From NCBI GenBank assembly GCA_963827165.1, contig CAWGZR010000005.1:512001-576000 (forward strand): a stretch of 64,000 nucleotides of DNA, written 5' to 3'. The translations under genes and the position numbers were made by a program. Origin of the DNA: Candidatus Bathyarchaeota archaeon (GTDB taxonomy: Archaea; Thermoproteota; Bathyarchaeia; Bathyarchaeales; Bathycorpusculaceae). Shown piece after piece: positions 1-64,000 of this stretch. Below the pieces are notes generated by a model. That model was given only the letters and a program-made list of their open reading frames with translations, was not told the DNA's origin and ran no database searches. Position 1 is the stretch's first letter. Every line of letters starts with the position of its first letter.

Positions 1-752
1 GCTTCCTGAAGAATTGTGCCAACTCCGCAGAAAGGGTCAAGCAAAACTTTTCCAGGCGTGCAGGCGGACAAGTTGACCATTATGCGTGCTATTCTAGGCG
101 GCATGGCAAAGATTCTTCTCTCGTTAGGCTTGCCGACATCTCTTTCTTGGAATTCGAATGGATTGTGAACGCCAACTGTAGTTCCTGCCCAAGTTTGTTG
201 CTTGCCTATGCACAGTAGCACTTCCGATTGATTCTCAACTAGCTTCTTCTTTATCACTTCGACATGGCTTAGTTGCGGTAGCCCTCTGTCTTTTGAGAAA
301 CCCATGAATTTTGATTTCTTTCCGAAAACAGCCAACTCATCCTTAACTGTGCTTCCGACAAATCTCTGGATACCCCCGGACAGGGAACGTAGGTTGCTGT
401 CAGAACTGTAGATGCTTACTCCGAAAAACACCCTATCAGAAGACTTATTCATCGCTTCAGCTAAACCGCTTGAATCCAATGCAGCAACTATCTGCGACTG
501 GGCTTTTTTGTTTTTTTCAAAAAAAGCTTGCCTTGCAAGTTGCGTCGGAAACTCTGTTTTTTCTTCACCAATTTTTATCGTTCCTCCCAAATCTTCTATG
601 GATAAGCTTGAGTCTCGTTTTAAGTCAATAGCAAAAAATTCTTTGGAAAAAAAATTTACGCTGAACTTTATTTCCTTGGCGTTTAGGTAAGCGGCTATTT
701 CGGCTAGGGAAAGTTTCCAGTTTTTTCCTGAAATGAACAGTTTTGTTAGCAT
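1..752 (-). CDS. TRM11/Trm-G10-like tRNA methyltransferase (C-terminus runs off the window)
   Basis: Not in the ORF track. Manual translation gives MLTKLFISGKNWKLSLAEI... from ATG 752, in frame with ...RIFAMPPRIARIMVNLSACTPGKVLLDPFCGVGTILQE (SAM-binding DPFCGxGT motif). Confidence 0.8.
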   Translation of the reverse strand, partial: MLTKLFISGKNWKLSLAEIAAYLNAKEIKFSVNFFSKEFFAIDLKRDSSLSIEDLGGTIKIGEEKTEFPTQLARQAFFEKNKKAQSQIVAALDSSGLAEAMNKSSDRVFFGVSIYSSDSNLRSLSGGIQRFVGSTVKDELAVFGKKSKFMGFSKDRGLPQLSHVEVIKKKLVENQSEVLLCIGKQQTWAGTTVGVHNPFEFQERDVGKPNERRIFAMPPRIARIMVNLSACTPGKVLLDPFCGVGTILQE

Positions 753-918
753 CGGTTAATGAAAAAGTTAACTAAGTATATAAGAAATCGCGCGCTTTTC
801 AACCAGAATGTCACTCTAATGTAAATGATCATACGTCAGAAATTTACGGAATTGTTAAGCTTGGACTTACAAATCGTTTAAATACCGCTGGATGAGTTAG
901 CTAAAAAGGGATATTTGC

Positions 919-1467
919 ATGCACGCGCGAAATTATAGGCACGTGAAGAACCGAGCGTACACACGCAAAGAATACGCTAGAGGTTTTCCGCCGCCAAAAA
1001 TTGTGAAATTTACCATGGGTGATACTAAAGCAACTTTTGAAATCCAAGGTCAACTTATAGCCGATGAACGTGCTCAGATACGCCACAGTGCTTTAGAAGC
1101 GGCGCGCGTAGCTACAAACCGCGTTCTAACTGACAAACTCATTAATGATTACCTTATGGTTGTTCATCCATACCCACACATAATTCTCAGGGAAAACAAG
1201 ATGATTTTCGGCGCTCACGCTGACCGACTACAGCAAGGCATGAGACGATCCTTCGGAACAGCGATCGGAACGGCAGCAAAGGTAGAGGTGGGTCAACCCA
1301 TCATAACCGTCAAGGTAAAAGCCGGAGCTGCGGAAACAGCCAAAGAATCCCTTAAAAGAGGCAGCGCAAAACTTCCCATCCCCTGCAAGATAGTTATCTC
1401 CAAGATTGAAGCTTCTCCAGAATTAGCCGAGACCGAGAAGGAACAACCGGAGACGGAGACAACTTGA
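919..1467 (+). CDS. rpl10e: 50S ribosomal protein L10e (uL16)
   Basis: YTRKEY, QIRHSALEAAR and ILRENKMIFGAHADRLQQGMR motifs. Confidence 0.95.
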   Translation: MHARNYRHVKNRAYTRKEYARGFPPPKIVKFTMGDTKATFEIQGQLIADERAQIRHSALEAARVATNRVLTDKLINDYLMVVHPYPHIILRENKMIFGAHADRLQQGMRRSFGTAIGTAAKVEVGQPIITVKVKAGAAETAKESLKRGSAKLPIPCKIVISKIEASPELAETEKEQPETETT

Positions 1468-3893
1468 GCGAAAAAGGGAAAGAACTGGTTTTATGGTTTG
1501 ACGATGTAAGAAACACTGATGTCCATTTGGTCGGCGGCAAAAACGCCAGCCTCGGCGAAATGATCCATGCAGGATTGCCTGTCCCTCCCGGTTTTGCGGT
1601 AACTGCTTATTCTTATGAAAAGTATATTCAGGAAAAAAACATAGCTGAGCAAATTTATAAAATAATAAATGAAACTGTAACGAACCCGAATGACCCCAAG
1701 CAGTACGATGTGGCATCCAAAAAAATACGTGAACTCATCGAAAAAACTCCAATGCCAAAAGACATCGAGACCGCGATAAGATCCGCTTACAAAGATCTGA
1801 ACCAACGGCTTGAATTAAGAGATACTTTTGTTGCGGTTCGATCAAGCGCGACAGCAGAAGATTTGCCTGACGCATCTTTTGCAGGTCAACAAGAAACTTA
1901 CCTGAACGTTAAAGGCGCCGAAGATCTTGTGGCCAAGGTAGTAAAGTGTTGGTCAAGCCTATTTACTCCCCGAGCAATCTTTTACCGTAACGAAAAAGGC
2001 TTTCCACACGAGAAGGTTTTCATAAGCGTCGGTGTCCAAAAAATGGTCAATTCTGGCTGTGCCGGAGTGATGTTTACCATAAACCCCGTCACTGGAAACC
2101 AAGGCGAAATCGTTATCGAAGGCAACTATGGTCTGGGGGAAACCGTGGTCTCAGGTGCTGTTAATCCTGATGACTTTGTTATCGACAAAGCTTCGGTCTC
2201 CATTAAAGAACGAAGAATCTCCAAAAAAACTGTTGAGTACATTCGTGATCCAAAGACAGGCAAAACTGTTCACTTGGAAGTCCCGACGGATAAGCAGAAA
2301 ACAACCTGTATGTCTGATGAAGAGATCTTGACTCTTTCACAACTTGCTAAGAGGATCGAAGGACACTACAAAAAACCGATGGATATTGAATGGGCAATAG
2401 ATCAAGACTTGTCTTTTCCCGAGAACGTGTTCATAGTTCAAGCTCGTCCAGAAACCGTTTGGAGTTCAAAAATAATGGATACACCCGTTACGGCTGAGCA
2501 AAACCCACATGCAACATTAAAGGTGGTTGTAAGGGGTATTTCTGCGGGAAGAAGAGGATACGGCGTAGGTAAAGCAAAAGTTGTTCTTAACCCCGACGAC
2601 GCAAACAAAGAAATGACTAAAGGTGACATTCTCGTAACAGGAATGACTGACCCCGATTTTGTTCCATTCATGAAGATGGCAAGTGCGATAGTCACTGACA
2701 AAGGCGGAATCACATCTCACGCGGCAATTGTAAGCCGAGAACTAAGCATCCCCTGTGTAGTCGGCACCGAAAACGCTACTGAAATCATGAAAACAGGGCA
2801 GGAATATACTGTAGATTCAGTGAACGGCCTAATCTATGAAGGCGTAATGCCTCAAGCCGTTCAGCAAACGCCTGCAGCAAACGGCTCACCAGTCGTGGCC
2901 CAAGCAGACGTCGCTCCAGTAACTGCCACCAGAATCTACATGAACCTGGGAACTCCCGAGATGATTGAACAATACAAGAACCTGCCTTTCGAAGGCATAG
3001 GATTGATGCGGACCGAATTCATCTTGGCTAGTGCTATAGGTAAGCACCCGATGGCGTTTGTGGATGAAGGTCAAAGCCAGCAGTTTGTCGATAAACTTGC
3101 TGAGGGAGTAGCCACTGTCGCTCGAGTTATCCAGCCTAAACCGGTTGTGGTACGCTTTAGTGATTTTAAAACTAACGAGTACCGGGGATTGAAAGGCGGA
3201 GATAAGTACGAGATAGTTGAGGAAAACCCGATGTTGGGCTGGAGAGGATGCAGCCGCTACATAAGCAAATGGTACATCCAAGCATTCCGCCTCGAATGCC
3301 AAGCCATCAAGAAATGCCGCACTGAGTGGGGACTCAAAAATGTTTACGTTATGCTTCCTATGGTCCGCACTCTTTGGGAAGCCAGAAAAGTCCTTGAAAT
3401 CATGAAGGAAGAAGGGTTAGAGCGCTCAAAGGACTTCAAAGTTTGGTTCATGGCTGAAACACCGTCAATCGCGATAATGGCTGACGAATTTTCCAAGTTG
3501 GTTGATGGCTTCTCCATTGGTTCAAACGATATGACTCAGGGTATACTGATGATTGACCGCGACTCCGAACGTTTGGGACAAATGGGCTACTTTGACGAAA
3601 GAGACCCAGCGGTAAAAAGAATACTTGCGCATCTAATCAAAGTCGCTCATGAAAACGGATGCACGGTGTCAATCTGTGGCGAAGGGCCCTCAAATCTTCC
3701 AGACTTCGCGGAGTTCCTCGTCCGAGCAGGAATCGACAGCCTATCAGTAAATAACGATGCAGTCGTAGCAACTAGAAAACACATTGCGAGTGTGGAACAA
3801 AGAATAATTCTTGAACGTCTCGCGGAACAAGCAGCCTTGGCCCGCGGACAACCACTCAAGAAACCGGTGCAAGACTGGGAATGGCCACGTTAA
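1464..3893 (+). CDS. ppsA: Phosphoenolpyruvate synthase
   Basis: VGGKNASLGEM, VAVRSSATAEDLPDASFAGQQ, phospho-His motif GGITSHAAIVSRE and EENPMLGWRG. The TTG start overlaps the rpl10e stop. Confidence 0.95.
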   Translation: MSEKGKELVLWFDDVRNTDVHLVGGKNASLGEMIHAGLPVPPGFAVTAYSYEKYIQEKNIAEQIYKIINETVTNPNDPKQYDVASKKIRELIEKTPMPKDIETAIRSAYKDLNQRLELRDTFVAVRSSATAEDLPDASFAGQQETYLNVKGAEDLVAKVVKCWSSLFTPRAIFYRNEKGFPHEKVFISVGVQKMVNSGCAGVMFTINPVTGNQGEIVIEGNYGLGETVVSGAVNPDDFVIDKASVSIKERRISKKTVEYIRDPKTGKTVHLEVPTDKQKTTCMSDEEILTLSQLAKRIEGHYKKPMDIEWAIDQDLSFPENVFIVQARPETVWSSKIMDTPVTAEQNPHATLKVVVRGISAGRRGYGVGKAKVVLNPDDANKEMTKGDILVTGMTDPDFVPFMKMASAIVTDKGGITSHAAIVSRELSIPCVVGTENATEIMKTGQEYTVDSVNGLIYEGVMPQAVQQTPAANGSPVVAQADVAPVTATRIYMNLGTPEMIEQYKNLPFEGIGLMRTEFILASAIGKHPMAFVDEGQSQQFVDKLAEGVATVARVIQPKPVVVRFSDFKTNEYRGLKGGDKYEIVEENPMLGWRGCSRYISKWYIQAFRLECQAIKKCRTEWGLKNVYVMLPMVRTLWEARKVLEIMKEEGLERSKDFKVWFMAETPSIAIMADEFSKLVDGFSIGSNDMTQGILMIDRDSERLGQMGYFDERDPAVKRILAHLIKVAHENGCTVSICGEGPSNLPDFAEFLVRAGIDSLSVNNDAVVATRKHIASVEQRIILERLAEQAALARGQPLKKPVQDWEWPR

Positions 3894-3966
3894 CGTAAAA
3901 GGCAACAAACGCATCCTATCTTCACTTTTTTGGTTTTCTTTTTCGTCAGTGATTGGAGTAAGCACT

Positions 3967-4968
3967 ATGAATGGTTTTGATTTTGAAGAGGCGCGATTAA
4001 AGCAGGAAATAGCAAAGCATGGGGCCAAGCGGGTTATGCTTCAGTTGCCCGAAGGATTAAAACCTGAAGGTCCGCGAATAGCTGAAATTATTGAGACTAC
4101 TGGTGCACTTCCGATAATTTCCGCTGACCCATGTTATGGCGCTTGCGACATAGCGGTCAAAGAAGCAGAGGCTCTAGGAGTGGATCTAATTGTACATTTT
4201 GGGCACTCGAAAATGCTTTCGAACGAACGGGTTCCGACAGTTTACTTCGAAGCAAGAGAATCAATATCCATAGAGAACGCTGTGGAACAGGCACTACCGC
4301 TTCTTAGCAAATACGCCGCGATAGGTTTAGCAACTACGGTGCAGCATTTGGAAGCCGTAGCCCAAGCCAAAGCGATCTTGGTCAGCGCTGGAAAAACCGT
4401 TTTTGTCGGCGACAGCGGACAGACGCCTTATCCTGGACAGGTACTCGGCTGCAACTACAGCAACGTGAAATCAATCTCACATAAAGTAGATGCTTTCCTG
4501 TTCATAGGCGGTGGCTTGTTTCATGCACTAGGCATAGCCCTGAACACTTCTAAACCAACCGTAATTGCTGATCCATACGATAACAGAGCTTTCTCAATTG
4601 ATGATGACGCTCAAAAAATCATAAAACAACGCTGGGCAAGCATTGAAGAAGCGCTAAACGCAACAAAATTCGGCATTCTCATCAGCTTGAAACCTGGGCA
4701 AAAGAGGATTGATCAAGCAATAGAAGTTAGTGCGTTGGCGCATAAACATGGGATTGCCGCGTTCTTTTTGGCTGCAAAGGAAATTACACCTGAAACATTG
4801 ATAGCGTTCCCCTCCATTGACGCATATGTCAACACAGCTTGCCCCAGAATCAGTCTTGATGCCCCAGGTAAGTTTTCCAAGCCAGTGTTAACGATTAACG
4901 AGTTTTTGGTTGTGGTTGGTGAGTCTTCATGGGAGAGCATGCTCAAAAAAGGATTATTCGAAAACTAG
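3967..4968 (+). CDS. dph2: Diphthamide biosynthesis enzyme Dph2
   Basis: LQLPEGLK, PCYGACD, GQVLGC and TACPR motifs. The start is more likely ATG 3967 than 3811. Confidence 0.92.
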   Translation: MNGFDFEEARLKQEIAKHGAKRVMLQLPEGLKPEGPRIAEIIETTGALPIISADPCYGACDIAVKEAEALGVDLIVHFGHSKMLSNERVPTVYFEARESISIENAVEQALPLLSKYAAIGLATTVQHLEAVAQAKAILVSAGKTVFVGDSGQTPYPGQVLGCNYSNVKSISHKVDAFLFIGGGLFHALGIALNTSKPTVIADPYDNRAFSIDDDAQKIIKQRWASIEEALNATKFGILISLKPGQKRIDQAIEVSALAHKHGIAAFFLAAKEITPETLIAFPSIDAYVNTACPRISLDAPGKFSKPVLTINEFLVVVGESSWESMLKKGLFEN

Positions 4969-5630
4969 ATTTAGAGCGGTTTCTCTCAAAGATTGAAGTT
5001 CAACCCTCTCCCCAAGCCCACCTAGAACAGTACACCATTTCAGAACCCGTTGCCTCAACTATGCTTTACATTGCTTCATACGCAAACAACGATATTATAG
5101 GGAAGGCAGTTCTGGATTTAGGCTGTGGGACAGGCAGGCTTTCGTTAGGGGCAGCCTACCTTGGAGCTCGAGAAGTCGTCGGCGTCGACATCGACAAACG
5201 TGCCATTGAAACTGCTTCAGAAAATCTGCGAAAAGTCGGATTGAAAGGAAACGTTCAATGGGTCATCGGAGACATCGACTCGGTCGCAGGCAGATTTGAC
5301 ACCGTCTTGCAGAATCCGCCTTTCGGGGTGCAAACTCGCGAAGCCGACCGGGCATTCTTGGTCAAGGCCTTAGAATCGGGAAATTTCGTTTACTCCCTCC
5401 ATAACCACCCTGAAACCGACAGTCAACTGGTTAGGCAGCTTAAAGCAAGCGGCGATTTCTTGCAGATTCAGCCTTCCCCATTTCTGGAGCGGTTCGTCGC
5501 TAACCATGATGGGGTTGTCAAAGCCGTTTATGCTATGCTTATGACGATTCCGCGACTCTTTGATTTCCACACGAAAGCCAAACACGATTTTATCGTTGAC
5601 TTGTACGTGATTGAGTCATCAAAACGTTAA
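4929..5630 (+). CDS. METTL5-family N6-adenine RNA methyltransferase
   Basis: LEQY, DLGCGTG and NPPFG motifs, and a C-terminal F.FH motif. Confidence 0.88.
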   Translation: MGEHAQKRIIRKLDLERFLSKIEVQPSPQAHLEQYTISEPVASTMLYIASYANNDIIGKAVLDLGCGTGRLSLGAAYLGAREVVGVDIDKRAIETASENLRKVGLKGNVQWVIGDIDSVAGRFDTVLQNPPFGVQTREADRAFLVKALESGNFVYSLHNHPETDSQLVRQLKASGDFLQIQPSPFLERFVANHDGVVKAVYAMLMTIPRLFDFHTKAKHDFIVDLYVIESSKR

Positions 5631-5761
5631 CAAATTTTGGAGCTTTCTGTCTGGAATTTACGTGATATATTAATCAAAAGGTTTATTGATAAGGTTGGAA
5701 ACTAAGCATATGCATTTATCTTGCAACGGTTTAGTTTATTTAACATACAAGGGAAACTGTC

Positions 5762-6343
5762 ATGAGTCTAAAGTCACCTCAACAAAAAAGTGGTCATTTA
5801 GTTGTGCCCGGCGAACGTTTAGGGGTTATAGAAGAGTTCGTTCCAGACTCGGGAACATACGTTAAAGACGGCGTCATTTACTCAAAAATTGTGGGGCGCA
5901 AACTGGTTGATTTGCAGAGCCGACGTGTTTCTGTTTACCCGGCAGCTGAGGGCGCGGTTGTGCCAAAGGTTTCCGGTGTAGTTTTGGGTCAAGTAGGTAA
6001 TGCTCAATCCGACAACGTTTTGGTTAAGATATTCAAGGTGGGAAACAAAAAGATTTCAGGCGAGTTCGGTGGCATTCTACACATTTCCGACGTCTCCGAC
6101 AGGTATGTCACCTCAATGAATGATGTTTGCAAGCCAGGAGACATCGTCAGAGCGAAAGTTATCAGCGAAAAAAACCGCGTATTCCATTTAACAACAAACG
6201 ACAAAAACTTGGGCATAATAGATGCATTCTGCTCCCGATGCGGAAGTCTTCTCGAGCCAGACAGATACGAGCTGCACTGTCCAAAATGCGGTAACATCGA
6301 AAAACGTAAATTAGCCCCTGATTACGGAAAAGAAGCGCTTTAG
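5762..6343 (+). CDS. csl4: Exosome RNA-binding subunit Csl4
   Basis: VVPGERLGVIEEF, an S1 domain (PGDIVRAKV) and a Zn ribbon CSRC...CPKC. Confidence 0.93.
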   Translation: MSLKSPQQKSGHLVVPGERLGVIEEFVPDSGTYVKDGVIYSKIVGRKLVDLQSRRVSVYPAAEGAVVPKVSGVVLGQVGNAQSDNVLVKIFKVGNKKISGEFGGILHISDVSDRYVTSMNDVCKPGDIVRAKVISEKNRVFHLTTNDKNLGIIDAFCSRCGSLLEPDRYELHCPKCGNIEKRKLAPDYGKEAL

Positions 6344-6359
6344 TGAGGATTGAATCAGG

Positions 6360-6641
6360 TTGAAAATTAACATTGTCAAAAAATCCGGAAACGAGTTAAA
6401 AATAGAAATCGTCGGCGGAACTCACGGACTATGCAATTTATTGGCGAAGCGTCTTTTAGAAGACAAAACGGTCGAGTTTGCAGGCTATGATGTACCTCAT
6501 CCTTTGGCGTCAAGTCCTATTATCTACATCAGGATGAAGGGAAAAACCGCGCCTGAAGAAGCCTTAGTTAGAGCAGTTGATAAAGTTCGAGAAGCAAACG
6601 ATGCTTTCAGCAAAGAGCTAGACCGAGTTATCAAAGCATAG
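6360..6641 (+). CDS. rpoL: RNA polymerase subunit L (Rpo11)
   Basis: THGLCNLL and FAGYDVPHPL motifs, and position after csl4. Confidence 0.9.
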   Translation: MKINIVKKSGNELKIEIVGGTHGLCNLLAKRLLEDKTVEFAGYDVPHPLASSPIIYIRMKGKTAPEEALVRAVDKVREANDAFSKELDRVIKA

Positions 6642-6819
6642 TTCCCGTCAGCTCGATCTCTTAAGCTTTTTGCATCCATGGTGGTGTGTCTCGTTCTTTC
6701 TCAGAATGTCCTGGCGGCAGTCTTTCCGTCTGGATATTGAATTATTTTGTTGTTGAGAATCCGATTTTTGTTTTAGCTTAAAAGGGAAAATACCTATTAA
6801 TTTAGGTTCAGGGAAGCTT

Positions 6820-7398
6820 TTGGAGCCAAAAAAATTTCGAATAATAAAACCTGAAATCCGCATTCTTGGCGTAGATGATGGCAGATTTGTTCCTCACACA
6901 AAAGGAGAGGTGATTGTTGTGGGCGTTGTTTTTCGAGGTGGCTACTCCCTTGACGGCGTTATGCATACTCACGTGGCAATTGACGGTTTCGATGCAACCG
7001 AACAGTTGGCCTCAATGATTAACAGTTCTCCCCACTGCAAACAGCTCCGTTTGATAATGCTTAACGGGATAACGCTTGGCGGCTTCAACGTTGTAGACAT
7101 CAAAAAGCTCCATTTAGATACCAAACTTCCCCTAATCGCAATAACCCCTGAAAAACCTGATTTAGAATCAGTCCACAAAGCTCTATTAAATTTGCCGAGA
7201 AGCGAAGAACGTTGGAAAATTGTCCTATCAGCCGGCGAAATCCATGAAGTTGTTTGTTCGGGTAAGAAGATTTACATGGAGTTAGTTGGGATTTCACTAA
7301 CCGACGCTGAAGAAATCGTTGAACTAACTTTGAAGAACAGTAGTCTCCCCGAACCGCTTCGAGTCGCGCACCTTATCGCCTCAGGGGTCAGTCTCTGA
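6820..7398 (+). CDS. DUF99-family endonuclease V-like protein
   Basis: RILGVDDG, DGFDAT, GGFNVVD and PEPLRVAHLIA motifs. Confidence 0.88.
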   Translation: MEPKKFRIIKPEIRILGVDDGRFVPHTKGEVIVVGVVFRGGYSLDGVMHTHVAIDGFDATEQLASMINSSPHCKQLRLIMLNGITLGGFNVVDIKKLHLDTKLPLIAITPEKPDLESVHKALLNLPRSEERWKIVLSAGEIHEVVCSGKKIYMELVGISLTDAEEIVELTLKNSSLPEPLRVAHLIASGVSL

Positions 7399-7412
7399 AC
7401 TTGCGTGATTTA

Positions 7413-7426
7413 GAAAAGGTTTAAAA
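7413..7426 (+). promoter_or_regulatory. BRE/TATA promoter upstream of tfs
   Basis: GAAAAG followed by TTTAAAA, about 55 nt before ATG 7480. Confidence 0.5.
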
Positions 7427-7479
7427 GGTACATTGCTAAGGGAATCAAAAACGGACACGAATATTGGAGTTCGGGAAAT

Positions 7480-7830
7480 ATGGAATTTTGCCCAAAATGC
7501 GGTTCTCGTCTTGAACCAAAGAAATCGAAGACTGGTAAAGAGGCTTCCTTAATTCTCGCGTGCCCAAAATGCGGATACAAAAAGCCCGAAGTCGGCGAAA
7601 AAGTTGAAGTGACTCCGAAGGTTATCCAGCATTCGCCACAGCAATTCGTCGCTGTCATCGGGAAAGAAGAGCAGAAATTAAGCACGTTGCCAACCGTCAG
7701 AATCGAATGTCCAAGATGCGGAAACAACACCGCTTATGTCTGGCAAGTGCAGACGCGAGGCGCAGATGAATCTTCAACCCAGTTCCTGCGTTGCACCAAA
7801 TGCAATTATACATTCCGAGAATACAGCTAA
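7480..7830 (+). CDS. tfs: Transcription factor S
   Basis: Two Zn ribbons and the acidic hairpin QTRGADE. Confidence 0.93.
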   Translation: MEFCPKCGSRLEPKKSKTGKEASLILACPKCGYKKPEVGEKVEVTPKVIQHSPQQFVAVIGKEEQKLSTLPTVRIECPRCGNNTAYVWQVQTRGADESSTQFLRCTKCNYTFREYS

Positions 7831-8213
7831 GAACTCTTTTTCAATTTCCCATTGGGTAGGATTGTTTCGCTAAATTATTTGCTCTGATTCTTTACGAGGT
7901 TTTTTATGGATCTCGAAACCTACGTATTCGGGTATCTGCATCCAAAGCTTCGCTAAACTCTTCTAGTTTATTGAGGAATTGTATTGACTTTTCGAAATAT
8001 GCTTTGCCTATCTGTCGGGAGCTTTGAGAGTAAACAACAAATTCAAAGAAGTCATAAACAGGTCAATCTTCGTTGTGAGTTCTTGTCAAAATCCCTTTCT
8101 TCATGCCAATAGGTTGTTTTTGGGTTGGACAACGGCAATTTTTATTAGCTAAAAGCGTAATCACAAGCTATATAACATTACGGTAATATGCAATATCGAG
8201 GAAGAGAAGCAAC

Positions 8214-8969
8214 ATGTTCAAGCTTAAAGTCTCCGATGCTAAACTTTTAAGAGACATGGCTACAGCCATCTCAATCCTAGTTGACGAAGCAACCTTCAAA
8301 ATCGACCCCGAAGGCATGAAACTTCGAGCCATGGACCCATCTCGCGTGGCCATGATTGATTTTGAATGGCCGAAATCCATCTTTCAAGAATATATCTCCA
8401 CAGAACCTGCCAAAGTATGCTTAAACATAAGTGAACTGCTTAAACTCCTCAAACGCGCAGGAAAAGACGAGGCAGTAGAATTGTCTCTTGACGACAAAAC
8501 CGGCAGGTTACTCGTAACAATAACTGGCAAATATGATAGAAACTTCACGATGCCCACCTTGGAAGCCTCAGAGGAAGAAGTTCCCACTCCAAAAATAACC
8601 TTCAACGTTAAAGCCAAAACCACAACTCAAGGCTTAAGCCAAGCGATAGAAGACGCGCAATTGGTAAGCGACCATGTGCGCATCGAAGCAGAACCCGAAA
8701 AACTCACACTAAGCGCTTCGGGCGACTTGATGGGTGCGACCATAACTCTGCAGAAAGGCACCGATTCCTTACTTGATTTGGAAGTCAAAGAAAATGCGAA
8801 AGCAACTTTCAGCCTAAGTTACCTATCAGAAATCATTAAAGCAGCTTCCGCGACATCCGAGATAGCTACCCTTGAATTCTCAACCGATATGCCTGTGAAA
8901 ATAGATTTTCAGCAGACAAAAGAAGGAAAATTGACTTTCTTCCTGGCGCCAAGAATAGAAACCGAATAA
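8214..8969 (+). CDS. pcn: DNA sliding clamp PCNA
   Basis: LVDEATF, AMDPSRVAM and C-terminal FFLAPRIE motifs. Confidence 0.96.
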   Translation: MFKLKVSDAKLLRDMATAISILVDEATFKIDPEGMKLRAMDPSRVAMIDFEWPKSIFQEYISTEPAKVCLNISELLKLLKRAGKDEAVELSLDDKTGRLLVTITGKYDRNFTMPTLEASEEEVPTPKITFNVKAKTTTQGLSQAIEDAQLVSDHVRIEAEPEKLTLSASGDLMGATITLQKGTDSLLDLEVKENAKATFSLSYLSEIIKAASATSEIATLEFSTDMPVKIDFQQTKEGKLTFFLAPRIETE

Positions 8970-8970
8970 C

Positions 8971-10009
8971 GTGACTGAGTTGCAAGTTGAATCGGCGGGA
9001 TTCACCAAGAATGATTTGGCAAAATATCCTTTTTTAAAAGAAACTGCCGAGTACATTAAGCCCCTAAACCTGCAAATAGACGATCTTAGCAAGCATGGGG
9101 ACAGAGTTAGTTAAGCGGGCGGAAGAAAGAGTCAACGAAGCATTAATTGACAGGCGAATAACACGAAACGCGAAAAGACTGGACGTCGAAATCCCCTCGT
9201 TCCCGCTTGCGCTGCTAATTGTCATCGCAACCGAAAACTCATTCATAAAGAAAAGATACGCTTTAGCTGAGTCTAAGCAAGCATCCAGCGACTTAGGTTT
9301 AGAGCCTAAGGAAAAAATCCTCAAGGTTGCTCGAGATTTTGGTTGGAAAATAAACCTCGCTAAGGAAAAAGCTGATTCACCTTTGGAGTTTTCCATCAGC
9401 TTCACTGATTACCTGAGAAATTCAGCGCACCTGCATGATAAAAAGTGGAAGTTAACCAACAGCATATTGTCTCATGGCAACGTTTATCTAAACAAGAAAG
9501 ACGCCGTAAGGCTACTGGAGGAAGAAATCCGAAGACGAGTTGAAAAAAGGCTGGAGGTCAAACTGCAAAAGTGCCCGCTTGAATTAGGGTTGATTGCTGA
9601 ACGAGTGAAAAAACTCGCTTCGGAAGTCATTGGAGCGATGGAAACCGAAGAGATGCCCAAAATCGTTGTTCAATCAGCTTATCCCCCCTGCATAATGGCT
9701 TTGCTTGAAACCGCAAAGTCAAATCATCATCTGTCGCATATTGAGAGGTTTACTTTGGTTTCTTTTCTGGTAAACATTGGACTGTCGTCAGAGAACGTGA
9801 ATGAATTATTCAAAACCTTCTCAGATTACAATGAAAGATTAACCAGGTACCAGGTTGAGCATATTGCGGGTGAAAGAGGCTCCGCGACAAGGTACACTCC
9901 CCCTCAATGCTCGCTGTTGCAAACGCATAATGTGTGCAAGAACAGGGACGACTTGTGCCGCCGCATCTATCATCCACTTGCATATTACAAACGGAAGCAA
10001 AAGGCTTGA
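8971..10009 (+). CDS. priL: DNA primase large subunit (apparent +1 frameshift at about 9080-9111)
   Basis: Reading from GTG 8971 gives ...LAKYPFLKETAEY..., ending at TAA 9112-9114. The +1 frame (9095-10009) carries YPPCI, TRYQVEHIAG and the Fe-S Cys motif YTPPQC...C...C. Confidence 0.88.
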
Positions 10010-10070
10010 TTCACAAATATTTGCTTAAGATTTATATGTGCACCTCGCCTAGAGTGAGACTTAGATTCGT

Positions 10071-10814
10071 ATGAATTATCAATTAATTGGAAATGCAGTT
10101 CCCGACGCAGAGATCGGAGTTCTTTTACCAACGTATCGGGAAGCTGAAAATATCTCCAGATTAATTGATGACATCGAGAGCCTAAAGCTTAACAGTTTAA
10201 TCCTCGTCATCGACGATTCGAGCCCTGATGAAACAGCTAAAATCGTGCAAGGAAAGCAGAGCAAATATGGAAACATCCAGCTATGTGTGCGCCCTAAAAA
10301 AAGCGGGTTAGGGACAGCGATAACGGACGGCTTCAAGTTTTTCTTAAACCAAAAGTCGCCTCCAAAATACATTGTCACAATGGACGCTGACTACTCTCAT
10401 AACCCCAAAGATATCCCCCAGCTTGTTTCAATTATGACAGAAACTGATTGCGGAATAGCAATCGGTAGCAGATACATCAAGGGCGGACGAATAGAAAATT
10501 GGCCTTTTACCAGAAAAATAATCAGCCGCACCGCCAACTTCATAGCTAAATTTTCCCTCGGGTTGAAACCTCGCGACTGCACCAGCGGCTTCCGATGTTA
10601 CTCTACAAAGTTTCTGAATGCAACCATCGGCAATTTGCATAGCCACACTTACGAAATCCAAATAGAAACCATAAGGCAAGCCCATTTGAGAAACTTCAAC
10701 GTCTGCGAAACCCCCATTTTATTCGTTAACAGAAAAAACGGAAAATCCAAGTTAAGTTGGACTGAAATCCATAGCTACATTACTTACACTTTAAAGGCAA
10801 TTCTGCATTCCTAA
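10071..10814 (+). CDS. GT2 polyprenol-phosphate glycosyltransferase (DPM1-like)
   Basis: LPTYREAENI, DDSSPDET, MDADYSH, GSRY and DCTSGFR motifs. Confidence 0.9.
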   Translation: MNYQLIGNAVPDAEIGVLLPTYREAENISRLIDDIESLKLNSLILVIDDSSPDETAKIVQGKQSKYGNIQLCVRPKKSGLGTAITDGFKFFLNQKSPPKYIVTMDADYSHNPKDIPQLVSIMTETDCGIAIGSRYIKGGRIENWPFTRKIISRTANFIAKFSLGLKPRDCTSGFRCYSTKFLNATIGNLHSHTYEIQIETIRQAHLRNFNVCETPILFVNRKNGKSKLSWTEIHSYITYTLKAILHS

Positions 10815-10886
10815 GTCTATAAGAGTCTTTTTGTGCGTTAAGCTATATTACTATATGTTGGTAGCTCTTAGCTATAGGCGACATGA

Positions 10887-12567
10887 TTGGTGAAGCACTC
10901 AGCCACAAAGATTCTTCTTTTTGCGGCTATCCTTTTCATAGCTCTAAGCATTATTCTTTCAACGGTCAGCTTATACACAGTTCCTGTTGAAGGTGGGGTT
11001 CAAACCCGCGCTCTAATCAATGATACTTTCCAGTTATCTCCCAACGAAACCTTCAGACAAGGGGCTAGGATCTTTCTACGGCGGCGAAAACATAACCATT
11101 GAAGTGCAGTCGTCCCCCTCATTCCAGAAAAACTTCTCGTTAATGCTTCCCCTCTCAAACGACATTCTTTTTATCAAAACTGGGATATCCTATAATTCCA
11201 CCCAACCGGATTTCACCTACTCTTTTCTTGCAAGCCCAGATTATTATGACGCCGTTTTCACTTCCGCATCAGCACCCGGGACGATCCATCTACAAGTATT
11301 CGAGCAAAAGCCAAAAGTTGCTTACCCGTATTCGTGGCTAAATGAACCCTCAGAAATACTGTTCATAGCAAGTTTGGTTGCGGCAATCCTGCTGGCTTTG
11401 AAAATGGTCTTGTCCAAGCCTTCGTTCGTTGAGACAAAAACAACAGTTATCCCCTCTCTAAACAAGAAAGCCCGGCGAATACTTCTAGCACTTATTTTGT
11501 TCGGCTTGGTAGTATGGCTTATAATTCTCGCGGTCAATTCAAATCCCCTTGCAACATTTGAAAACTGGTACACTGACAACGCCCGGGACTCCTACGTTGC
11601 TGGTTTATTTCTTAAAGATGGTTTCTCAGTTTTCAGTCAACCCTTAGCTAAACTTGCAAGCCTCGACATCTCAAACTACAAATACGTAACTTGGCCACAA
11701 ATGCCACACCTGTACCCACTGGGCAGCGTCTTACTCTTCCTGCCTTTCGGCGTACTAATCCAAAGAGGCGTAGACCCAACGATTCTGTTTAAAATTGAAA
11801 TAGCTGTGTTCTTGGTGTTTGCGTCAGCCAGTGCTTACTTTTTCCTTCGGGTTTTCTTGAAGAAAGACATGACTTTGATCCTTAAGCTTCTCGGCGTTTA
11901 CATAGTGTACGTTACCCTGGTGGCTTACGCGGCTGACGGCATGTTTGAGTCAGTGGCTTTTCTATTTGCCCTTTTCGCGATATACATGTTCATAACCGAA
12001 CGTTACGACTACTTTTTGTTGCTTGTCACAGTTTCAACGTTTTTCAAATACGAAGCCGCCATATTTCTATTCCCCCTAATCCTCGTCGGCATAGTAAAAC
12101 TCATCCAGAAAAATAAATTGCAAAGTCTGCTGAGAAACAAAGCTGTTGTCGCCGCCATGGCGCTCGGGTCCATAAGCATCTTCACCGCTTACCTGAGTGC
12201 CCCCTACCTAATGTCAGGAGGACCTCAATTGATTATGAATGGCATAAACGCTTTCTCATCCAACACACATATCGTTTGGGTTGACCAATCTTTCTTTGTC
12301 CTTCTAACTCTTGGAGTGACCGTTAGTTACGCGCTCTATATGCTTAACAAAAATGTTCTTCTTTCCCTTTCTGCTCTTTTCCTTCTTCTGCCAAGTTTCA
12401 TGATGCCTTACTTCCAAAACTGGTATTTGCCCTTCATTTTTATGTACGCACTTATTCCGCAGCAGAAAAAAGAGCTCAACGTAACAGTGTTCTGGCTGGG
12501 CTTCATGATTGTTCTGCTGGCTTTTTCAGGAACCAATTTCCAGTTGCTTATCCAATATTTCCACTAA
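10887..12567 (+). CDS. Polytopic membrane protein, possibly a GT-C-type glycosyltransferase (apparent +1 frameshift at GGGG 11061-11064)
   Basis: The ORF at 10887 (N-terminal TM) joins the 11020 frame as ...NETFRQG/LGSFYGGEN... It has many TM helices, WYTD and HLYPLGS loop motifs, and lies next to a GT2 gene. Confidence 0.55.
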
Positions 12568-12641
12568 ATCAATCCTCGGCAACGGTACACAAATAAATTC
12601 ATGCGCATAATCAATATACCTGTAGAAATTGAGGCGGGGAC

Positions 12642-13871
12642 TTGGAGGCTTCTAGGGATTTCGTTTACCAAAAATTCTGCGAGTACTACCGGAACCCCTC
12701 GAACGTGATTCCTGCCCCGATTTTTGCTGAGCAGAGAGAATTCGGCTATCTGATGTTTAAAGAACGGTTTATGGTTAGGCATAAACGATTCAGCAGCATC
12801 GATAGCTTAAGGTCTGCTCTTAACCAGACTGTTCCATCAGACGTTTACCATTCATGCGCTTACTATGAAAACCCAGATTTCGACATGGACAAAAAAGGCT
12901 GGTTAGGCGCCGACTTGGTATTTGACATAGATGCGGACCACATTCCGAGCGGCTGCAACAAGATCCATGATGAATTCGTCTGCGCCAAATGCGGCTTCAG
13001 CGGAAGAGGTATAACCCCCGAAGTCTGCCCAGCATGCGAAGGAACAAAATTCGCAACTAAAACATGGCCTTGCGAACTCTGCATTCAAGCTGCCAGAGAA
13101 GAGACAGCCAAACTGATTGATATGTTAAACAACGACTTCGGTTTTTCATTAGACGAATTGCACGTGTTTTTTTCTGGGCACAGAGGATACCACGTTCATG
13201 TAGAAGATAAAGCCGTGCGTTCGCTGGATGCTATGGCGCGAAAAGAAATAGTCGATTACGTTATTGGATTGGGCTTAACCGTTTTGGATAGAGATTCCCC
13301 CGAGAAACGGGGAAGAAGGAAGCAGAGCTCCAAAAAATTTAATTTGCATAACTTCGGCTGGAACAAGCGCCTTAAAACTGGCATGGAAAATTTTCTGGCG
13401 AGCGCAACCAAAGATGACTTGAAAAATGCGGGTTTAAGGAATGCGGCGCTTTTAAAAAATAAGGACGCGATTATTAAGCGAGCTATTAATGATGGACGAT
13501 GGGAAAGCATTAACGACGTCAAATTTCAGACCTGGCTTAAACTTGCCCAATACGTGAAAGATTTGCAATCAGCAAAGATTGACACAGTTGTAACTACAGA
13601 TGTTCACCGCTTGATCAGGATGAATGGCACCCTGCATGGCAAGACAGGACTAAGAAAGGTGGAGTTTCCGGCGAAAAACCTGCAGGATTTTGATCCGTTC
13701 AGTGGAGCAGTAGCTTTTAAAAAGGGTGAAGTGAAAGTGTTGGTCTCTGACGGTCCGGAGTTCAAGATGGGCGGGGAAACGTTTGGTCCATACAGGGACG
13801 AAACTAAAGAGTTGCCTATTGCAGCGGCAGTTATGCTCATCTGCAAAGGACGGGCCACGGTGACAAATTAA
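12642..13871 (+). CDS. priS: DNA primase small (catalytic) subunit
   Basis: REFG, DLVFDIDAD, FSGHRGYH and ID.VVTTDVHRLIR motifs. Confidence 0.95.
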   Translation: MEASRDFVYQKFCEYYRNPSNVIPAPIFAEQREFGYLMFKERFMVRHKRFSSIDSLRSALNQTVPSDVYHSCAYYENPDFDMDKKGWLGADLVFDIDADHIPSGCNKIHDEFVCAKCGFSGRGITPEVCPACEGTKFATKTWPCELCIQAAREETAKLIDMLNNDFGFSLDELHVFFSGHRGYHVHVEDKAVRSLDAMARKEIVDYVIGLGLTVLDRDSPEKRGRRKQSSKKFNLHNFGWNKRLKTGMENFLASATKDDLKNAGLRNAALLKNKDAIIKRAINDGRWESINDVKFQTWLKLAQYVKDLQSAKIDTVVTTDVHRLIRMNGTLHGKTGLRKVEFPAKNLQDFDPFSGAVAFKKGEVKVLVSDGPEFKMGGETFGPYRDETKELPIAAAVMLICKGRATVTN

Positions 13872-14476
13872 TGTATAACGAACTTTACAATGCATGGCGA
13901 AGAGAAGTAAGCGAGGTGCCGCTTGCGAGTTTGTCGCGCGACTTCTACGCCAAGATCGCTGATTACTTAAAACGCATTCGCGAACAGGACGGGCTGTCCG
14001 ATAAAAAATCAGTAAAAGTAAGCCTGCTCGCCCGTGAAGGCCAGAACGTGACGCTTATGCTTGAACAACTGCTCAGAGCAAGATACAAAAAGCTGCTCAA
14101 AACAATTAGCCAAAACCAAACGGTGCCTAGTGAAATGTTAACGGCTGAAGAAGCCAAGATGTGCGAGAGCTTCGTGGCCTTCGCAAGCGCATACCAAAAG
14201 TTTACGCAGGACCTCTTACAAGGAGAAATCAGCCGAAGAATCATCCAAACCGCCCAAACTACCACTCAAGCAACAGCCCAAACCGAACCTAAAGCGGAAG
14301 TTGAAACTATTCATAGTCGGGTGAGTTTGAGGTTTGTTAGGGGAATTCCAGCTATTATGGGTGCAGACATGAAATCATATGGCCCGTTTCTAGTAGAGGA
14401 TGTTGCTTCGCTGCCTGCTGACAACGCTAAGATTTTAGTTAAGCAGGGTTTAGCGGTGCAGGTTGAAGTTTCTTAA
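13871..14476 (+). CDS. GINS subunit Gins15 (Gins51)
   Basis: Helical A domain (DFYAKIADYL, R.KKL) plus a C-terminal B domain (IMGADMKSYGPF...DVASLP..NAKILV). It follows priS. Confidence 0.85.
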   Translation: MYNELYNAWRREVSEVPLASLSRDFYAKIADYLKRIREQDGLSDKKSVKVSLLAREGQNVTLMLEQLLRARYKKLLKTISQNQTVPSEMLTAEEAKMCESFVAFASAYQKFTQDLLQGEISRRIIQTAQTTTQATAQTEPKAEVETIHSRVSLRFVRGIPAIMGADMKSYGPFLVEDVASLPADNAKILVKQGLAVQVEVS

Positions 14477-15516
14477 GGGTTGCATCCGCTTTCCCAATTT
14501 TTATTTTGCGCCACAAGCCTTGGCTTGCGAAAATGATAAGCGGGTAAGACACAATCCATATTATCGAGTAAAGCGGTCCGTAATAGAAGTGGAACATCTG
14601 CACCTGGTTTGATTCTACACCGTACTGCATGCCGATGTTGAAAATGGTAACAATTCTTAGTACATTTATGAAGTATGTGACGACTACGCCAACCGCAAAG
14701 TACCCCACTTTAGCCTTCCATGAGATATGTATCTGCTGAAGAAACACTATAAACTACCGCTGTGAAAATCAGGAAGCTTTCGATGCCAGCGCAGGGCCAA
14801 GCGATCGAGAATTTAGCGGTTCCCAGTGGCCCTGTGGCTTGAAGGGTTGGCATCCCACTCACTGTGGTCATGGAAGTGACGCATCCCATCCAATTCAGGG
14901 TTTTAGCGGCAAGTGTAGCCGTTGTCGGAACCAATATTTGGAAGGGTGTAAACTCGCCGTAGGGAAAAACGTTGTCGATAGTGTAAATTACTCCTACTAA
15001 TGCGGCGAATATTCCCGGCAAAGCAAGATCTGACAAGCCTTTTCTCCCGAAATAGAACAGTGCGATTGCGCAAAAGAGAGCTGAAAAAACCAAGTACTCA
15101 ATCGACAACGGCATAGTATCATAGAATGCGACTCCGCTATGCAAAGACCAGTTTGCTATGGCGCCGTTTAACCCAACATAGTACTCGGAAACTACGTAGA
15201 CAGTGGGAAGCAGTAACGCCAAGGCCAAAGCTGCGAGCTTTCCTGCACTTTGTCTGTTTATTTTTGGTTTGAAGGTATCCCAGTTGAGGATGAACTCTAG
15301 CGCCACGAGCCAGACGAAGAAAAGTTGGAACGTTCTGCCTTTCCACATTAACTGAAAAGACGCTTGAGGAGTGACTTGAAGGTACGGATCAGCGGGGTTA
15401 AGGATGAAAAGCAAAGCCATCGGGACAGCGAAAGCAATCAATGGTAAAAGCTTTACAATGGCGTCTGAGTTAGTTTCTTTTGGAAAACTCTGCATGGCTG
15501 CATCCTGCATGTACAT
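14439..15516 (-). CDS. Exosortase/archaeosortase-family protein (apparent +1 frameshift at about 14748-14753)
   Basis: ORF 14710-15546 holds WKGR and the Cys motif WPCAGIES. ORF 14439-14747 holds N..R (INVLRI) and His (FHFYYG). Together they give the Cys/Arg/His set in a multi-TM protein. Confidence 0.8.
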
Positions 15517-15699
15517 AACGTTAAAAACATTCAGTTTAAAAAACAATGTGCCTTCCTCCCAAAGTTCAGACTATCAAACAAACAATGCAGAAACCAATCG
15601 GAGTCGTCGCTGTCGTTTGATTCATCCGGCGACTCATATTTTTGGCCGAAAGGCGAAAAAGTATAAGAATGCGTATGTTCCTTCTATGCAAAGCTGGTA

Positions 15700-15984
15700 G
15701 TGAAGAACGTGAACGTTCCTAAAGAAGTCAAGACTTACTGTCCCAAATGCAAAATTCATCAAATTCACAGTGTAACACTTTACAAAGCTGGAAAGCGTAG
15801 AGCTCTGGCTCACGGTGAACGAGCACACGCAAGAGAAAAAGAAGGTTATGGCGGGCAAAAATATGCGCTTCAAAGAGAATTCGCCAAAACAACCAAGAAA
15901 CAAACCCTGCGCCTCAAGTGCAAAGTTTGCAATTACATGAGGCATAAAGACGGTATTCGTCTGAGAAAATTAAATATACAGTAA
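15700..15984 (+). CDS. rpl44e: 50S ribosomal protein L44e (eL42)
   Basis: TYCPKC, GYGGQK and AKTTKK motifs. The start may be GTG 15709. Confidence 0.95.
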   Translation: MKNVNVPKEVKTYCPKCKIHQIHSVTLYKAGKRRALAHGERAHAREKEGYGGQKYALQREFAKTTKKQTLRLKCKVCNYMRHKDGIRLRKLNIQ

Positions 15985-16005
15985 TTTGTGGAGAGAAAAA
16001 AAGTC

Positions 16006-16203
16006 ATGTCTGAATGGAGTAAACTTATCCCAAAACCGCGAAGCGTCTTCCTCAGAGTTAAATGCTCAAAATGCGGAAATGAACAGTTGGTTTTCAGCAA
16101 CGCTGTTAACAAAATCACCTGCAACGTGTGTGGAGAAACGCTTGCTGAGCCCACTGGCGGACGAGCAAAGATTAATGGTGACGTGCAAGCCGTTCTCGAG
16201 TAA
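16006..16203 (+). CDS. rps27e: 30S ribosomal protein S27e
   Basis: PRSVFLRVKCSKCGNEQ...CNVCGETLAEPTGG. Confidence 0.95.
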   Translation: MSEWSKLIPKPRSVFLRVKCSKCGNEQLVFSNAVNKITCNVCGETLAEPTGGRAKINGDVQAVLE

Positions 16204-16218
16204 GGGATGACGAAATTA

Positions 16219-16377
16219 ATGGCTGAGCGTAAGCCCGAGTGGCCTAAAGCCGGCGACCCGCTTATCGGAATGGTAAAGACAGTCACGGATTATGGCGCCT
16301 GCGCTCAAGTCTACGAATACACTCAACGCGGGATACTTCGTGCCTCAGGGCAAGGCACTTTTAGAAGGGAAAAATAA
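16219..16377 (+). pseudogene. eif2a: Internally deleted remnant of translation initiation factor aIF2-alpha
   Basis: Manual translation gives MAERKPEWPKAGDPLIGMVKTVTDYGACAQVYEYTQRGILRASGQGTFRREK*. This is the start of an S1 domain joined to an aIF2-alpha-like tail, in the eif2a slot between rps27e and nop10. Confidence 0.78.
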
Positions 16378-16545
16378 TTGGTCTGGCAACTTCGCAAATG
16401 CGTAAACTGCAGCAAATACACTTTGAAAAAAACCAGTTGCCCCTATTGTGGTGGACCTGTTAGGATTCCGCATCCAGCCAAGTTTTCCCCCGATGATAAA
16501 TACCTGAAGTATCGTATGGCAATGAAAAGGAGCAAAGATGCATGA
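16378..16545 (+). CDS. nop10: H/ACA RNP protein Nop10
   Basis: Manual translation from TTG gives MVWQLRKCVNCSKYTLKKTSCPYCGGPVRIPHPAKFSPDDKYLKYR... Confidence 0.93.
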   Translation: MVWQLRKCVNCSKYTLKKTSCPYCGGPVRIPHPAKFSPDDKYLKYRMAMKRSKDA

Positions 16546-17312
16546 AAGAAACTTACCTTAAGCAGTTTGCTGAGATTCACCCGAACAATCCGATTCTTAT
16601 TGAAGGCCTCCCCGGACTTGGGCTAGTGGGCAAAATCGCATTGCGTTACATGATTAAACAGCTAAGACCCCAAAAAGTAGCTTACCTCTACTCACCCCAT
16701 TTCCCATATTTCGTCTTAGTCAACAAGAAAGGAAATGTTCGCCTCCTAAGGGGCGTATTTTATTACTACAAAAACCCCAACGGAAACGACTTAATCCTTT
16801 TCACGGGCGACAGCCAATCCCAAACAATCGAAGGACAGTACGAAATCGCCGATCAAATCCTCAACTTCTCAGAAAAACACAACGTAAAAACAATCGCGAC
16901 AATCGGTGGCTACCGAATGGAACCCACAGAAAAACCCAAAGTCTTCATCGCGGCAACATCGCAAGAAATCCTTGATAAAGCCATCAACGCAGGTGCAACA
17001 CTTAGCACCTCAGGAAGCCCCATCGTTGGAACAGCAGGATTGATACTTGGCCTAGCAAAATTCAAAAAAATAGATGCCCTTTGCTTATTGGGCGAGACAC
17101 GTGGCTACCTTCCCGACCCGCTTTCGGCAAAAAGTGTACTTGAAGTTTTAAAATCTACGTTTAACTTCGACTTAGACCTTAAAGGATTAGACGAGGAAAT
17201 TGCTCGGGCAGAAACAATGGTTAACCGGCTCCAGCAGATAGAAGAGAAACGTGCCCTTGAAGCTGAACAAACAAGAAAAGAAGACGACAAAAAAACAACC
17301 TACATTTCCTAA
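16542..17312 (+). CDS. PAC2-family proteasome assembly chaperone
   Basis: IEGLPGLGLVGK, LGETRGY.PDP motifs, and conserved position after nop10. Confidence 0.9.
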   Translation: MKETYLKQFAEIHPNNPILIEGLPGLGLVGKIALRYMIKQLRPQKVAYLYSPHFPYFVLVNKKGNVRLLRGVFYYYKNPNGNDLILFTGDSQSQTIEGQYEIADQILNFSEKHNVKTIATIGGYRMEPTEKPKVFIAATSQEILDKAINAGATLSTSGSPIVGTAGLILGLAKFKKIDALCLLGETRGYLPDPLSAKSVLEVLKSTFNFDLDLKGLDEEIARAETMVNRLQQIEEKRALEAEQTRKEDDKKTTYIS

Positions 17313-17527
17313 ATCAAAAATTTCCTAGATATATCCGCGGTTTTTTGGGTTGTCGTCCCTCCGCTGAAAGGTGAAAACATGGGGGGAACTGAATTTTGGG
17401 CATTGGATAAAGGCAAAGGAATTTGGGCGTTTTTTAGAGCTCTGATCAATTACGCGATCTTTGATTATTTCAGGTTTTGTGCCGGCAACAGCTAAGACTG
17501 GCCGTCATTGCATCTTACGGCGTGCGC

Positions 17528-19564
17528 CTATGTTTTCTTCAGGCATCCTTCCCTTGGCTCATAGATCGTTCCTTCACGGAGCAATTGGCTTATCATCCGT
17601 TCAACTTCGCCCCTGGGAATCTTGCTCTTCGTTTCCAGCTCGTTTACAAGGGCTTCTTTCTCAACAATGCCTGTCACCTTCTCCATGTTCATAAGAGTCG
17701 ATAGCACAATGGAGAGTCTGTCACGGATGCTTTTAGGTCTGCCAGTCATTATCAAGTCAATATCCATCTTGTACGAGGACAAGTCGATCCCGACTTCTTC
17801 TAAAGACTTCTTCATTATAGCGATAGCTGCCCCTGCATCTTCAGCAGTTACTTCCCGACGCAGAGCTACCTTTGCCCGGGCTTCCGAGATACGAACAAGC
17901 GACTCAAGCTGGCGAGCAGTAATTGCCACTGGTGAGCCTTCGGTTTCGCTTGCCGAACGCATGGCTAAGTAAAAGTCGCTAAGCTGCTTTAACGCCTCTT
18001 CGGAAAGCACAGGTTTGATACCCTTCGCGTAACTGACGTACTTGCGCAGCAACTCCGCATCAACCTGAGCCTCAACGGGGCTCACTCCCCTACGATGAAT
18101 CTCCAAAATGTGCTTGGACATTCTGCTATCAGATTCCTTGTTAGGAACGTCGCGAAGCACGAAAATCAAGTCAAAACGCGAAAGAATAGTTACGGGCAAC
18201 GGAACGTTTTCAGCTACGGTACGATTTGGTTCATACCTGCCCAACGACGGGTTAGCAGCTGCCAATACAGCGGTCCGCGCGTTTAAGGTGGCGACGATGC
18301 CACCTTTCGCAACCGAAACCGTATGCTGCTCCATAGCCTCGTGGATGGCGACACGATCTTCAGGACGCATTTTGTCCATTTCGTCAATGCAGGCTATTCC
18401 TTTGTCGGCGAGCACCAAGGCTCCTGCCTCCAAACTCATGCTTCCGCCTTTCTCCCGCACGACAGCGGCCGTCAAGCCCGCGGCTGTTGTTCCTCTTCCA
18501 GAAGTGTATAGTCCACGGGGCGCTATTCTGGCTACGTATTGGAGAAGCTGCGATTTGGCGGTTCCAGGGTCTCCGATTAGCAGGATGTTGGGTTCTCCCC
18601 TTATGCTTACGTCAGGTAGAGTTTTAGACACCCCGCCAAAGAGCAAATACATTATTGCTTCTTTGATGTGTTCGTAGCCGAAAATTGAGGGTGCTATTGA
18701 ATCCCTGATTTTCCTGTGCACCCACGGGTCTTTCGACAAGGCGAGAATTTTTTCTTCCTCTTCAGGAGTCGGTGGAGAAGTTTCAGGTTCTTTGCCGAGC
18801 AATTCGACGGAGTTAGCGTCGAGTTGAAGGATAAAAGTTCGAAGTTTTCCCATTCCCATGAGCGAAGGCGCGAAAGCATGCACTATGCCGACTATGGAAA
18901 CGTGGTCTCCTGGTCTGGCAACATCGACGATATCGTCACCTATAGTTTTGACAGCTAGTGTCCGTGGTAGTTGTCCAGGAGGAAGGTCTTCGGGTTTTTC
19001 TTGAAGTCGCAGGTCTTGTGAGTCTATGAATGTTGAGTCTTCTTGTGCGAATTCGAAGGGGCCATCTCTTCCACAGTCTGGCGCCTCGCAGACGGATGGC
19101 GCTTTAAGAAATTGCCCTGTTTGCTCTACCCTATTCATGGTTCCGCAGCGTTTGCATTTGAATGCTCCTACAAGAACCATGGGTCTGACAGGCGTAGCTC
19201 GCACAACTATGCCTTCAACCATGACGAGCTTAGACATTTGTCTTGAGCCGAGTTTTCTAAGCTGTTCCTTGCCCAGAAGCTGCACGATTCTTATGACGAT
19301 TTTCTCTATTTTTTCAGCGTGCTCAGAATCTTCAATTCGCAGCTGTTCATAAGCGCCTTTTCCCGCATGTTGGAGATACTCTTCAGGTCTATTAAGCACC
19401 TGTTCCGCGAGCGCTTGGTCGAACCCGTAGAGTTCTTCAAAATCGATCATTATCGAGTTTTTCCCAGTGATTGCTAACTGAGCGATTCTCTGACGGTACT
19501 TATCCCTCTTGAAAAACTCTTGAAAACGCTGCTGCGGATCCACAGTCAACTGCTCATTAGCCAT
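17528..19564 (-). CDS. mcm: Replicative helicase MCM
   Basis: GDPGTAKSQ, IDEMDKM, arginine finger SRFD and a Zn finger. No intein. Confidence 0.97.
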   Translation of the reverse strand: MANEQLTVDPQQRFQEFFKRDKYRQRIAQLAITGKNSIMIDFEELYGFDQALAEQVLNRPEEYLQHAGKGAYEQLRIEDSEHAEKIEKIVIRIVQLLGKEQLRKLGSRQMSKLVMVEGIVVRATPVRPMVLVGAFKCKRCGTMNRVEQTGQFLKAPSVCEAPDCGRDGPFEFAQEDSTFIDSQDLRLQEKPEDLPPGQLPRTLAVKTIGDDIVDVARPGDHVSIVGIVHAFAPSLMGMGKLRTFILQLDANSVELLGKEPETSPPTPEEEEKILALSKDPWVHRKIRDSIAPSIFGYEHIKEAIMYLLFGGVSKTLPDVSIRGEPNILLIGDPGTAKSQLLQYVARIAPRGLYTSGRGTTAAGLTAAVVREKGGSMSLEAGALVLADKGIACIDEMDKMRPEDRVAIHEAMEQHTVSVAKGGIVATLNARTAVLAAANPSLGRYEPNRTVAENVPLPVTILSRFDLIFVLRDVPNKESDSRMSKHILEIHRRGVSPVEAQVDAELLRKYVSYAKGIKPVLSEEALKQLSDFYLAMRSASETEGSPVAITARQLESLVRISEARAKVALRREVTAEDAGAAIAIMKKSLEEVGIDLSSYKMDIDLIMTGRPKSIRDRLSIVLSTLMNMEKVTGIVEKEALVNELETKSKIPRGEVERMISQLLREGTIYEPREGCLKKT

Positions 19565-19566
19565 CT

Positions 19567-20118
19567 TTACTTTTCACCTTCCATATCCAAAATCTTGGCT
19601 TTCCACTCAGAAATTATCTTTACAAGCTGCTCATAGAGGATTTTTTCTTCGCTGGAGAGCTTTTTAAGAACCTGTTCCCCCTGCCCAGGTGCGGAGGAAA
19701 GAGCGACGATTTTTTTCAGCCGGGAATTCACAATGTCTTTTGCCAGATACTGAGTTTTTTGGTACTCATTTATTTTTTCCGGTTGGGTTGCTTCTCGTTT
19801 TAGTGTTGCTAAGTAGCGTCTTAACTTGGGGTAGAAGTCGTCCGGTAAATCGCTGATTTGCCCAGGAATCTGCACGCCCTCCTTCCACTGGACCTTAAAC
19901 AGTTTCGTTGAGTCCAACATGTCGTCCTCGCGGAAATGAACCATTCCAGCGTTTGCCAAATCTTTGGCGACCCAAAAATAGACTTCATATTCATTTCCCT
20001 CATCAAATGGTCCAACCGTCAAACCGGCAAGTTTAATCTCGGGGCAGTTTCTGTTAGCGACAACTCTAACGAATGAGTTTTCATAACAGAAATCTAATGT
20101 GCAAATTTGTCCCGCCAA
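19567..20118 (-). CDS. GINS subunit Gins23
   Basis: B-then-A domain order (EVYFWVA..L..G; LPDDFYPKLR; R.KKI), directly upstream of mcm. Confidence 0.82.
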   Translation of the reverse strand: MAGQICTLDFCYENSFVRVVANRNCPEIKLAGLTVGPFDEGNEYEVYFWVAKDLANAGMVHFREDDMLDSTKLFKVQWKEGVQIPGQISDLPDDFYPKLRRYLATLKREATQPEKINEYQKTQYLAKDIVNSRLKKIVALSSAPGQGEQVLKKLSSEEKILYEQLVKIISEWKAKILDMEGEK

Positions 20119-20291
20119 TTTTCCGCTCTCCCTGTCTAATAGTTTACCCCTTTGTGGGGTTCAAGACATATAGCGGAAGTAGTTTTAAGGTTTCCTACAA
20201 AATAGAATCGACAGGGAGAAGCCGGCATGAAGCTGGTTACCATCCAAACGCTGCATTCTTCTTGAAGACAACGATCCCGCGGCAACTAAAT

Positions 20292-21542
20292 TTACGGCCA
20301 TAGTCCCAATGTTTTTATTGCGTTTGCGACTCTGCCGACTCCAAGCATCAACGCTCCAGTTCGCATGTCACTTTCTTCCCTCTCCGCTAAGGCAACGACG
20401 TCGTTGAAGGCTTTAGTCATTTTTTCTTCAAGCTTGTTGTTAACCGTTTCCAGCGTCCATTGCTCACGCGTCAGGTTTTGGACCCATTCAAAATAGCTAA
20501 CTGTTACGCCACCGCTGTTAGCGAGTATGTCGGGTATGAGGCAAATCCCTTTTTCGTAAAGAACTTTGTCCGCTTCAGGTGTAGTCGGTCCGTTTGCAGC
20601 TTCAGCCACCATTTTGGCCTTTATTTTGTCTGCGTTTTTGCAGGTAATTTGGTTTTCAAGTGCCGCTGGGATGAGCACATCGCAAGGCAACTCTAAAAGT
20701 TCCTCGTTGGTTATGTTTTTTGAATCTTTGAAGTTTTGAACTGACCCAGTTTTTTCTTTGTGGGCTAAAACTTCTGGGATGTTTAAGCCGTTTTGGGCGT
20801 AGATGCCTCCTGTGGAGTCGCTGACAGTTACTACTTTGGCGCCTACTTCTTGAGCTGCCGCAGCTGCGTGGTAGCCTACGTTGCCAAAGCCCTGAATTGC
20901 TATCGAGGCGTTTTTGAGTCTAATGCCATTGTTTTCTGAGGCTTGCTTGACGCAGTGGATTACGCCTCTACCGGTGGCTTCGGTTCTTCCCCATGAACCG
21001 CCAATTTCGATTGGTTTGCCGGTGGCGCTTTCTGGGATGCTGTAGCCTTTGAGTTGGCTGTATGTGTCCATCACCCAAGCCATTGTCTGTGCGTCAGTGT
21101 ACATGTCAGGCGCGGGGATGTCTCGGTGAGGACCCAAATACTCAGCGATTAAACTGACGTACCTTCTGGTTAACCGCTCAAGCTCGTGGCGGCTCATTTT
21201 TTTGGTGTCTACAACTACGCCGCCTTTTGCCCCGCCGAACGGAATGTTCGCGATGGCACATTTCCAAGTCATTAACATCGCCAAAGCCGTGACGTCGTCA
21301 ATGGTAACGTTTGGGCTGTAGCGGATTCCACCCTTGAATGGTCCGCGTGCATCCCAATGCTGGACTCGGACGCCGCTGAAGACCCCGACGACACCGTTGT
21401 CCATACGGATGTCGATGCTGACGCTTATGGACCGTTTCGGTAAACTTAGCATCCGACATATGCCTGGGTCTAACTCTAATTTTCTGGTTGCAAGTTTAAG
21501 TTGAGATAACGCTACGTTTAACGTTGCATGTTCTTCCGCCAT
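20292..21542 (-). CDS. gdhA: Glutamate dehydrogenase
   Basis: GPFKGGIRY, GGAKGG, PAPD, GFGNVG and NSGGVTVSYFEW motifs. Confidence 0.95.
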   Translation of the reverse strand: MAEEHATLNVALSQLKLATRKLELDPGICRMLSLPKRSISVSIDIRMDNGVVGVFSGVRVQHWDARGPFKGGIRYSPNVTIDDVTALAMLMTWKCAIANIPFGGAKGGVVVDTKKMSRHELERLTRRYVSLIAEYLGPHRDIPAPDMYTDAQTMAWVMDTYSQLKGYSIPESATGKPIEIGGSWGRTEATGRGVIHCVKQASENNGIRLKNASIAIQGFGNVGYHAAAAAQEVGAKVVTVSDSTGGIYAQNGLNIPEVLAHKEKTGSVQNFKDSKNITNEELLELPCDVLIPAALENQITCKNADKIKAKMVAEAANGPTTPEADKVLYEKGICLIPDILANSGGVTVSYFEWVQNLTREQWTLETVNNKLEEKMTKAFNDVVALAEREESDMRTGALMLGVGRVANAIKTLGLWP

Positions 21543-21720
21543 AAAATCTCGCCTTGTACAAGAATTGTTAATCGGGAATGGCTAGTTAAAATTTGCCTTC
21601 GCGTTTTTTTGTGGGTTTGGTTGATGCTTTTGTATACCGTTTTCTGTTGCGCGGCTGGAATTTTTCTTTGTGTTTTGGGTTGCTTTTTTAGTTTGGGGCT
21701 TGATTTAGCTGTAGGTTGCA

Positions 21721-21790
21721 TACAGAAAAGTATAGACAAGAAGAGAAAAGAACAGAAACGTATGAAAAAGTATGGAAACGTAAAGGAAAG
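21721..21790. repeat. Degenerate 10-bp tandem repeat, 7 units
   Basis: TACAGAAAAG TATAGACAAG AAGAGAAAAG AACAGAAACG TATGAAAAAG TATGGAAACG TAAAGGAAAG. Confidence 0.6.
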
Positions 21791-21811
21791 AATAAAAAAA
21801 TGTGTCAACCG

Positions 21812-22102
21812 CTATGATGATTCTTTTCCGAAGATTTCCAGGAAACCCTTCATTTTCCAGTAGGTATCCAAGAATTCCAAGCCGCGTGGCGTCGCAAAAT
21901 AAAGGGATTGATCCTCTGCAGTGAGTTTTCGGGTCAACCCGTAACTGCTAAGATCCTCCAAAATCTTCCGCAAGCGGTCAACGGGGACGCCTACTCCATA
22001 GGAGACACGGGTGATTTTGCCGCCTTCAGGGTAACGAATGAGAACCTCAAGCACTTGCGCGTACAGGTCTGTTCTTGAACGCTTCGTTTCTCGGTCTCTC
22101 AT
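21812..22102 (-). CDS. Winged helix-turn-helix transcriptional regulator
   Basis: KRSRTDLYAQVLE, ITRVSYGVGV and wing Y..TPRGLEFL, typical of small archaeal wHTH proteins. Confidence 0.8.
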   Translation of the reverse strand: MRDRETKRSRTDLYAQVLEVLIRYPEGGKITRVSYGVGVPVDRLRKILEDLSSYGLTRKLTAEDQSLYFATPRGLEFLDTYWKMKGFLEIFGKESS

Positions 22103-22127
22103 GGCTTTTGCATCTCCAGAACAACAG

Positions 22128-23435
22128 TTAAAATGGTGGGTTCGGAAGAGTTTCTACCTTTTTAGGTGCTTCGCTCACAGCTGCTCCAAAATCCATCTTA
22201 AGGTCGCCTGTATAAGTTACTTGTTCTGCAGCTGAACCCTGCTCCAGCTTTACCGTATCAGCGAATATCCGTCCAACTCTGCACATCGGGCCAATAACTG
22301 CTTCAGCCGCGTATATGTCATCGACTCTAGCAACTGCTCCTGCAGCAGCCCACTTCGCCGCCCAATTAGCTCCCCAACCGCCATAGCTTAAATCTGCGCT
22401 TTTGCCAACTTCAACACGTTCGCCGATCAATAATCCCTCAAATCGGCTGCCATTGCGGACAGTAACCACCTTGGCTTTCAGCCCCTGCTTAGCTTGGGTT
22501 TTGCCGCTGATATCCGCCACTTCTTTGACCAATATTCTGTTTGCTTCAAGCCTTCCGCCAATGTGCAGATTTGTACTTTCAAAATTGCCTGATATTTCAA
22601 CTACTCCGTAGCCCTCAAGACTATCAGAAACAAACAGTGAACCACTCACCTCAAATTTTCCGCCGACCTCAACTTTTTGTGCGTGACAATCGCCGCGTAT
22701 TTCAATAACTCCACCCGCTTCAATGATGGCACAGTTTATGCTTCCATCAACCTCAAGCTTTCCAAAAGTTGAAATCTTCCGCCCTTTGCATCCAGCAGGC
22801 AGCGAGCCTTTGCCATATACTAATAGTTCCCCGAATTCAAGTGGTAACTTGCTGAGAAATTTTCCGCCGACTCGAATGTTGCCTGTTATGGATCCACCGC
22901 CAACTTCAACTTCTCCACCCACATTAAGATCGCCTAATTTTACTGTTCCAGGTGCAACTACCTTACCGCCGACGTCAACACTTGAAGCTTCAAACATGTT
23001 TTGGATGTCTGCACGTCCGCCAACGCGGATTCTTTCGCATTTGATGGCGCCAGCTTCTATTTTTCCACCCACATCAATGTTTTCTGCGGTGATTGCGCCC
23101 GTGACCTCCACTGAGTGGCTTACGTTGAGTTGTTTATGAACTGCCAAGTTGCCAGTCATCTCCAGTTTTCCTACGTATCTAGCTGTTAGTTCAAGTCGCG
23201 CCCTGTTGGATTGCGAACTTACTTCTTTTGTTTTTGAAAAAAACATTTTGGATTCTAATGAATCGCATTCGAGGTCACAGTTCACGTATGCTTTGCCTTC
23301 AAGATAGACGCTTCCGGTTACTACGACGTTTTTGCCATTGCTGGCTTGAATTGTTGCGTTGTTGCCGACTCTGAGTTCACCGTCGACTCTGTCGAGAGTT
23401 GCGGTTTGTCCGCGTGGGATATGTAAATCTGACAT
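22128..23435 (-). CDS. Long bactofilin-like (polymer-forming) beta-helical repeat protein
   Basis: Iterated (I/V)xVGG and VxGxI repeats over about 400 aa, with no signal peptide or TM helix. Confidence 0.65.
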   Translation of the reverse strand: MSDLHIPRGQTATLDRVDGELRVGNNATIQASNGKNVVVTGSVYLEGKAYVNCDLECDSLESKMFFSKTKEVSSQSNRARLELTARYVGKLEMTGNLAVHKQLNVSHSVEVTGAITAENIDVGGKIEAGAIKCERIRVGGRADIQNMFEASSVDVGGKVVAPGTVKLGDLNVGGEVEVGGGSITGNIRVGGKFLSKLPLEFGELLVYGKGSLPAGCKGRKISTFGKLEVDGSINCAIIEAGGVIEIRGDCHAQKVEVGGKFEVSGSLFVSDSLEGYGVVEISGNFESTNLHIGGRLEANRILVKEVADISGKTQAKQGLKAKVVTVRNGSRFEGLLIGERVEVGKSADLSYGGWGANWAAKWAAAGAVARVDDIYAAEAVIGPMCRVGRIFADTVKLEQGSAAEQVTYTGDLKMDFGAAVSEAPKKVETLPNPPF

Positions 23436-23508
23436 GGTTTCTAGTTCATCGCCTTTGCTTTTAAGGGTAATTCACTTTGCGTTTCTACCACTCACACCTT
23501 ATCTCCTT

Positions 23509-24369
23509 TTATTCTGCCTTCAAAGCTTTTTGAGCAATAAAGTATCCAATCGCTGCAAGTGCAACTGTGAAGACAACTAAGTATATCATGTTTCCAGCTA
23601 ACGTGGAGATTTGTCCTGCGGTGAAATTGCCGTTCACTATGAGTAATCTGCAAGTTTCGACGGCTTTCGTTATTGGATTAACTTCTGCGATGCGTTTGAG
23701 CCACGATGGGAATGTTGCTAGCGGAAACATTGAGCTGCTCATGAATACCAACGGGAACGCGAGGAAGTTAATTATGGCGACAAGCGAATCAACCTGTTTT
23801 ACTGAGAAGGCGACTGCTGTAAATAGGCAGCCGAAGGCAAATGTCACGAGCCCCAGCGCAGCAAAAATGCCCAACAAGTTCAAGACGCCAAAACCTGCTC
23901 CTACCCGCAAACCGTTTGGAAGCACTACTGCAACGATAAATGTCAAGACTGCTATGAACATTGCTTTAACAAAGTTTTGTAAAGTTCCCGAGAAGAATAT
24001 CGAAGCTCTTGAAATTGGTGCACTCAGCAAAGAATTGAGATAACCCAGTTGCCTATCGAGAACTATGTCGATGCCACCATAAGCCATGTTGATTATCACG
24101 ATTAATGCAATTATTCCCGCCGTTAGGAAAGTTATGTAGTTTGCTGCTCCGCCAAAAGCCGAGCTCATAGCCGATTTGATCTGTACAATCAGAGCAGGCG
24201 ACAGAGCAGTCCCTCCGATACTTGTCGGAACAAGGTTGACCGGGTTAAATGAGCTACCGAAAAGCGCCAACCAAAATACTGACATGAATAGTCCGGGCAT
24301 GATGGCGGCGGGGTTGCGAATCCACTTCTTGAGTGACCTGGCTGTCAGAGCTAAAGTGTCGGCGAACAT
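23509..24369 (-). CDS. ABC-2 type exporter permease
   Basis: About 6 TM helices, with DRQLGYL..LL.APISR and NPIT motifs. Confidence 0.9.
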   Translation of the reverse strand: MFADTLALTARSLKKWIRNPAAIMPGLFMSVFWLALFGSSFNPVNLVPTSIGGTALSPALIVQIKSAMSSAFGGAANYITFLTAGIIALIVIINMAYGGIDIVLDRQLGYLNSLLSAPISRASIFFSGTLQNFVKAMFIAVLTFIVAVVLPNGLRVGAGFGVLNLLGIFAALGLVTFAFGCLFTAVAFSVKQVDSLVAIINFLAFPLVFMSSSMFPLATFPSWLKRIAEVNPITKAVETCRLLIVNGNFTAGQISTLAGNMIYLVVFTVALAAIGYFIAQKALKAE

Positions 24370-25371
24370 TTACTTCATCCTCTCGATAAGGACTCGCTGG
24401 CCATAGGAATCCCCGTTTGCTGCCCCGTCACGCATTGTGTTGCCTGTGATTTGCAGGAAAACTTGATCAAGTGTCGGTTTAGTCAAGGTTATGTCGGAAA
24501 TCTTGAGTCCACTATTAGTAACTGCCTCCACTATTGTCGGAAGAGCATCGGTTCTTCCCAGTTTAATCCTGTAAGTTCCACCTTCCTTTTCAACATCAGT
24601 TACGTCTTGGATCATGCGAAGCGTGGATGATATATCGGTTCCATCGGTAAGTTGAAGTATTAATATGGTGCCGCCGAGTTTGTTCTTCAGTTCCGATGGG
24701 TTGCCCGACACTTTGATAACGCCCGTGTCGATTATTGCGATTCTGTCGCACAACGAGTCGGCTTCTTCCAGGTAATGTGTCGTCATAAATATGGTTATGC
24801 CATTTTCACGGTTAAGTTGCCGGATGTAAGCCCACATTTTCTGCCTTGTCTGAATATCCAACCCAAGCGTCGGTTCGTCCAAAAACAGGATTTTCGGCTC
24901 ATGAATAAGGCCCATCGCCAACTGCAACCGTCTACGCATTCCGCCCGAGTAAGTTTTAACCTGCCTTTGCGCGGCGCTTTCAAGTTCCAGAAGCTTCAGC
25001 AAATCTTGAGCCTTCCGACGGGCTGTGTCATTTGGGACATGGTGAAGTTTGGCTGAGAGCCGCAGGTTTTCTATGCCTTTGAGTTCGTCGTCTGCTGTGA
25101 GTTCCTGCGGTACGATGCCTATGATTTTGCGGACTGATGCTGCTTTACTATTTATGTCATATCCAGCTACGGTTGCTTTCCCTGAAGTTATTGTTGCTAA
25201 GGTTGTAAGCATCTTGATGGTTGTTGTTTTTCCAGCGCCGTTAGGACCCAGAAAACCGAACAGTTCTCCTTCTTCCACCGAAAAAGAAATGTTATCAACA
25301 GCCTTGACTGATTTTTTATAGATTTTGGTGAGGCCTTCAGCCTCGATTATTTTATTTTTCATTCGATTCAC
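24370..25371 (-). CDS. ABC exporter ATP-binding protein (DrrA-like)
   Basis: GPNGAGKTT, YSGGMRRR, LFLDEPT and TTHYLEEAD motifs. Confidence 0.93.
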   Translation of the reverse strand: MNRMKNKIIEAEGLTKIYKKSVKAVDNISFSVEEGELFGFLGPNGAGKTTTIKMLTTLATITSGKATVAGYDINSKAASVRKIIGIVPQELTADDELKGIENLRLSAKLHHVPNDTARRKAQDLLKLLELESAAQRQVKTYSGGMRRRLQLAMGLIHEPKILFLDEPTLGLDIQTRQKMWAYIRQLNRENGITIFMTTHYLEEADSLCDRIAIIDTGVIKVSGNPSELKNKLGGTILILQLTDGTDISSTLRMIQDVTDVEKEGGTYRIKLGRTDALPTIVEAVTNSGLKISDITLTKPTLDQVFLQITGNTMRDGAANGDSYGQRVLIERMK

Positions 25372-25437
25372 TTCTTTGTTGGTAGATCGTGGAATCTCAA
25401 TAAATAGTCAGTTCACAACTGGTAAACACAAAAAGTG

Positions 25438-25452
25438 CTCACAATATGTGAG
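25438..25452. promoter_or_regulatory. Palindromic candidate operator CTCACA-ATA-TGTGAG
   Basis: Perfect 6-bp inverted repeat about 30 nt upstream of a minus-strand TATA-like element (about 25398-25406) of the ABC operon. Confidence 0.4.
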
Positions 25453-25634
25453 TATCGCGTAGGTTGAGCGAATCTTTTGAGAAAAGGCGCTTTCAAAAAT
25501 AGAAATTTCGGCATTGCCCTAATGACTACGGTAATGTGAAACCTAAAATCGATTAATTAGTAAAGCCGAACACGTTAAACCATTCTGACCCCTGGCAGTG
25601 AACTTCACGTGGTCCGCTTGCAAAAGCGGCTATA

Positions 25635-25979
25635 TCAAAATTTTTCTAGGGATTCTCCCAATTGTTTTCTGGTCCTCAGACAGTGTGGACAGACGCAGCT
25701 GAGGGGAAGGTTTTTGGTTGCGCATAAGTCGAGATATTTGCAGTCGGCGCACGGGAATTCTTTGCCACATCGGATGCAGCTTTGAAGAAAAACCACTTCC
25801 GTACCCAATATGCCCGCGAGCGTGTCAATGAGTTTCTCTATGTTGTTGCAGTCCTTTATGGAGAAAAGCCCTCGTTCCCGATTGTAGTCTAGCCCCAGAT
25901 TCATTAAGGTGACAAATTTGTCTCTGTCCACTCTTGGAAGCTTGAACCCCTTTGGATTTAAAACAGTCGTCATAAACAA
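25635..25979 (-). CDS. Hypothetical protein with Cys-rich C-terminus
   Basis: CxxC...CxxC...C...CxCxxC, co-oriented 8 nt after rfcL. Confidence 0.7.
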   Translation of the reverse strand: MFMTTVLNPKGFKLPRVDRDKFVTLMNLGLDYNRERGLFSIKDCNNIEKLIDTLAGILGTEVVFLQSCIRCGKEFPCADCKYLDLCATKNLPLSCVCPHCLRTRKQLGESLEKF

Positions 25980-25987
25980 GTCTCCAA

Positions 25988-27250
25988 TTAGTACTTGTTC
26001 ATTTTGGCGAGAAAATCTACTTCTTCAGGCGTGAACTTGAACCATTCGGCGAGCGCGCTTGATTTTTGTTGTTGAAGCAATGTTTTGATGTAGGGAACGA
26101 AGTCGTGTTTAGCTTTCGAGTGGGAAACGTGGCATTGAGCTCCTATTTTGGCGCAAATGGCGTCAAGCATTGATCTTTTGCCTTTGGTCCAAAACAAAGT
26201 GATGATGCGTATAGGCGGCGTGATCAATTCAAATGCCTGGTACGACTCAGGCGCGACTGAAGCCGCTTGAGCCATGGAATTGTAGAAATACCTTAGAAGA
26301 TGCCAATTTTCTGTGCCGACCCGTCCCCGGTAAACGTCGGCTTGCGAGACGAAATTGTAGGCTGCGGCAAGCTCATCTGGGTTTCTGTAACGTTTGGGGA
26401 GGTTGTCGCTTACCGACATCAAAAACTCGTCATAATCGACATTTGAGCGGAAAAGGAGGTCAGAGGCTTCGGAAAGGGCTTTTGCTGAAAAGAACCCTCG
26501 AAGTGTTTCGTCCATGCTGATGTCTCTGTTTCTTGAGCTAAGTGCCATGGTGTCCTGAAGGGTTAAAACATGGTTTTCTTCGCTGAGGCTTTGCAAATCG
26601 TTTATAGCTGATCGTACGTCGCCCCTGCTGTTTTGGGCTATGTGCTCTAGCGCTTCAAAATCCGCTTTTACATGTTCAAGCAGACAGATCTTCTGAAGTA
26701 GAGTGATAAGGAGAGGTATTCTTATTTGTTGAAAGCGTATTAGAAAGCAAACTTTTTTGAGCGGTCTGAGTTTGTCGACTTCTGGGTCGTTTGCCGCCAT
26801 GATGACTGGTACTTGGGATTTCTCAACGATTTCTATTATGGCGCTGACTCCGCCTCTGTCTTCGTTTCCTGCTATGCCGTCGACCTCGTCGAGGAATAAA
26901 ATATTGCCTTTGCACTGTGTTGACTTTGAGAAGGAGTCTAAGGCGACGTAGGATGTGGCGGGTTTTGCGACGGCGTTGATGGCTTTTTCTGACCGAGTGT
27001 CGCTGGCGTTCATCTCAATTATTGTGAACCCGAACTCTCTAGCAGCCGCATTAACCATTGCTGTTTTCCCGACTCCAGGCGGCCCATAAAGAAGGACGGC
27101 TTTCTTTTTGCTTCTGCTTTTGCCTTTTAGCCAGTCGATGAACGCAGCTTTCGCTTCTTCATTGCCCACTATATCCTCTATTTTTTGAGGACGGTATTTT
27201 TCTACCCATAAAATGTCATTTTTCATAGGTTTCCATGATGCCTCTGCCAA
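25988..27250 (-). CDS. rfcL: Replication factor C large subunit
   Basis: WVEKYRP, GPPGVGKT, EMNASD.R, LDEVDG and GDVRSAINDLQ motifs. Confidence 0.93.
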   Translation of the reverse strand: MAEASWKPMKNDILWVEKYRPQKIEDIVGNEEAKAAFIDWLKGKSRSKKKAVLLYGPPGVGKTAMVNAAAREFGFTIIEMNASDTRSEKAINAVAKPATSYVALDSFSKSTQCKGNILFLDEVDGIAGNEDRGGVSAIIEIVEKSQVPVIMAANDPEVDKLRPLKKVCFLIRFQQIRIPLLITLLQKICLLEHVKADFEALEHIAQNSRGDVRSAINDLQSLSEENHVLTLQDTMALSSRNRDISMDETLRGFFSAKALSEASDLLFRSNVDYDEFLMSVSDNLPKRYRNPDELAAAYNFVSQADVYRGRVGTENWHLLRYFYNSMAQAASVAPESYQAFELITPPIRIITLFWTKGKRSMLDAICAKIGAQCHVSHSKAKHDFVPYIKTLLQQQKSSALAEWFKFTPEEVDFLAKMNKY

Positions 27251-28220
27251 ATTTGGCGAATTGCGCTAGCAGTGCGCTCAGCTGTATGTCGCTGTTGGCG
27301 CCTTGGGTAAGGCGGTAATCATACTCGCCAATTATGTTTGAGATTTCTGCTTTCTGCTCAGGAGTCAAATCTGACATTTTGAAAATTTCCCTTAGTACCT
27401 GCTTTATTATTTCTGAGCCCGAGAACCCGTAGGAACCCATTATTTCATACATTTTCTTTCTCGCTTCCATGAAGTCGCCGAACAAGGCTTTTCTAATCAT
27501 CTGCTGAACTTGCGCTGGGCTAGCTTCTCCTGTCACCAACGACACGGTTTTCTCATCTACCACTCCCTCCCTGTAGGAAGCTGCCGTCTGCAACGTGTTA
27601 ATCGCGTGCCTAAGGTCGCCTTCTGAGAAATCCACTATTCTTTCAGCTGCTTCCGCCGACAGGTCAACTTTTTCTCTTTTAGCTATGCACAGAAGTTGTT
27701 CTTTCATCGCTCGCTTATCAAGCCTTGAAAAACGGAAGATTGCGCACCGGCTCTGTATGGGCTCGATTATTTTGCTTGATTGGTTGCAGATGAGAATGAA
27801 CCTTGATGTGCGCGAACCCGTCTCCATTATTCTTCTAAGAGCGGTTTGGGCTGGACCTGTCATCTGGTCGCACTCGTCCAGGATGATTAAGGAGAAGGGC
27901 ACGTTTTCGAACCCTGAGCGGCTGTAGCGTGAGAAATCCTTTATTCTTTCTCGAACTGTGTCGATGCCTCTTTCATCAGATGCGTTAAGCTCAAGGGTGA
28001 AGCTTTTCCAATTAGGTCCGAAAAGTTCGTGTGCGATACAGATAGCAAGGGTGGTTTTGCCTGTGCCTGGTATGCCTGCGAACATTAGGTGGGGCATGGT
28101 TTTGGGATTTTTCATGAAAGCTTTGAGGCTCTCAACTATGTCGCGTAAGTCCACGACTTCGTTGAGGTTTTTCGGTCGGTACTTTTCGACCCACATCAAT
28201 GCTTCTTCGTTAGTTGCCAT
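27216..28220 (-). CDS. rfcS: Replication factor C small subunit
   Basis: WVEKYRP, GTGKTT, ELNASDERG and the SRC motif (IQSRC). Confidence 0.95.
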   Translation of the reverse strand: MATNEEALMWVEKYRPKNLNEVVDLRDIVESLKAFMKNPKTMPHLMFAGIPGTGKTTLAICIAHELFGPNWKSFTLELNASDERGIDTVRERIKDFSRYSRSGFENVPFSLIILDECDQMTGPAQTALRRIMETGSRTSRFILICNQSSKIIEPIQSRCAIFRFSRLDKRAMKEQLLCIAKREKVDLSAEAAERIVDFSEGDLRHAINTLQTAASYREGVVDEKTVSLVTGEASPAQVQQMIRKALFGDFMEARKKMYEIMGSYGFSGSEIIKQVLREIFKMSDLTPEQKAEISNIIGEYDYRLTQGANSDIQLSALLAQFAKFGRGIMETYEK

Positions 28221-28329
28221 TAAGTGAACACCTTTCACAGTAAATTATAACAATAAGAGGTTAGGAGTTACCCATTTAAGTTTTCCCCAGTCGCTCCCAC
28301 TTTGTCGGGCAAGGACATTTGAGTCTAAG

Positions 28330-28689
28330 TTAGCCGATTTTGCTGCCTTCGGCCATATCTTTCTCGGGCATGAGCACCGAAACGTGATCTTCACTATCTC
28401 CAGCAGCCAAAATCATGCATTGCGATTCAACGCCCGCTAACATCCTCCTCTGCAAGTTTAAGAGGAAAACGCATTTTTTGCCGACCAATTCTTCAGGCGC
28501 ATAATACTTTAACAGCCCTGCGACAGCCTGCCTTTTTTCTGTCCCGAAGTCGACGATAATTTTGATGAGTTTTTTTGAGTTAGGAATAGGCAACGCTTCA
28601 ATTACTTTTCCTATTCGCAGGTCAAGTTTCTGGAATTCGGCAAACGATACTTCTTCAGTCAAATGGGTCACACACAAACGATAGTTCAC
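28330..28689 (-). CDS. Stand-alone tRNA-binding OB-fold protein (MetRS C-terminal/Trbp111/CsaA-like)
   Basis: F.KLDLRIGKV, DFG...RQ.VAGL and NL..R..GVESQ.M motifs. The start may be TTG 28662. Confidence 0.88.
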   Translation of the reverse strand: MNYRLCVTHLTEEVSFAEFQKLDLRIGKVIEALPIPNSKKLIKIIVDFGTEKRQAVAGLLKYYAPEELVGKKCVFLLNLQRRMLAGVESQCMILAAGDSEDHVSVLMPEKDMAEGSKIG

Positions 28690-29375
28690 TTTTCAGCGAT
28701 ATTTACTTTACTTTCAGAAATCAACCTGTTTCTCTCTATCGTCGCTAACTTGTGAGCTTGCAGGGTCGGCGCTGGAACTCGCATTTTGGATGTATGCATA
28801 ACGATCTTGATGGCTGATTCAAGGGAAATCATGTTTCCGACGCTGACAAAAATCGGTTTTGAACCTTGCTTCGTGCATACGACTGCCCCGACAACTTCGT
28901 TTTTGTCAACCAAAAATGTTTGACCCTCCCGCTCCACTGAGTCACCTATTAAGCGGCTTTTCGCCGCGCCAATCGTTGGTTTCCCCATAGCGAGTCCAAG
29001 GTGGCTGGCGAATCCACACCTGAACGGGTGAGCCCAGCCCTGCGCGTCGACTATAAAGACGTCGGGTTGAATCTTCAGTTTCTTAATAGCTGCGATCGCA
29101 GGTGGGATTTCTCTGAAGGCAAGCAACGTTGGGATGTAGGGCATTTTCACTGGGCATGTTGCAACTTGGGATTCCAAAAGGCTCAGCGATTGGTAATCCA
29201 AAACCGCTACAGCTCCAACGCCAACTCCGCCAACATATGAAACGTCTATGCCCGCGACCGTTTTGATTTGTTCTGGCAACTTGTCTTCCAGAATTATTTT
29301 TTTTGATAGGCAAACCTGGATTTTGCGAGCTTTTTTCACTGAGAAATTCTTCGTTAGCTTGTGTGGCTGACTCAA
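28686..29375 (-). CDS. nfi: Endonuclease V
   Basis: GIDVSY, PYIPTLLAFRE, D.QG.AHP...G.ASHLG and KS motifs. Confidence 0.92.
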   Translation of the reverse strand: MSQPHKLTKNFSVKKARKIQVCLSKKIILEDKLPEQIKTVAGIDVSYVGGVGVGAVAVLDYQSLSLLESQVATCPVKMPYIPTLLAFREIPPAIAAIKKLKIQPDVFIVDAQGWAHPFRCGFASHLGLAMGKPTIGAAKSRLIGDSVEREGQTFLVDKNEVVGAVVCTKQGSKPIFVSVGNMISLESAIKIVMHTSKMRVPAPTLQAHKLATIERNRLISESKVNIAEK

Positions 29376-30043
29376 ACTTTAGCCTTTCGCGGTTGGCGTT
29401 TGGCTGATGGTTTAGATGGCTCAAACTTCCTCAGGTAATCTTCAAGAGATTTTCTGCGAACTTCAACGGTTATGTCGCCGCGTGTGGTTTCGATTATTCT
29501 TCGAGCAATGTCGGACTTATGCCGAAGTCCTGGAACAAGCATGTACGCTTCATCTAAAGCAAGAAGTTGAATGAAGACTTGGTCCATGATTTGGAGGCAT
29601 TCTTCGCCTTTTCTGACTTCGCCCTCACGCAAGTTATCAAGGGCTAAACGCCTGTACTCACCAATTACATCTGCTAATCCAAGCACATAATCGGTTGAGG
29701 GCACGTTGATTTCAGCTGGAGTAACGAAACGGGACTCCTTAAGCAACGCAAAAAAGATTCGTGCTTCCGAATACTCCTGAAGCGCCGCGCTAAACATGCC
29801 GCCGTAGATGATTTCTGGACAATCTTCTGATAAGCGCTGGAGGTTAGAGATTTTCTCTTTCGCCTCGGCGATGAGTTTTTCAGCTTCCTCATATTTTTTC
29901 TGGTGGATTAGAAGTATAGCTTGTTTGGAGAGGCTCGTTGCTTTGCGCATGCTTTCATGGGTTTCTTCGCGGATCTTATTTTTCTGCATGAGCTCGTTTT
30001 TTACTTCTTGGAGAATACTTTCCAGATTGGACAAGGGCATCAT
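29372..30043 (-). CDS. Translin/Trax-family protein
   Basis: QEYSEA and DYVLGLADVIGEYRR motifs, and LRHKSD. Likely start is ATG 30043 or 30040. Confidence 0.88.
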   Translation of the reverse strand: MMPLSNLESILQEVKNELMQKNKIREETHESMRKATSLSKQAILLIHQKKYEEAEKLIAEAKEKISNLQRLSEDCPEIIYGGMFSAALQEYSEARIFFALLKESRFVTPAEINVPSTDYVLGLADVIGEYRRLALDNLREGEVRKGEECLQIMDQVFIQLLALDEAYMLVPGLRHKSDIARRIIETTRGDITVEVRRKSLEDYLRKFEPSKPSAKRQPRKAKV

Positions 30044-30105
30044 CAGAATATCTTGAATTGTTTCGAGGTTTATTTCAATTTCTTTAAAGAACGCTGGCGT
30101 GGCGC

Positions 30106-30288
30106 TTAAGCGTCTGGCCATTTCTCAATTAACACTTTGGTATCCCCTAAAGCGAAGCTTACTTTGACAAATCTTGAATCGGTTATTTTGAATGGGGACA
30201 TGCTGTCTTCCGCTAGGTCTTTAGGCAGATAAACCATGTATTTGCCATCCTTTCTCCGGAACAGGCGTTCCTTTCCTTCACTAACCAT
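30106..30288 (-). CDS. Small hypothetical protein, possibly AbrB-like swapped-hairpin
   Basis: 60 aa, with a KYMVYLPKDLA...VLIEKW pattern. Confidence 0.55.
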   Translation of the reverse strand: MVSEGKERLFRRKDGKYMVYLPKDLAEDSMSPFKITDSRFVKVSFALGDTKVLIEKWPDA

Positions 30289-30413
30289 ACATATAACCGC
30301 TTGGCCGTTAACTTATTTGGCAAAAAATAACTATTCAAGCTTTATCCGCTGATTTTTTCCGTCAAACATTTGTTTGGATGCAAAATGCTATGTTTAGGTG
30401 TCGCTTAGACCAC

Positions 30414-31376
30414 TCAAACTTTGATTGGCTTCTTCAGTTTGCTCAGCAACACGACTCTGCTTTCAGGTGCTTCGTCAATAACCATGTAGCCAGTTTTCTC
30501 TGCCAGATGCTTAGCAAAATCCAGAACTTCAATGTGCATGGGCATGCGTTCAAAGCTTAAGCGCAGGTTTGAGAAGCCAATATGCATGTATGCTTTTGTT
30601 TCGATATAGGTAGGGTTTGCTTTCTCGACAAGTTTAGCGTACTCATCCACGCAATTCATGTTTAGCTTTTTTACTAAAGTCGTCCGCAAAACCGTTGGGC
30701 ACTTAAAACTCTGCAGCAAACCGAGCGTTTCGTTGAGTTTTGACCATGCGCCTGGGAACTCCGGTCGGCAAACCCGTTTGTATATTTGCTCGTTTGGCGC
30801 GCAAAGTGAAACGTAGAGTTGGGTGGGTTCTTGGCTGAGTTTTGAAAGTTTGGCTGGAAGTGTTCCATTGGTTACGAGGAAGGTGGTTAAGCCTTTATTG
30901 TGGAAAGCATGGATTAGCTCACCCAGAGGTTCATAAAGCGTCGGTTCCCCCGTTAAGCTTATGGCAACCTGCTTAGGCGTGAGCGCTTCTTGAAATTTGC
31001 GCCAGTTCGCTTTTTCATTGCCCTTGTAACCTGTCAAAATTTTTTCTTGCGCCTTGAAGCAACCTTCAACAATAGTTTCAGGCGAGTCTACTTTTGGGAT
31101 TTTTGTTTCATCCCATGTGACCTGCAAATCTCCGCTTTGCGCTCTCCAACAGAACAGGCATTGCTGGGTACAGTAGTAAAGGCTGGGAGTCATTTGGATG
31201 CATCTGTGTGACTTTATGCCATAAAACTTCTGTTTATAACAGGGTCGATCGTTGATTATGGATTCGTAGAGCCATTTGCACCTTTTGACGGCTGAATGGC
31301 TTCCTACCAAATGGTATTTTTGTTTTCTTAGGGCGCTGGAAAGCGCGGCTGCAGGGTTTTCGTCCACTTCTTCCAC
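30414..31376 (-). CDS. taw1: 4-demethylwyosine synthase (radical SAM, TYW1/Taw1)
   Basis: GSHSAVK.C.W, CYKQKFYGI.SHRC, CxxxCxxC (CTQQCLFCWR) and SLTGEP motifs. Confidence 0.93.
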   Translation of the reverse strand: MEEVDENPAAALSSALRKQKYHLVGSHSAVKRCKWLYESIINDRPCYKQKFYGIKSHRCIQMTPSLYYCTQQCLFCWRAQSGDLQVTWDETKIPKVDSPETIVEGCFKAQEKILTGYKGNEKANWRKFQEALTPKQVAISLTGEPTLYEPLGELIHAFHNKGLTTFLVTNGTLPAKLSKLSQEPTQLYVSLCAPNEQIYKRVCRPEFPGAWSKLNETLGLLQSFKCPTVLRTTLVKKLNMNCVDEYAKLVEKANPTYIETKAYMHIGFSNLRLSFERMPMHIEVLDFAKHLAEKTGYMVIDEAPESRVVLLSKLKKPIKV

Positions 31377-31583
31377 CGAAATTTAGATACAGATAGCTGC
31401 TTCATTCTTTTAAAAATCATGTTTCCGATGTTCACTTTGAGCTTGGACGTTTCCAGCATGATTTTGATTCGGCATCGTGGTTTTTTTGCGGGCGGTTTAA
31501 ATGGCAAAGTTTAAAATCCTCTCTTAATTAATCATGAGGCAATTACAGAAGAGAGTATCTATATTTCGGGAGAGTAGAGTGGT

Positions 31584-33713
31584 TTGAATAAGAAGATTGT
31601 CGCGGTTACCATCTTAGCATTTATGTTCTTAGCAGTAGCTATTGCGCCCTTCGTCAATGTTCATGGACAAGGCAGTCAACTTGGGGTAAGCATAATACAA
31701 GTTGTTCCAGCATCTGAGGCGAACTCGCTTGTCCAAACACCCAGCGTCTACAACGGTTCGTCTGGTCAAATCTACAATGTTAAAGGGACAATTTACCTGA
31801 GCAACAGCACCTACAATATAATAATGGGAGAAACGATTGTGGCAAGCGGCACAGCCGACGGTTTCTACGTTAATACCAACTTTACTGTTCCCCAACTTCC
31901 AGGCGGAGACTACAACTTCCTAATTGAAGACATCAAGGAAGGAAACCTAAACTCCACCGGCTCAACTCCTGCACAATTTTTGATTACACCTGGCTACACC
32001 ATAACCCCTGCCAACTCGTACAATCAAGAAGGCAGCACCGTACCATTAACTGTGACAATAACCGGAGGCAACTCAGGCGCAAGCTACGCAGCAAACGTCA
32101 CTGTAGTGCTTCCGAGCCCGCTCAACGGGAACTTTTCAGACTTAGTGCCTTCAACGGCTAACTCTGTAGGAACTGCAACTGCCCAGATTAGCTTCCCCAG
32201 TAGCAGCTTCCAATCGGAGGATTCACTGGGCATATCGCCCACTACAGTTTACGCGGGAAACTACACATTATACTTTAACATGACTCAAGCTTTGGGTGAA
32301 AACCAGTTTCAAGTAGGCTTCCTTGACAGTGCAACATACCACAGAGGTCAAACAGCAACTGTAGCTGCTCAAGGCTACACGGCTGGGCAGACCGCAATAT
32401 TAACCGTGACAAATGCTGCTACTGGTTCAAGCCTTACTACACAACAAGTAACAGCTGACTCCAGCGGAACAATCAGCACAAGCTTCGTGGTTCCTGCTGC
32501 CGCAGCTGTCGGAAACTACAAGGTTACAATCACGACAAACAGCGGCACCGCGAAGTTGCTGGCGGACACCCAGTACTTCTCTGTTGTTGGGTACTCCGTC
32601 GCCATTACAACGTTAAACCTTGACGGACAAATCGCCCCCAGCGTACTCGTAGTTGTGCAAGATCAAGCCGCAAACACATCTTACAACAAAACAAGCGGCA
32701 GCAGCAATGGAGTAGCAAACTTCAACCTTGAAGATGGCCCCTACTTGCTAACTGCCTCCGTTAAAGGGATAAACGTTGGAAATACCAACATAACGGTTAC
32801 AGGCGCAGGCAGTTTCTCTTTCACATGTCAGTTAACTGACCTCCTAATCAAGGTGCAAAATGAAAATGGAACGGTTCTGCCTTTCATCAATTTAGATATT
32901 TCATCTTCTCAAACCGGGAACATTTCTGTTCAAACGGGCATTACGGGAACTTACACTTTGAACTCCACGTTATCCAACATAGGCTACACAATTAAGGCTT
33001 CATTATACAGTCAAGTGTTCAATTCAGGCAACGAAACCCTCAGCAATCTACCGGCACAAGCAATCTACCAATACACAATAATTTGTCCTACCGAACAGAC
33101 AACAATCAACGTCGTTGGCCACAATAATGCTGCAATCTCCGGCGCAAGCGTAAGGTTCGTTGAATTAACCAACGGTTTATTCTATACTGCCACAACTGAT
33201 AGTTCAGGAACGGCTTCCGCGCCAACTACTTTCGGAATATACAAGGTTCAGATTTACCAAAACGGCATTCTCCTCAACGAGACAACCATCAAAGCTTTCA
33301 CCCCTGGCCAAACCACGATACGTTGCACTCTTTATGGTATTCAAGTGGAAGTCTCAGTTGTGGATTATTTCGGAACACCAATCTCAAACGCTAACGTAAC
33401 AGTGAACGGACCATCGTCAGAACGGTATTCTACTACGACTCCTGGAAACGGAGTAGCCATTTTCAGCAACGTTATCGGCGGTAACTTACAAATAGTCGCG
33501 TTTGCCAAAGGTGCGGAAAGTAGCTATCAAGCCGTATCGTTAACAGTTAACCAGCCGACCTCCGTCCAGATAAAAATGGGCGGGTACGTCGCTCTTGGAT
33601 CCCTCCTGATACCGACCACTGCGCTCTTCACCTTTATCTTAATAATAATCGCGATTGTGCTGCTGGTTGTTGTGGAAATATTCCTGCGGCGAAGACGTGC
33701 CCCTGAAGCTTAA
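31584..33713 (+). CDS. Secreted, C-terminally membrane-anchored surface glycoprotein with tandem Ig/prealbumin-like domains
   Basis: Signal peptide, Thr/Ser/Asn-rich beta repeats (PISNANVTV, TDSSG), many NxS/T sequons, and a TM helix followed by RRRR. Confidence 0.8.
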   Translation: MNKKIVAVTILAFMFLAVAIAPFVNVHGQGSQLGVSIIQVVPASEANSLVQTPSVYNGSSGQIYNVKGTIYLSNSTYNIIMGETIVASGTADGFYVNTNFTVPQLPGGDYNFLIEDIKEGNLNSTGSTPAQFLITPGYTITPANSYNQEGSTVPLTVTITGGNSGASYAANVTVVLPSPLNGNFSDLVPSTANSVGTATAQISFPSSSFQSEDSLGISPTTVYAGNYTLYFNMTQALGENQFQVGFLDSATYHRGQTATVAAQGYTAGQTAILTVTNAATGSSLTTQQVTADSSGTISTSFVVPAAAAVGNYKVTITTNSGTAKLLADTQYFSVVGYSVAITTLNLDGQIAPSVLVVVQDQAANTSYNKTSGSSNGVANFNLEDGPYLLTASVKGINVGNTNITVTGAGSFSFTCQLTDLLIKVQNENGTVLPFINLDISSSQTGNISVQTGITGTYTLNSTLSNIGYTIKASLYSQVFNSGNETLSNLPAQAIYQYTIICPTEQTTINVVGHNNAAISGASVRFVELTNGLFYTATTDSSGTASAPTTFGIYKVQIYQNGILLNETTIKAFTPGQTTIRCTLYGIQVEVSVVDYFGTPISNANVTVNGPSSERYSTTTPGNGVAIFSNVIGGNLQIVAFAKGAESSYQAVSLTVNQPTSVQIKMGGYVALGSLLIPTTALFTFILIIIAIVLLVVVEIFLRRRRAPEA

Positions 33714-33826
33714 GGACCAATTTCCCCCTTGATAAGAAAAAAGTTTATATCTTTTCTACGAAACATAAAGGAAACAGGACAAAACAACAGCAACATACAA
33801 TTTTGAATTGATGTTGAGGTGTATCT

Positions 33827-34117
33827 ATGGCTCAATCAAAAGCTTGTTCTCCAACATGCAGCGCTTTTAAATGCGGTCAAAACTCTGCTTACTACCAGCG
33901 AGGCTCCAACTATTGCAGATTGACCGAGGAACTATGCAACGTTGCAAACTGCACGTACTCTATGTGTCAAAAAAGACGATTGTTGCCGATGGGCGTTTGC
34001 GGAGAAACCGTCAAACGGCAAACAGTTGAAAAAGACCTAGACGACCCATTCTTCGGCGAATCTATAAAGATCAAGGGAAAAGCTTTGCGCAAACTTGGGG
34101 ACAAAGAAATATACTAA
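33827..34117 (+). CDS. Small Cys-rich hypothetical protein
   Basis: 9 Cys in the N-terminal ~60 aa, and a GAGGTG Shine-Dalgarno just upstream. Confidence 0.7.
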   Translation: MAQSKACSPTCSAFKCGQNSAYYQRGSNYCRLTEELCNVANCTYSMCQKRRLLPMGVCGETVKRQTVEKDLDDPFFGESIKIKGKALRKLGDKEIY

Positions 34118-34173
34118 GAAGACTAAAAAAAACTAAAACTGAGTTACTCGTGAATAAAACACGAGTATTCCCT

Positions 34174-34335
34174 CTATTTTGATTGAACTCGTTTAACAAC
34201 GGGCGGCTTAATTTTCTTCAGGATCCTGTACCCGCAGATAATGCATTTTGTTTCTCCGCCCCTTAAGTCTAGTTCTTCAGACGGTACTCTCGCTCCGCAT
34301 CTCATGCATTCGTATACAATTCCAGATTTTTCCAT
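34174..34335 (-). CDS. rpoP: RNA polymerase subunit P (Rpo12)
   Basis: MEKSGIVYECMRCG...KCIICGYRILKKIKPPVVKRV, starting at ATG 34335. Confidence 0.9.
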   Translation of the reverse strand: MEKSGIVYECMRCGARVPSEELDLRGGETKCIICGYRILKKIKPPVVKRVQSK

Positions 34336-34412
34336 TGGAAACGCCTCTCCTACAAAGAAAAGTATTTTGCTTTTAAAGGTTTTCCAAGTAAATGACATAA
34401 GAGGATAACTGT

Positions 34413-35282
34413 TTGAGCCGTCGCCGTAGAGAAAAATTATCAATCCATATTCCCCCTGAAAAGTTAAAGCACATCTACAATTCCCTCGACCTAATAGGTG
34501 ACACTGCAATTATCAAAGTGGCCGACGACGGTGTCACCAAGGCTGAAGCTGTAGCCCAGCAAATAATGGCTGTCCACAAGAATGTGAAAACAGTTTTTTT
34601 GCAAACAAGTCCAATCGCGGGCGATTTCAGGGTTAGAGAGCTGAAGCTGCTGGCTGGAGAAGTTGAAACAGTCGCGAAATACCGGGAATCGGGATGCGTT
34701 TTCGCAGTCGACGTTGAGAAATGTTATTTTTCACCTAGGCTTTCGTACGAGCGGGCAAGGATTGCAAGACTTGTTGAGAGCGGCGAAACTGTAATTAACA
34801 TGTTTGCTGGAGTCGGATGTTTCAGCGTAATAATTGCTAAAATCGTGCCTCAGACACAAGTGTTCTCTATTGACATTAACCCAGCGGCATTCCACTTCAT
34901 GCAGGAGAACGTTAGAGTCAACCGGGTTTTCGGTAAGGTCGCTCCACTTTTGGGCGACGCAAAGGACCTAATCAAAGCGCAGCTGTTGGGTAAAGCCGAC
35001 CGAGTTCTGATGCCGTTACCCGAAAAAGCCCTTGAATATCTGCCGTACGCGGTTTCCTCTCTCAAATCGTCGGGCGGCTGGATACACTTCTACGACTTCC
35101 AACATGCCACTGGAGAAGAATCCCCACTTGACAAAACAAAGCAGAAAGTAGCCCAAAAACTCGGCGCCTTAGATATCGGCTACAGGTTTGTTTTTTCCCG
35201 TGTGGTTCGAAGCACAGGTCCTAACTGGTTCCAAACTGTACTCGATATCCAAGTTACCGATGTGCCAAACAAGTTTTTATAG
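34413..35282 (+). CDS. Trm5/TYW2-family tRNA methyltransferase
   Basis: DLIGD.A, YFSPRL..ER, MFAGVG, DINP and DRVLM motifs. Confidence 0.9.
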   Translation: MSRRRREKLSIHIPPEKLKHIYNSLDLIGDTAIIKVADDGVTKAEAVAQQIMAVHKNVKTVFLQTSPIAGDFRVRELKLLAGEVETVAKYRESGCVFAVDVEKCYFSPRLSYERARIARLVESGETVINMFAGVGCFSVIIAKIVPQTQVFSIDINPAAFHFMQENVRVNRVFGKVAPLLGDAKDLIKAQLLGKADRVLMPLPEKALEYLPYAVSSLKSSGGWIHFYDFQHATGEESPLDKTKQKVAQKLGALDIGYRFVFSRVVRSTGPNWFQTVLDIQVTDVPNKFL

Positions 35283-35315
35283 CCTAGACATTAACTATTT
35301 GTTTTGTGATGAAGA

Positions 35316-35585
35316 TTGAAGCGTAAACTCATGGATATTTTGGCTTGCCCCATAGACAAGTATCATCCTTTGGAACTTCACGTGTTTGAGGAGAAAGAAG
35401 AAATCGTGGAAGGTCTGATAGTTTGCCCTAAATGCCTGCGCTGGTATCCCATTAGAGAAGAGATTCCAGAGATGCTTCCTGATGAACTTCGCAAAGAAAC
35501 TGAAGATTTGCCTTTCTTGAAAAAGTGGAAGGCAAAAGTGCCTGAGAAAATAATTGCCGAAGGAAAACCCTTCAACCTAAAGTAA
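35316..35585 (+). CDS. Trm112-family protein
   Basis: LMDILACP.DK...CPKC.RWYPI...IPEML. Confidence 0.9.
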   Translation: MKRKLMDILACPIDKYHPLELHVFEEKEEIVEGLIVCPKCLRWYPIREEIPEMLPDELRKETEDLPFLKKWKAKVPEKIIAEGKPFNLK

Positions 35586-35588
35586 TTT

Positions 35589-36539
35589 TCATTTTTCCAA
35601 ATTTACAGCCCTATTCTTCGCTGAAGATTTCATTGCGGCCTGAGCTATTTCTAGGGCTTTCACGCCGTCCTCGCCCGTTATAAGGGGCTTTTTCTTTTCA
35701 GTTATGCATTCAGCAAAGTGTTGAAGTTCGCACTTGAGTGGTTCTTGGAATGGGATTCGCGGCTGTAACGTTTCTTTTTGCTGTTCAATCCACATTTCTT
35801 GAGTGATATAGTCCAACCGCATTATCGCGTCGCTTCCCGTCACAGTTAACGTTCGGGTTTTGTAGGGTGTTAGCCAGTTGGATTCTATGAATGCGCTTTC
35901 ACCGTTTTTGTATGTGAGCATTATTTGTGCATAGTCTTCGAATTTTCGGTTCCGCATGCTTCCCATCTTCGCGTAGACGGTTATGGGATCCTGCTGGGAA
36001 ATAAACCGCATTACATCAATGTCATGTATTGCAGTGTCTTTAACCACTCCGACGTCGCCTATACGTTCAGGCCACTGCGAAACACGCTTAGCGTTGGCGC
36101 AAACTAAATCGCCGATTTTTCTTTTTTCAACTGCTTCTCGGATTACCTGCACGCCGGGTATAAACCTCATCAAGAAGCCGACCGTTAAGACGAGACCGTT
36201 CTGCTCGGCTGTAGCACAAAGCTTCTTCGCCTGCTTGGTGTTTGTCGCCATTGGTTTTTCAACCAAGACATGTTTGCCTGCCTTTAACCCCTTGAGCGCT
36301 TCCTTTGCGAGAACCGTTGACCATGTGCAAATGCTTACGGCTTCTATTTCCTTATTTTTGAACATACGCGAGCTGTTTGTGTAGGCTTTCACGCCGTATT
36401 GGTCCGCGATGGCTTTTGCTCTCTCTGGGTTTACGTCGCAAATAGCTATTAGTTCTGTCGAAGGCAATTCTTTGTAAATGCGGGCGTGGTTTTTTCCCCA
36501 AAAACCTGTTCCGATTACTGCTACGCCGATTTTTTTCAT
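35589..36539 (-). CDS. Gfo/Idh/MocA-family oxidoreductase (likely NDP-sugar 3-dehydrogenase)
   Basis: GTGFWG, HVLVEKP and D..IHDID motifs, in a sugar-nucleotide context. Confidence 0.88.
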   Translation of the reverse strand: MKKIGVAVIGTGFWGKNHARIYKELPSTELIAICDVNPERAKAIADQYGVKAYTNSSRMFKNKEIEAVSICTWSTVLAKEALKGLKAGKHVLVEKPMATNTKQAKKLCATAEQNGLVLTVGFLMRFIPGVQVIREAVEKRKIGDLVCANAKRVSQWPERIGDVGVVKDTAIHDIDVMRFISQQDPITVYAKMGSMRNRKFEDYAQIMLTYKNGESAFIESNWLTPYKTRTLTVTGSDAIMRLDYITQEMWIEQQKETLQPRIPFQEPLKCELQHFAECITEKKKPLITGEDGVKALEIAQAAMKSSAKNRAVNLEK

Positions 36540-36541
36540 TC

Positions 36542-37879
36542 TTATCCTGTTCCTCTTCCTAATCCACGGTATATGAAGCCTTCTGCTTCTACGGCATTGC
36601 GTTCCAAAACACCTGCTAAATCCACCATTACGGAAGGCGTTTTAGTAATGGCTTTTAGCTTCCTTAGGTTTAGATGCTTGAACTGCTCTTCACCAGTAAG
36701 TATTACTATGCAGTCAACACCTTCAACAGCCTCGTTCAAGCTGCTCTTGACAACTCCCAATTCAGTGGCTTCGCCTTTTGAGGCGGGATCAAATAGGGTG
36801 GCTTTAGCGCCTTTTTGCAACAATAATTTCACGAAGGCTGTGGCGGTTGTACTCGGGCTAACTGCGCCTAAAACCGCAATTCTAGCTCTTCTTAGCGTCT
36901 TGTTACATCTTCGCAAAGCATCTTGGGTCAAATTGACTGCGTGTTTTACCATTTCCTCGTTTATCTGCCTGGCCAAATTCGGCAGCCTAAGTTTGACGTT
37001 AAGGTTGTCTGCACCCTCGAGGAGCAGGTACGCTTCACTCCTGTTTTCTTCATCATTAGTCGTAGGCCAAAAAGTCGGGTCACTGAACTCCGACGTTTTC
37101 GAAACTTCAAAGTAATCCGCATTTGCGCCTTCGCAAAAGATAGCCAATTCACTTGCTAGAGCCGCATTGACATCCTGCCAAGCTGTAGCGAACAGTGTTA
37201 TTATCTCAGCAGTTTTCAAGTTATCCACAGGCTTGACGTCTTTTGCCACGGTTTTTGCAATGTTCAATACTGTGTCTAGATTTCTCTTGTCACACACAGC
37301 AATCTTTAGCTCTAAATCTTCGATAGGCTCAATAAACTGCTTTATTTGCGCGTTATGGACTGGGATGTACGCCAGAATAAAATCTTGACTGGCCTTCAAT
37401 CCTGAAGTGTTCTCCAACGTTTCCTTCATTAGCCCTTCAATGAACCCTAAACCCGCAACTTCACCGTAAATCACCAGCATACCTGAATGCAGAACTGCCC
37501 CAACCTGCTTTAGGATGCTAACCACTTCTGAACGGTCAATTATTTTTTTGTCGTCAATTTTCGCAGCAACAGTAATAATCGCCATGTCGCTGTGGGAAAC
37601 AGCTTTCTTAAGGTCGCTTGTAACGCTCAGCTGCTCCGAGTTGATTAGGTTTTTTATTTTGCTCTCTATTTCCGTCTGCTTGAAGGGCGTTTTTCCTTTT
37701 GTTAATTTTTTTACCACGCTTGGATCGGCATCAGAACACATCACTTTAAAGCCCGCTTTAGCGAAGGCATAGGCGAAAAGAATCCCTTTACGCCCGCAAC
37801 CTATCACGCCTACAGAAAAATTTGAACGCTTTTCGATGGTATCGATGTCATCGGGTCTTAAGTTCAGAAGGTTGGGCAT
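36542..37879 (-). CDS. UDP-sugar 6-dehydrogenase-family protein with degenerate active site
   Basis: Three-domain layout with GCGRKG, AE...DVNAALASE and ARQINEEM. The catalytic Lys and Cys motifs are absent. Confidence 0.75.
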   Translation of the reverse strand: MPNLLNLRPDDIDTIEKRSNFSVGVIGCGRKGILFAYAFAKAGFKVMCSDADPSVVKKLTKGKTPFKQTEIESKIKNLINSEQLSVTSDLKKAVSHSDMAIITVAAKIDDKKIIDRSEVVSILKQVGAVLHSGMLVIYGEVAGLGFIEGLMKETLENTSGLKASQDFILAYIPVHNAQIKQFIEPIEDLELKIAVCDKRNLDTVLNIAKTVAKDVKPVDNLKTAEIITLFATAWQDVNAALASELAIFCEGANADYFEVSKTSEFSDPTFWPTTNDEENRSEAYLLLEGADNLNVKLRLPNLARQINEEMVKHAVNLTQDALRRCNKTLRRARIAVLGAVSPSTTATAFVKLLLQKGAKATLFDPASKGEATELGVVKSSLNEAVEGVDCIVILTGEEQFKHLNLRKLKAITKTPSVMVDLAGVLERNAVEAEGFIYRGLGRGTG

Positions 37880-37910
37880 TCGCCAGTTTTCTCCAAGGCA
37901 ACAAACGCAC

Positions 37911-39278
37911 TTAAAGGTCTTTCAGGGTTTCTTCGAGCTTTGCACTGTAGTCTTTAATTAGCTTTAATGCTTTCTCTTGATTTTTCGCTTCAGCATAGAG
38001 CCTGAAAACGGGTTCGGTTCCGCTTGGCCTAATCAGGATTGCGCTGCTGTCGCTGAACCAAATCTTAACTCCGTCAATGGTGCTTATGTTTTCGCCTTTT
38101 ACTTGCTCGTAGATTTTCTTTAGAAGAGGCTCTTTCTTGTCATCTGGGCACTCGATTTTGCCTTTTTCAATAAAGTACTGCGGCTGCTCAGCTACCAACT
38201 CAGAAAGAGTCTGCCCTGTTTGAGCCATGATATCTAGAAGCAAAGCTGTTGTCATTGCCCCGTCACGGACTGCTTGGTGTGGACCATAAAAGATTCCGCC
38301 GTTTTCTTCCCCGCCCAACTGTGCATTTAGCTCTTTCATTTTTTGCGAAACTGTAACGCTTCCAACTTTGGTCCAGATCAAATCGCCCTTGTAAGCTTCA
38401 ACAGTGTCCTTGATGAGGGTTGAAGAGCTAACTGGCGTGACGATTTTTGCACCAGGTTTTTTGGCGAGAAACTGTTTTATGACTATTGCAAAAGTTTTAT
38501 CTCCCCAATAGATTGTTCCGTCATGACCGGCGAAAATTGATCGGTCAGCGTCGCCGTCGAAGGCTACGCCTATGTCTGCGCCGATGGCTTTAACAGTTGC
38601 AGATAGGTCGGTTAGGTTTTCGGGTCTGGGTTCAGGCATTCTTCCTGGGAAAGTTCCGTCGATGTTGGCGTTTATGCTGGTTACTTTGCAGCCGAGTTCC
38701 CGAAGTAACTGTGGTCCCGTTAAGCCTCCGACGCTATTAGCGGCGTCAACTACAACATGGAAATGTTTTTGCGCGATTTTTTGCAGATTAACATGTTTCT
38801 TAATCGCCTCCAAGTACTCGTCGTTGATTCCAGGTAAATCCTGCACCGTGCCAAGCTTGTCCCATTCCGCGAAAATAATCTTGTTATCAAAATAAATGTT
38901 CTCTATTTCGACTTCTTGTTCATGGGATGTTTCAATCCCGTCGTTCCAAATAACCTTAATACCGTTATATTCAGGCGGGTTATGCGAAGCTGTAATTATC
39001 ACGGCGCCGTCCATCTGATGATTTTTAACTGCAAACTGCAACGAGGGAGTAGGCGCCATCCCCGCCAAGAACACGTGACATCCTGTGGAAGTTAAGCCTG
39101 AAATCACCGCTTTAGAAAGCATACTGCCGCTTGTCCTAGCATCATACCCGACAAGAAGGTTTTTTCTTCCGAAAAAAGTTCCGATTGCACAGCCGACTTT
39201 AATCGCCATTTCAGGCGTCAACTCAACGTTGACTAAACCTCGGATGCCGTTAGTCCCGAAAAGTTTTCTTTCACTCAT
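37911..39278 (-). CDS. glmM: Phosphoglucosamine mutase / phosphohexomutase
   Basis: LFGTNGIRG, TASHNP, DGDADR, GEENGG and RPSGTEP motifs. Confidence 0.9.
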   Translation of the reverse strand: MSERKLFGTNGIRGLVNVELTPEMAIKVGCAIGTFFGRKNLLVGYDARTSGSMLSKAVISGLTSTGCHVFLAGMAPTPSLQFAVKNHQMDGAVIITASHNPPEYNGIKVIWNDGIETSHEQEVEIENIYFDNKIIFAEWDKLGTVQDLPGINDEYLEAIKKHVNLQKIAQKHFHVVVDAANSVGGLTGPQLLRELGCKVTSINANIDGTFPGRMPEPRPENLTDLSATVKAIGADIGVAFDGDADRSIFAGHDGTIYWGDKTFAIVIKQFLAKKPGAKIVTPVSSSTLIKDTVEAYKGDLIWTKVGSVTVSQKMKELNAQLGGEENGGIFYGPHQAVRDGAMTTALLLDIMAQTGQTLSELVAEQPQYFIEKGKIECPDDKKEPLLKKIYEQVKGENISTIDGVKIWFSDSSAILIRPSGTEPVFRLYAEAKNQEKALKLIKDYSAKLEETLKDL

Positions 39279-39311
39279 AAACTTCACTTCGTTTTTCACG
39301 TAATAGTTAAC

Positions 39312-40388
39312 TTAGGGTTTTATAATGTTTTCAGCGACTTCTTTGGCTGGGCAAATCGAATGTGCGTCTAAGATCTGAAGGTTGTCCTTGATTTTTGCGT
39401 GGTCACCTATAATGCATCCGGTGCCGAGTTTAACTTGTTTGCCTATTTGTGCTCCTTCCCCGATTATTGCTCCTTCAATTTGGGCGAAATTGCCAATGGT
39501 TGCGTGCGGGAAAACAATCGAGTTGCTTATCTGGACGCTCTTGCCTACCGTGACGTTTTCTCCGAGGATTGCGTAGGGGCCTATGACTGATTTTTCCGCT
39601 ATTGAGACTCCTTTGTCAAAAGCAACTGGGTACTTTACCTCAAAGTCTTTTGGTTTTTTCCGTTTTTGGCCGCTAGCCAATGTGTCAAGTATTATTTTGT
39701 TGGTTTGCAAGTATTCTTCTGGTTTGCCTATGTCTATCCAGAGGCCGTTAACGAAGTGTCCGTATAGTTTGCCTTCTTCTGCTAGTTTGGGGAAAACTTC
39801 TCGCTCTACAGAGACAGGTTTTCCTGAAGGTATGTAATCGAAGACTTCGGGGCTCAGAATGTAAACTCCCGCGTTTATGAGGTTGCTTGGCGCACTACCT
39901 TTCGGTGGTTTCTCAACAAATCTTTTTATAAGGTTACCGTCGCCCATTTCTGCAACCCCGTACCTGGACGTTTCCTCCACTTTGCACAGCGCGATAGTTG
40001 CGTATGCGCCAGCTTTCACGTGTGCGTTGAAAAGTTCTCTGTAATTTAAATCAGCAAAGATATCTCCGTTCAAAACAATAAACGGTTCATCATGACCCAA
40101 GAGCCTTTCGGCTTTTTTTACTGGCCCCGCTGTTCCAAGAGGCATCCTTGGCGGGTCGACCGAAAACCTGACTTTCAAGCCATGCCTGTGCGGGCGATTC
40201 TGTTTTATGTAGAATTGGGTTAGCGCGTTGACTCCCATAATAGCTTCTTCGCAGCCGTCTTTTGCCAACTTCTCAAAAATCCACTCGAGAAGCGGTTTAT
40301 TAACGATTGGGAAAAGGGTTTTGGGCCTGGAGCAGCTTAGAGGGCGGAGCCTTGTTGCAAAACCGCCTGCAAGAATCAACGCTTTCAG
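39312..40388 (-). CDS. NDP-sugar pyrophosphorylase (mannose-1-phosphate guanylyltransferase-like)
   Basis: ILAGGFATRLRPL, GTAG, NGD, FVEKP, WIDIG and a hexapeptide tail. The N-terminus KALILAGG implies a CTG start at 40388. Confidence 0.9.
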   Translation of the reverse strand: MKALILAGGFATRLRPLSCSRPKTLFPIVNKPLLEWIFEKLAKDGCEEAIMGVNALTQFYIKQNRPHRHGLKVRFSVDPPRMPLGTAGPVKKAERLLGHDEPFIVLNGDIFADLNYRELFNAHVKAGAYATIALCKVEETSRYGVAEMGDGNLIKRFVEKPPKGSAPSNLINAGVYILSPEVFDYIPSGKPVSVEREVFPKLAEEGKLYGHFVNGLWIDIGKPEEYLQTNKIILDTLASGQKRKKPKDFEVKYPVAFDKGVSIAEKSVIGPYAILGENVTVGKSVQISNSIVFPHATIGNFAQIEGAIIGEGAQIGKQVKLGTGCIIGDHAKIKDNLQILDAHSICPAKEVAENIIKP

Positions 40389-40452
40389 TTAAAGTCACCT
40401 TTATGTAATTTATGTATTAACGTTTTTTAATATAAACCGTTATTACGCCTTT

Positions 40453-42003
40453 TTATTCCCACTCAATAGTTGCCGGAGGCTTATGAGTAATATCGTACAC
40501 TATGCGAGTGACCTGCGGAATCTCGTTTGAAATCCTTGTTGAAATCTTCTCCAGGACTGGGTAAGGGATTTGGGCGAAGTTGGCGGTCATGGCTTCTCGG
40601 CTTTCCATAGCTCGAACCGCAACCACGTACCCGTAAGCTCTCGAATCCCCTTTAACGCCTGTAGCTTTAGTGTCCGTTAACACGGCAAAATACTGCCACA
40701 GGTCTTCAGCTAACCCGTTTTTCTCAATTTCCTGGCGAACAATTGCGTCAGCCTTCTTGGTTATGTCAACTTTTTCAGGCGTCAGCTCGCCAATTATTCG
40801 GACTGCCAAGCCTGGTCCGGGGAACGGTTGACGATTAACCAGTTCTTTGGGTAATCCGAGCATTTTGGCAACTTTGCGAACCTCGTCCTTATAGAGGTCG
40901 CGGAGGGGCTCCACGATTTTTTCGAATTTGATGTTTTTTGGGATTCCCGCAACGTTGTGGTGTGTTTTTATTAAGTCTGAGTTCTTTCGGCAACCCGATT
41001 CGATTCTGTCGGGGTAAATGGTTCCTTGAAGAAGGTACTTGGCACCTGATTTTTCGGCTTCTTCCTCAAAAACCCTGATGAATTCTTCGCCGATTGCCAT
41101 GCGTTTTAGTTCAGGGTCGACTATGCCTTTGAGCTTTTTCATGAAGCGCTCTTGCGCGTTGGCCATGACAAAGTTGATCGGCAACTTGCCAAACGTTTGG
41201 CAGATGGCTTCAGGTTCCCCTTCACGCATGAACCCGTGATCAACAAAAACTGCGGTTAACTTGTCGCCCAGAGCCTGAGCCGCAAGAGCCGTGGCGACGC
41301 TTGAATCGATGCCTCCACTGAGACCGATTATCGCAGTGTTGCTGCCGATTTCCGATTTGATTTCTGTAACCATTTTCCCAATTATGTCTTCCATCTTCCA
41401 GTTTGGTTGGCACTTGCATACTTCAAAAATGAAGTTTCGGAGCATAAGGGCGCCCTTCTCCGTGTGGATAACTTCAGGGTGCCACTGTAACCCGTAAATC
41501 GGCTTGGTTTTGTGCCTGAAAGCTGCAACTGGGCAGTTTTCCGTATGAGCTAAAGATTCAAAATCATCTGGAAGCGCAAAGACTGTGTCGCCATGGCTCA
41601 TCCATACTTTTTCTTTTTGGCTTAATCCTTCCAATACACCAACAGGCTTGTCAATCGCGACCTGGGCGGTTCCATATTCTTTGCATTCTGCTGGTTCAAC
41701 CTTGCCCTTGGTTAGCTGAGCTAATAGCTGATGTCCATAACATAAACCTAAAATCGGCAGATCAAGCTCTAAAATGCGCGGGTCAAGTTTGGGTGCATTC
41801 GGTTCGTAGACACTTGAGGGTCCGCCTGAAAGAATTAAGCCTTTGACGTTGAATTTTTCATTTAATGCCCTAACTTCCTGTGGGGTTATGTCGTAGGAAA
41901 CTATTTCTGAGAAGACCCCGTTTTCTCTGATTCTTCTACCGATTAGATGGCAGTATTGCCCTCCAAAGTCAAGGACAAGGATAGTGTCGTATTTTGCTTG
42001 CAT
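40453..42003 (-). CDS. guaA: GMP synthase (fused glutaminase and synthetase)
   Basis: LDFGGQY, GLCYGHQ, QWHPEV, SGGIDS and KPPATIEWE motifs. Confidence 0.96.
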   Translation of the reverse strand: MQAKYDTILVLDFGGQYCHLIGRRIRENGVFSEIVSYDITPQEVRALNEKFNVKGLILSGGPSSVYEPNAPKLDPRILELDLPILGLCYGHQLLAQLTKGKVEPAECKEYGTAQVAIDKPVGVLEGLSQKEKVWMSHGDTVFALPDDFESLAHTENCPVAAFRHKTKPIYGLQWHPEVIHTEKGALMLRNFIFEVCKCQPNWKMEDIIGKMVTEIKSEIGSNTAIIGLSGGIDSSVATALAAQALGDKLTAVFVDHGFMREGEPEAICQTFGKLPINFVMANAQERFMKKLKGIVDPELKRMAIGEEFIRVFEEEAEKSGAKYLLQGTIYPDRIESGCRKNSDLIKTHHNVAGIPKNIKFEKIVEPLRDLYKDEVRKVAKMLGLPKELVNRQPFPGPGLAVRIIGELTPEKVDITKKADAIVRQEIEKNGLAEDLWQYFAVLTDTKATGVKGDSRAYGYVVAVRAMESREAMTANFAQIPYPVLEKISTRISNEIPQVTRIVYDITHKPPATIEWE

Positions 42004-42225
42004 TTTTGCGGGTCAAACTATTGGGGCTTAAGCTAGTAATTTAAGATTGCTGTCTATTTCGCATCAAACTTCGCGGCAAATTAGTATTCAAGAAATGGTT
42101 TTCTCCTTAATGATTCATTCATTGATTGACGCAGGGAACTAAACTTTTATTAACATAATCGTACGATAATCAAAATACTGTTTCAAAAACAAGGGTTTAA
42201 TTGAAAAAACGTGCAGAATGGTGTT

Positions 42226-42672
42226 ATGATGGATTTAAATGAAACTGACCAAAAAATCCTAAAAAGCCTTCTGGAAGATGCAAGGTTTTCAAGCAGGCAA
42301 ATAGCCAAAAATGTAGGCGTTTCCGTCGGGACTGTTCTCTCCAGAATCAAAAAGATGGAGGACGAAGGCCTCATCAAAGGCTACTCCGTCATAATCGATC
42401 ATGAAAAGCTCGGTTACCAGTTGACCGTGGTGACTGAAATCACCGTTTCCAAGGGTAAACTCGTGGAAACCGAAAACGAAATAGCTAAAATCCCAAACGT
42501 TTGCAGCGTCTACGACGTAACAGGCCTAACTGACGCCATCATCGTTGCAAAGTTCAAAAGCAGAGAAGACCTCGGGCACTTCACCAAGAAACTGCTAGCG
42601 CTACCCTTCATCGAGCGAACAAACACACATGTAGTCTTAGCTACCGTTAAAGAAAACTTCCGCCTACTCTAA
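42226..42672 (+). CDS. Lrp/AsnC-family regulator
   Basis: DQKIL..L..DAR.S...IA..VGVS.GTV..RIKKME..GLIKGY, plus a RAM domain. Confidence 0.93.
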   Translation: MMDLNETDQKILKSLLEDARFSSRQIAKNVGVSVGTVLSRIKKMEDEGLIKGYSVIIDHEKLGYQLTVVTEITVSKGKLVETENEIAKIPNVCSVYDVTGLTDAIIVAKFKSREDLGHFTKKLLALPFIERTNTHVVLATVKENFRLL

Positions 42673-42776
42673 AATAACCAGTTTTCTGGTTCTTTTTTTC
42701 ACAATTTAGTAGGCGACAAGACGGGCATTTTTTCGAGTTCTTCATCGGTGGCAATCGGGACGGTTTGCTGCTAAGT

Positions 42777-42789
42777 AAAGCCTTTAAAT
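42777..42789 (+). promoter_or_regulatory. BRE/TATA promoter for tRNA-Leu
   Basis: AAAGCC-TTTAAAT about 54 nt upstream of the tRNA. Confidence 0.45.
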
Positions 42790-42842
42790 GTCAAAGCGAA
42801 TTCTATATTCCGCACCGCCTCAAACAGCTAGAAAATGTGCAT

Positions 42843-42930
42843 GCGGAGGTCGCCCAGCATGGCCAAAGGCGTAGGACTGAGGCTCCTATCCCGCAGGGGT
42901 TCGTGGGTTCAAATCCCACCCTCCGCACCA
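42843..42930 (+). tRNA. tRNA-Leu (anticodon GAG), intronless, CCA encoded
   Basis: Acceptor stem GCGGAGG/CCTCCGC, anticodon arm TAGGA-CTGAGGC-TCCTA, long variable arm, T-loop TTCAAAT and 3' ACCA. Confidence 0.95.
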
Positions 42931-42995
42931 ACCAACTATTTTTGAGGGCAAGTGAAATATAGCTTAAGCGACAATTTTGGTAGCTGGCGGTCGGT

Positions 42996-43451
42996 ATGCC
43001 GTTAACTGCAAGATACCCTTTCCGGCAGCATTTCGCTGTTTCTGCCAAAGAAGCCCTCCAATGGTGCACCAGCTTTGATCCACATGACCACGTGTTGATG
43101 GGTAATCAAGGCGTTGAGCGGCAGGTAAGCATCATTGCCGAAGGCACAATAATCCTAAAAGACCTTTTCCATAAAGCAACGGGCACAATTGAGAAGGAAA
43201 AACTCGTGCAGCTTTACCCCGATCAGTTGTCATGGGTATCCACGCATTTGACAGGACCAAACAGGTACTCTCAGTTCCTCTACAAAATCTCAGCCGACGG
43301 CAAAGAAGGTTCGATTTTAGATTTCACGGGGCTACATTTAGGTTATGTGGTCAAGATAGGTGCCGAAGAACTAGCCCAAAAACTCTGCGCCGACGACGCG
43401 GCTGCCTGGAAGCTTTTGGCAAAAGCGATTGAAAAAGAGCCGGAAAAATAA
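42996..43451 (+). CDS. Hypothetical protein, possibly SRPBCC/START-like fold
   Basis: 151-aa ORF with a beta-rich core and a C-terminal helix (W..LA.AIE). Confidence 0.6.
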   Translation: MPLTARYPFRQHFAVSAKEALQWCTSFDPHDHVLMGNQGVERQVSIIAEGTIILKDLFHKATGTIEKEKLVQLYPDQLSWVSTHLTGPNRYSQFLYKISADGKEGSILDFTGLHLGYVVKIGAEELAQKLCADDAAAWKLLAKAIEKEPEK

Positions 43452-43458
43452 TGTCTTT

Positions 43459-44004
43459 TTAATTAACTGTGCGAGTTGCCTCCGCTTGGACAAACTCTTT
43501 TCTGGATGCCACAATGAAAACCACGCTTACTACTAGAAGGGTTGTTACGGGTAAGCCAAACTGCATGTAAGACATTAACGAGGTGGGCTCTGTTAACTCA
43601 ATAAAGAGCATCGTTAAAACTCCAGCGAAAAGCAAAAGGATTGGACCAGCAACTGAAAACCTAAAGCGCTCTCTCTTCGCCGCAAAAGATCCAGCTTGCA
43701 AATTGACTGCAAAGCAAGAAATGCCCACAACACCGACGGTTAGAGTTTGGAACACATATGGGTTATTGTTGAATTGGAAGCTTGTGACTCGGAAGTAGCA
43801 GAAGGTGATAAATGGGATTATTTCGAAGAGACTTATAAAAAAAATTGCAAATCCGCTAATTAATGCTAGAACTCTTCCTGTAGTCGAAAGGAGTTTACGT
43901 TTTTGTAGCGAGTAGGATTCAATCGGTACATTTTCAATTTTAGGCAAATTTGGCTCTTTTGAGAACCAAGCTTTGATTTTATTCAGAGTTGCTTTTGGAT
44001 CCAC
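43459..44004 (-). CDS. Hypothetical membrane protein (about 4 TM)
   Basis: Four hydrophobic segments. Confidence 0.65.
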   Translation of the reverse strand: MDPKATLNKIKAWFSKEPNLPKIENVPIESYSLQKRKLLSTTGRVLALISGFAIFFISLFEIIPFITFCYFRVTSFQFNNNPYVFQTLTVGVVGISCFAVNLQAGSFAAKRERFRFSVAGPILLLFAGVLTMLFIELTEPTSLMSYMQFGLPVTTLLVVSVVFIVASRKEFVQAEATRTVN

Positions 44005-44072
44005 TCCTTCGCCTCCACGACATTATCCCTGCTCGAGGTAAATAAGCGACAACGATGCAAATTCTCATGATG

Positions 44073-46025
44073 CTACATTTTGTCTGGCGCAACAACCCCG
44101 ATGAGCGTTAATGCATTGTGCATCACGATTTCTATTGCTTGCGTCAATGTGAGGCGCGCGTCAATGAGACCTTCTGAATCCGCTTTCAGCACGGGCAGCG
44201 CATTGTAGAATGTGTTGAATTTGTCAGCCAGCGCGTTCGCATAGTCCGCGATTAGGTTGGGTTTTAGGTATTCTGTGGCTTCGGCGAAGGCATCCGGGAA
44301 CCCTGCGAGATTCATCACCAGTTCGCGTTCGAGCTTCTCCACAAGAAGTTCGTAAGCGGGCGCCTCTGGTTCTCGTTCGGCTTTCCGTAGGATGCTGCAG
44401 GCTCTTGCGTGGGTGTATTGGACGTATGGTGCGCTGTTAGTTTCAAAGTTGAGCACACGTTCCCAGGTGAAGACAACTGGTTTCGATGGGTCAACGTCGA
44501 CCAGGGCGTAGCGGACGGCGCCTAAGCCGACGAAGTTGGCGATTTTTCGTTTCTCCTCATCAGAAAGCATCGGTGAACGCTTCGAAACCTCTTCGTAAGC
44601 TCGTTGGACCGCTTCGTCTAGTACGTCGTCGAAAGTGATGTAGTGTCCTCGACGGCTGCTCATCTTGTAACCGGGCAATGTGACTAGGTTGTAGGCGAAA
44701 TGCACTAGGTTGTCAGCGTACGCGCCATCGCCTAATGCATAGAGAGCAATCTTAAGCTGTAGCTGCGCCAGCGACTGCTCCATGCCGATAATGTTTATGA
44801 CTTTCTGTGCGCGCTTGAACTTCCAAAGAGTGTAGGCTATGTCGCGTGTCGTGTACAGGGTGGTGCCGTCGGCGCGTCCAAGTGTCAGAGGCGGGACCTC
44901 ATTGTTCTCGCTCAAACCCAATTTTCCCTTTAAATCCAAGACCTGAATAACTTTCTCGGCGTCAAATTCGACCACGCCTTTCTCGCTAAAGACAAACGGG
45001 GATGTCTTAAGCTTCTGCAGAACTTCACTGACTTGTGTGCTCCATACAAAATCGCTTTCCCAATCCCAACTGTCGTAGGTGACTCCGACACGCTTCATGG
45101 TTTCGCGAAAGCCCTCAAGGCATAAGTCGCTGACTTCGCGGATAAGCTGCTTAGCATGGGGTTCCCCGTCTTCGTAGGCGCGGTTAAGTCTGTTGATTTC
45201 TTCCTCGGGGTTCGCATCCATCCCGATTTTATTCGTTAAAGCTTCAAACAACGCTGGATGTTTCTCTTTGAGCTCCGCGGCAATCGACATCCACTCATCG
45301 ATGTCTTTGTTCACCTTCGCCAGATCATCCACAGAATTTACTGCGATGGCCAAGTCTCGTGCCCTCTTCAATCGGTTAATTTCGACGAGACAACTAGTCA
45401 CCGTGTAAATTTTGCCTACGAAAAGGTCCGGTTTCTCAGTAGGTTTGGGTCTGCCCAGCTTATCGTACCCATAAGCTACCACTGACGATTGCCTGCCCAC
45501 GTCATCTATGTAATAGTGACGTGAGACTTTGTGCCCCCTGGATTCCAAGATACGTGCCAGTGCATCGCCAAGCATCGGGTTCCTAGCTTGCCCAATATGA
45601 ATTGGGTGAAGCGGGTTGACGCTGGTGTGCTCAACAATGATTTTGGTCGGCTGAGAGGTTTTGACGAATCCATATTCAAATTTAAATTCCTTGATTGATT
45701 CCAATGTTAGAGCTGAAAACTTTGAAAAGTTAACGTGAAAATTAAGGTAGCCCGCGCCCGCGCAGGAAACCCTTTCAATTAAATTGAAGCTTGACGAATC
45801 GATCGCAGCGGCAAGATGTTCCGCAACGGCGAGCGGCTTCTGATTAAGCTTCTTCGCCAATTCAAAGCAGAGCGATGAAGCAAGTTGACCGTACTCGATG
45901 TTGGGAGTCCCGTTTAGCGTTATGTTTGGCATCCTTATTTCCGGTAGAGCCTTCTTGATGGCGTTAGCTAGTGCCGTTTGGCATTCATTGCGGAATTGTT
46001 CGAATGGGTTTTCTGCAATCATCAT
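44073..46025 (-). CDS. argS: Arginine--tRNA ligase
   Basis: EHTSVNP..PIHIGQARN, KMSSRRG and APYVQYTHAR motifs. Confidence 0.96.
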   Translation of the reverse strand: MMIAENPFEQFRNECQTALANAIKKALPEIRMPNITLNGTPNIEYGQLASSLCFELAKKLNQKPLAVAEHLAAAIDSSSFNLIERVSCAGAGYLNFHVNFSKFSALTLESIKEFKFEYGFVKTSQPTKIIVEHTSVNPLHPIHIGQARNPMLGDALARILESRGHKVSRHYYIDDVGRQSSVVAYGYDKLGRPKPTEKPDLFVGKIYTVTSCLVEINRLKRARDLAIAVNSVDDLAKVNKDIDEWMSIAAELKEKHPALFEALTNKIGMDANPEEEINRLNRAYEDGEPHAKQLIREVSDLCLEGFRETMKRVGVTYDSWDWESDFVWSTQVSEVLQKLKTSPFVFSEKGVVEFDAEKVIQVLDLKGKLGLSENNEVPPLTLGRADGTTLYTTRDIAYTLWKFKRAQKVINIIGMEQSLAQLQLKIALYALGDGAYADNLVHFAYNLVTLPGYKMSSRRGHYITFDDVLDEAVQRAYEEVSKRSPMLSDEEKRKIANFVGLGAVRYALVDVDPSKPVVFTWERVLNFETNSAPYVQYTHARACSILRKAEREPEAPAYELLVEKLERELVMNLAGFPDAFAEATEYLKPNLIADYANALADKFNTFYNALPVLKADSEGLIDARLTLTQAIEIVMHNALTLIGVVAPDKM

Positions 46026-46097
46026 TTTTTCTCCGTTTGATTCGGATGTTTGATTGATTCGTTATGTTTTAAAGTTAAATCGTTACTTATCAGTGTA

Positions 46098-46961
46098 ATG
46101 GATGCAGTAACCTTGAACACCAAAATTGTGTATTCTGAAAAATGTTTGGGCTACGGCGCATGGCACATTGAAGGACCCCAAAGAGTTAAGGTAGCGGCTG
46201 AAATTTTGAAGGACAAAGGCTACGAGTTTCTAGAGCCGACGCCTGGAACTGAAGAAGATCTGCTATTAGTTCACGACCCAGAATATCTATGGAAACTCAA
46301 AAAAGGCTTAGTAGAGGACGCGGATACACCAGCTTACAGCAACATCTACGAATATGCCCGCCTTTCAGTCGGTGGCGCCCTCCTAGCCAGCCAAATCCAC
46401 GGTTTCTCCCTTATGCGACCCCCAGGACACCATGTTGGACGATATGGCGCAGCATTGGGCGTCTACACACGTGGATTTTGCTATCTAAATAACATTGCAA
46501 TAGCAGTCAAAAAACTTGGCAAGAAAACTTTGATTTTGGACATTGATGGGCACCATGGGAATGGAACCCAAGAATTTTTCCAAGGAGACGACCAAGTCAC
46601 ATACCTTTCCCTGCATCAATCGCCCAACTACCCGGGAACCGGCGATTTTTCAGAGGGAAACTGCATCAACTATGTTTTGCCGTCGAACGCCCAAGGCAAA
46701 CTATATTTCGAAACGCTTGATAGCGCCATCGCAAAGGTTGATTTCGCCAAAGTCGAAGTCGTCGCGGTTTCTTCCGGTTTTGACACTCACGTCGGTGATC
46801 TAGCGACTTTAGGTTTGGTTGAAATTGACTATTGGCAGATCGGAAAGAGAATTGCACAGATGAAAAAGCCCGTTTTCTTTGTATTGGAAGGCGGCTACGC
46901 GGGTGAAAAGGTCGGTCTAGACATAGATAGCCTATTGAGAGGTTATGAAGAAAACAAATAG
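46098..46961 (+). CDS. Histone deacetylase / acetylpolyamine amidohydrolase-family protein
   Basis: RPPGHH, GFCYLNN, DIDGHHGNGTQ, YPGTG, GFD and LEGGY motifs. Confidence 0.9.
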   Translation: MDAVTLNTKIVYSEKCLGYGAWHIEGPQRVKVAAEILKDKGYEFLEPTPGTEEDLLLVHDPEYLWKLKKGLVEDADTPAYSNIYEYARLSVGGALLASQIHGFSLMRPPGHHVGRYGAALGVYTRGFCYLNNIAIAVKKLGKKTLILDIDGHHGNGTQEFFQGDDQVTYLSLHQSPNYPGTGDFSEGNCINYVLPSNAQGKLYFETLDSAIAKVDFAKVEVVAVSSGFDTHVGDLATLGLVEIDYWQIGKRIAQMKKPVFFVLEGGYAGEKVGLDIDSLLRGYEENK

Positions 46962-46971
46962 TGCGAGAAGG

Positions 46972-47646
46972 CTATTGCTCCTTCTTTTGCCTTGCTTCCA
47001 TGGTCTTTCTGTTTAGTTTTTCAAGCGTGGTTGAAACTTTTTCGGATCGTTTCTCTGCTGCGGCCAAAAGCGGTTTCCAATCCTTATTTTTCGCCAACGT
47101 ACTCAAGTGTTCACATTGCGTAGCAAGTTGTGCGAGTGCATCATTGAAGCGTTTGTCTGCTTCCTCATCAGACTCCACGATTTCTAGAGCTTCTTCGGGG
47201 CATGCTTCCTTGCATTTAGGTTCGCCTTGGCATAGGTCGCATGCTATGGCTTTTCCAGATTCTGGGTTTATTGTGATTCCACCGTGTTCGCAGGCCTGGA
47301 CGCACCAGTCGCAGCCTTTGCATGCTTTATCATCGATTACAAGTAAGCCGGTGTCCTCTGATTGAATAATTGCGTGTTCGGGGCATGCTTTAACGCATCG
47401 CGCATCTTTGCATCCTCGGCAGGATAAGGCAAAGTTGAAGACAGGTGTCATACGAACAACACGGATCCTCGATCTCATCGGGTTCCAAACTGCTTCTCCC
47501 TTCTCTACTGTGCAAGCATACTCGCAGATTCCACAGCCAATACATTTGGCTGGGTCAACCGAGACGAATTTTCTTTTCTGTTCTGTTTTGGCAGTCTGCA
47601 TTTTAGCGACCAAACCTTTCTTGGTGTTAGGTAGTTTGTGCATCAT
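46972..47646 (-). CDS. 4x[4Fe-4S] electron-transfer protein (CooF/DmsB-like)
   Basis: CIGCGICEYAC, CRGCKDARCVKACP, CKGCDWCVQAC and CDLCQGEPKCKEACP motifs. Confidence 0.88.
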   Translation of the reverse strand: MMHKLPNTKKGLVAKMQTAKTEQKRKFVSVDPAKCIGCGICEYACTVEKGEAVWNPMRSRIRVVRMTPVFNFALSCRGCKDARCVKACPEHAIIQSEDTGLLVIDDKACKGCDWCVQACEHGGITINPESGKAIACDLCQGEPKCKEACPEEALEIVESDEEADKRFNDALAQLATQCEHLSTLAKNKDWKPLLAAAEKRSEKVSTTLEKLNRKTMEARQKKEQ

Positions 47647-47871
47647 TTGCCTTTTAACCGTTGCTTAAGAAAACCAGTTTTTTGATGGAAAAAAATCTCT
47701 GCTTGGGCTTCTTTTCAACTATATTGCCTGTTATCGCATAGGGTTTCTATGCCTTCCGATGCAACGACTGGAGGGTTTTGGCGGTTTATCTGTTAATAAA
47801 GCGTTATCTGTGCCTTTTCAGTATGACAAATTTCATATACAAGCCGAATAATTTAAAACGGGGTGTACGAT

Positions 47872-48936
47872 ATGAGCGAATCATACTTCAAAAAGAAACT
47901 TGAACCAATCAAGGTTAAACAAAAAAGCATATCTCAGCTTCTTTCTGAAATGGGAAGAACCGCTTACCAAGGGCGCAAACTCGGCGAAGCGGTAGATGTC
48001 TGGGAAAACATGCTTAAAGAAAAAGATCTGACCATCGCCATGGGTTTCGCGGGCTCGATGAGTACGGCGGGGCAGTGGACAATCATCAATTGGCTTATTG
48101 AGAATCGTTTCATCGATGTGTTGGTTTCCACAGGCGCCAACGTTTCAGAGGATATAGTTGATGCAATGGGATTGGGTTATTGGCAGGGAAGCCACATGGT
48201 TGACGATTCAGCCCTGCTTAAAGCTGACGTTAACAGGTACTATGACGTTTTCGGGAAAGAAACAGACTACCGAAAAATGGAGGAACTAGTCACAGACTTC
48301 GTCATGACCTGCAAAACAGACTATTACTACACGTCGGCTGAATTTCTCTATCTGCTTGGGAAATATCTTGGCAAGAAAAAGATTCCCGCAATCTCCGCCA
48401 TCGCGGCTGCAAACGGAGTTCCAATATTCAGTCCAGCCATGGTTGATAGCGCCTACGGCGAAACCTTCCTTATGGCCAAGAACCAGGGACACAGCGTTCA
48501 CATTGACTCCGTCAGGGAATTCGACGAGTTCATCAGCATAGGGACCAAAACCAAAGATGTTGGTGTCGTCTACATAGGCGGAGGCGTACCCAAAGACCTC
48601 ACCCAACTCATCGCTATATCCGTCTCGCCCCTCACAGAAGATCAAGGCGTCAAAGGCAGAAAAGGCGGCTTACGCAAAGGTCTACAGGAATACTACTACC
48701 CCCACAAATACGCGATACAAATAACCACCGACTCACAGCAGTGGGGCGGCTTAAGCGGTTGCACACTCGAAGAAGCCATCAGCTGGGGAAAAATCAACAG
48801 CCAAGAAGGAACCAGAGCAGTGTGTTACTGCGACGCAACCATCGCGCTGCCACTAATAGCCCACGCACTATGCGAGAGAGTTCCAGAAAAACGCAAAGGA
48901 CCCGACATGAGCTGGCTATTCAAAGGCGTAACCTAA
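47872..48936 (+). CDS. Deoxyhypusine synthase-family protein (paralog A)
   Basis: VSTGAN, GGGVPKD, WGGLSGCTLEEAISWGKI and DATIALP motifs. Confidence 0.9.
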   Translation: MSESYFKKKLEPIKVKQKSISQLLSEMGRTAYQGRKLGEAVDVWENMLKEKDLTIAMGFAGSMSTAGQWTIINWLIENRFIDVLVSTGANVSEDIVDAMGLGYWQGSHMVDDSALLKADVNRYYDVFGKETDYRKMEELVTDFVMTCKTDYYYTSAEFLYLLGKYLGKKKIPAISAIAAANGVPIFSPAMVDSAYGETFLMAKNQGHSVHIDSVREFDEFISIGTKTKDVGVVYIGGGVPKDLTQLIAISVSPLTEDQGVKGRKGGLRKGLQEYYYPHKYAIQITTDSQQWGGLSGCTLEEAISWGKINSQEGTRAVCYCDATIALPLIAHALCERVPEKRKGPDMSWLFKGVT

Positions 48937-48959
48937 GTTTTTTCGACAAACAAAGGCGC

Positions 48960-50462
48960 CTAAGTCGGAGGCCCTTTTGTGTTCCTTTCAATTTGCCTCC
49001 AGGCGTCCTTTCCGCCAAGGTAAGATAGGAATGCCGCGACTAGTAGAAGTAGAATTGAGGAAATAAACGCGGCGTCAATTCCCGTTAGAAACGTTTGTGA
49101 CACTCCACCCGACAAGTTTGTTGTTCCGATGAAAACTTGGAACGCAACGCCTCTGGGTATTGTCGCAGACGCAACAGATATGGCAAGAACAAAACTGCCG
49201 AGCAGCCCGACATTTTGAATAGTTCTCAAAAGTCCCGAGAGGCTTCCGTACGCGCCGGGTTTGGCGTTTGACATAACTGCGTTGAAGTTTGCAGGGAAAA
49301 ACATGGAGGCGCCAACTCCCGAGACTGCCGAAGCAACAATAACTATTGCTAAGGAAGAGTCAACTTTCATTGTGAGAAATACTAACGTGGCGATAATTAG
49401 GGAAATCGCGCCTAAAGTTGTCAAGTTTCTTGTGCCATATTTGTCAGATAATCTCCCCATTACTGGACTGAGAAAGCTTCCAGCAACATAACCCGGTACA
49501 AGAAGTAGTGATGCGTTTAACGGCGAAAGAGCCCTTATTCCCTGCAGATACATGATTACCAAGAAAATAACCGCTAAATATCCCAAGCTGGTAAAAAACA
49601 GTGCGGCCACGGAATTTCTTAAGACTTTGTTCTTGAATGATTGAAAATCGATAGTTGGGCTTTTTCTGCTGTGGTCATAAATAAGAAAAACAATTATCAA
49701 GGCCCCTCCAACTGCCATTTCAAAGGCGTTACCAAATGTTATTCCTGAGGCGGCGTACCCTGTCGCGCCGTAAGATAGAATTCCGAGAGCACCGCCGAAG
49801 ATTAGCATTCCAACTATGTCAATTTTAGCTATGACGCGATAGGTGTCCTGAAGGTACCTTAACCCGATAGCGATGGCGATTATTCCGATTGGGGCGTTTA
49901 TGAAGAAAATATATTGCCAACCCACAAAAGTCGTTATGACTCCACCCAATACAATTCCAACAATCGCGCCCACCGTGAAGCCTAAAGCGTTGAATCCGAA
50001 TGCTCTCCCTCTTATTTCTCTGGGGAAGACATCTGAAATGATCGCACTGCTGTTTGATTGTATCAGCGAACCGCCTACGGCCTGTATAATTCTGAACCCT
50101 ATTAACAGACCGATTGACGTAGAAAAGCCGCATAAGACTGAGCCGACTGTGAATATTATGAATCCTACATTGAATATTTTGCTTCTTCCGTAAAGGTCAC
50201 CCAAACGCCCGAATTGAGTAGTAGTAACAGCCAAAACCAAAAGATAAGCCAAGATTATCCAAAGCGTTGTTATGAAATCGGAATGCAGTTTGGCGGTTAT
50301 GGTGGGAAAGGCCAGAAGTACGATTGTGCTATCGACGGCCCCCATCAAAGTACCAACAACCATGACTGACAAGATTATGTTTCGGTTTTTCGCGAACCTC
50401 TCTGTGGGTAACATCTTGCTCTGTTCGTCTTGGCTTTTCACTTTAGGCGAATTTGACTGCAA
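48960..50462 (-). CDS. MFS transporter (DHA2/EmrB-like, about 14 TM)
   Basis: D.TIV..A.P, GRLGDLYGR and WQYIFFINAPIG motifs. Confidence 0.9.
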   Translation of the reverse strand: MQSNSPKVKSQDEQSKMLPTERFAKNRNIILSVMVVGTLMGAVDSTIVLLAFPTITAKLHSDFITTLWIILAYLLVLAVTTTQFGRLGDLYGRSKIFNVGFIIFTVGSVLCGFSTSIGLLIGFRIIQAVGGSLIQSNSSAIISDVFPREIRGRAFGFNALGFTVGAIVGIVLGGVITTFVGWQYIFFINAPIGIIAIAIGLRYLQDTYRVIAKIDIVGMLIFGGALGILSYGATGYAASGITFGNAFEMAVGGALIIVFLIYDHSRKSPTIDFQSFKNKVLRNSVAALFFTSLGYLAVIFLVIMYLQGIRALSPLNASLLLVPGYVAGSFLSPVMGRLSDKYGTRNLTTLGAISLIIATLVFLTMKVDSSLAIVIVASAVSGVGASMFFPANFNAVMSNAKPGAYGSLSGLLRTIQNVGLLGSFVLAISVASATIPRGVAFQVFIGTTNLSGGVSQTFLTGIDAAFISSILLLLVAAFLSYLGGKDAWRQIERNTKGPPT

Positions 50463-50644
50463 AAGAAAACTTTCCTTCCAATCTTACAAATCGAATCTTG
50501 ACTTCATAAGGTTGTGTGACTGCTCCGCAACAACAGCGTCCGTATTTCTTTTAAGCCCAAGCGGTCAAAGCCATTATTTTTTTTTACTTTTACTTTGGCT
50601 TTTCCCAGAAAAAACTCGTTCTGACAATCGCATAGAAGTTAGCG

Positions 50645-51745
50645 TTATGCTGGTTTAATTGCGGGTTGCTGGGGTGGGTTATTGCTGGCTTCTTTGGGGC
50701 TAGGGGCTAGCAGTTTCTTGGCTCCATAGGCTTGGATGATGATGTAACCTATTACGAGTGGAGCCCAGAAAGTTACGCTTCTCACGAGGGCAGCCGTGAC
50801 TGCGCTTAAGGCTGGATTCAACCCGTACAGTACAAAGATTGTGGCGAGAAGTATTTCTAGGGTTCCTACCGAGAAGCTGGCTGCCACGTCTGTTAGGGAT
50901 CCTGCTATGAAGTAAACGATGATGAAGAAGGCGAAAGGTTCGCCGCGCAAGCCTAGAGCGAAGAAGACAAGAATGTACTGTGAAAGATTGAAGAGCCAAG
51001 ATATCGTAAGGTAAACAAAGGGTATAATCAAATATTTGGGATTATCGCGGAATGTTTTGAATCCTGAATAGAAAGCTGTGAGGCTCTTCTTGGTTTCAGG
51101 CGACAGGTCACTTGAACGATACTTGCCAGGTCGCACGACCCTAAGTATCTTCAGCCCCAGAGACGCGATTCTCTGGGATGATTTCTGACTTAGCGCAAGA
51201 TACATAAGGATTGCCAGATAAGCGGTGGCGCCAATTATGATGAAGATAAATACTGTTACCACGACAGGTGGAACATTGGATTTCAAAAACAGTATTGCAG
51301 CGCTTGAGAAAAGCCCTGTTACCACGATAATGTATGCTATTATGCGGTTCGTAATTCCTCCGGCCGCCACGGTTCCATAGTCATAGTCTGTTTCTTTATG
51401 CACCAAATAAAGCCTCGTTAGTTCTCCGCAGACGGTTTCGCAGGGCACGACAAGGTCAACGAAATAACCCGTCCAATAGTACATGAAAGCGCTTTTCACG
51501 CTGATCTTGACGTTGAGCGTGTGTAGCACGTTTCTCCATGATAAGAGCCAAAAGAAATTGCCAAGCAGAACCGTGCCTATTGCCAAAGCATAGAAAAACG
51601 CGTATTGCATCGGGTTAACTCCCTGTAGGACGACTGCTATGTTCTTGAAGCCTGCGAAGAAGTAAAGATACAGTACGAAAACAGCAAGTCCTATGAACAT
51701 GAAGAAGAAAGCTTTACGCGTCTGAAAATATTTAGCAACCGACAA
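50645..51745 (-). CDS. Lysylphosphatidylglycerol synthase TM / flippase-like domain protein
   Basis: Multi-TM protein with W...L, P...GE..R, G..E and L.R...FW patterns. Confidence 0.8.
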   Translation of the reverse strand: MSVAKYFQTRKAFFFMFIGLAVFVLYLYFFAGFKNIAVVLQGVNPMQYAFFYALAIGTVLLGNFFWLLSWRNVLHTLNVKISVKSAFMYYWTGYFVDLVVPCETVCGELTRLYLVHKETDYDYGTVAAGGITNRIIAYIIVVTGLFSSAAILFLKSNVPPVVVTVFIFIIIGATAYLAILMYLALSQKSSQRIASLGLKILRVVRPGKYRSSDLSPETKKSLTAFYSGFKTFRDNPKYLIIPFVYLTISWLFNLSQYILVFFALGLRGEPFAFFIIVYFIAGSLTDVAASFSVGTLEILLATIFVLYGLNPALSAVTAALVRSVTFWAPLVIGYIIIQAYGAKKLLAPSPKEASNNPPQQPAIKPA

Positions 51746-51850
51746 AACCGCTGTCCCATTATAATTCTGAATAAAGGGTTACTTTACTGTTACGCACAAT
51801 TCTCACGAAAGACAACATGCCTAAGGCGCTAGCGGATTCTCGCTCTTTTG

Positions 51851-52822
51851 TTAGCTTTCTTGCTTTTTGTTTAATCTATCAATTAGCGCGCTAATCATTA
51901 TCGGCATTAGCACTGTGGCGTCGCCTTCGACCATTATGCGCCTTGCTTTTTCACTGATTTTTCCCCATGAGACTGCTTCGCGCGGTCTTGCTCCGCTTAA
52001 GCTGCCGTCCCACTCCACTGCCGTACTAATGTAAACAACATAGTCTAAGCCGTCTTTGAATTGGTTCCACCATATTGTGTGGTGCTTGCTTATGCCGCCG
52101 CCAACGATGAATGCGCCGCTTTTCTTAGCGTCAAAAATTATATTGTTGAGGTCTCCTTCGTCTTTGAGAAGGTTAATTCTGAAGTCATGGTGGTCTTGGC
52201 TAAAGAACCATAGTTGATAGCCTACTGCGCCATCTGTTATTCCTGGGACGTAAATTGGAATGTTGTTTTTGGCTGCCCAATAGAGTATTGAGGTTTCGTT
52301 GCAGCAGCGTAACCCGATCTCGCGTGCGAGTTCGCTGGTTGAAAGTTCCCGTTTGCCTTCCGTGTAGAGTTCCTGTAGGAGAATTTGGATTTTCTGCTCT
52401 ATAATTATTCCGTAGCTGTCGTTTGGCACCAGAACATTTCCAAGGCGGTTTAAGCCTTCTCGATGAAGTTTGGAATCGTTCATTATGAAGCTGCCTTTGT
52501 AGTAGTCTTTCCAGCATCGTGCGACGTCATGGTCCAACGTGCCGCAGGTTGTTATCACCACATCGACTAGTTTGCGTTTGACAAGCTCTTTGATTATCCC
52601 TCGAGTGCCAGTGGCGACTATATCGGCTGGGAACGAGAGAAATTTTACGCAGCCCTTGGTTTTAACCATGGATTCTAAGATGGTTACGCCCGTAGCAAGT
52701 TTACCAGCGGTAAAACCCCATGCTTCCTCCATTTGTTGGACAAGCATATCAACAGACATTTCTGGGGTTAATTCGTGGTCTTTTACTGGCTCTTCATGTG
52801 GTTTGTGGGCTTTTTCGGGCAT
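51851..52822 (-). CDS. dys: Deoxyhypusine synthase (canonical-type, paralog B)
   Basis: ITTCGTLDHD, NRLGN, GGGISKHH and DGSLSGARPREAVSWGKI motifs. Confidence 0.9.
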   Translation of the reverse strand: MPEKAHKPHEEPVKDHELTPEMSVDMLVQQMEEAWGFTAGKLATGVTILESMVKTKGCVKFLSFPADIVATGTRGIIKELVKRKLVDVVITTCGTLDHDVARCWKDYYKGSFIMNDSKLHREGLNRLGNVLVPNDSYGIIIEQKIQILLQELYTEGKRELSTSELAREIGLRCCNETSILYWAAKNNIPIYVPGITDGAVGYQLWFFSQDHHDFRINLLKDEGDLNNIIFDAKKSGAFIVGGGISKHHTIWWNQFKDGLDYVVYISTAVEWDGSLSGARPREAVSWGKISEKARRIMVEGDATVLMPIMISALIDRLNKKQES

Positions 52823-52886
52823 AAAATAATCTCTCCATGCAGTGGAATAGGGCGCGACAAAATAAATATGTGTCTAGCCCTTTGGT

Positions 52887-53765
52887 CTATTCTGATAAGT
52901 AATTGATGATTCTTTGGTAAATATCGCGGTCGGATGAGTCTTCGTAACCTGCGTAGATGCTGGGGTTGTCGTTCACTTCAACTACAACATAGTCGCCGTT
53001 GACTTCCTTGATATCCACACCATAGAGCCCTTTCCCAACCACGCTACAAGCTTTCAAAGCCACTTCTCTAAGCCTTGTGGGCATTTCCTGTTTTCTGGAG
53101 CTGACTGTTCTGCCCCAGATTACAGTGGGTTTTCCCCGCAGTTTGGCGCCGTGCTTCCACTTGCCCTTTGGAATCATATACTTGCATACATACAATACAT
53201 CGTTGTTTAAGACGCCGACTCTCCAGTCAAAAGCGGTAGGCGTAAACTTTTGGATAGCTAAGACATCTGATTTTCGGAAAAAACGTTTGGCAACATCCCG
53301 AAAGCTGGTTTCGCATGCGGCTTTCTCAACGTAACGTGAGAAACTCGTGTAAGGCGCTTTTATAACGACGGGTTTTCCAAGGGCATCGAATATCTCGCTG
53401 ATTTTTTTATGGTGTAACTCGTCCTTGCTGAGAAACATCGTCGGTATCCGCGGGACGTTGTATTTTTCAAAAAGGGCGTACTGATGGATTTTGTTGCCGC
53501 AGATAGTTATCGATTCAGGGTCGTCAATAACTTTCAATCCAAGTTCCCAAGCGGTTTTGGAAACCACGTAGGCGGTGTTCAGGGGATCAGTTGTTGCCCT
53601 TATCAAGACGGCGTCGTATTTTGGGACATCTGATATGTCTTCGCGGAATAGGAAGTGGAATTCGCCGCCCTGCTTTTCAGTGGCTGCCTTGAATTTTTGG
53701 AGTGCGCCTTCCTCCCTTGGATCCGTAAAATTATATTTCTCAACAAAACATGCGATTTTAGACAC
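52887..53765 (-). CDS. RimK-family ATP-grasp ligase
   Basis: CGNK, PVVIKAP..SFS, FDWRVGVL and YGVDIKE...VVEVNDNPSI motifs. Confidence 0.88.
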   Translation of the reverse strand: MSKIACFVEKYNFTDPREEGALQKFKAATEKQGGEFHFLFREDISDVPKYDAVLIRATTDPLNTAYVVSKTAWELGLKVIDDPESITICGNKIHQYALFEKYNVPRIPTMFLSKDELHHKKISEIFDALGKPVVIKAPYTSFSRYVEKAACETSFRDVAKRFFRKSDVLAIQKFTPTAFDWRVGVLNNDVLYVCKYMIPKGKWKHGAKLRGKPTVIWGRTVSSRKQEMPTRLREVALKACSVVGKGLYGVDIKEVNGDYVVVEVNDNPSIYAGYEDSSDRDIYQRIINYLSE

Positions 53766-54459
53766 CGAAGGGTTCACCCTGCTCAGAAATGAGCGAGACC
53801 TCTTTGGATATAATCTTCAAATCTTGTTCGGAAAGCTCCTCTCTATTTACGGGTTGCAGTCCACTAAGATAAGCTTTGTCAACAGTTTTTTGTATGTACA
53901 ATTTGCAGATTGGTATCCCAAAGATCTTGTAGACTTTTTCCGCGATTTTCTCCGTTTCTGGATCTTCGTTAATCGTTTTTCCAAAATAAGCTTTAACCGC
54001 GGAAAGTTCCCCTTTAAGAGGTTGCGCGCATACGGCGAATTTGTAGTTCATGCCTAAGCTTTTCATGGCGCGGTAGAGGGCGCTTTTGTTGTTGGCTACT
54101 TTAAAGCCACCGTAAATGAATGGGTTAACCGCGAAAACCAAAACTGGAAAGCCGAGTTCATTGATTATTTTCTTTACCGAGTCGGTGACAACGACAGGCA
54201 AGGTCGGCACACCCGATTTTGCTGCTCTTAGAAGAAAAACCGGGGTTCTGCTTGAGTCAATGATGTTTTCGCATGATGGAATAACGCGGCTGCCAAGAAC
54301 TTCCGCATGCATGGAAACGTAGTAACCTGTTTTGAGGTAGCGGTATTCATTGTTAATGTTCAGTGTAGATTCTTTGATTGTGGAGTCTAAAAACGTTCCA
54401 GGCTTCATTACCTGCAGATTAGTGGTTAGGTCGATGTTTGAGACGACCAACACGGTCAT
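53758..54459 (-). CDS. RimK-like ATP-grasp N-terminal (RLAN) domain protein
   Basis: Y.Y...GYYVSMHAE..G..VIPS signature. It overlaps the start of the RimK gene. Confidence 0.75.
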   Translation of the reverse strand: MTVLVVSNIDLTTNLQVMKPGTFLDSTIKESTLNINNEYRYLKTGYYVSMHAEVLGSRVIPSCENIIDSSRTPVFLLRAAKSGVPTLPVVVTDSVKKIINELGFPVLVFAVNPFIYGGFKVANNKSALYRAMKSLGMNYKFAVCAQPLKGELSAVKAYFGKTINEDPETEKIAEKVYKIFGIPICKLYIQKTVDKAYLSGLQPVNREELSEQDLKIISKEVSLISEQGEPFGV

Positions 54460-54562
54460 GGTACACCAGGTTAATCAAAAGGCGTTATCAGTGCAGTTAT
54501 ATTTAAGATTAACTACCGCTATATTCGCATTCCAAGTTAACGCTAAATAAAAAGAGGCATAG

Positions 54563-55753
54563 CTAACGTATAAACCCCTTGAAGTCTTCGGACCCGAACA
54601 CGAATTAGCGCTTGTAGACCAAGAACTCAAACCGCTTTCAATCTCTGATAAGATAATCAAAGATTGTTGCGGAAAAGTCGTCAACTTTGTCGAAATGCCC
54701 ACTTTCACATTTGGAAAAGAGCTGCAGATGCATGTTATGGAGCTCAAAGCCAATTCTCCATTCAAATCCCCAGTCGAATTTGAAGAAACAATGCAAAACT
54801 CGGTTTTAGATCTTAGCAAAATAGTGGAGAAGCACGGCGCAAAACTTCTTGGAACAGGGATGCATCCCCTACTAAAACTAGACGAAACCGCCGTTTGGCC
54901 TCATTACCACCGAAAAATCTATCATGAATTCGCCAAAATATTTAACCTAAACCAACATGGTTGGCTCAATATCCAAAGCTTCCATCTGAACCTCCCATAC
55001 CAAAAAGAAGCAGACGGCATCCAAACGCACAATCTCCTCGCAAACCTGTGCGCTTATCTTCCAGCAATCGCCGCTTCCTCCCCAATTTACGAAGGCAAAG
55101 CAGGAGCCGATAAAGACAATCGGCTGCGGTTTTACAAAGTGAACCAAAAGGAAATTCCCTCGATAACAGCTGATGTAGTTCCCGAGTACGCTACCTCATT
55201 TGGCAGATACAAGCGTGACGTAATCGTGCAATACTCTGAGGATTTAGCCAGAGCCGGCGCTGAAAAAACGATTTTGTGGCGCGAGTGGGTTAACTCACGG
55301 GGGGTAATTTTCCGTTTTGATCGTTCAGCTATAGAAGTGCGCGTGATGGATGAGCAGGAATGCATTAAATCCGATGTCGCGTTGAGCTGCTTCATCCGTG
55401 CCGCGCTCAAAGGTTTAGTCGCTGAGAAGGCCGAGCTTTTGCCGCATGAAGTGCTCGTTCACGATTTTAACGCAGTGGTCAAGGGGGGGTTAAACGCACA
55501 AGTCATGAATCCGCATGGGAAAACAGCTCGGCATGTTTGTCGAACTTTCCTTGACTTAGCAAAAGAATATGCCGACGCCGATGAAAAAAGTTACTTGTGG
55601 CTCATAGAGAAGAGGCTAGAAACTGGCAGCTTGTCCGAAGTCATATTGGACAGAGTTATGCGCCGTGCTGAAAAAACAAGTTTTCATGAGGCAATCGTAA
55701 ATGTCTATTCAACACTTATTAAATGCTTATCCAGTAATGAACCCTACCTCTAA
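54563..55753 (+). CDS. Glutamate--cysteine ligase family 2 (GCS2 / carboxylate-amine ligase)
   Basis: The frame is open from 54563: LTYKPLEVFGPEHE..., KELQMHVMEL, GMHP, SFHLN, SSP, NSRG and IEVRVMDEQE. No canonical start lies before GPEHE. Confidence 0.85.
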   Translation, partial: LTYKPLEVFGPEHELALVDQELKPLSISDKIIKDCCGKVVNFVEMPTFTFGKELQMHVMELKANSPFKSPVEFEETMQNSVLDLSKIVEKHGAKLLGTGMHPLLKLDETAVWPHYHRKIYHEFAKIFNLNQHGWLNIQSFHLNLPYQKEADGIQTHNLLANLCAYLPAIAASSPIYEGKAGADKDNRLRFYKVNQKEIPSITADVVPEYATSFGRYKRDVIVQYSEDLARAGAEKTILWREWVNSRGVIFRFDRSAIEVRVMDEQECIKSDVALSCFIRAALKGLVAEKAELLPHEVLVHDFNAVVKGGLNAQVMNPHGKTARHVCRTFLDLAKEYADADEKSYLWLIEKRLETGSLSEVILDRVMRRAEKTSFHEAIVNVYSTLIKCLSSNEPYL

Positions 55754-55769
55754 AAAGGCGGTATAACTA

Positions 55770-56315
55770 ATGCTTGAAAAAGACAACGGAGTAACCTATT
55801 CATTTGATGTCTGTAGTCATTGCGCGACTATCTGTTGCCAAGATGCCAAACCGCCGCTGAGTGAAAAACGGAAAAAAACCATAAGGGAAAACATGGCGAG
55901 ACAGAAAATCATCATCAAAGAACCCTTCGCGAAAGAAAGCTATTCTTACCCTTCTGTCGACGAGCTTCTTTACTGTGGTTTTTTTAATAAGAAAACAGGC
56001 AAATGCGTGGTGCACTCAGTTAAGCCTGAAACATGTGTTGCTGGTCCAATCACTTTTGACATCAATTTTTACACAAAAAAAATCGAGTGGTTTCTGAAAA
56101 AGGGCGAAATCTGTGCTTATGCAGCAACCCTCTACGCTGACAAAGAGGCTTTTAAGAAACATTTCAAAATAGCCAAGGAACAGATAACCCAGTTGGTCAG
56201 AGAACTCGACCCAGAAGAACTGAGGGCAATCGTAAAAATTGACGAGCCCAATACGTTCAAAATCGGAGAAAACAATCTTCCTTTAGAAACCCAAAGAAAA
56301 CTCAAATTAAAGTGA
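55770..56315 (+). CDS. YkgJ-family (CxxCxxxCC) Cys-cluster protein
   Basis: CSHCATICC...CGFF...C.VH..KPETC..GP. Confidence 0.85.
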   Translation: MLEKDNGVTYSFDVCSHCATICCQDAKPPLSEKRKKTIRENMARQKIIIKEPFAKESYSYPSVDELLYCGFFNKKTGKCVVHSVKPETCVAGPITFDINFYTKKIEWFLKKGEICAYAATLYADKEAFKKHFKIAKEQITQLVRELDPEELRAIVKIDEPNTFKIGENNLPLETQRKLKLK

Positions 56316-56401
56316 TTTTGAACAAAACGTCACCCTTCGCCTTCTTTTGCTTGAAGCAATCAAGTTTAGTTTCTTGATTCGACTGGTTTTCTCTATCTAC
56401 T

Positions 56402-57046
56402 TCAATGGGGGCAACTTTTGACCCATGTGCTTTGCCTCAGAAATCGGTTTGCGGTTGTCGTCCTCCCACCCTTGAGAAGTTGCTCTAAATCCCTCTCAGA
56501 GTCTATGTCTAGCATAACATTTGAAGAAACATAGATTTTGGCTTGGACATGCTTGGCTAACGCTTTGTTAATGTGTTTTTTGAAGCTGCCGGGTCCGAAG
56601 GAGGGCGAAACGATTCCCGGCGGCGTTTGTAGTAACGCGTTGGTTCCGCCGTTCTGCGACGGAGAAATAACCATCGTATTATTCTGCGCCATCTTTACTA
56701 TGTTGTTAATGTCTGTTGAAGTTATAAGCGGGACATCCGCAGGCAAAACCAAAACCCGCTCCGCATTATTCAGAATGCACCATTTTGTCGCCTGGTTGAG
56801 CGCTTGGTTTAGGCCTTTCTGGTTTTCATTGATGAAAGTCATGCCGAAACTCTTAACTAATTCCTCGACTGTCGAATCGGAGCTTACAATTATGAAACTG
56901 TTAACTTTGGAAGATTTCAAAGCAGTCAAAACATCTTCAAGCATAGCCAGCGTAAAAAGAGGGCGCTCTTGCATAGAAAAGAAATTGGAGAGCCTCGTCT
57001 TAGATTTCAGAAGGGTCTTTACAGGCACCACAGCGAAGGTAGACAT
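56402..57046 (-). CDS. cofC: 2-phospho-L-lactate/PEP guanylyltransferase CofC
   Basis: VVPVK...SKTRLS, GLN.A, ADVP, GGTNAL, FGPGSF..H and DID motifs. Confidence 0.92.
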   Translation of the reverse strand: MSTFAVVPVKTLLKSKTRLSNFFSMQERPLFTLAMLEDVLTALKSSKVNSFIIVSSDSTVEELVKSFGMTFINENQKGLNQALNQATKWCILNNAERVLVLPADVPLITSTDINNIVKMAQNNTMVISPSQNGGTNALLQTPPGIVSPSFGPGSFKKHINKALAKHVQAKIYVSSNVMLDIDSERDLEQLLKGGRTTTANRFLRQSTWVKSCPH

Positions 57047-57178
57047 ATCTAAACCAACTTAGGTTTCAAACACTATTAAGTTAATCTCAAATAATTGACG
57101 TTTAACTGTTTTAAAATTATGCCTTCCAACTCCACAGCCGCTCAAACCTGCACGCCAAGAAATCAAGTGATGAAGCTG

Positions 57179-57520
57179 CTATGCTCCAAAATCGAGCAAC
57201 CCTGCATCCTTCAACTTTAAAGCTAAAACAACGTTGCCGCTTAGATGGATTTTCCCGCCGAAAAAAGCCTGCGTCGTCTTTAACTTTCCGTTTACTAAAT
57301 CCATGAAATCTGTATCGGCGACTGTCAGCGTCAAGGTTGGCGAGGAATGTTTTCCTTCCGTGACTTTTAGAGTTTGATTTTTCAAGGTAAGTACCCAGTT
57401 GCCCCCATTTGGTCCCGTTAAGTTCAATTGGGCGGTTATGTCAAAGTCCGCTGCTTTTTCAGGTTTGAATTTACAAGGGAGTACTTCCTCTAAGAACTGC
57501 TTTGGTGTTTTAGCTTCCAT
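57179..57520 (-). CDS. SCP2 sterol-carrier domain protein
   Basis: G..GG.W, DF..L..GKL....AF..GKI...GN...ALKL pattern. Confidence 0.85.
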   Translation of the reverse strand: MEAKTPKQFLEEVLPCKFKPEKAADFDITAQLNLTGPNGGNWVLTLKNQTLKVTEGKHSSPTLTLTVADTDFMDLVNGKLKTTQAFFGGKIHLSGNVVLALKLKDAGLLDFGA

Positions 57521-57544
57521 TACGTTTCAAGCTCAGTTTTTTGG

Positions 57545-58303
57545 TTACCTGAATAGGTCCTTTTCTTTTGGTCTTGTAAGGTCGACGGTTGATGTATCTT
57601 CCGCAGTTTGATAATTGTAGCCCCTGATGATGGCTGCTGGAATCCCCTCATTAGCTTGTCCAATCACAAGCTCAGCAGCTGAAGACAATTCGTCAGCTAC
57701 AGCTGTCTGTTTTATTCTAAGAACGTACCCAAAAAGGTCTTTTTCACCCCGTCTATCCCTAATCGGTTTGAATCCAGCCACTCCTACCGCCACGTTTATT
57801 TCACCCAGACGAAACGGTCTTCCATGTGTGTCGGAAATAATTACAGCAACATCCACGCCAGTTAGCCGTTTTATCTCTTTTCTAATATTCTGCGCTGAAA
57901 CGTTCGGTTTCTTCGGCAGCGGCACAACGTTTCTGTCTCCGGAAACGTTTGATCGGTCGACTCCAGCGTTAGCGCAGATTATGCCGCTATTAGTCTCTAC
58001 AATTATGCTGTTTTTGCTTAGTCTAACGATTTCTTTTGTTTCTTGAAGGACAACTTCGACCAAAGCTGGGTCTTTGCCAGTTGTCGACGCAATCTCTTTT
58101 GCATGCTGCGACGGGACAACATGGTCGAGGTCGATTATGTTTCCCTCAGCTTTAGAAACAACCACGTGAGTTACGACAATAACGTCTTTTTCCTGTATGG
58201 GCGTTTTCTGTTTTTCAGCGGCTTGTACAATTAGTTGCCCCAGATTGTCTCCTTTTTTTATCAACGGGAGATTTTCAACGGCGATTACTTTCACAGGTTC
58301 CAT
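57545..58303 (-). CDS. cofE: Coenzyme F420-0:L-glutamate ligase CofE
   Basis: VVSKAEG, ANAGVDRSN, SDTHGRPFR, DLFG and ADEL motifs. Confidence 0.94.
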   Translation of the reverse strand: MEPVKVIAVENLPLIKKGDNLGQLIVQAAEKQKTPIQEKDVIVVTHVVVSKAEGNIIDLDHVVPSQHAKEIASTTGKDPALVEVVLQETKEIVRLSKNSIIVETNSGIICANAGVDRSNVSGDRNVVPLPKKPNVSAQNIRKEIKRLTGVDVAVIISDTHGRPFRLGEINVAVGVAGFKPIRDRRGEKDLFGYVLRIKQTAVADELSSAAELVIGQANEGIPAAIIRGYNYQTAEDTSTVDLTRPKEKDLFR

Positions 58304-58447
58304 GCAGTCTTCATCCTGTCTTTAAAGGCTAATACTACAAGAACTAACAGATTAAAAGGTTATCTTGAGCAACTTAGAAAACTTTGAGAAAAATATTTGC
58401 AAACAAAAAAGGTAAAGAATAATAAAAGAGGAAAAGAAGCTGGTTTT

Positions 58448-59173
58448 TTAGCTTCTAAACTTCTGCAGTTTTCGCAACATTTCTTTGTCGCCTTCAGCGT
58501 CTCCGGCGCATGTTGCGATTATGCCGTCAACCAATCCGTTGAGTTTCGCCGCTTTTTCTTCAACTGTTTCCATGGTTGCTGCGGTTGGCCACCCGATCAT
58601 TTTGACGGTTTCTACGTTTTTGGCGGTTCCAACTAGGAAGTATGCGAAGAGTGGCTTGTTGAGTTTTTTGCATTCGGCAGATACTGCTTTGAGTGCGGGG
58701 AATGATTCATCAGTTAGCCTCATGAAGTACACGAAGTCCCATGGTTCACGTACTCGTTCGAGAGTTTCTTCTATTGAGCGTCTTGCTGTCAGTAAGCAAC
58801 CGAGTTTTAGGTTTTTGGTTTTGACATCTTTTCGTATGAAGTCTCTTGCCACTTCAGATGATGCCAGCATGGTTATGGGTTGACCAAACTTGGGGTTGTC
58901 TCCCATGGTGACTGCTAATCCGTCTAGCCCGACTATGTCTGATGCTAAAGCTAAGCCTCCCACTTCAACTGGGCCTTTGTACTTTAATATGAAAATGGGG
59001 CAGACGTATTTTTCTGGGTACTTGTATTTGAGTAAGCAGCTTACAACAACACCGCTTGGAGCTGGAAAACCAGCCGCGCCGTCAGTTACGTTCCAGCCAT
59101 CGACTAGGTCTTTGAGTTCATCTGCAAGCTTCAAAAATTTACGTGTTGGGACAAATTCATTTAGTATTTTCAT
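58448..59173 (-). CDS. Divergent methylenetetrahydrofolate reductase (MetF)-like flavoprotein
   Basis: N-terminal EFVP, NVTD..AG and GLDGLAVTMGD.P..G resemble the MTHFR barrel. It is short (241 aa). Confidence 0.55.
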   Translation of the reverse strand: MKILNEFVPTRKFLKLADELKDLVDGWNVTDGAAGFPAPSGVVVSCLLKYKYPEKYVCPIFILKYKGPVEVGGLALASDIVGLDGLAVTMGDNPKFGQPITMLASSEVARDFIRKDVKTKNLKLGCLLTARRSIEETLERVREPWDFVYFMRLTDESFPALKAVSAECKKLNKPLFAYFLVGTAKNVETVKMIGWPTAATMETVEEKAAKLNGLVDGIIATCAGDAEGDKEMLRKLQKFRS

Positions 59174-59324
59174 CGAGATTTCATCTCGAGCTAAAGGCTA
59201 AATGGGTTAGCATTAAAAAATCTTTTGCATGCCCAAAAGAATGGCAATATATGGAATTATCATTTAGCGGCTCAGGTAAGACATGTTGAATTAGCATCCG
59301 TCTTATGGCGGTTTTTGTCGGCCT

Positions 59325-60383
59325 TTACTGTTTCGGCTGGTTTTTTGTAGCAGCCGCATCTTTTTTCTTTTTTGTCAACTTTAGTAGCAACCCCTTCGAG
59401 AAGGATCCTTCTTCCAGAGGTTTTGACTCAAGCATTCCTGCTTTTTCAGCGTTTGTGAAGAGCTCTTCGCCTTTTTCTGTTCGGATAATCGTGAATGTCC
59501 AGCCATCAAGCCCAAGTCCACCAACGGAGACATCTGCTAGTTCAGAGCTGAAGTCTTCGCATACGCTGCAGCTCATTCGAACATAAGGCTTTATATCGGC
59601 GAGAGGTATCGCTGTGGTTCCGGCAGGGGTTGTCACTAACATTTTTCCTTTTATATTCATTTTTGTTATGTCGTTAAGGTTGATGCCCAGTTTACCTTTG
59701 ATGTGGGTTTCCATGAGCTCTACGTAGTCAAAACATTCTGAGCACATGAGCCCAACGAGGTACTTGATTGGGGCGCTCATCTTTTTTACGTTGTTCATCT
59801 GCATTTTTCGGATTGCTTGAATTTGACAGGGCGTGCCTACGAAAGCGACTTGGGTTTTTTTCTGTTTTATTACTTCGGGAAGTGCAAGAAGCGCTGAAGA
59901 ACACGTGTATTTTGTTCCCGCTGACTCTACAATCTTCTCAGGGGTGGTCGCAAGAATGGGGACTGGAAGGAAAGGTTTTTCTTGGCTTTTTCCAGAAACC
60001 ACAGCACCATCGATCAACCCATTCTTTAATGCGGCGACGAGCATCGCTGTGGCTGCTCCTCCGTCTTGGCGGACCTTCTGGATATCGTTTGGTTTCGCTT
60101 GGGCGGCGACTACTCGGCGGTAAACCCCAAATTCTTCTTGGGGGTTCCTTATTTTGCCGAAGGTGAATTCTTCTGCTTTCGCCATGGCAAAGTTGTATCG
60201 GGGACAAGATTGGGCACATATGCCGCAGATCTTGCATTCCTTGACCAAACTGGGTTTTCCTTTGGCAAGTTCAAGGCTGCCGAACGGACAAGCTACAACG
60301 CATGTTCCGCAGCTCGCGCATTTTCCCGTTTCAACAACTTCGGTTAAAAGAGAGTTTCCAAAACCAACCTTTTTTGAGCTCAT
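59325..60383 (-). CDS. FrhB/FdhB/FpoF-family F420-binding subunit with N-terminal 2x[4Fe-4S]
   Basis: CASCGTCVVACP, CKICGICAQSCP, QDGG, GTKY, GTPCQ, GLMC and C..C.D....ADVSVG motifs. Confidence 0.9.
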   Translation of the reverse strand: MSSKKVGFGNSLLTEVVETGKCASCGTCVVACPFGSLELAKGKPSLVKECKICGICAQSCPRYNFAMAKAEEFTFGKIRNPQEEFGVYRRVVAAQAKPNDIQKVRQDGGAATAMLVAALKNGLIDGAVVSGKSQEKPFLPVPILATTPEKIVESAGTKYTCSSALLALPEVIKQKKTQVAFVGTPCQIQAIRKMQMNNVKKMSAPIKYLVGLMCSECFDYVELMETHIKGKLGINLNDITKMNIKGKMLVTTPAGTTAIPLADIKPYVRMSCSVCEDFSSELADVSVGGLGLDGWTFTIIRTEKGEELFTNAEKAGMLESKPLEEGSFSKGLLLKLTKKKKDAAATKNQPKQ

Positions 60384-60474
60384 GCTTCTAGCATATGAAA
60401 GTGACTCTATTTAAATTTTGATAGAAAAACCGTTGAAGGGTCTGAAAACGCGGATTTTTCAAAATTTCGCTATC

Positions 60475-62901
60475 TTATTTGTTTCTTTTGGAAGGAGTAT
60501 AGGCCAACAGATGAGTTTTCAATTGGTCATTAAGCAATAAAGCGAAAATGAAAAACCACCCTAAAGTTATGGCAACGTAAATTGGCGGAATTGGCGCTAA
60601 TCCAGGGATTCCAACGATGGAGATTAACGATGAAATGATTATGTCTGCCACTATCGCAGTTAGAAGGGGGCGGCTGGGTCTTGACTTCCAAAAGTTGCTT
60701 CTTTCGCGAACGACAAAGATGGTGAATAATCCGCTGAACAGTAGCATGTCAAAAGAGAATGTGTTGAGAACTGCCGTGTTGGATAAGTTTAGGTAGTGGA
60801 GTCCTATGTACAGCAGCCCGAGGGATTCAACTACGGTGGCAACACCTAGCACGGTGGCTCCTTTGACTAGAGGTCTGATATTCCATGTTTCGGGTTTTTC
60901 AGATGGCGTCACGTTGTCGGTTGAAAGGGATATGGTAACAAAATCGACTAGAAAAAGCAGCAGAACTACCTGGAACGCTCCAACGACAAATAGCCCGGTG
61001 AGCAGAAAAGCTACAATGACGAACAGGATAACTTGGAAGGTTTTGACGATTTTATTAAATATCCATGTTAAAATTCGCTGGTAGATCATTCTGCCAGTTT
61101 GGATCAAATCTACAACGTTAGATAACCCTTCTTGCGTCAGAACAACACTTGCTGAACCCTTCGCCACATCCGTAGCGTTGCTTACTGCGATTCCGACTTC
61201 AGCCTGCTTCAGTGCCGGAGCGTCATTTATACCGTCACCGGTCATCCCGACAACATGGTTCTCAGCCTGCAATCCCTTAACAATTCGATACTTACCCTCA
61301 GGATAGATTTCGGCGAAACCATCGGTTTGATCGACGATTTCAGCGGCGACCACGGCATTTTCCGCGTTTTTTTCAACGTCCGCCATCCGAGTTATTTTGT
61401 CTCCGAGACCTACCTCCTGAGCTATTTGCTTGGCAATCGGCTGCGAATCGCCAGTTAACATCTTTACAGCTATTCCCAGAGAACGAAGTTTTACTATCAA
61501 CTTTGCAGATTCAGGTCTAGGCTTATCATAAAGCGCCACCAATCCGACAAATTGCATTGTTGCGCCTTCTTTGCCTGCTGCGACAGCGATAACTCGGTAG
61601 CCCTTATTTGCAAAAGCCCCCGTTTTGGTCTCAATGTCATTTTGCTGCTCTTTTGTGAGTTCACAAACTTCTGATACCGCGGAGACAGCGCCCTTTGTCA
61701 CTTTAAATGTTTGACCTTGCTTCTCAACAATAGCTTCAGTCCTGCGAGTAGAGGGGTCGAAAGGCGTGAATTTTTTTTGTCTGTAATCTTCCAACATTAT
61801 TTTTCTTTGTTCGACAGAAACGAAGAACGCTAAATCAATCGGGTCTTGGTTTGCGACCTGCGATGCTAAGGCCCCGAAAATCAAGGCGTCATCTTTCGAG
61901 TAATTGCCTATTTCCGCGACGTCGGTAACTGTCAGCTTGTTTTCGGTGATGGTTCCGGTTTTGTCAACGCATAGAACATCCATTAGGGCGGCGTCTTCAG
62001 AAGCGCTAAGTCTGGTGACGAGCACGCCATTTCTTGCAAGTTCGTAGGAGCCAAGAGCCATTGTAATCGTGAACATGGTTGGCAATGCAACGGGGATCGC
62101 AGCCACAAGCAGGACCAGCGCCAAAGACAACAAATCCAAGAGGTTCAGCCCACGAGCCCAGGAGACTGCGGCGGCCACGATAAGCAGAGATACCACCGTG
62201 ACAAGCAGCCACTTCATCAGGTTCGAGATTACTCCTTCCATATGCAGTTTCGGCTTAGCCAACTGAACAAGCTGAGTTGTCTTGCCATACACTGTGTGTG
62301 TTCCAGTCGCAGTGATAACGCCCGTAGTCTCCCCCTTTTTAATAAGCGACCCAGAATATACGAGGTCACCCATCTTTTTCTCATTGGGCAGGGACTCGCC
62401 GGTTATTGCCGATTGGTCAACCGTCGCTTCACAGTCAATGATTCTAAAGTCTGCTGGCACATAATCGCCCGACCTGACTCTTATAACATCACCCGGCACA
62501 ATTTCAGCAACATCTATGGTTTGCCAGACGCCGTCGCGTAGGACCCTTGTCTGCAAATGCAATTTCTGTTTCAGCGCTTTCACCGCACGCGTCGCCTGCT
62601 GCTCCTGAATAAAGCCTAAAACTGCGTTAACAAGCAAAAGGGCAGCTATGATATAGACGTCTAAGTATTTGCCCAAAACAAACGAAAGTACAATCGCCAC
62701 TTCAAGCATCCAAGCCGCTAAACCCCAAAACTTCCTAGCAAAAGCCATCAAACGGCTTGCCTGCTTCTCCTCCACCTCGTTGCGCCCATACACCTTTTGT
62801 TTTTCTTGGGCTTCAGAAGAGTTCAGACCTTTCGAATCATTAGAGTCGAAGGTGACTTCCGTTTGACTTCCTGAACCCTGATCAGTTGGCGTTTTGGACA
62901 A
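60475..62901 (-). CDS. P-type IIIA plasma-membrane H+-ATPase-like pump
   Basis: DQSAITGESLP, AIPVALP, DKTGT, QDPID, PFDP, KGA and GMTGDGINDAPALK motifs. Confidence 0.9.
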   Translation of the reverse strand: MSKTPTDQGSGSQTEVTFDSNDSKGLNSSEAQEKQKVYGRNEVEEKQASRLMAFARKFWGLAAWMLEVAIVLSFVLGKYLDVYIIAALLLVNAVLGFIQEQQATRAVKALKQKLHLQTRVLRDGVWQTIDVAEIVPGDVIRVRSGDYVPADFRIIDCEATVDQSAITGESLPNEKKMGDLVYSGSLIKKGETTGVITATGTHTVYGKTTQLVQLAKPKLHMEGVISNLMKWLLVTVVSLLIVAAAVSWARGLNLLDLLSLALVLLVAAIPVALPTMFTITMALGSYELARNGVLVTRLSASEDAALMDVLCVDKTGTITENKLTVTDVAEIGNYSKDDALIFGALASQVANQDPIDLAFFVSVEQRKIMLEDYRQKKFTPFDPSTRRTEAIVEKQGQTFKVTKGAVSAVSEVCELTKEQQNDIETKTGAFANKGYRVIAVAAGKEGATMQFVGLVALYDKPRPESAKLIVKLRSLGIAVKMLTGDSQPIAKQIAQEVGLGDKITRMADVEKNAENAVVAAEIVDQTDGFAEIYPEGKYRIVKGLQAENHVVGMTGDGINDAPALKQAEVGIAVSNATDVAKGSASVVLTQEGLSNVVDLIQTGRMIYQRILTWIFNKIVKTFQVILFVIVAFLLTGLFVVGAFQVVLLLFLVDFVTISLSTDNVTPSEKPETWNIRPLVKGATVLGVATVVESLGLLYIGLHYLNLSNTAVLNTFSFDMLLFSGLFTIFVVRERSNFWKSRPSRPLLTAIVADIIISSLISIVGIPGLAPIPPIYVAITLGWFFIFALLLNDQLKTHLLAYTPSKRNK

Positions 62902-63133
62902 ATATCATGACCTTTAAAATTCGTTTGTCTTATAATAATATCGAAATATAAAACATGCATGGCTAAGGTTTATTATTTACTAAACGGCAATTCGGGTTCT
63001 TTTCTGCACCACATCAGACTCTCTCAGCATCAACCAGGTTTGAATATATGATTAGCCCCATAATTCTTAAATGGACACTTTTCAGATTGGTTGAGGTAAG
63101 ACAAGGAGCGACTGCAACTTTCGGAGAGCAAGT

Positions 63134-63730
63134 ATGGCTGAAAATAATCAGTATGATACTGAGCACTTCAACCGTCGATCGTCGACTTATGAGAGTTCAT
63201 TAGACCAACTGCTTTGGTTCGACCGATTACAGAGACGCGTTCTAAAAATGGTGGAGAAAGGATTTACCCCTACAGTTGTCTTAGATGTGGGTTGTGGGAC
63301 TGGGCGCTTGCTCCGCAAAGCAAAGGCGCGTTGGCCCAAAACACAGTTTATAGGTGTTGATCCGGCAGAAGGTATGATAGAGCCTGCCCGCAGGTTAATG
63401 CCAGATGCCAAATTTTACGTTGGTCATGCTGAATCGCTTCCTTTGGCCGACGCATCGGTAGATCTTGTTTTTAGTACGGTTTCCTTCAATTTCTGGCAGG
63501 ATCAAGAAAAAGGTTTGAGTGAGATAATGCGTGTCTTGCAAGTAGGCGGTCGGTTGTTCCTCGTTGATGTTTGGCCGCCCTTTGGATTGTCCCGTTTCAT
63601 CCGTCGCTTTGAAGTTAACAATCCAGATGTAATGCGGGAAACTTTTAGTCGTATGCGATTTCAGGTTTGCGATCAAAGAATTTGGTGGAATATTTGGCTT
63701 GTCGTTACGGTCGGAAACCGTCGCTCATGA
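63134..63730 (+). CDS. Class I SAM-dependent methyltransferase
   Basis: VLDVGCGTG, GVD...M, AESLP..D.S.D and RVL..GG motifs. Confidence 0.88.
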   Translation: MAENNQYDTEHFNRRSSTYESSLDQLLWFDRLQRRVLKMVEKGFTPTVVLDVGCGTGRLLRKAKARWPKTQFIGVDPAEGMIEPARRLMPDAKFYVGHAESLPLADASVDLVFSTVSFNFWQDQEKGLSEIMRVLQVGGRLFLVDVWPPFGLSRFIRRFEVNNPDVMRETFSRMRFQVCDQRIWWNIWLVVTVGNRRS

Positions 63731-63818
63731 TATTTGGAAAAAAGCACAGGAAAAATTTGCTTTTGTTTATTCTTCTTGGATGCGAAAAGATAAGCAGATT
63801 TTAGATCCCGCGTGGGTT

Positions 63819-64000
63819 CTAGGATGGAACCGTTAGCTTGCAAATTAGCTCATAATGGTACGGTCCTGCATCAGCCTGCTTTATAACCGTGAAGCCGTTT
63901 TTTGAAAGAACTTGTTTAGCCTCGTCTTCGGATAGGCGGCTTTCTATTGGTGGTCCATGTTCTGTTTTGACCTTTTTCCAGTCTACATCAATAATATGCG
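63819..64000 (-). CDS. C-terminal part of a class I SAM-dependent methyltransferase
   Basis: Manual translation gives HIIDVDWKKVKTEHGPPIESRLSEDEAKQVLSKNGF...GPYHYELICKLTVPS*. Confidence 0.65.
   Translation of the reverse strand, partial: HIIDVDWKKVKTEHGPPIESRLSEDEAKQVLSKNGFTVIKQADAGPYHYELICKLTVPS

Follow-up and report, generated by a model that had tools for sequence, protein, structure and literature searches.

The aIF2-alpha slot of a ribosomal-protein operon

The window, that is, the whole stretch of 64,000 nucleotides that was analysed, belongs to a Candidatus Bathyarchaeota genome designated G000; the other genomes compared are numbered as Gnnn and the retrieved loci as Lnnn. On the forward strand of the window, the operon opens with rpl44e (15700..15984; Pfam Ribosomal_L44, E 1.6e-24) and continues with rps27e (16006..16203; Pfam Ribosomal_S27e, E 1.3e-21), a short open reading frame that we call the stub (16207..16377), nop10 (16378..16545; Pfam Nop10p, E 3.3e-24) and a PAC2-family gene (16542..17312; Pfam PAC2, E 1.4e-44), which overlaps the end of nop10 by 4 nt (ATGA). 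In G000, nop10 starts with TTG, and relatives carry ATG or GTG at this position.

The TAA stop of rps27e is followed by a 15-nt spacer that opens with GGGATGA. Counted from its first ATG at 16207, the stub contains 56 codons, and counted from the ATG at 16219, which corresponds to the ancestral aIF2-alpha start, it contains the 52 codons (16219-16377) that a first-pass annotation of this DNA had described between rps27e and nop10. Its TAA stop (16375-16377) abuts the nop10 TTG at 16378. The frame appears in an ORF listing with a minimum of 30 aa, the default minimum of 60 being too high for it. Within the stub, the head (16219..16347), now decaying, corresponds to the 43 codons with which the ancestral slot aIF2-alpha began, the N-terminal part of its S1 domain. 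At the deletion junction (16347..16348), 627 nt (209 codons) of aIF2-alpha are gone in frame, and the tail (16348..16377) comprises the final 9 aIF2-alpha codons and the stop, including a Shine-Dalgarno (SD)-like AGAAGG at 16363-16368.

The complete order rpl44e-rps27e-aIF2a-nop10-PAC2 is found in 11 of 13 loci from other families of the order, as would be expected of the conserved operon slot that had been proposed. The exceptions are the G027 locus, which begins inside aIF2a and shows only aIF2a-nop10-PAC2, and the G040 locus, which has no nop10.

Identity of the stub

In a BLASTP comparison with the intact aIF2-alpha of G000, stub residues 5-47 align with residues 1-43 at 47% identity (E 4e-12), and the final 14 stub residues correspond to residues 249-262. 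The stub was also aligned with the full-length slot copy of the sister species G003: 96 of 136 nt are identical in the head and 29 of 30 in the final 30 nt, and this alignment places the missing 627 nt between 16347 and 16348. Both results agree with the first-pass annotation, which had recognized an S1-like aIF2-alpha start joined to a tail abutting the nop10 TTG and had estimated an in-frame loss of about 200 codons. The residues that it had considered atypical turned out to be changes specific to G000 relative to the consensus of the compared sister stubs and full-length copies.

A Pfam search with the stub returned 0 families at E values up to 1, and a search of solved structures in the Protein Data Bank gave weak S1-type matches (bS1, E 0.003; aIF2-alpha, E 0.28). 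Because there is no profile match, the identification rests on synteny and on alignment to relatives: the stub stands in the orthologous position, and its sequence can be aligned. As a subunit, it lacks a profile-detectable S1 domain (OB-fold), and the EIF_2_alpha region, which comprises helical domain 2 and the gamma-binding alpha-beta domain 3, is deleted. Essential domains have been lost, the protein is under relaxed selection and a functional copy exists at another locus, so that the stub bears the marks of a pseudogene. Judged by these sequence features, the stub is an aIF2-alpha remnant by descent only and no longer a subunit. The 209 codons may have been lost in more than one step.

An intact second aIF2-alpha and its origin

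When the whole G000 assembly was searched with Pfam EIF_2_alpha, a single strong match was obtained (86.5 bits), located on contig C7. The gene at this place (L001:1141-1929) codes for a protein of 262 aa, in which PF00575 (S1, 43.1 bits) and PF07541 (EIF_2_alpha, 84.9 bits) both score above cut-off, and its product matches Pyrococcus aIF2-alpha (3aev_A) with an E value of 7e-54 over residues 6-260. Its dN/dS of 0.042 relative to G051 indicates strong purifying selection. With both domains, full length and purifying selection, the C7 copy has the properties of a functional aIF2-alpha, and aIF2 beta and gamma are present in G000 in one copy each. The first-pass annotation had suggested such a whole-assembly search for the three subunits and had left two outcomes side by side, namely, that the gene had relocated or that this lineage initiates translation without it. 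Relocation stands, in the form of replacement by a paralog on C7, and initiation without aIF2-alpha is refuted by the intact copy. Paralog replacement almost certainly accounts for the loss of the slot copy.

The C7 copy is not a contaminant, since sister genomes carry the slot locus and the second copy on one contig (for instance, G051 C1, G045 C11, G001 C3 and G056 C4) and since G000 groups with G051 and G064 both in the second-copy tree and in the tree of the flanking genes.

The relationship between the two copies was examined in a quick IQ-TREE protein tree of 89 aIF2-alpha sequences (45 second copies, 32 full slot copies and 12 from other families), from which the G069 slot pseudogene was excluded. 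All 45 second copies group together (SH-aLRT 100) on a stem of 0.39 substitutions per site, a length that could distort the rooting of the tree; the 32 slot copies form its sister clade (SH-aLRT 81), and the genus clade is separated from the 12 outgroup sequences with a support of 99. This topology fits a single duplication near the base of the sampled Bathyarchaeia genus, after which the copies were lost differentially. The length of the stem may reflect functional divergence of the initiation-factor subunit.

The second copy was counted in the first 61 genomes: 18 of them have both paralogs intact, 14 only the one in the slot, and one (G069) a second copy together with a slot pseudogene; the slot is reduced in the other 28. 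G003 (C1:2212089 and C1:1838436) and G014 (C1:455038 and C1:1078994) are examples of the 18, which include single-contig genomes. An intact second copy was found in 25 of the 28 reduced-slot genomes; G011, G067 and G021, in which it was not found, are 58%, 52% and 65% complete, respectively. The matches of two relatives of the second copy, L176 and L178, extend over 787 nt and 788 nt, not 786, and their E-values are much weaker than expected from their identity, which points to a frameshift in those records.

An ORF of 116 aa (L001:1929-2279, on C7 of G000) overlaps the stop of the second copy (ATGA). It directly follows the second copy in 32 of the 45 loci, the other 31 proteins being 57-81% identical to that of G000. 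Searches with this protein gave no Pfam family and, in the ESM Atlas, no usable match. It may be a partner of the second aIF2-alpha.

Slot states across the genus

The nop10 locus was compared in all 120 genomes of the genus, 61 in a first set and 59 in a later one. The interval between rps27e and nop10 holds a full open gene in 52 genomes, a full-length pseudogene in 2 and a stub of 59-300 nt in 66. The sister-genome comparison that the first-pass annotation had recommended extends the finding well beyond G000, and dN/dS over the stub head is 0.63 between G000 and G051. The pseudogenes of G069 (C1:666998-667780; L057), which is full length with 7 in-frame stops, and G104 (L223), which is full length with a longest ORF ending at nop10 of 85 codons, represent the stage before deletion.

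Deletion endpoints vary, with more than 10 types among the first 28 stubs. In a tree of the flanking DNA (four genes, 1410 columns), the full-slot genomes G003, G042 and G072 are nested among stub genomes with a support of 97, and the reduced state requires at least three changes. Since endpoints differ and full-slot genomes are nested among stubs, many of the deletions are independent; mutation cannot restore a gene once it has been deleted, and the nesting therefore points to several independent reductions followed by further trimming. G000 groups with G051 (258 nt) and G064 (299 nt), and because each of these two stubs retains sequence that the other has lost, neither deletion can be derived from the other. 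The stubs of G127 (228 nt) and G118 (226 nt) share a G000-type change in the head and look like a possible precursor state; G000 differs from G127 by another 54 nt, which is again a multiple of three.

A recognizable aIF2-alpha head persists in nearly all 66 stubs. In most of them (26 of the first 28), the ancestral start position is still occupied by a start codon, even where just 14-22 codons are left. The ancestral tail ending at the nop10 start is retained in all 66 except G084 and G094. In G084 (L226), unrelated sequence stands in place of the tail and contains GGAG some 12 nt ahead of the TTG, and 6 nt separate the end of the upstream ORF from the start codon; this genome looks like one that has re-solved nop10 initiation differently. 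Other irregular loci include G004 (L049), where the nop10 frame extends over 312 aa into PAC2, and G016 (L070) and G023 (L095), which gave only partial matches for rps27e and/or nop10. These anomalies could be real lesions or assembly indels.

Support for the deletion junction

Twenty public sequencing runs contain part of a 1.6-kb stretch around the locus, and the contigs (Logan) of four of them were compared in detail. Run X1 yields a 2259-nt contig that is colinear with the window over 15927-17300 and differs from it at two bases. A second study contributes run X2, with contigs over 15996-16330 and 16316-16491, the latter of which spans the junction, and a contig of run X5 extends over 15833-16313. 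The compared contigs showed neither indels nor joints, and 16347/16348 is bridged in both X1 and X2. X1 may be the source sample; X2 is independent.

The fourth run, X15, is an RNA library with possible DNA carry-over, and its contigs cover 16141-16348 and 16464-16626. As neither bridges the stub-nop10 junction, they are uninformative on a joint transcript, and their coverage is compatible with transcription of the stub, not proof of it. A C>T difference at 16344, synonymous in the stub frame, occurs in contigs of X1, X2 and X15 and represents a strain-level polymorphism.

These contigs bear on the suspicion that the stub is an artefact, either because some 600 bp collapsed during assembly or because the C7 copy is a contaminant and the organism truly has no aIF2-alpha. 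The assembly does consist of 14 contigs, with an estimated contamination of 3.9%. However, runs of two studies span the junction without indels, comparable stubs occur in 65 other species of the genus, stub and second copy share a contig in several sister genomes, and the phylogeny of the second copy agrees with that of the flanking genes. We consider an artefact extremely improbable.

Frame retention and peptide decay

In 50 of the 66 stubs, the reading frame that opens at the ancestral start runs uninterrupted to the ancestral stop. Related genomes are not independent. The stubs were grouped into 24 classes by length and sequence with a rough single linkage that tends to merge classes; on this basis, in-frame members are in the majority in 16 classes (binomial test against one-third, P 8.6e-4), at least one is present in 19, and 13 classes are in frame throughout (P 0.028). 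The one-third null is conservative because it leaves out the additional requirement that no stop intervene. The pattern was first noticed in the 61 genomes (22 of 28 stubs) and was repeated in the 59 later ones (29 of 38), and assembly errors in metagenome-assembled genomes could shift these frame counts either way. Counting any start-codon ORF that ends at the nop10 start gives 25 of 28 and 35 of 38, but this count was not used as a test since short open stretches often hold a start by chance.

The exceptions differ in kind. G004, G019 and G047 share a frameshift and G118 has one as well; in each of the four, another ATG opens an ORF of 45-47 codons in the tail frame. In G064, whose sister G096 is in frame, a 1-nt deletion lies close to the end of the stub, and in G063 the stop is lost. 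No start-codon ORF ends at the nop10 start in six stubs (G060, G063, G064, G081, G094 and G116). Several exceptions are single tips within in-frame classes, as would fit either mildly deleterious changes of recent origin or indel errors in the assemblies. Any benefit of the frame is thus not absolute, because 16 of the 66 stubs break the rule and six have no such ORF. For G000 alone, the chance of meeting no stop after 28 random substitutions is 0.28, which, multiplied by the one-third chance of an in-frame deletion, gives about 0.09, or once in eleven; by itself, the open frame of G000 is not significant.

The peptide has changed extensively. In the G000 head, 28 of 129 nt differ from the consensus of five copies (G051, G064, G003, G019 and G075), and the head dN/dS of 0.63, calculated between G000 and G051, compares with 0.02-0.09 among functional slot copies. 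Together with the independent contigs that bridge the junction, this relaxed ratio upholds the earlier reading of the stub as the product of decay and not of assembly collapse. Stub lengths range from 14 to about 94 codons across species, with about 6 residues in common at each end, and conservation falls to 40-60% at positions upstream of the last ~20 nt.

At the start of the slot aIF2-alpha gene, the opening codons (ATGGCTGAGCGTAAGCC, window 16219-16235) hardly vary in nucleotide sequence among the first 61 genomes, synonymous sites included; one of six possible Arg codons is used, and second copies have other codons at this place. A GGCT...AGCC hairpin seen by eye in this conserved part of the head was dropped as a candidate since relatives with GGCG, GGCA and GGAG show no covariation.

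The nop10 initiation region

Most positions of the last ~20 nt before nop10 are at least 90% conserved in stubs (25 of 28 scorable in register) and in full copies (16 of 32), and the tails of second copies vary at synonymous sites. The AGAAGG of the tail, 9 nt before the nop10 TTG, matches 5 of the 6 positions of the SD core AGGAGG, and is SD-like as judged from its sequence; the 3' end of the G000 16S rRNA is GGATCACCTCCT, with the core CCTCCT, whose complement is AGGAGG. Because of this conservation and this motif, the tail is best understood as the translation-initiation region of nop10 lying within the old end of the aIF2-alpha gene. The start of the stub is also preceded by an SD-like motif.

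Stub and nop10 are co-directional, with adjoining stop (TAA, 16375-16377) and start (TTG, 16378), an arrangement typical of coupled pairs that is the same in the first 61 genomes; in nearly all genomes of the genus, the stop abuts or overlaps the nop10 start. In the outgroup families, aIF2-alpha directly precedes nop10 in 12 of 13 loci, with a 1-nt overlap (TAATG) in 7 of the 12. Since these families show a related junction, the coupling layout is older than the duplication.

Experimental precedents for such coupling come from Haloferax volcanii and E. coli. Huber et al. 2019 (PMC6728339) report strict coupling in 13 of 14 pairs that they tested in these organisms and a variable contribution of SD-like motifs in the upstream 3' end. 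According to Huber et al. 2023 (PMC10666635), intergenic gaps of ~20 nt almost abolish coupling, and in E. coli the final 15 nt of the upstream gene are enough for it.

The predicted RNA fold of 16195-16420 is less stable than its shuffles (z +2.56), with the nop10 initiation region unpaired, and a search of 15000-18000 against Rfam at a permissive threshold gave no RNA family. A mechanism in which translation of the upstream frame would unmask a hidden nop10 ribosome-binding site is unsupported by so weak a fold and an unpaired start, and for the same reasons reinitiation is favoured over unmasking.

A candidate leader ORF and its alternatives

The remnant, the intact paralog, the genus-wide stub series, the in-frame bias and the conserved tail are observations, and from them we infer that the stub is translated and that nop10 expression may depend on it. 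According to the reading that we put forward, a duplication near the base of the genus would have placed a second aIF2-alpha at another locus. In the G000 lineage, this copy would have taken over, and the slot copy would have lost its 209 internal codons in frame. Once the slot copy was dispensable, deletions would have been tolerated only if ribosomes could still load at the old start and terminate at the old stop. What would be retained is the start with its SD-like motif, an open frame of 14 to ~94 codons, and the last ~20 nt with AGAAGG and the stop. Ribosomes terminating at the stub TAA would then reinitiate at the weak nop10 TTG, and selection would maintain the act of translating the stub while the peptide sequence drifts. 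In our estimation, the stub has probably been retained as a vestigial leader ORF through which nop10 is coupled by termination-reinitiation; the proposal of the first-pass annotation that it may persist to keep nop10 coupled gains comparative support from the 66 stub genomes.

Neutral decay offers a simpler account, in which the stub is a dying remnant with no role, the tail survives only because it holds the ribosome-binding site of nop10 and the open frame of G000 is due to chance. De novo initiation at nop10 may suffice, since the gene has its own SD-like AGAAGG in an unstructured, unpaired initiation region, and this is the main argument for such an account. It also draws on the once-in-eleven chance calculated for the G000 frame taken alone, on the relaxed selection on the peptide, on the loss of the strict in-frame arrangement in 16 of the 66 stubs and on the existence of the full-length pseudogenes of G069 and G104. 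The excess of in-frame stubs is difficult to reconcile with chance, both in genome counts and over the independent deletion classes, and it was repeated in genomes fetched after the hypothesis had been formed. Neutral decay would explain the survival of the head by supposing that deletions cannot run into rps27e, but deletions to within a few bases of the rps27e stop would then be expected too, and the start codon is kept at its ancestral position even in the shortest stubs of the first set. We regard neutral decay as a real but less probable possibility, and retention as a leader ORF as the best-supported reading.

A functional product is a third explanation for the open frame, start codon and upstream SD-like motif, for the RNA-run contig over the stub and for the weak S1-type similarity: the stub would encode, for instance, a mini S1-like RNA-binding peptide conserved for what it does. 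Forty-three residues are too few for the five-stranded S1 fold. The stub products vary from 14 to ~94 codons with only some six residues shared at each end, dN/dS over the head is 0.63 and there is no Pfam match, so a conserved micro-protein appears very improbable.

Returning to the leader-ORF reading, we see an about even chance that its fullest form holds, in which a copy of an essential gene has been repeatedly trimmed, down to a 14-codon ORF, and is held open purely to deliver ribosomes to nop10, in a genus with two diverged isoforms of the factor, the second of which is perhaps specialised. The long stem of the second isoform and its conserved 116-aa neighbour gene are hints of a specialised initiation-factor variant.

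Implications

The duplication of a core initiation-factor subunit in a species-rich Bathyarchaeia genus of soil and peat, with subsequent differential loss of the copies, has practical consequences, as pipelines for annotation and sets of marker genes that count on the operon copy will score these genomes wrongly. Gene callers miss ORFs as short as the stubs, which may control the expression of a component of the H/ACA RNP. The stubs would provide rare natural evidence that upstream translation, and not its product, can be under selection, and they would indicate how little of an upstream gene is required. If the reading is true, evolution has produced in the 66 natural stubs a series of deletions by which the minimal termination-reinitiation element of an uncultured archaeon is defined.

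Comparison with known systems

Gene duplication with replacement, pseudogene erosion and termination-reinitiation are each already known. A literature search, at the level of result overviews, returned nothing on aIF2-alpha paralogs in Bathyarchaeia or Bathyarchaeota and nothing on an eroded essential gene or pseudogene remnant retained as a coupling leader ORF.

In comparison with the canonical aIF2-alpha operon gene, the stub is alike in slot, neighbours, start region and last 30 nt. It differs in that 209 of 261 codons are gone, including most of S1 and all of domains 2 and 3, and in that the factor is supplied by a diverged paralog elsewhere. The junction with nop10 is the same as in the 52 full-slot genomes of the genus, whereas other families mostly have the 1-nt TAATG overlap. 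Duplicate replacement with pseudogene erosion provides a second parallel, sharing duplication, differential loss and relaxed dN/dS, and all of its stages can be seen in the genus, from genomes with two intact copies through full-length pseudogenes and long stubs to a stub of 14 codons. Plain erosion, however, does not predict that the stubs stop at a defined minimal unit and stay in frame.

In short leader ORFs and synthetic bicistronic designs, a translated ORF carries the SD of the downstream gene and stops at the downstream start, and its peptide is irrelevant. The layout of the stub is alike, but it is natural, derives from a degraded essential gene and lies in a ribosomal-protein operon of an uncultured archaeon. 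Stub and nop10 resemble the overlapping or abutting coupled pairs of Huber et al. (PMC6728339, PMC10666635) in that they are co-directional, with a stop-start distance of 0 nt (a 1-nt overlap in relatives) and a motif of SD-like sequence in the upstream end. Here, however, the upstream partner is a vestige and not a working gene, so that coupling could not serve to balance subunits. Only a short 3' piece of the upstream gene would be needed, as in the truncations down to 15 nt of PMC10666635; the series was produced here by evolution, in 66 species, and not at the bench.
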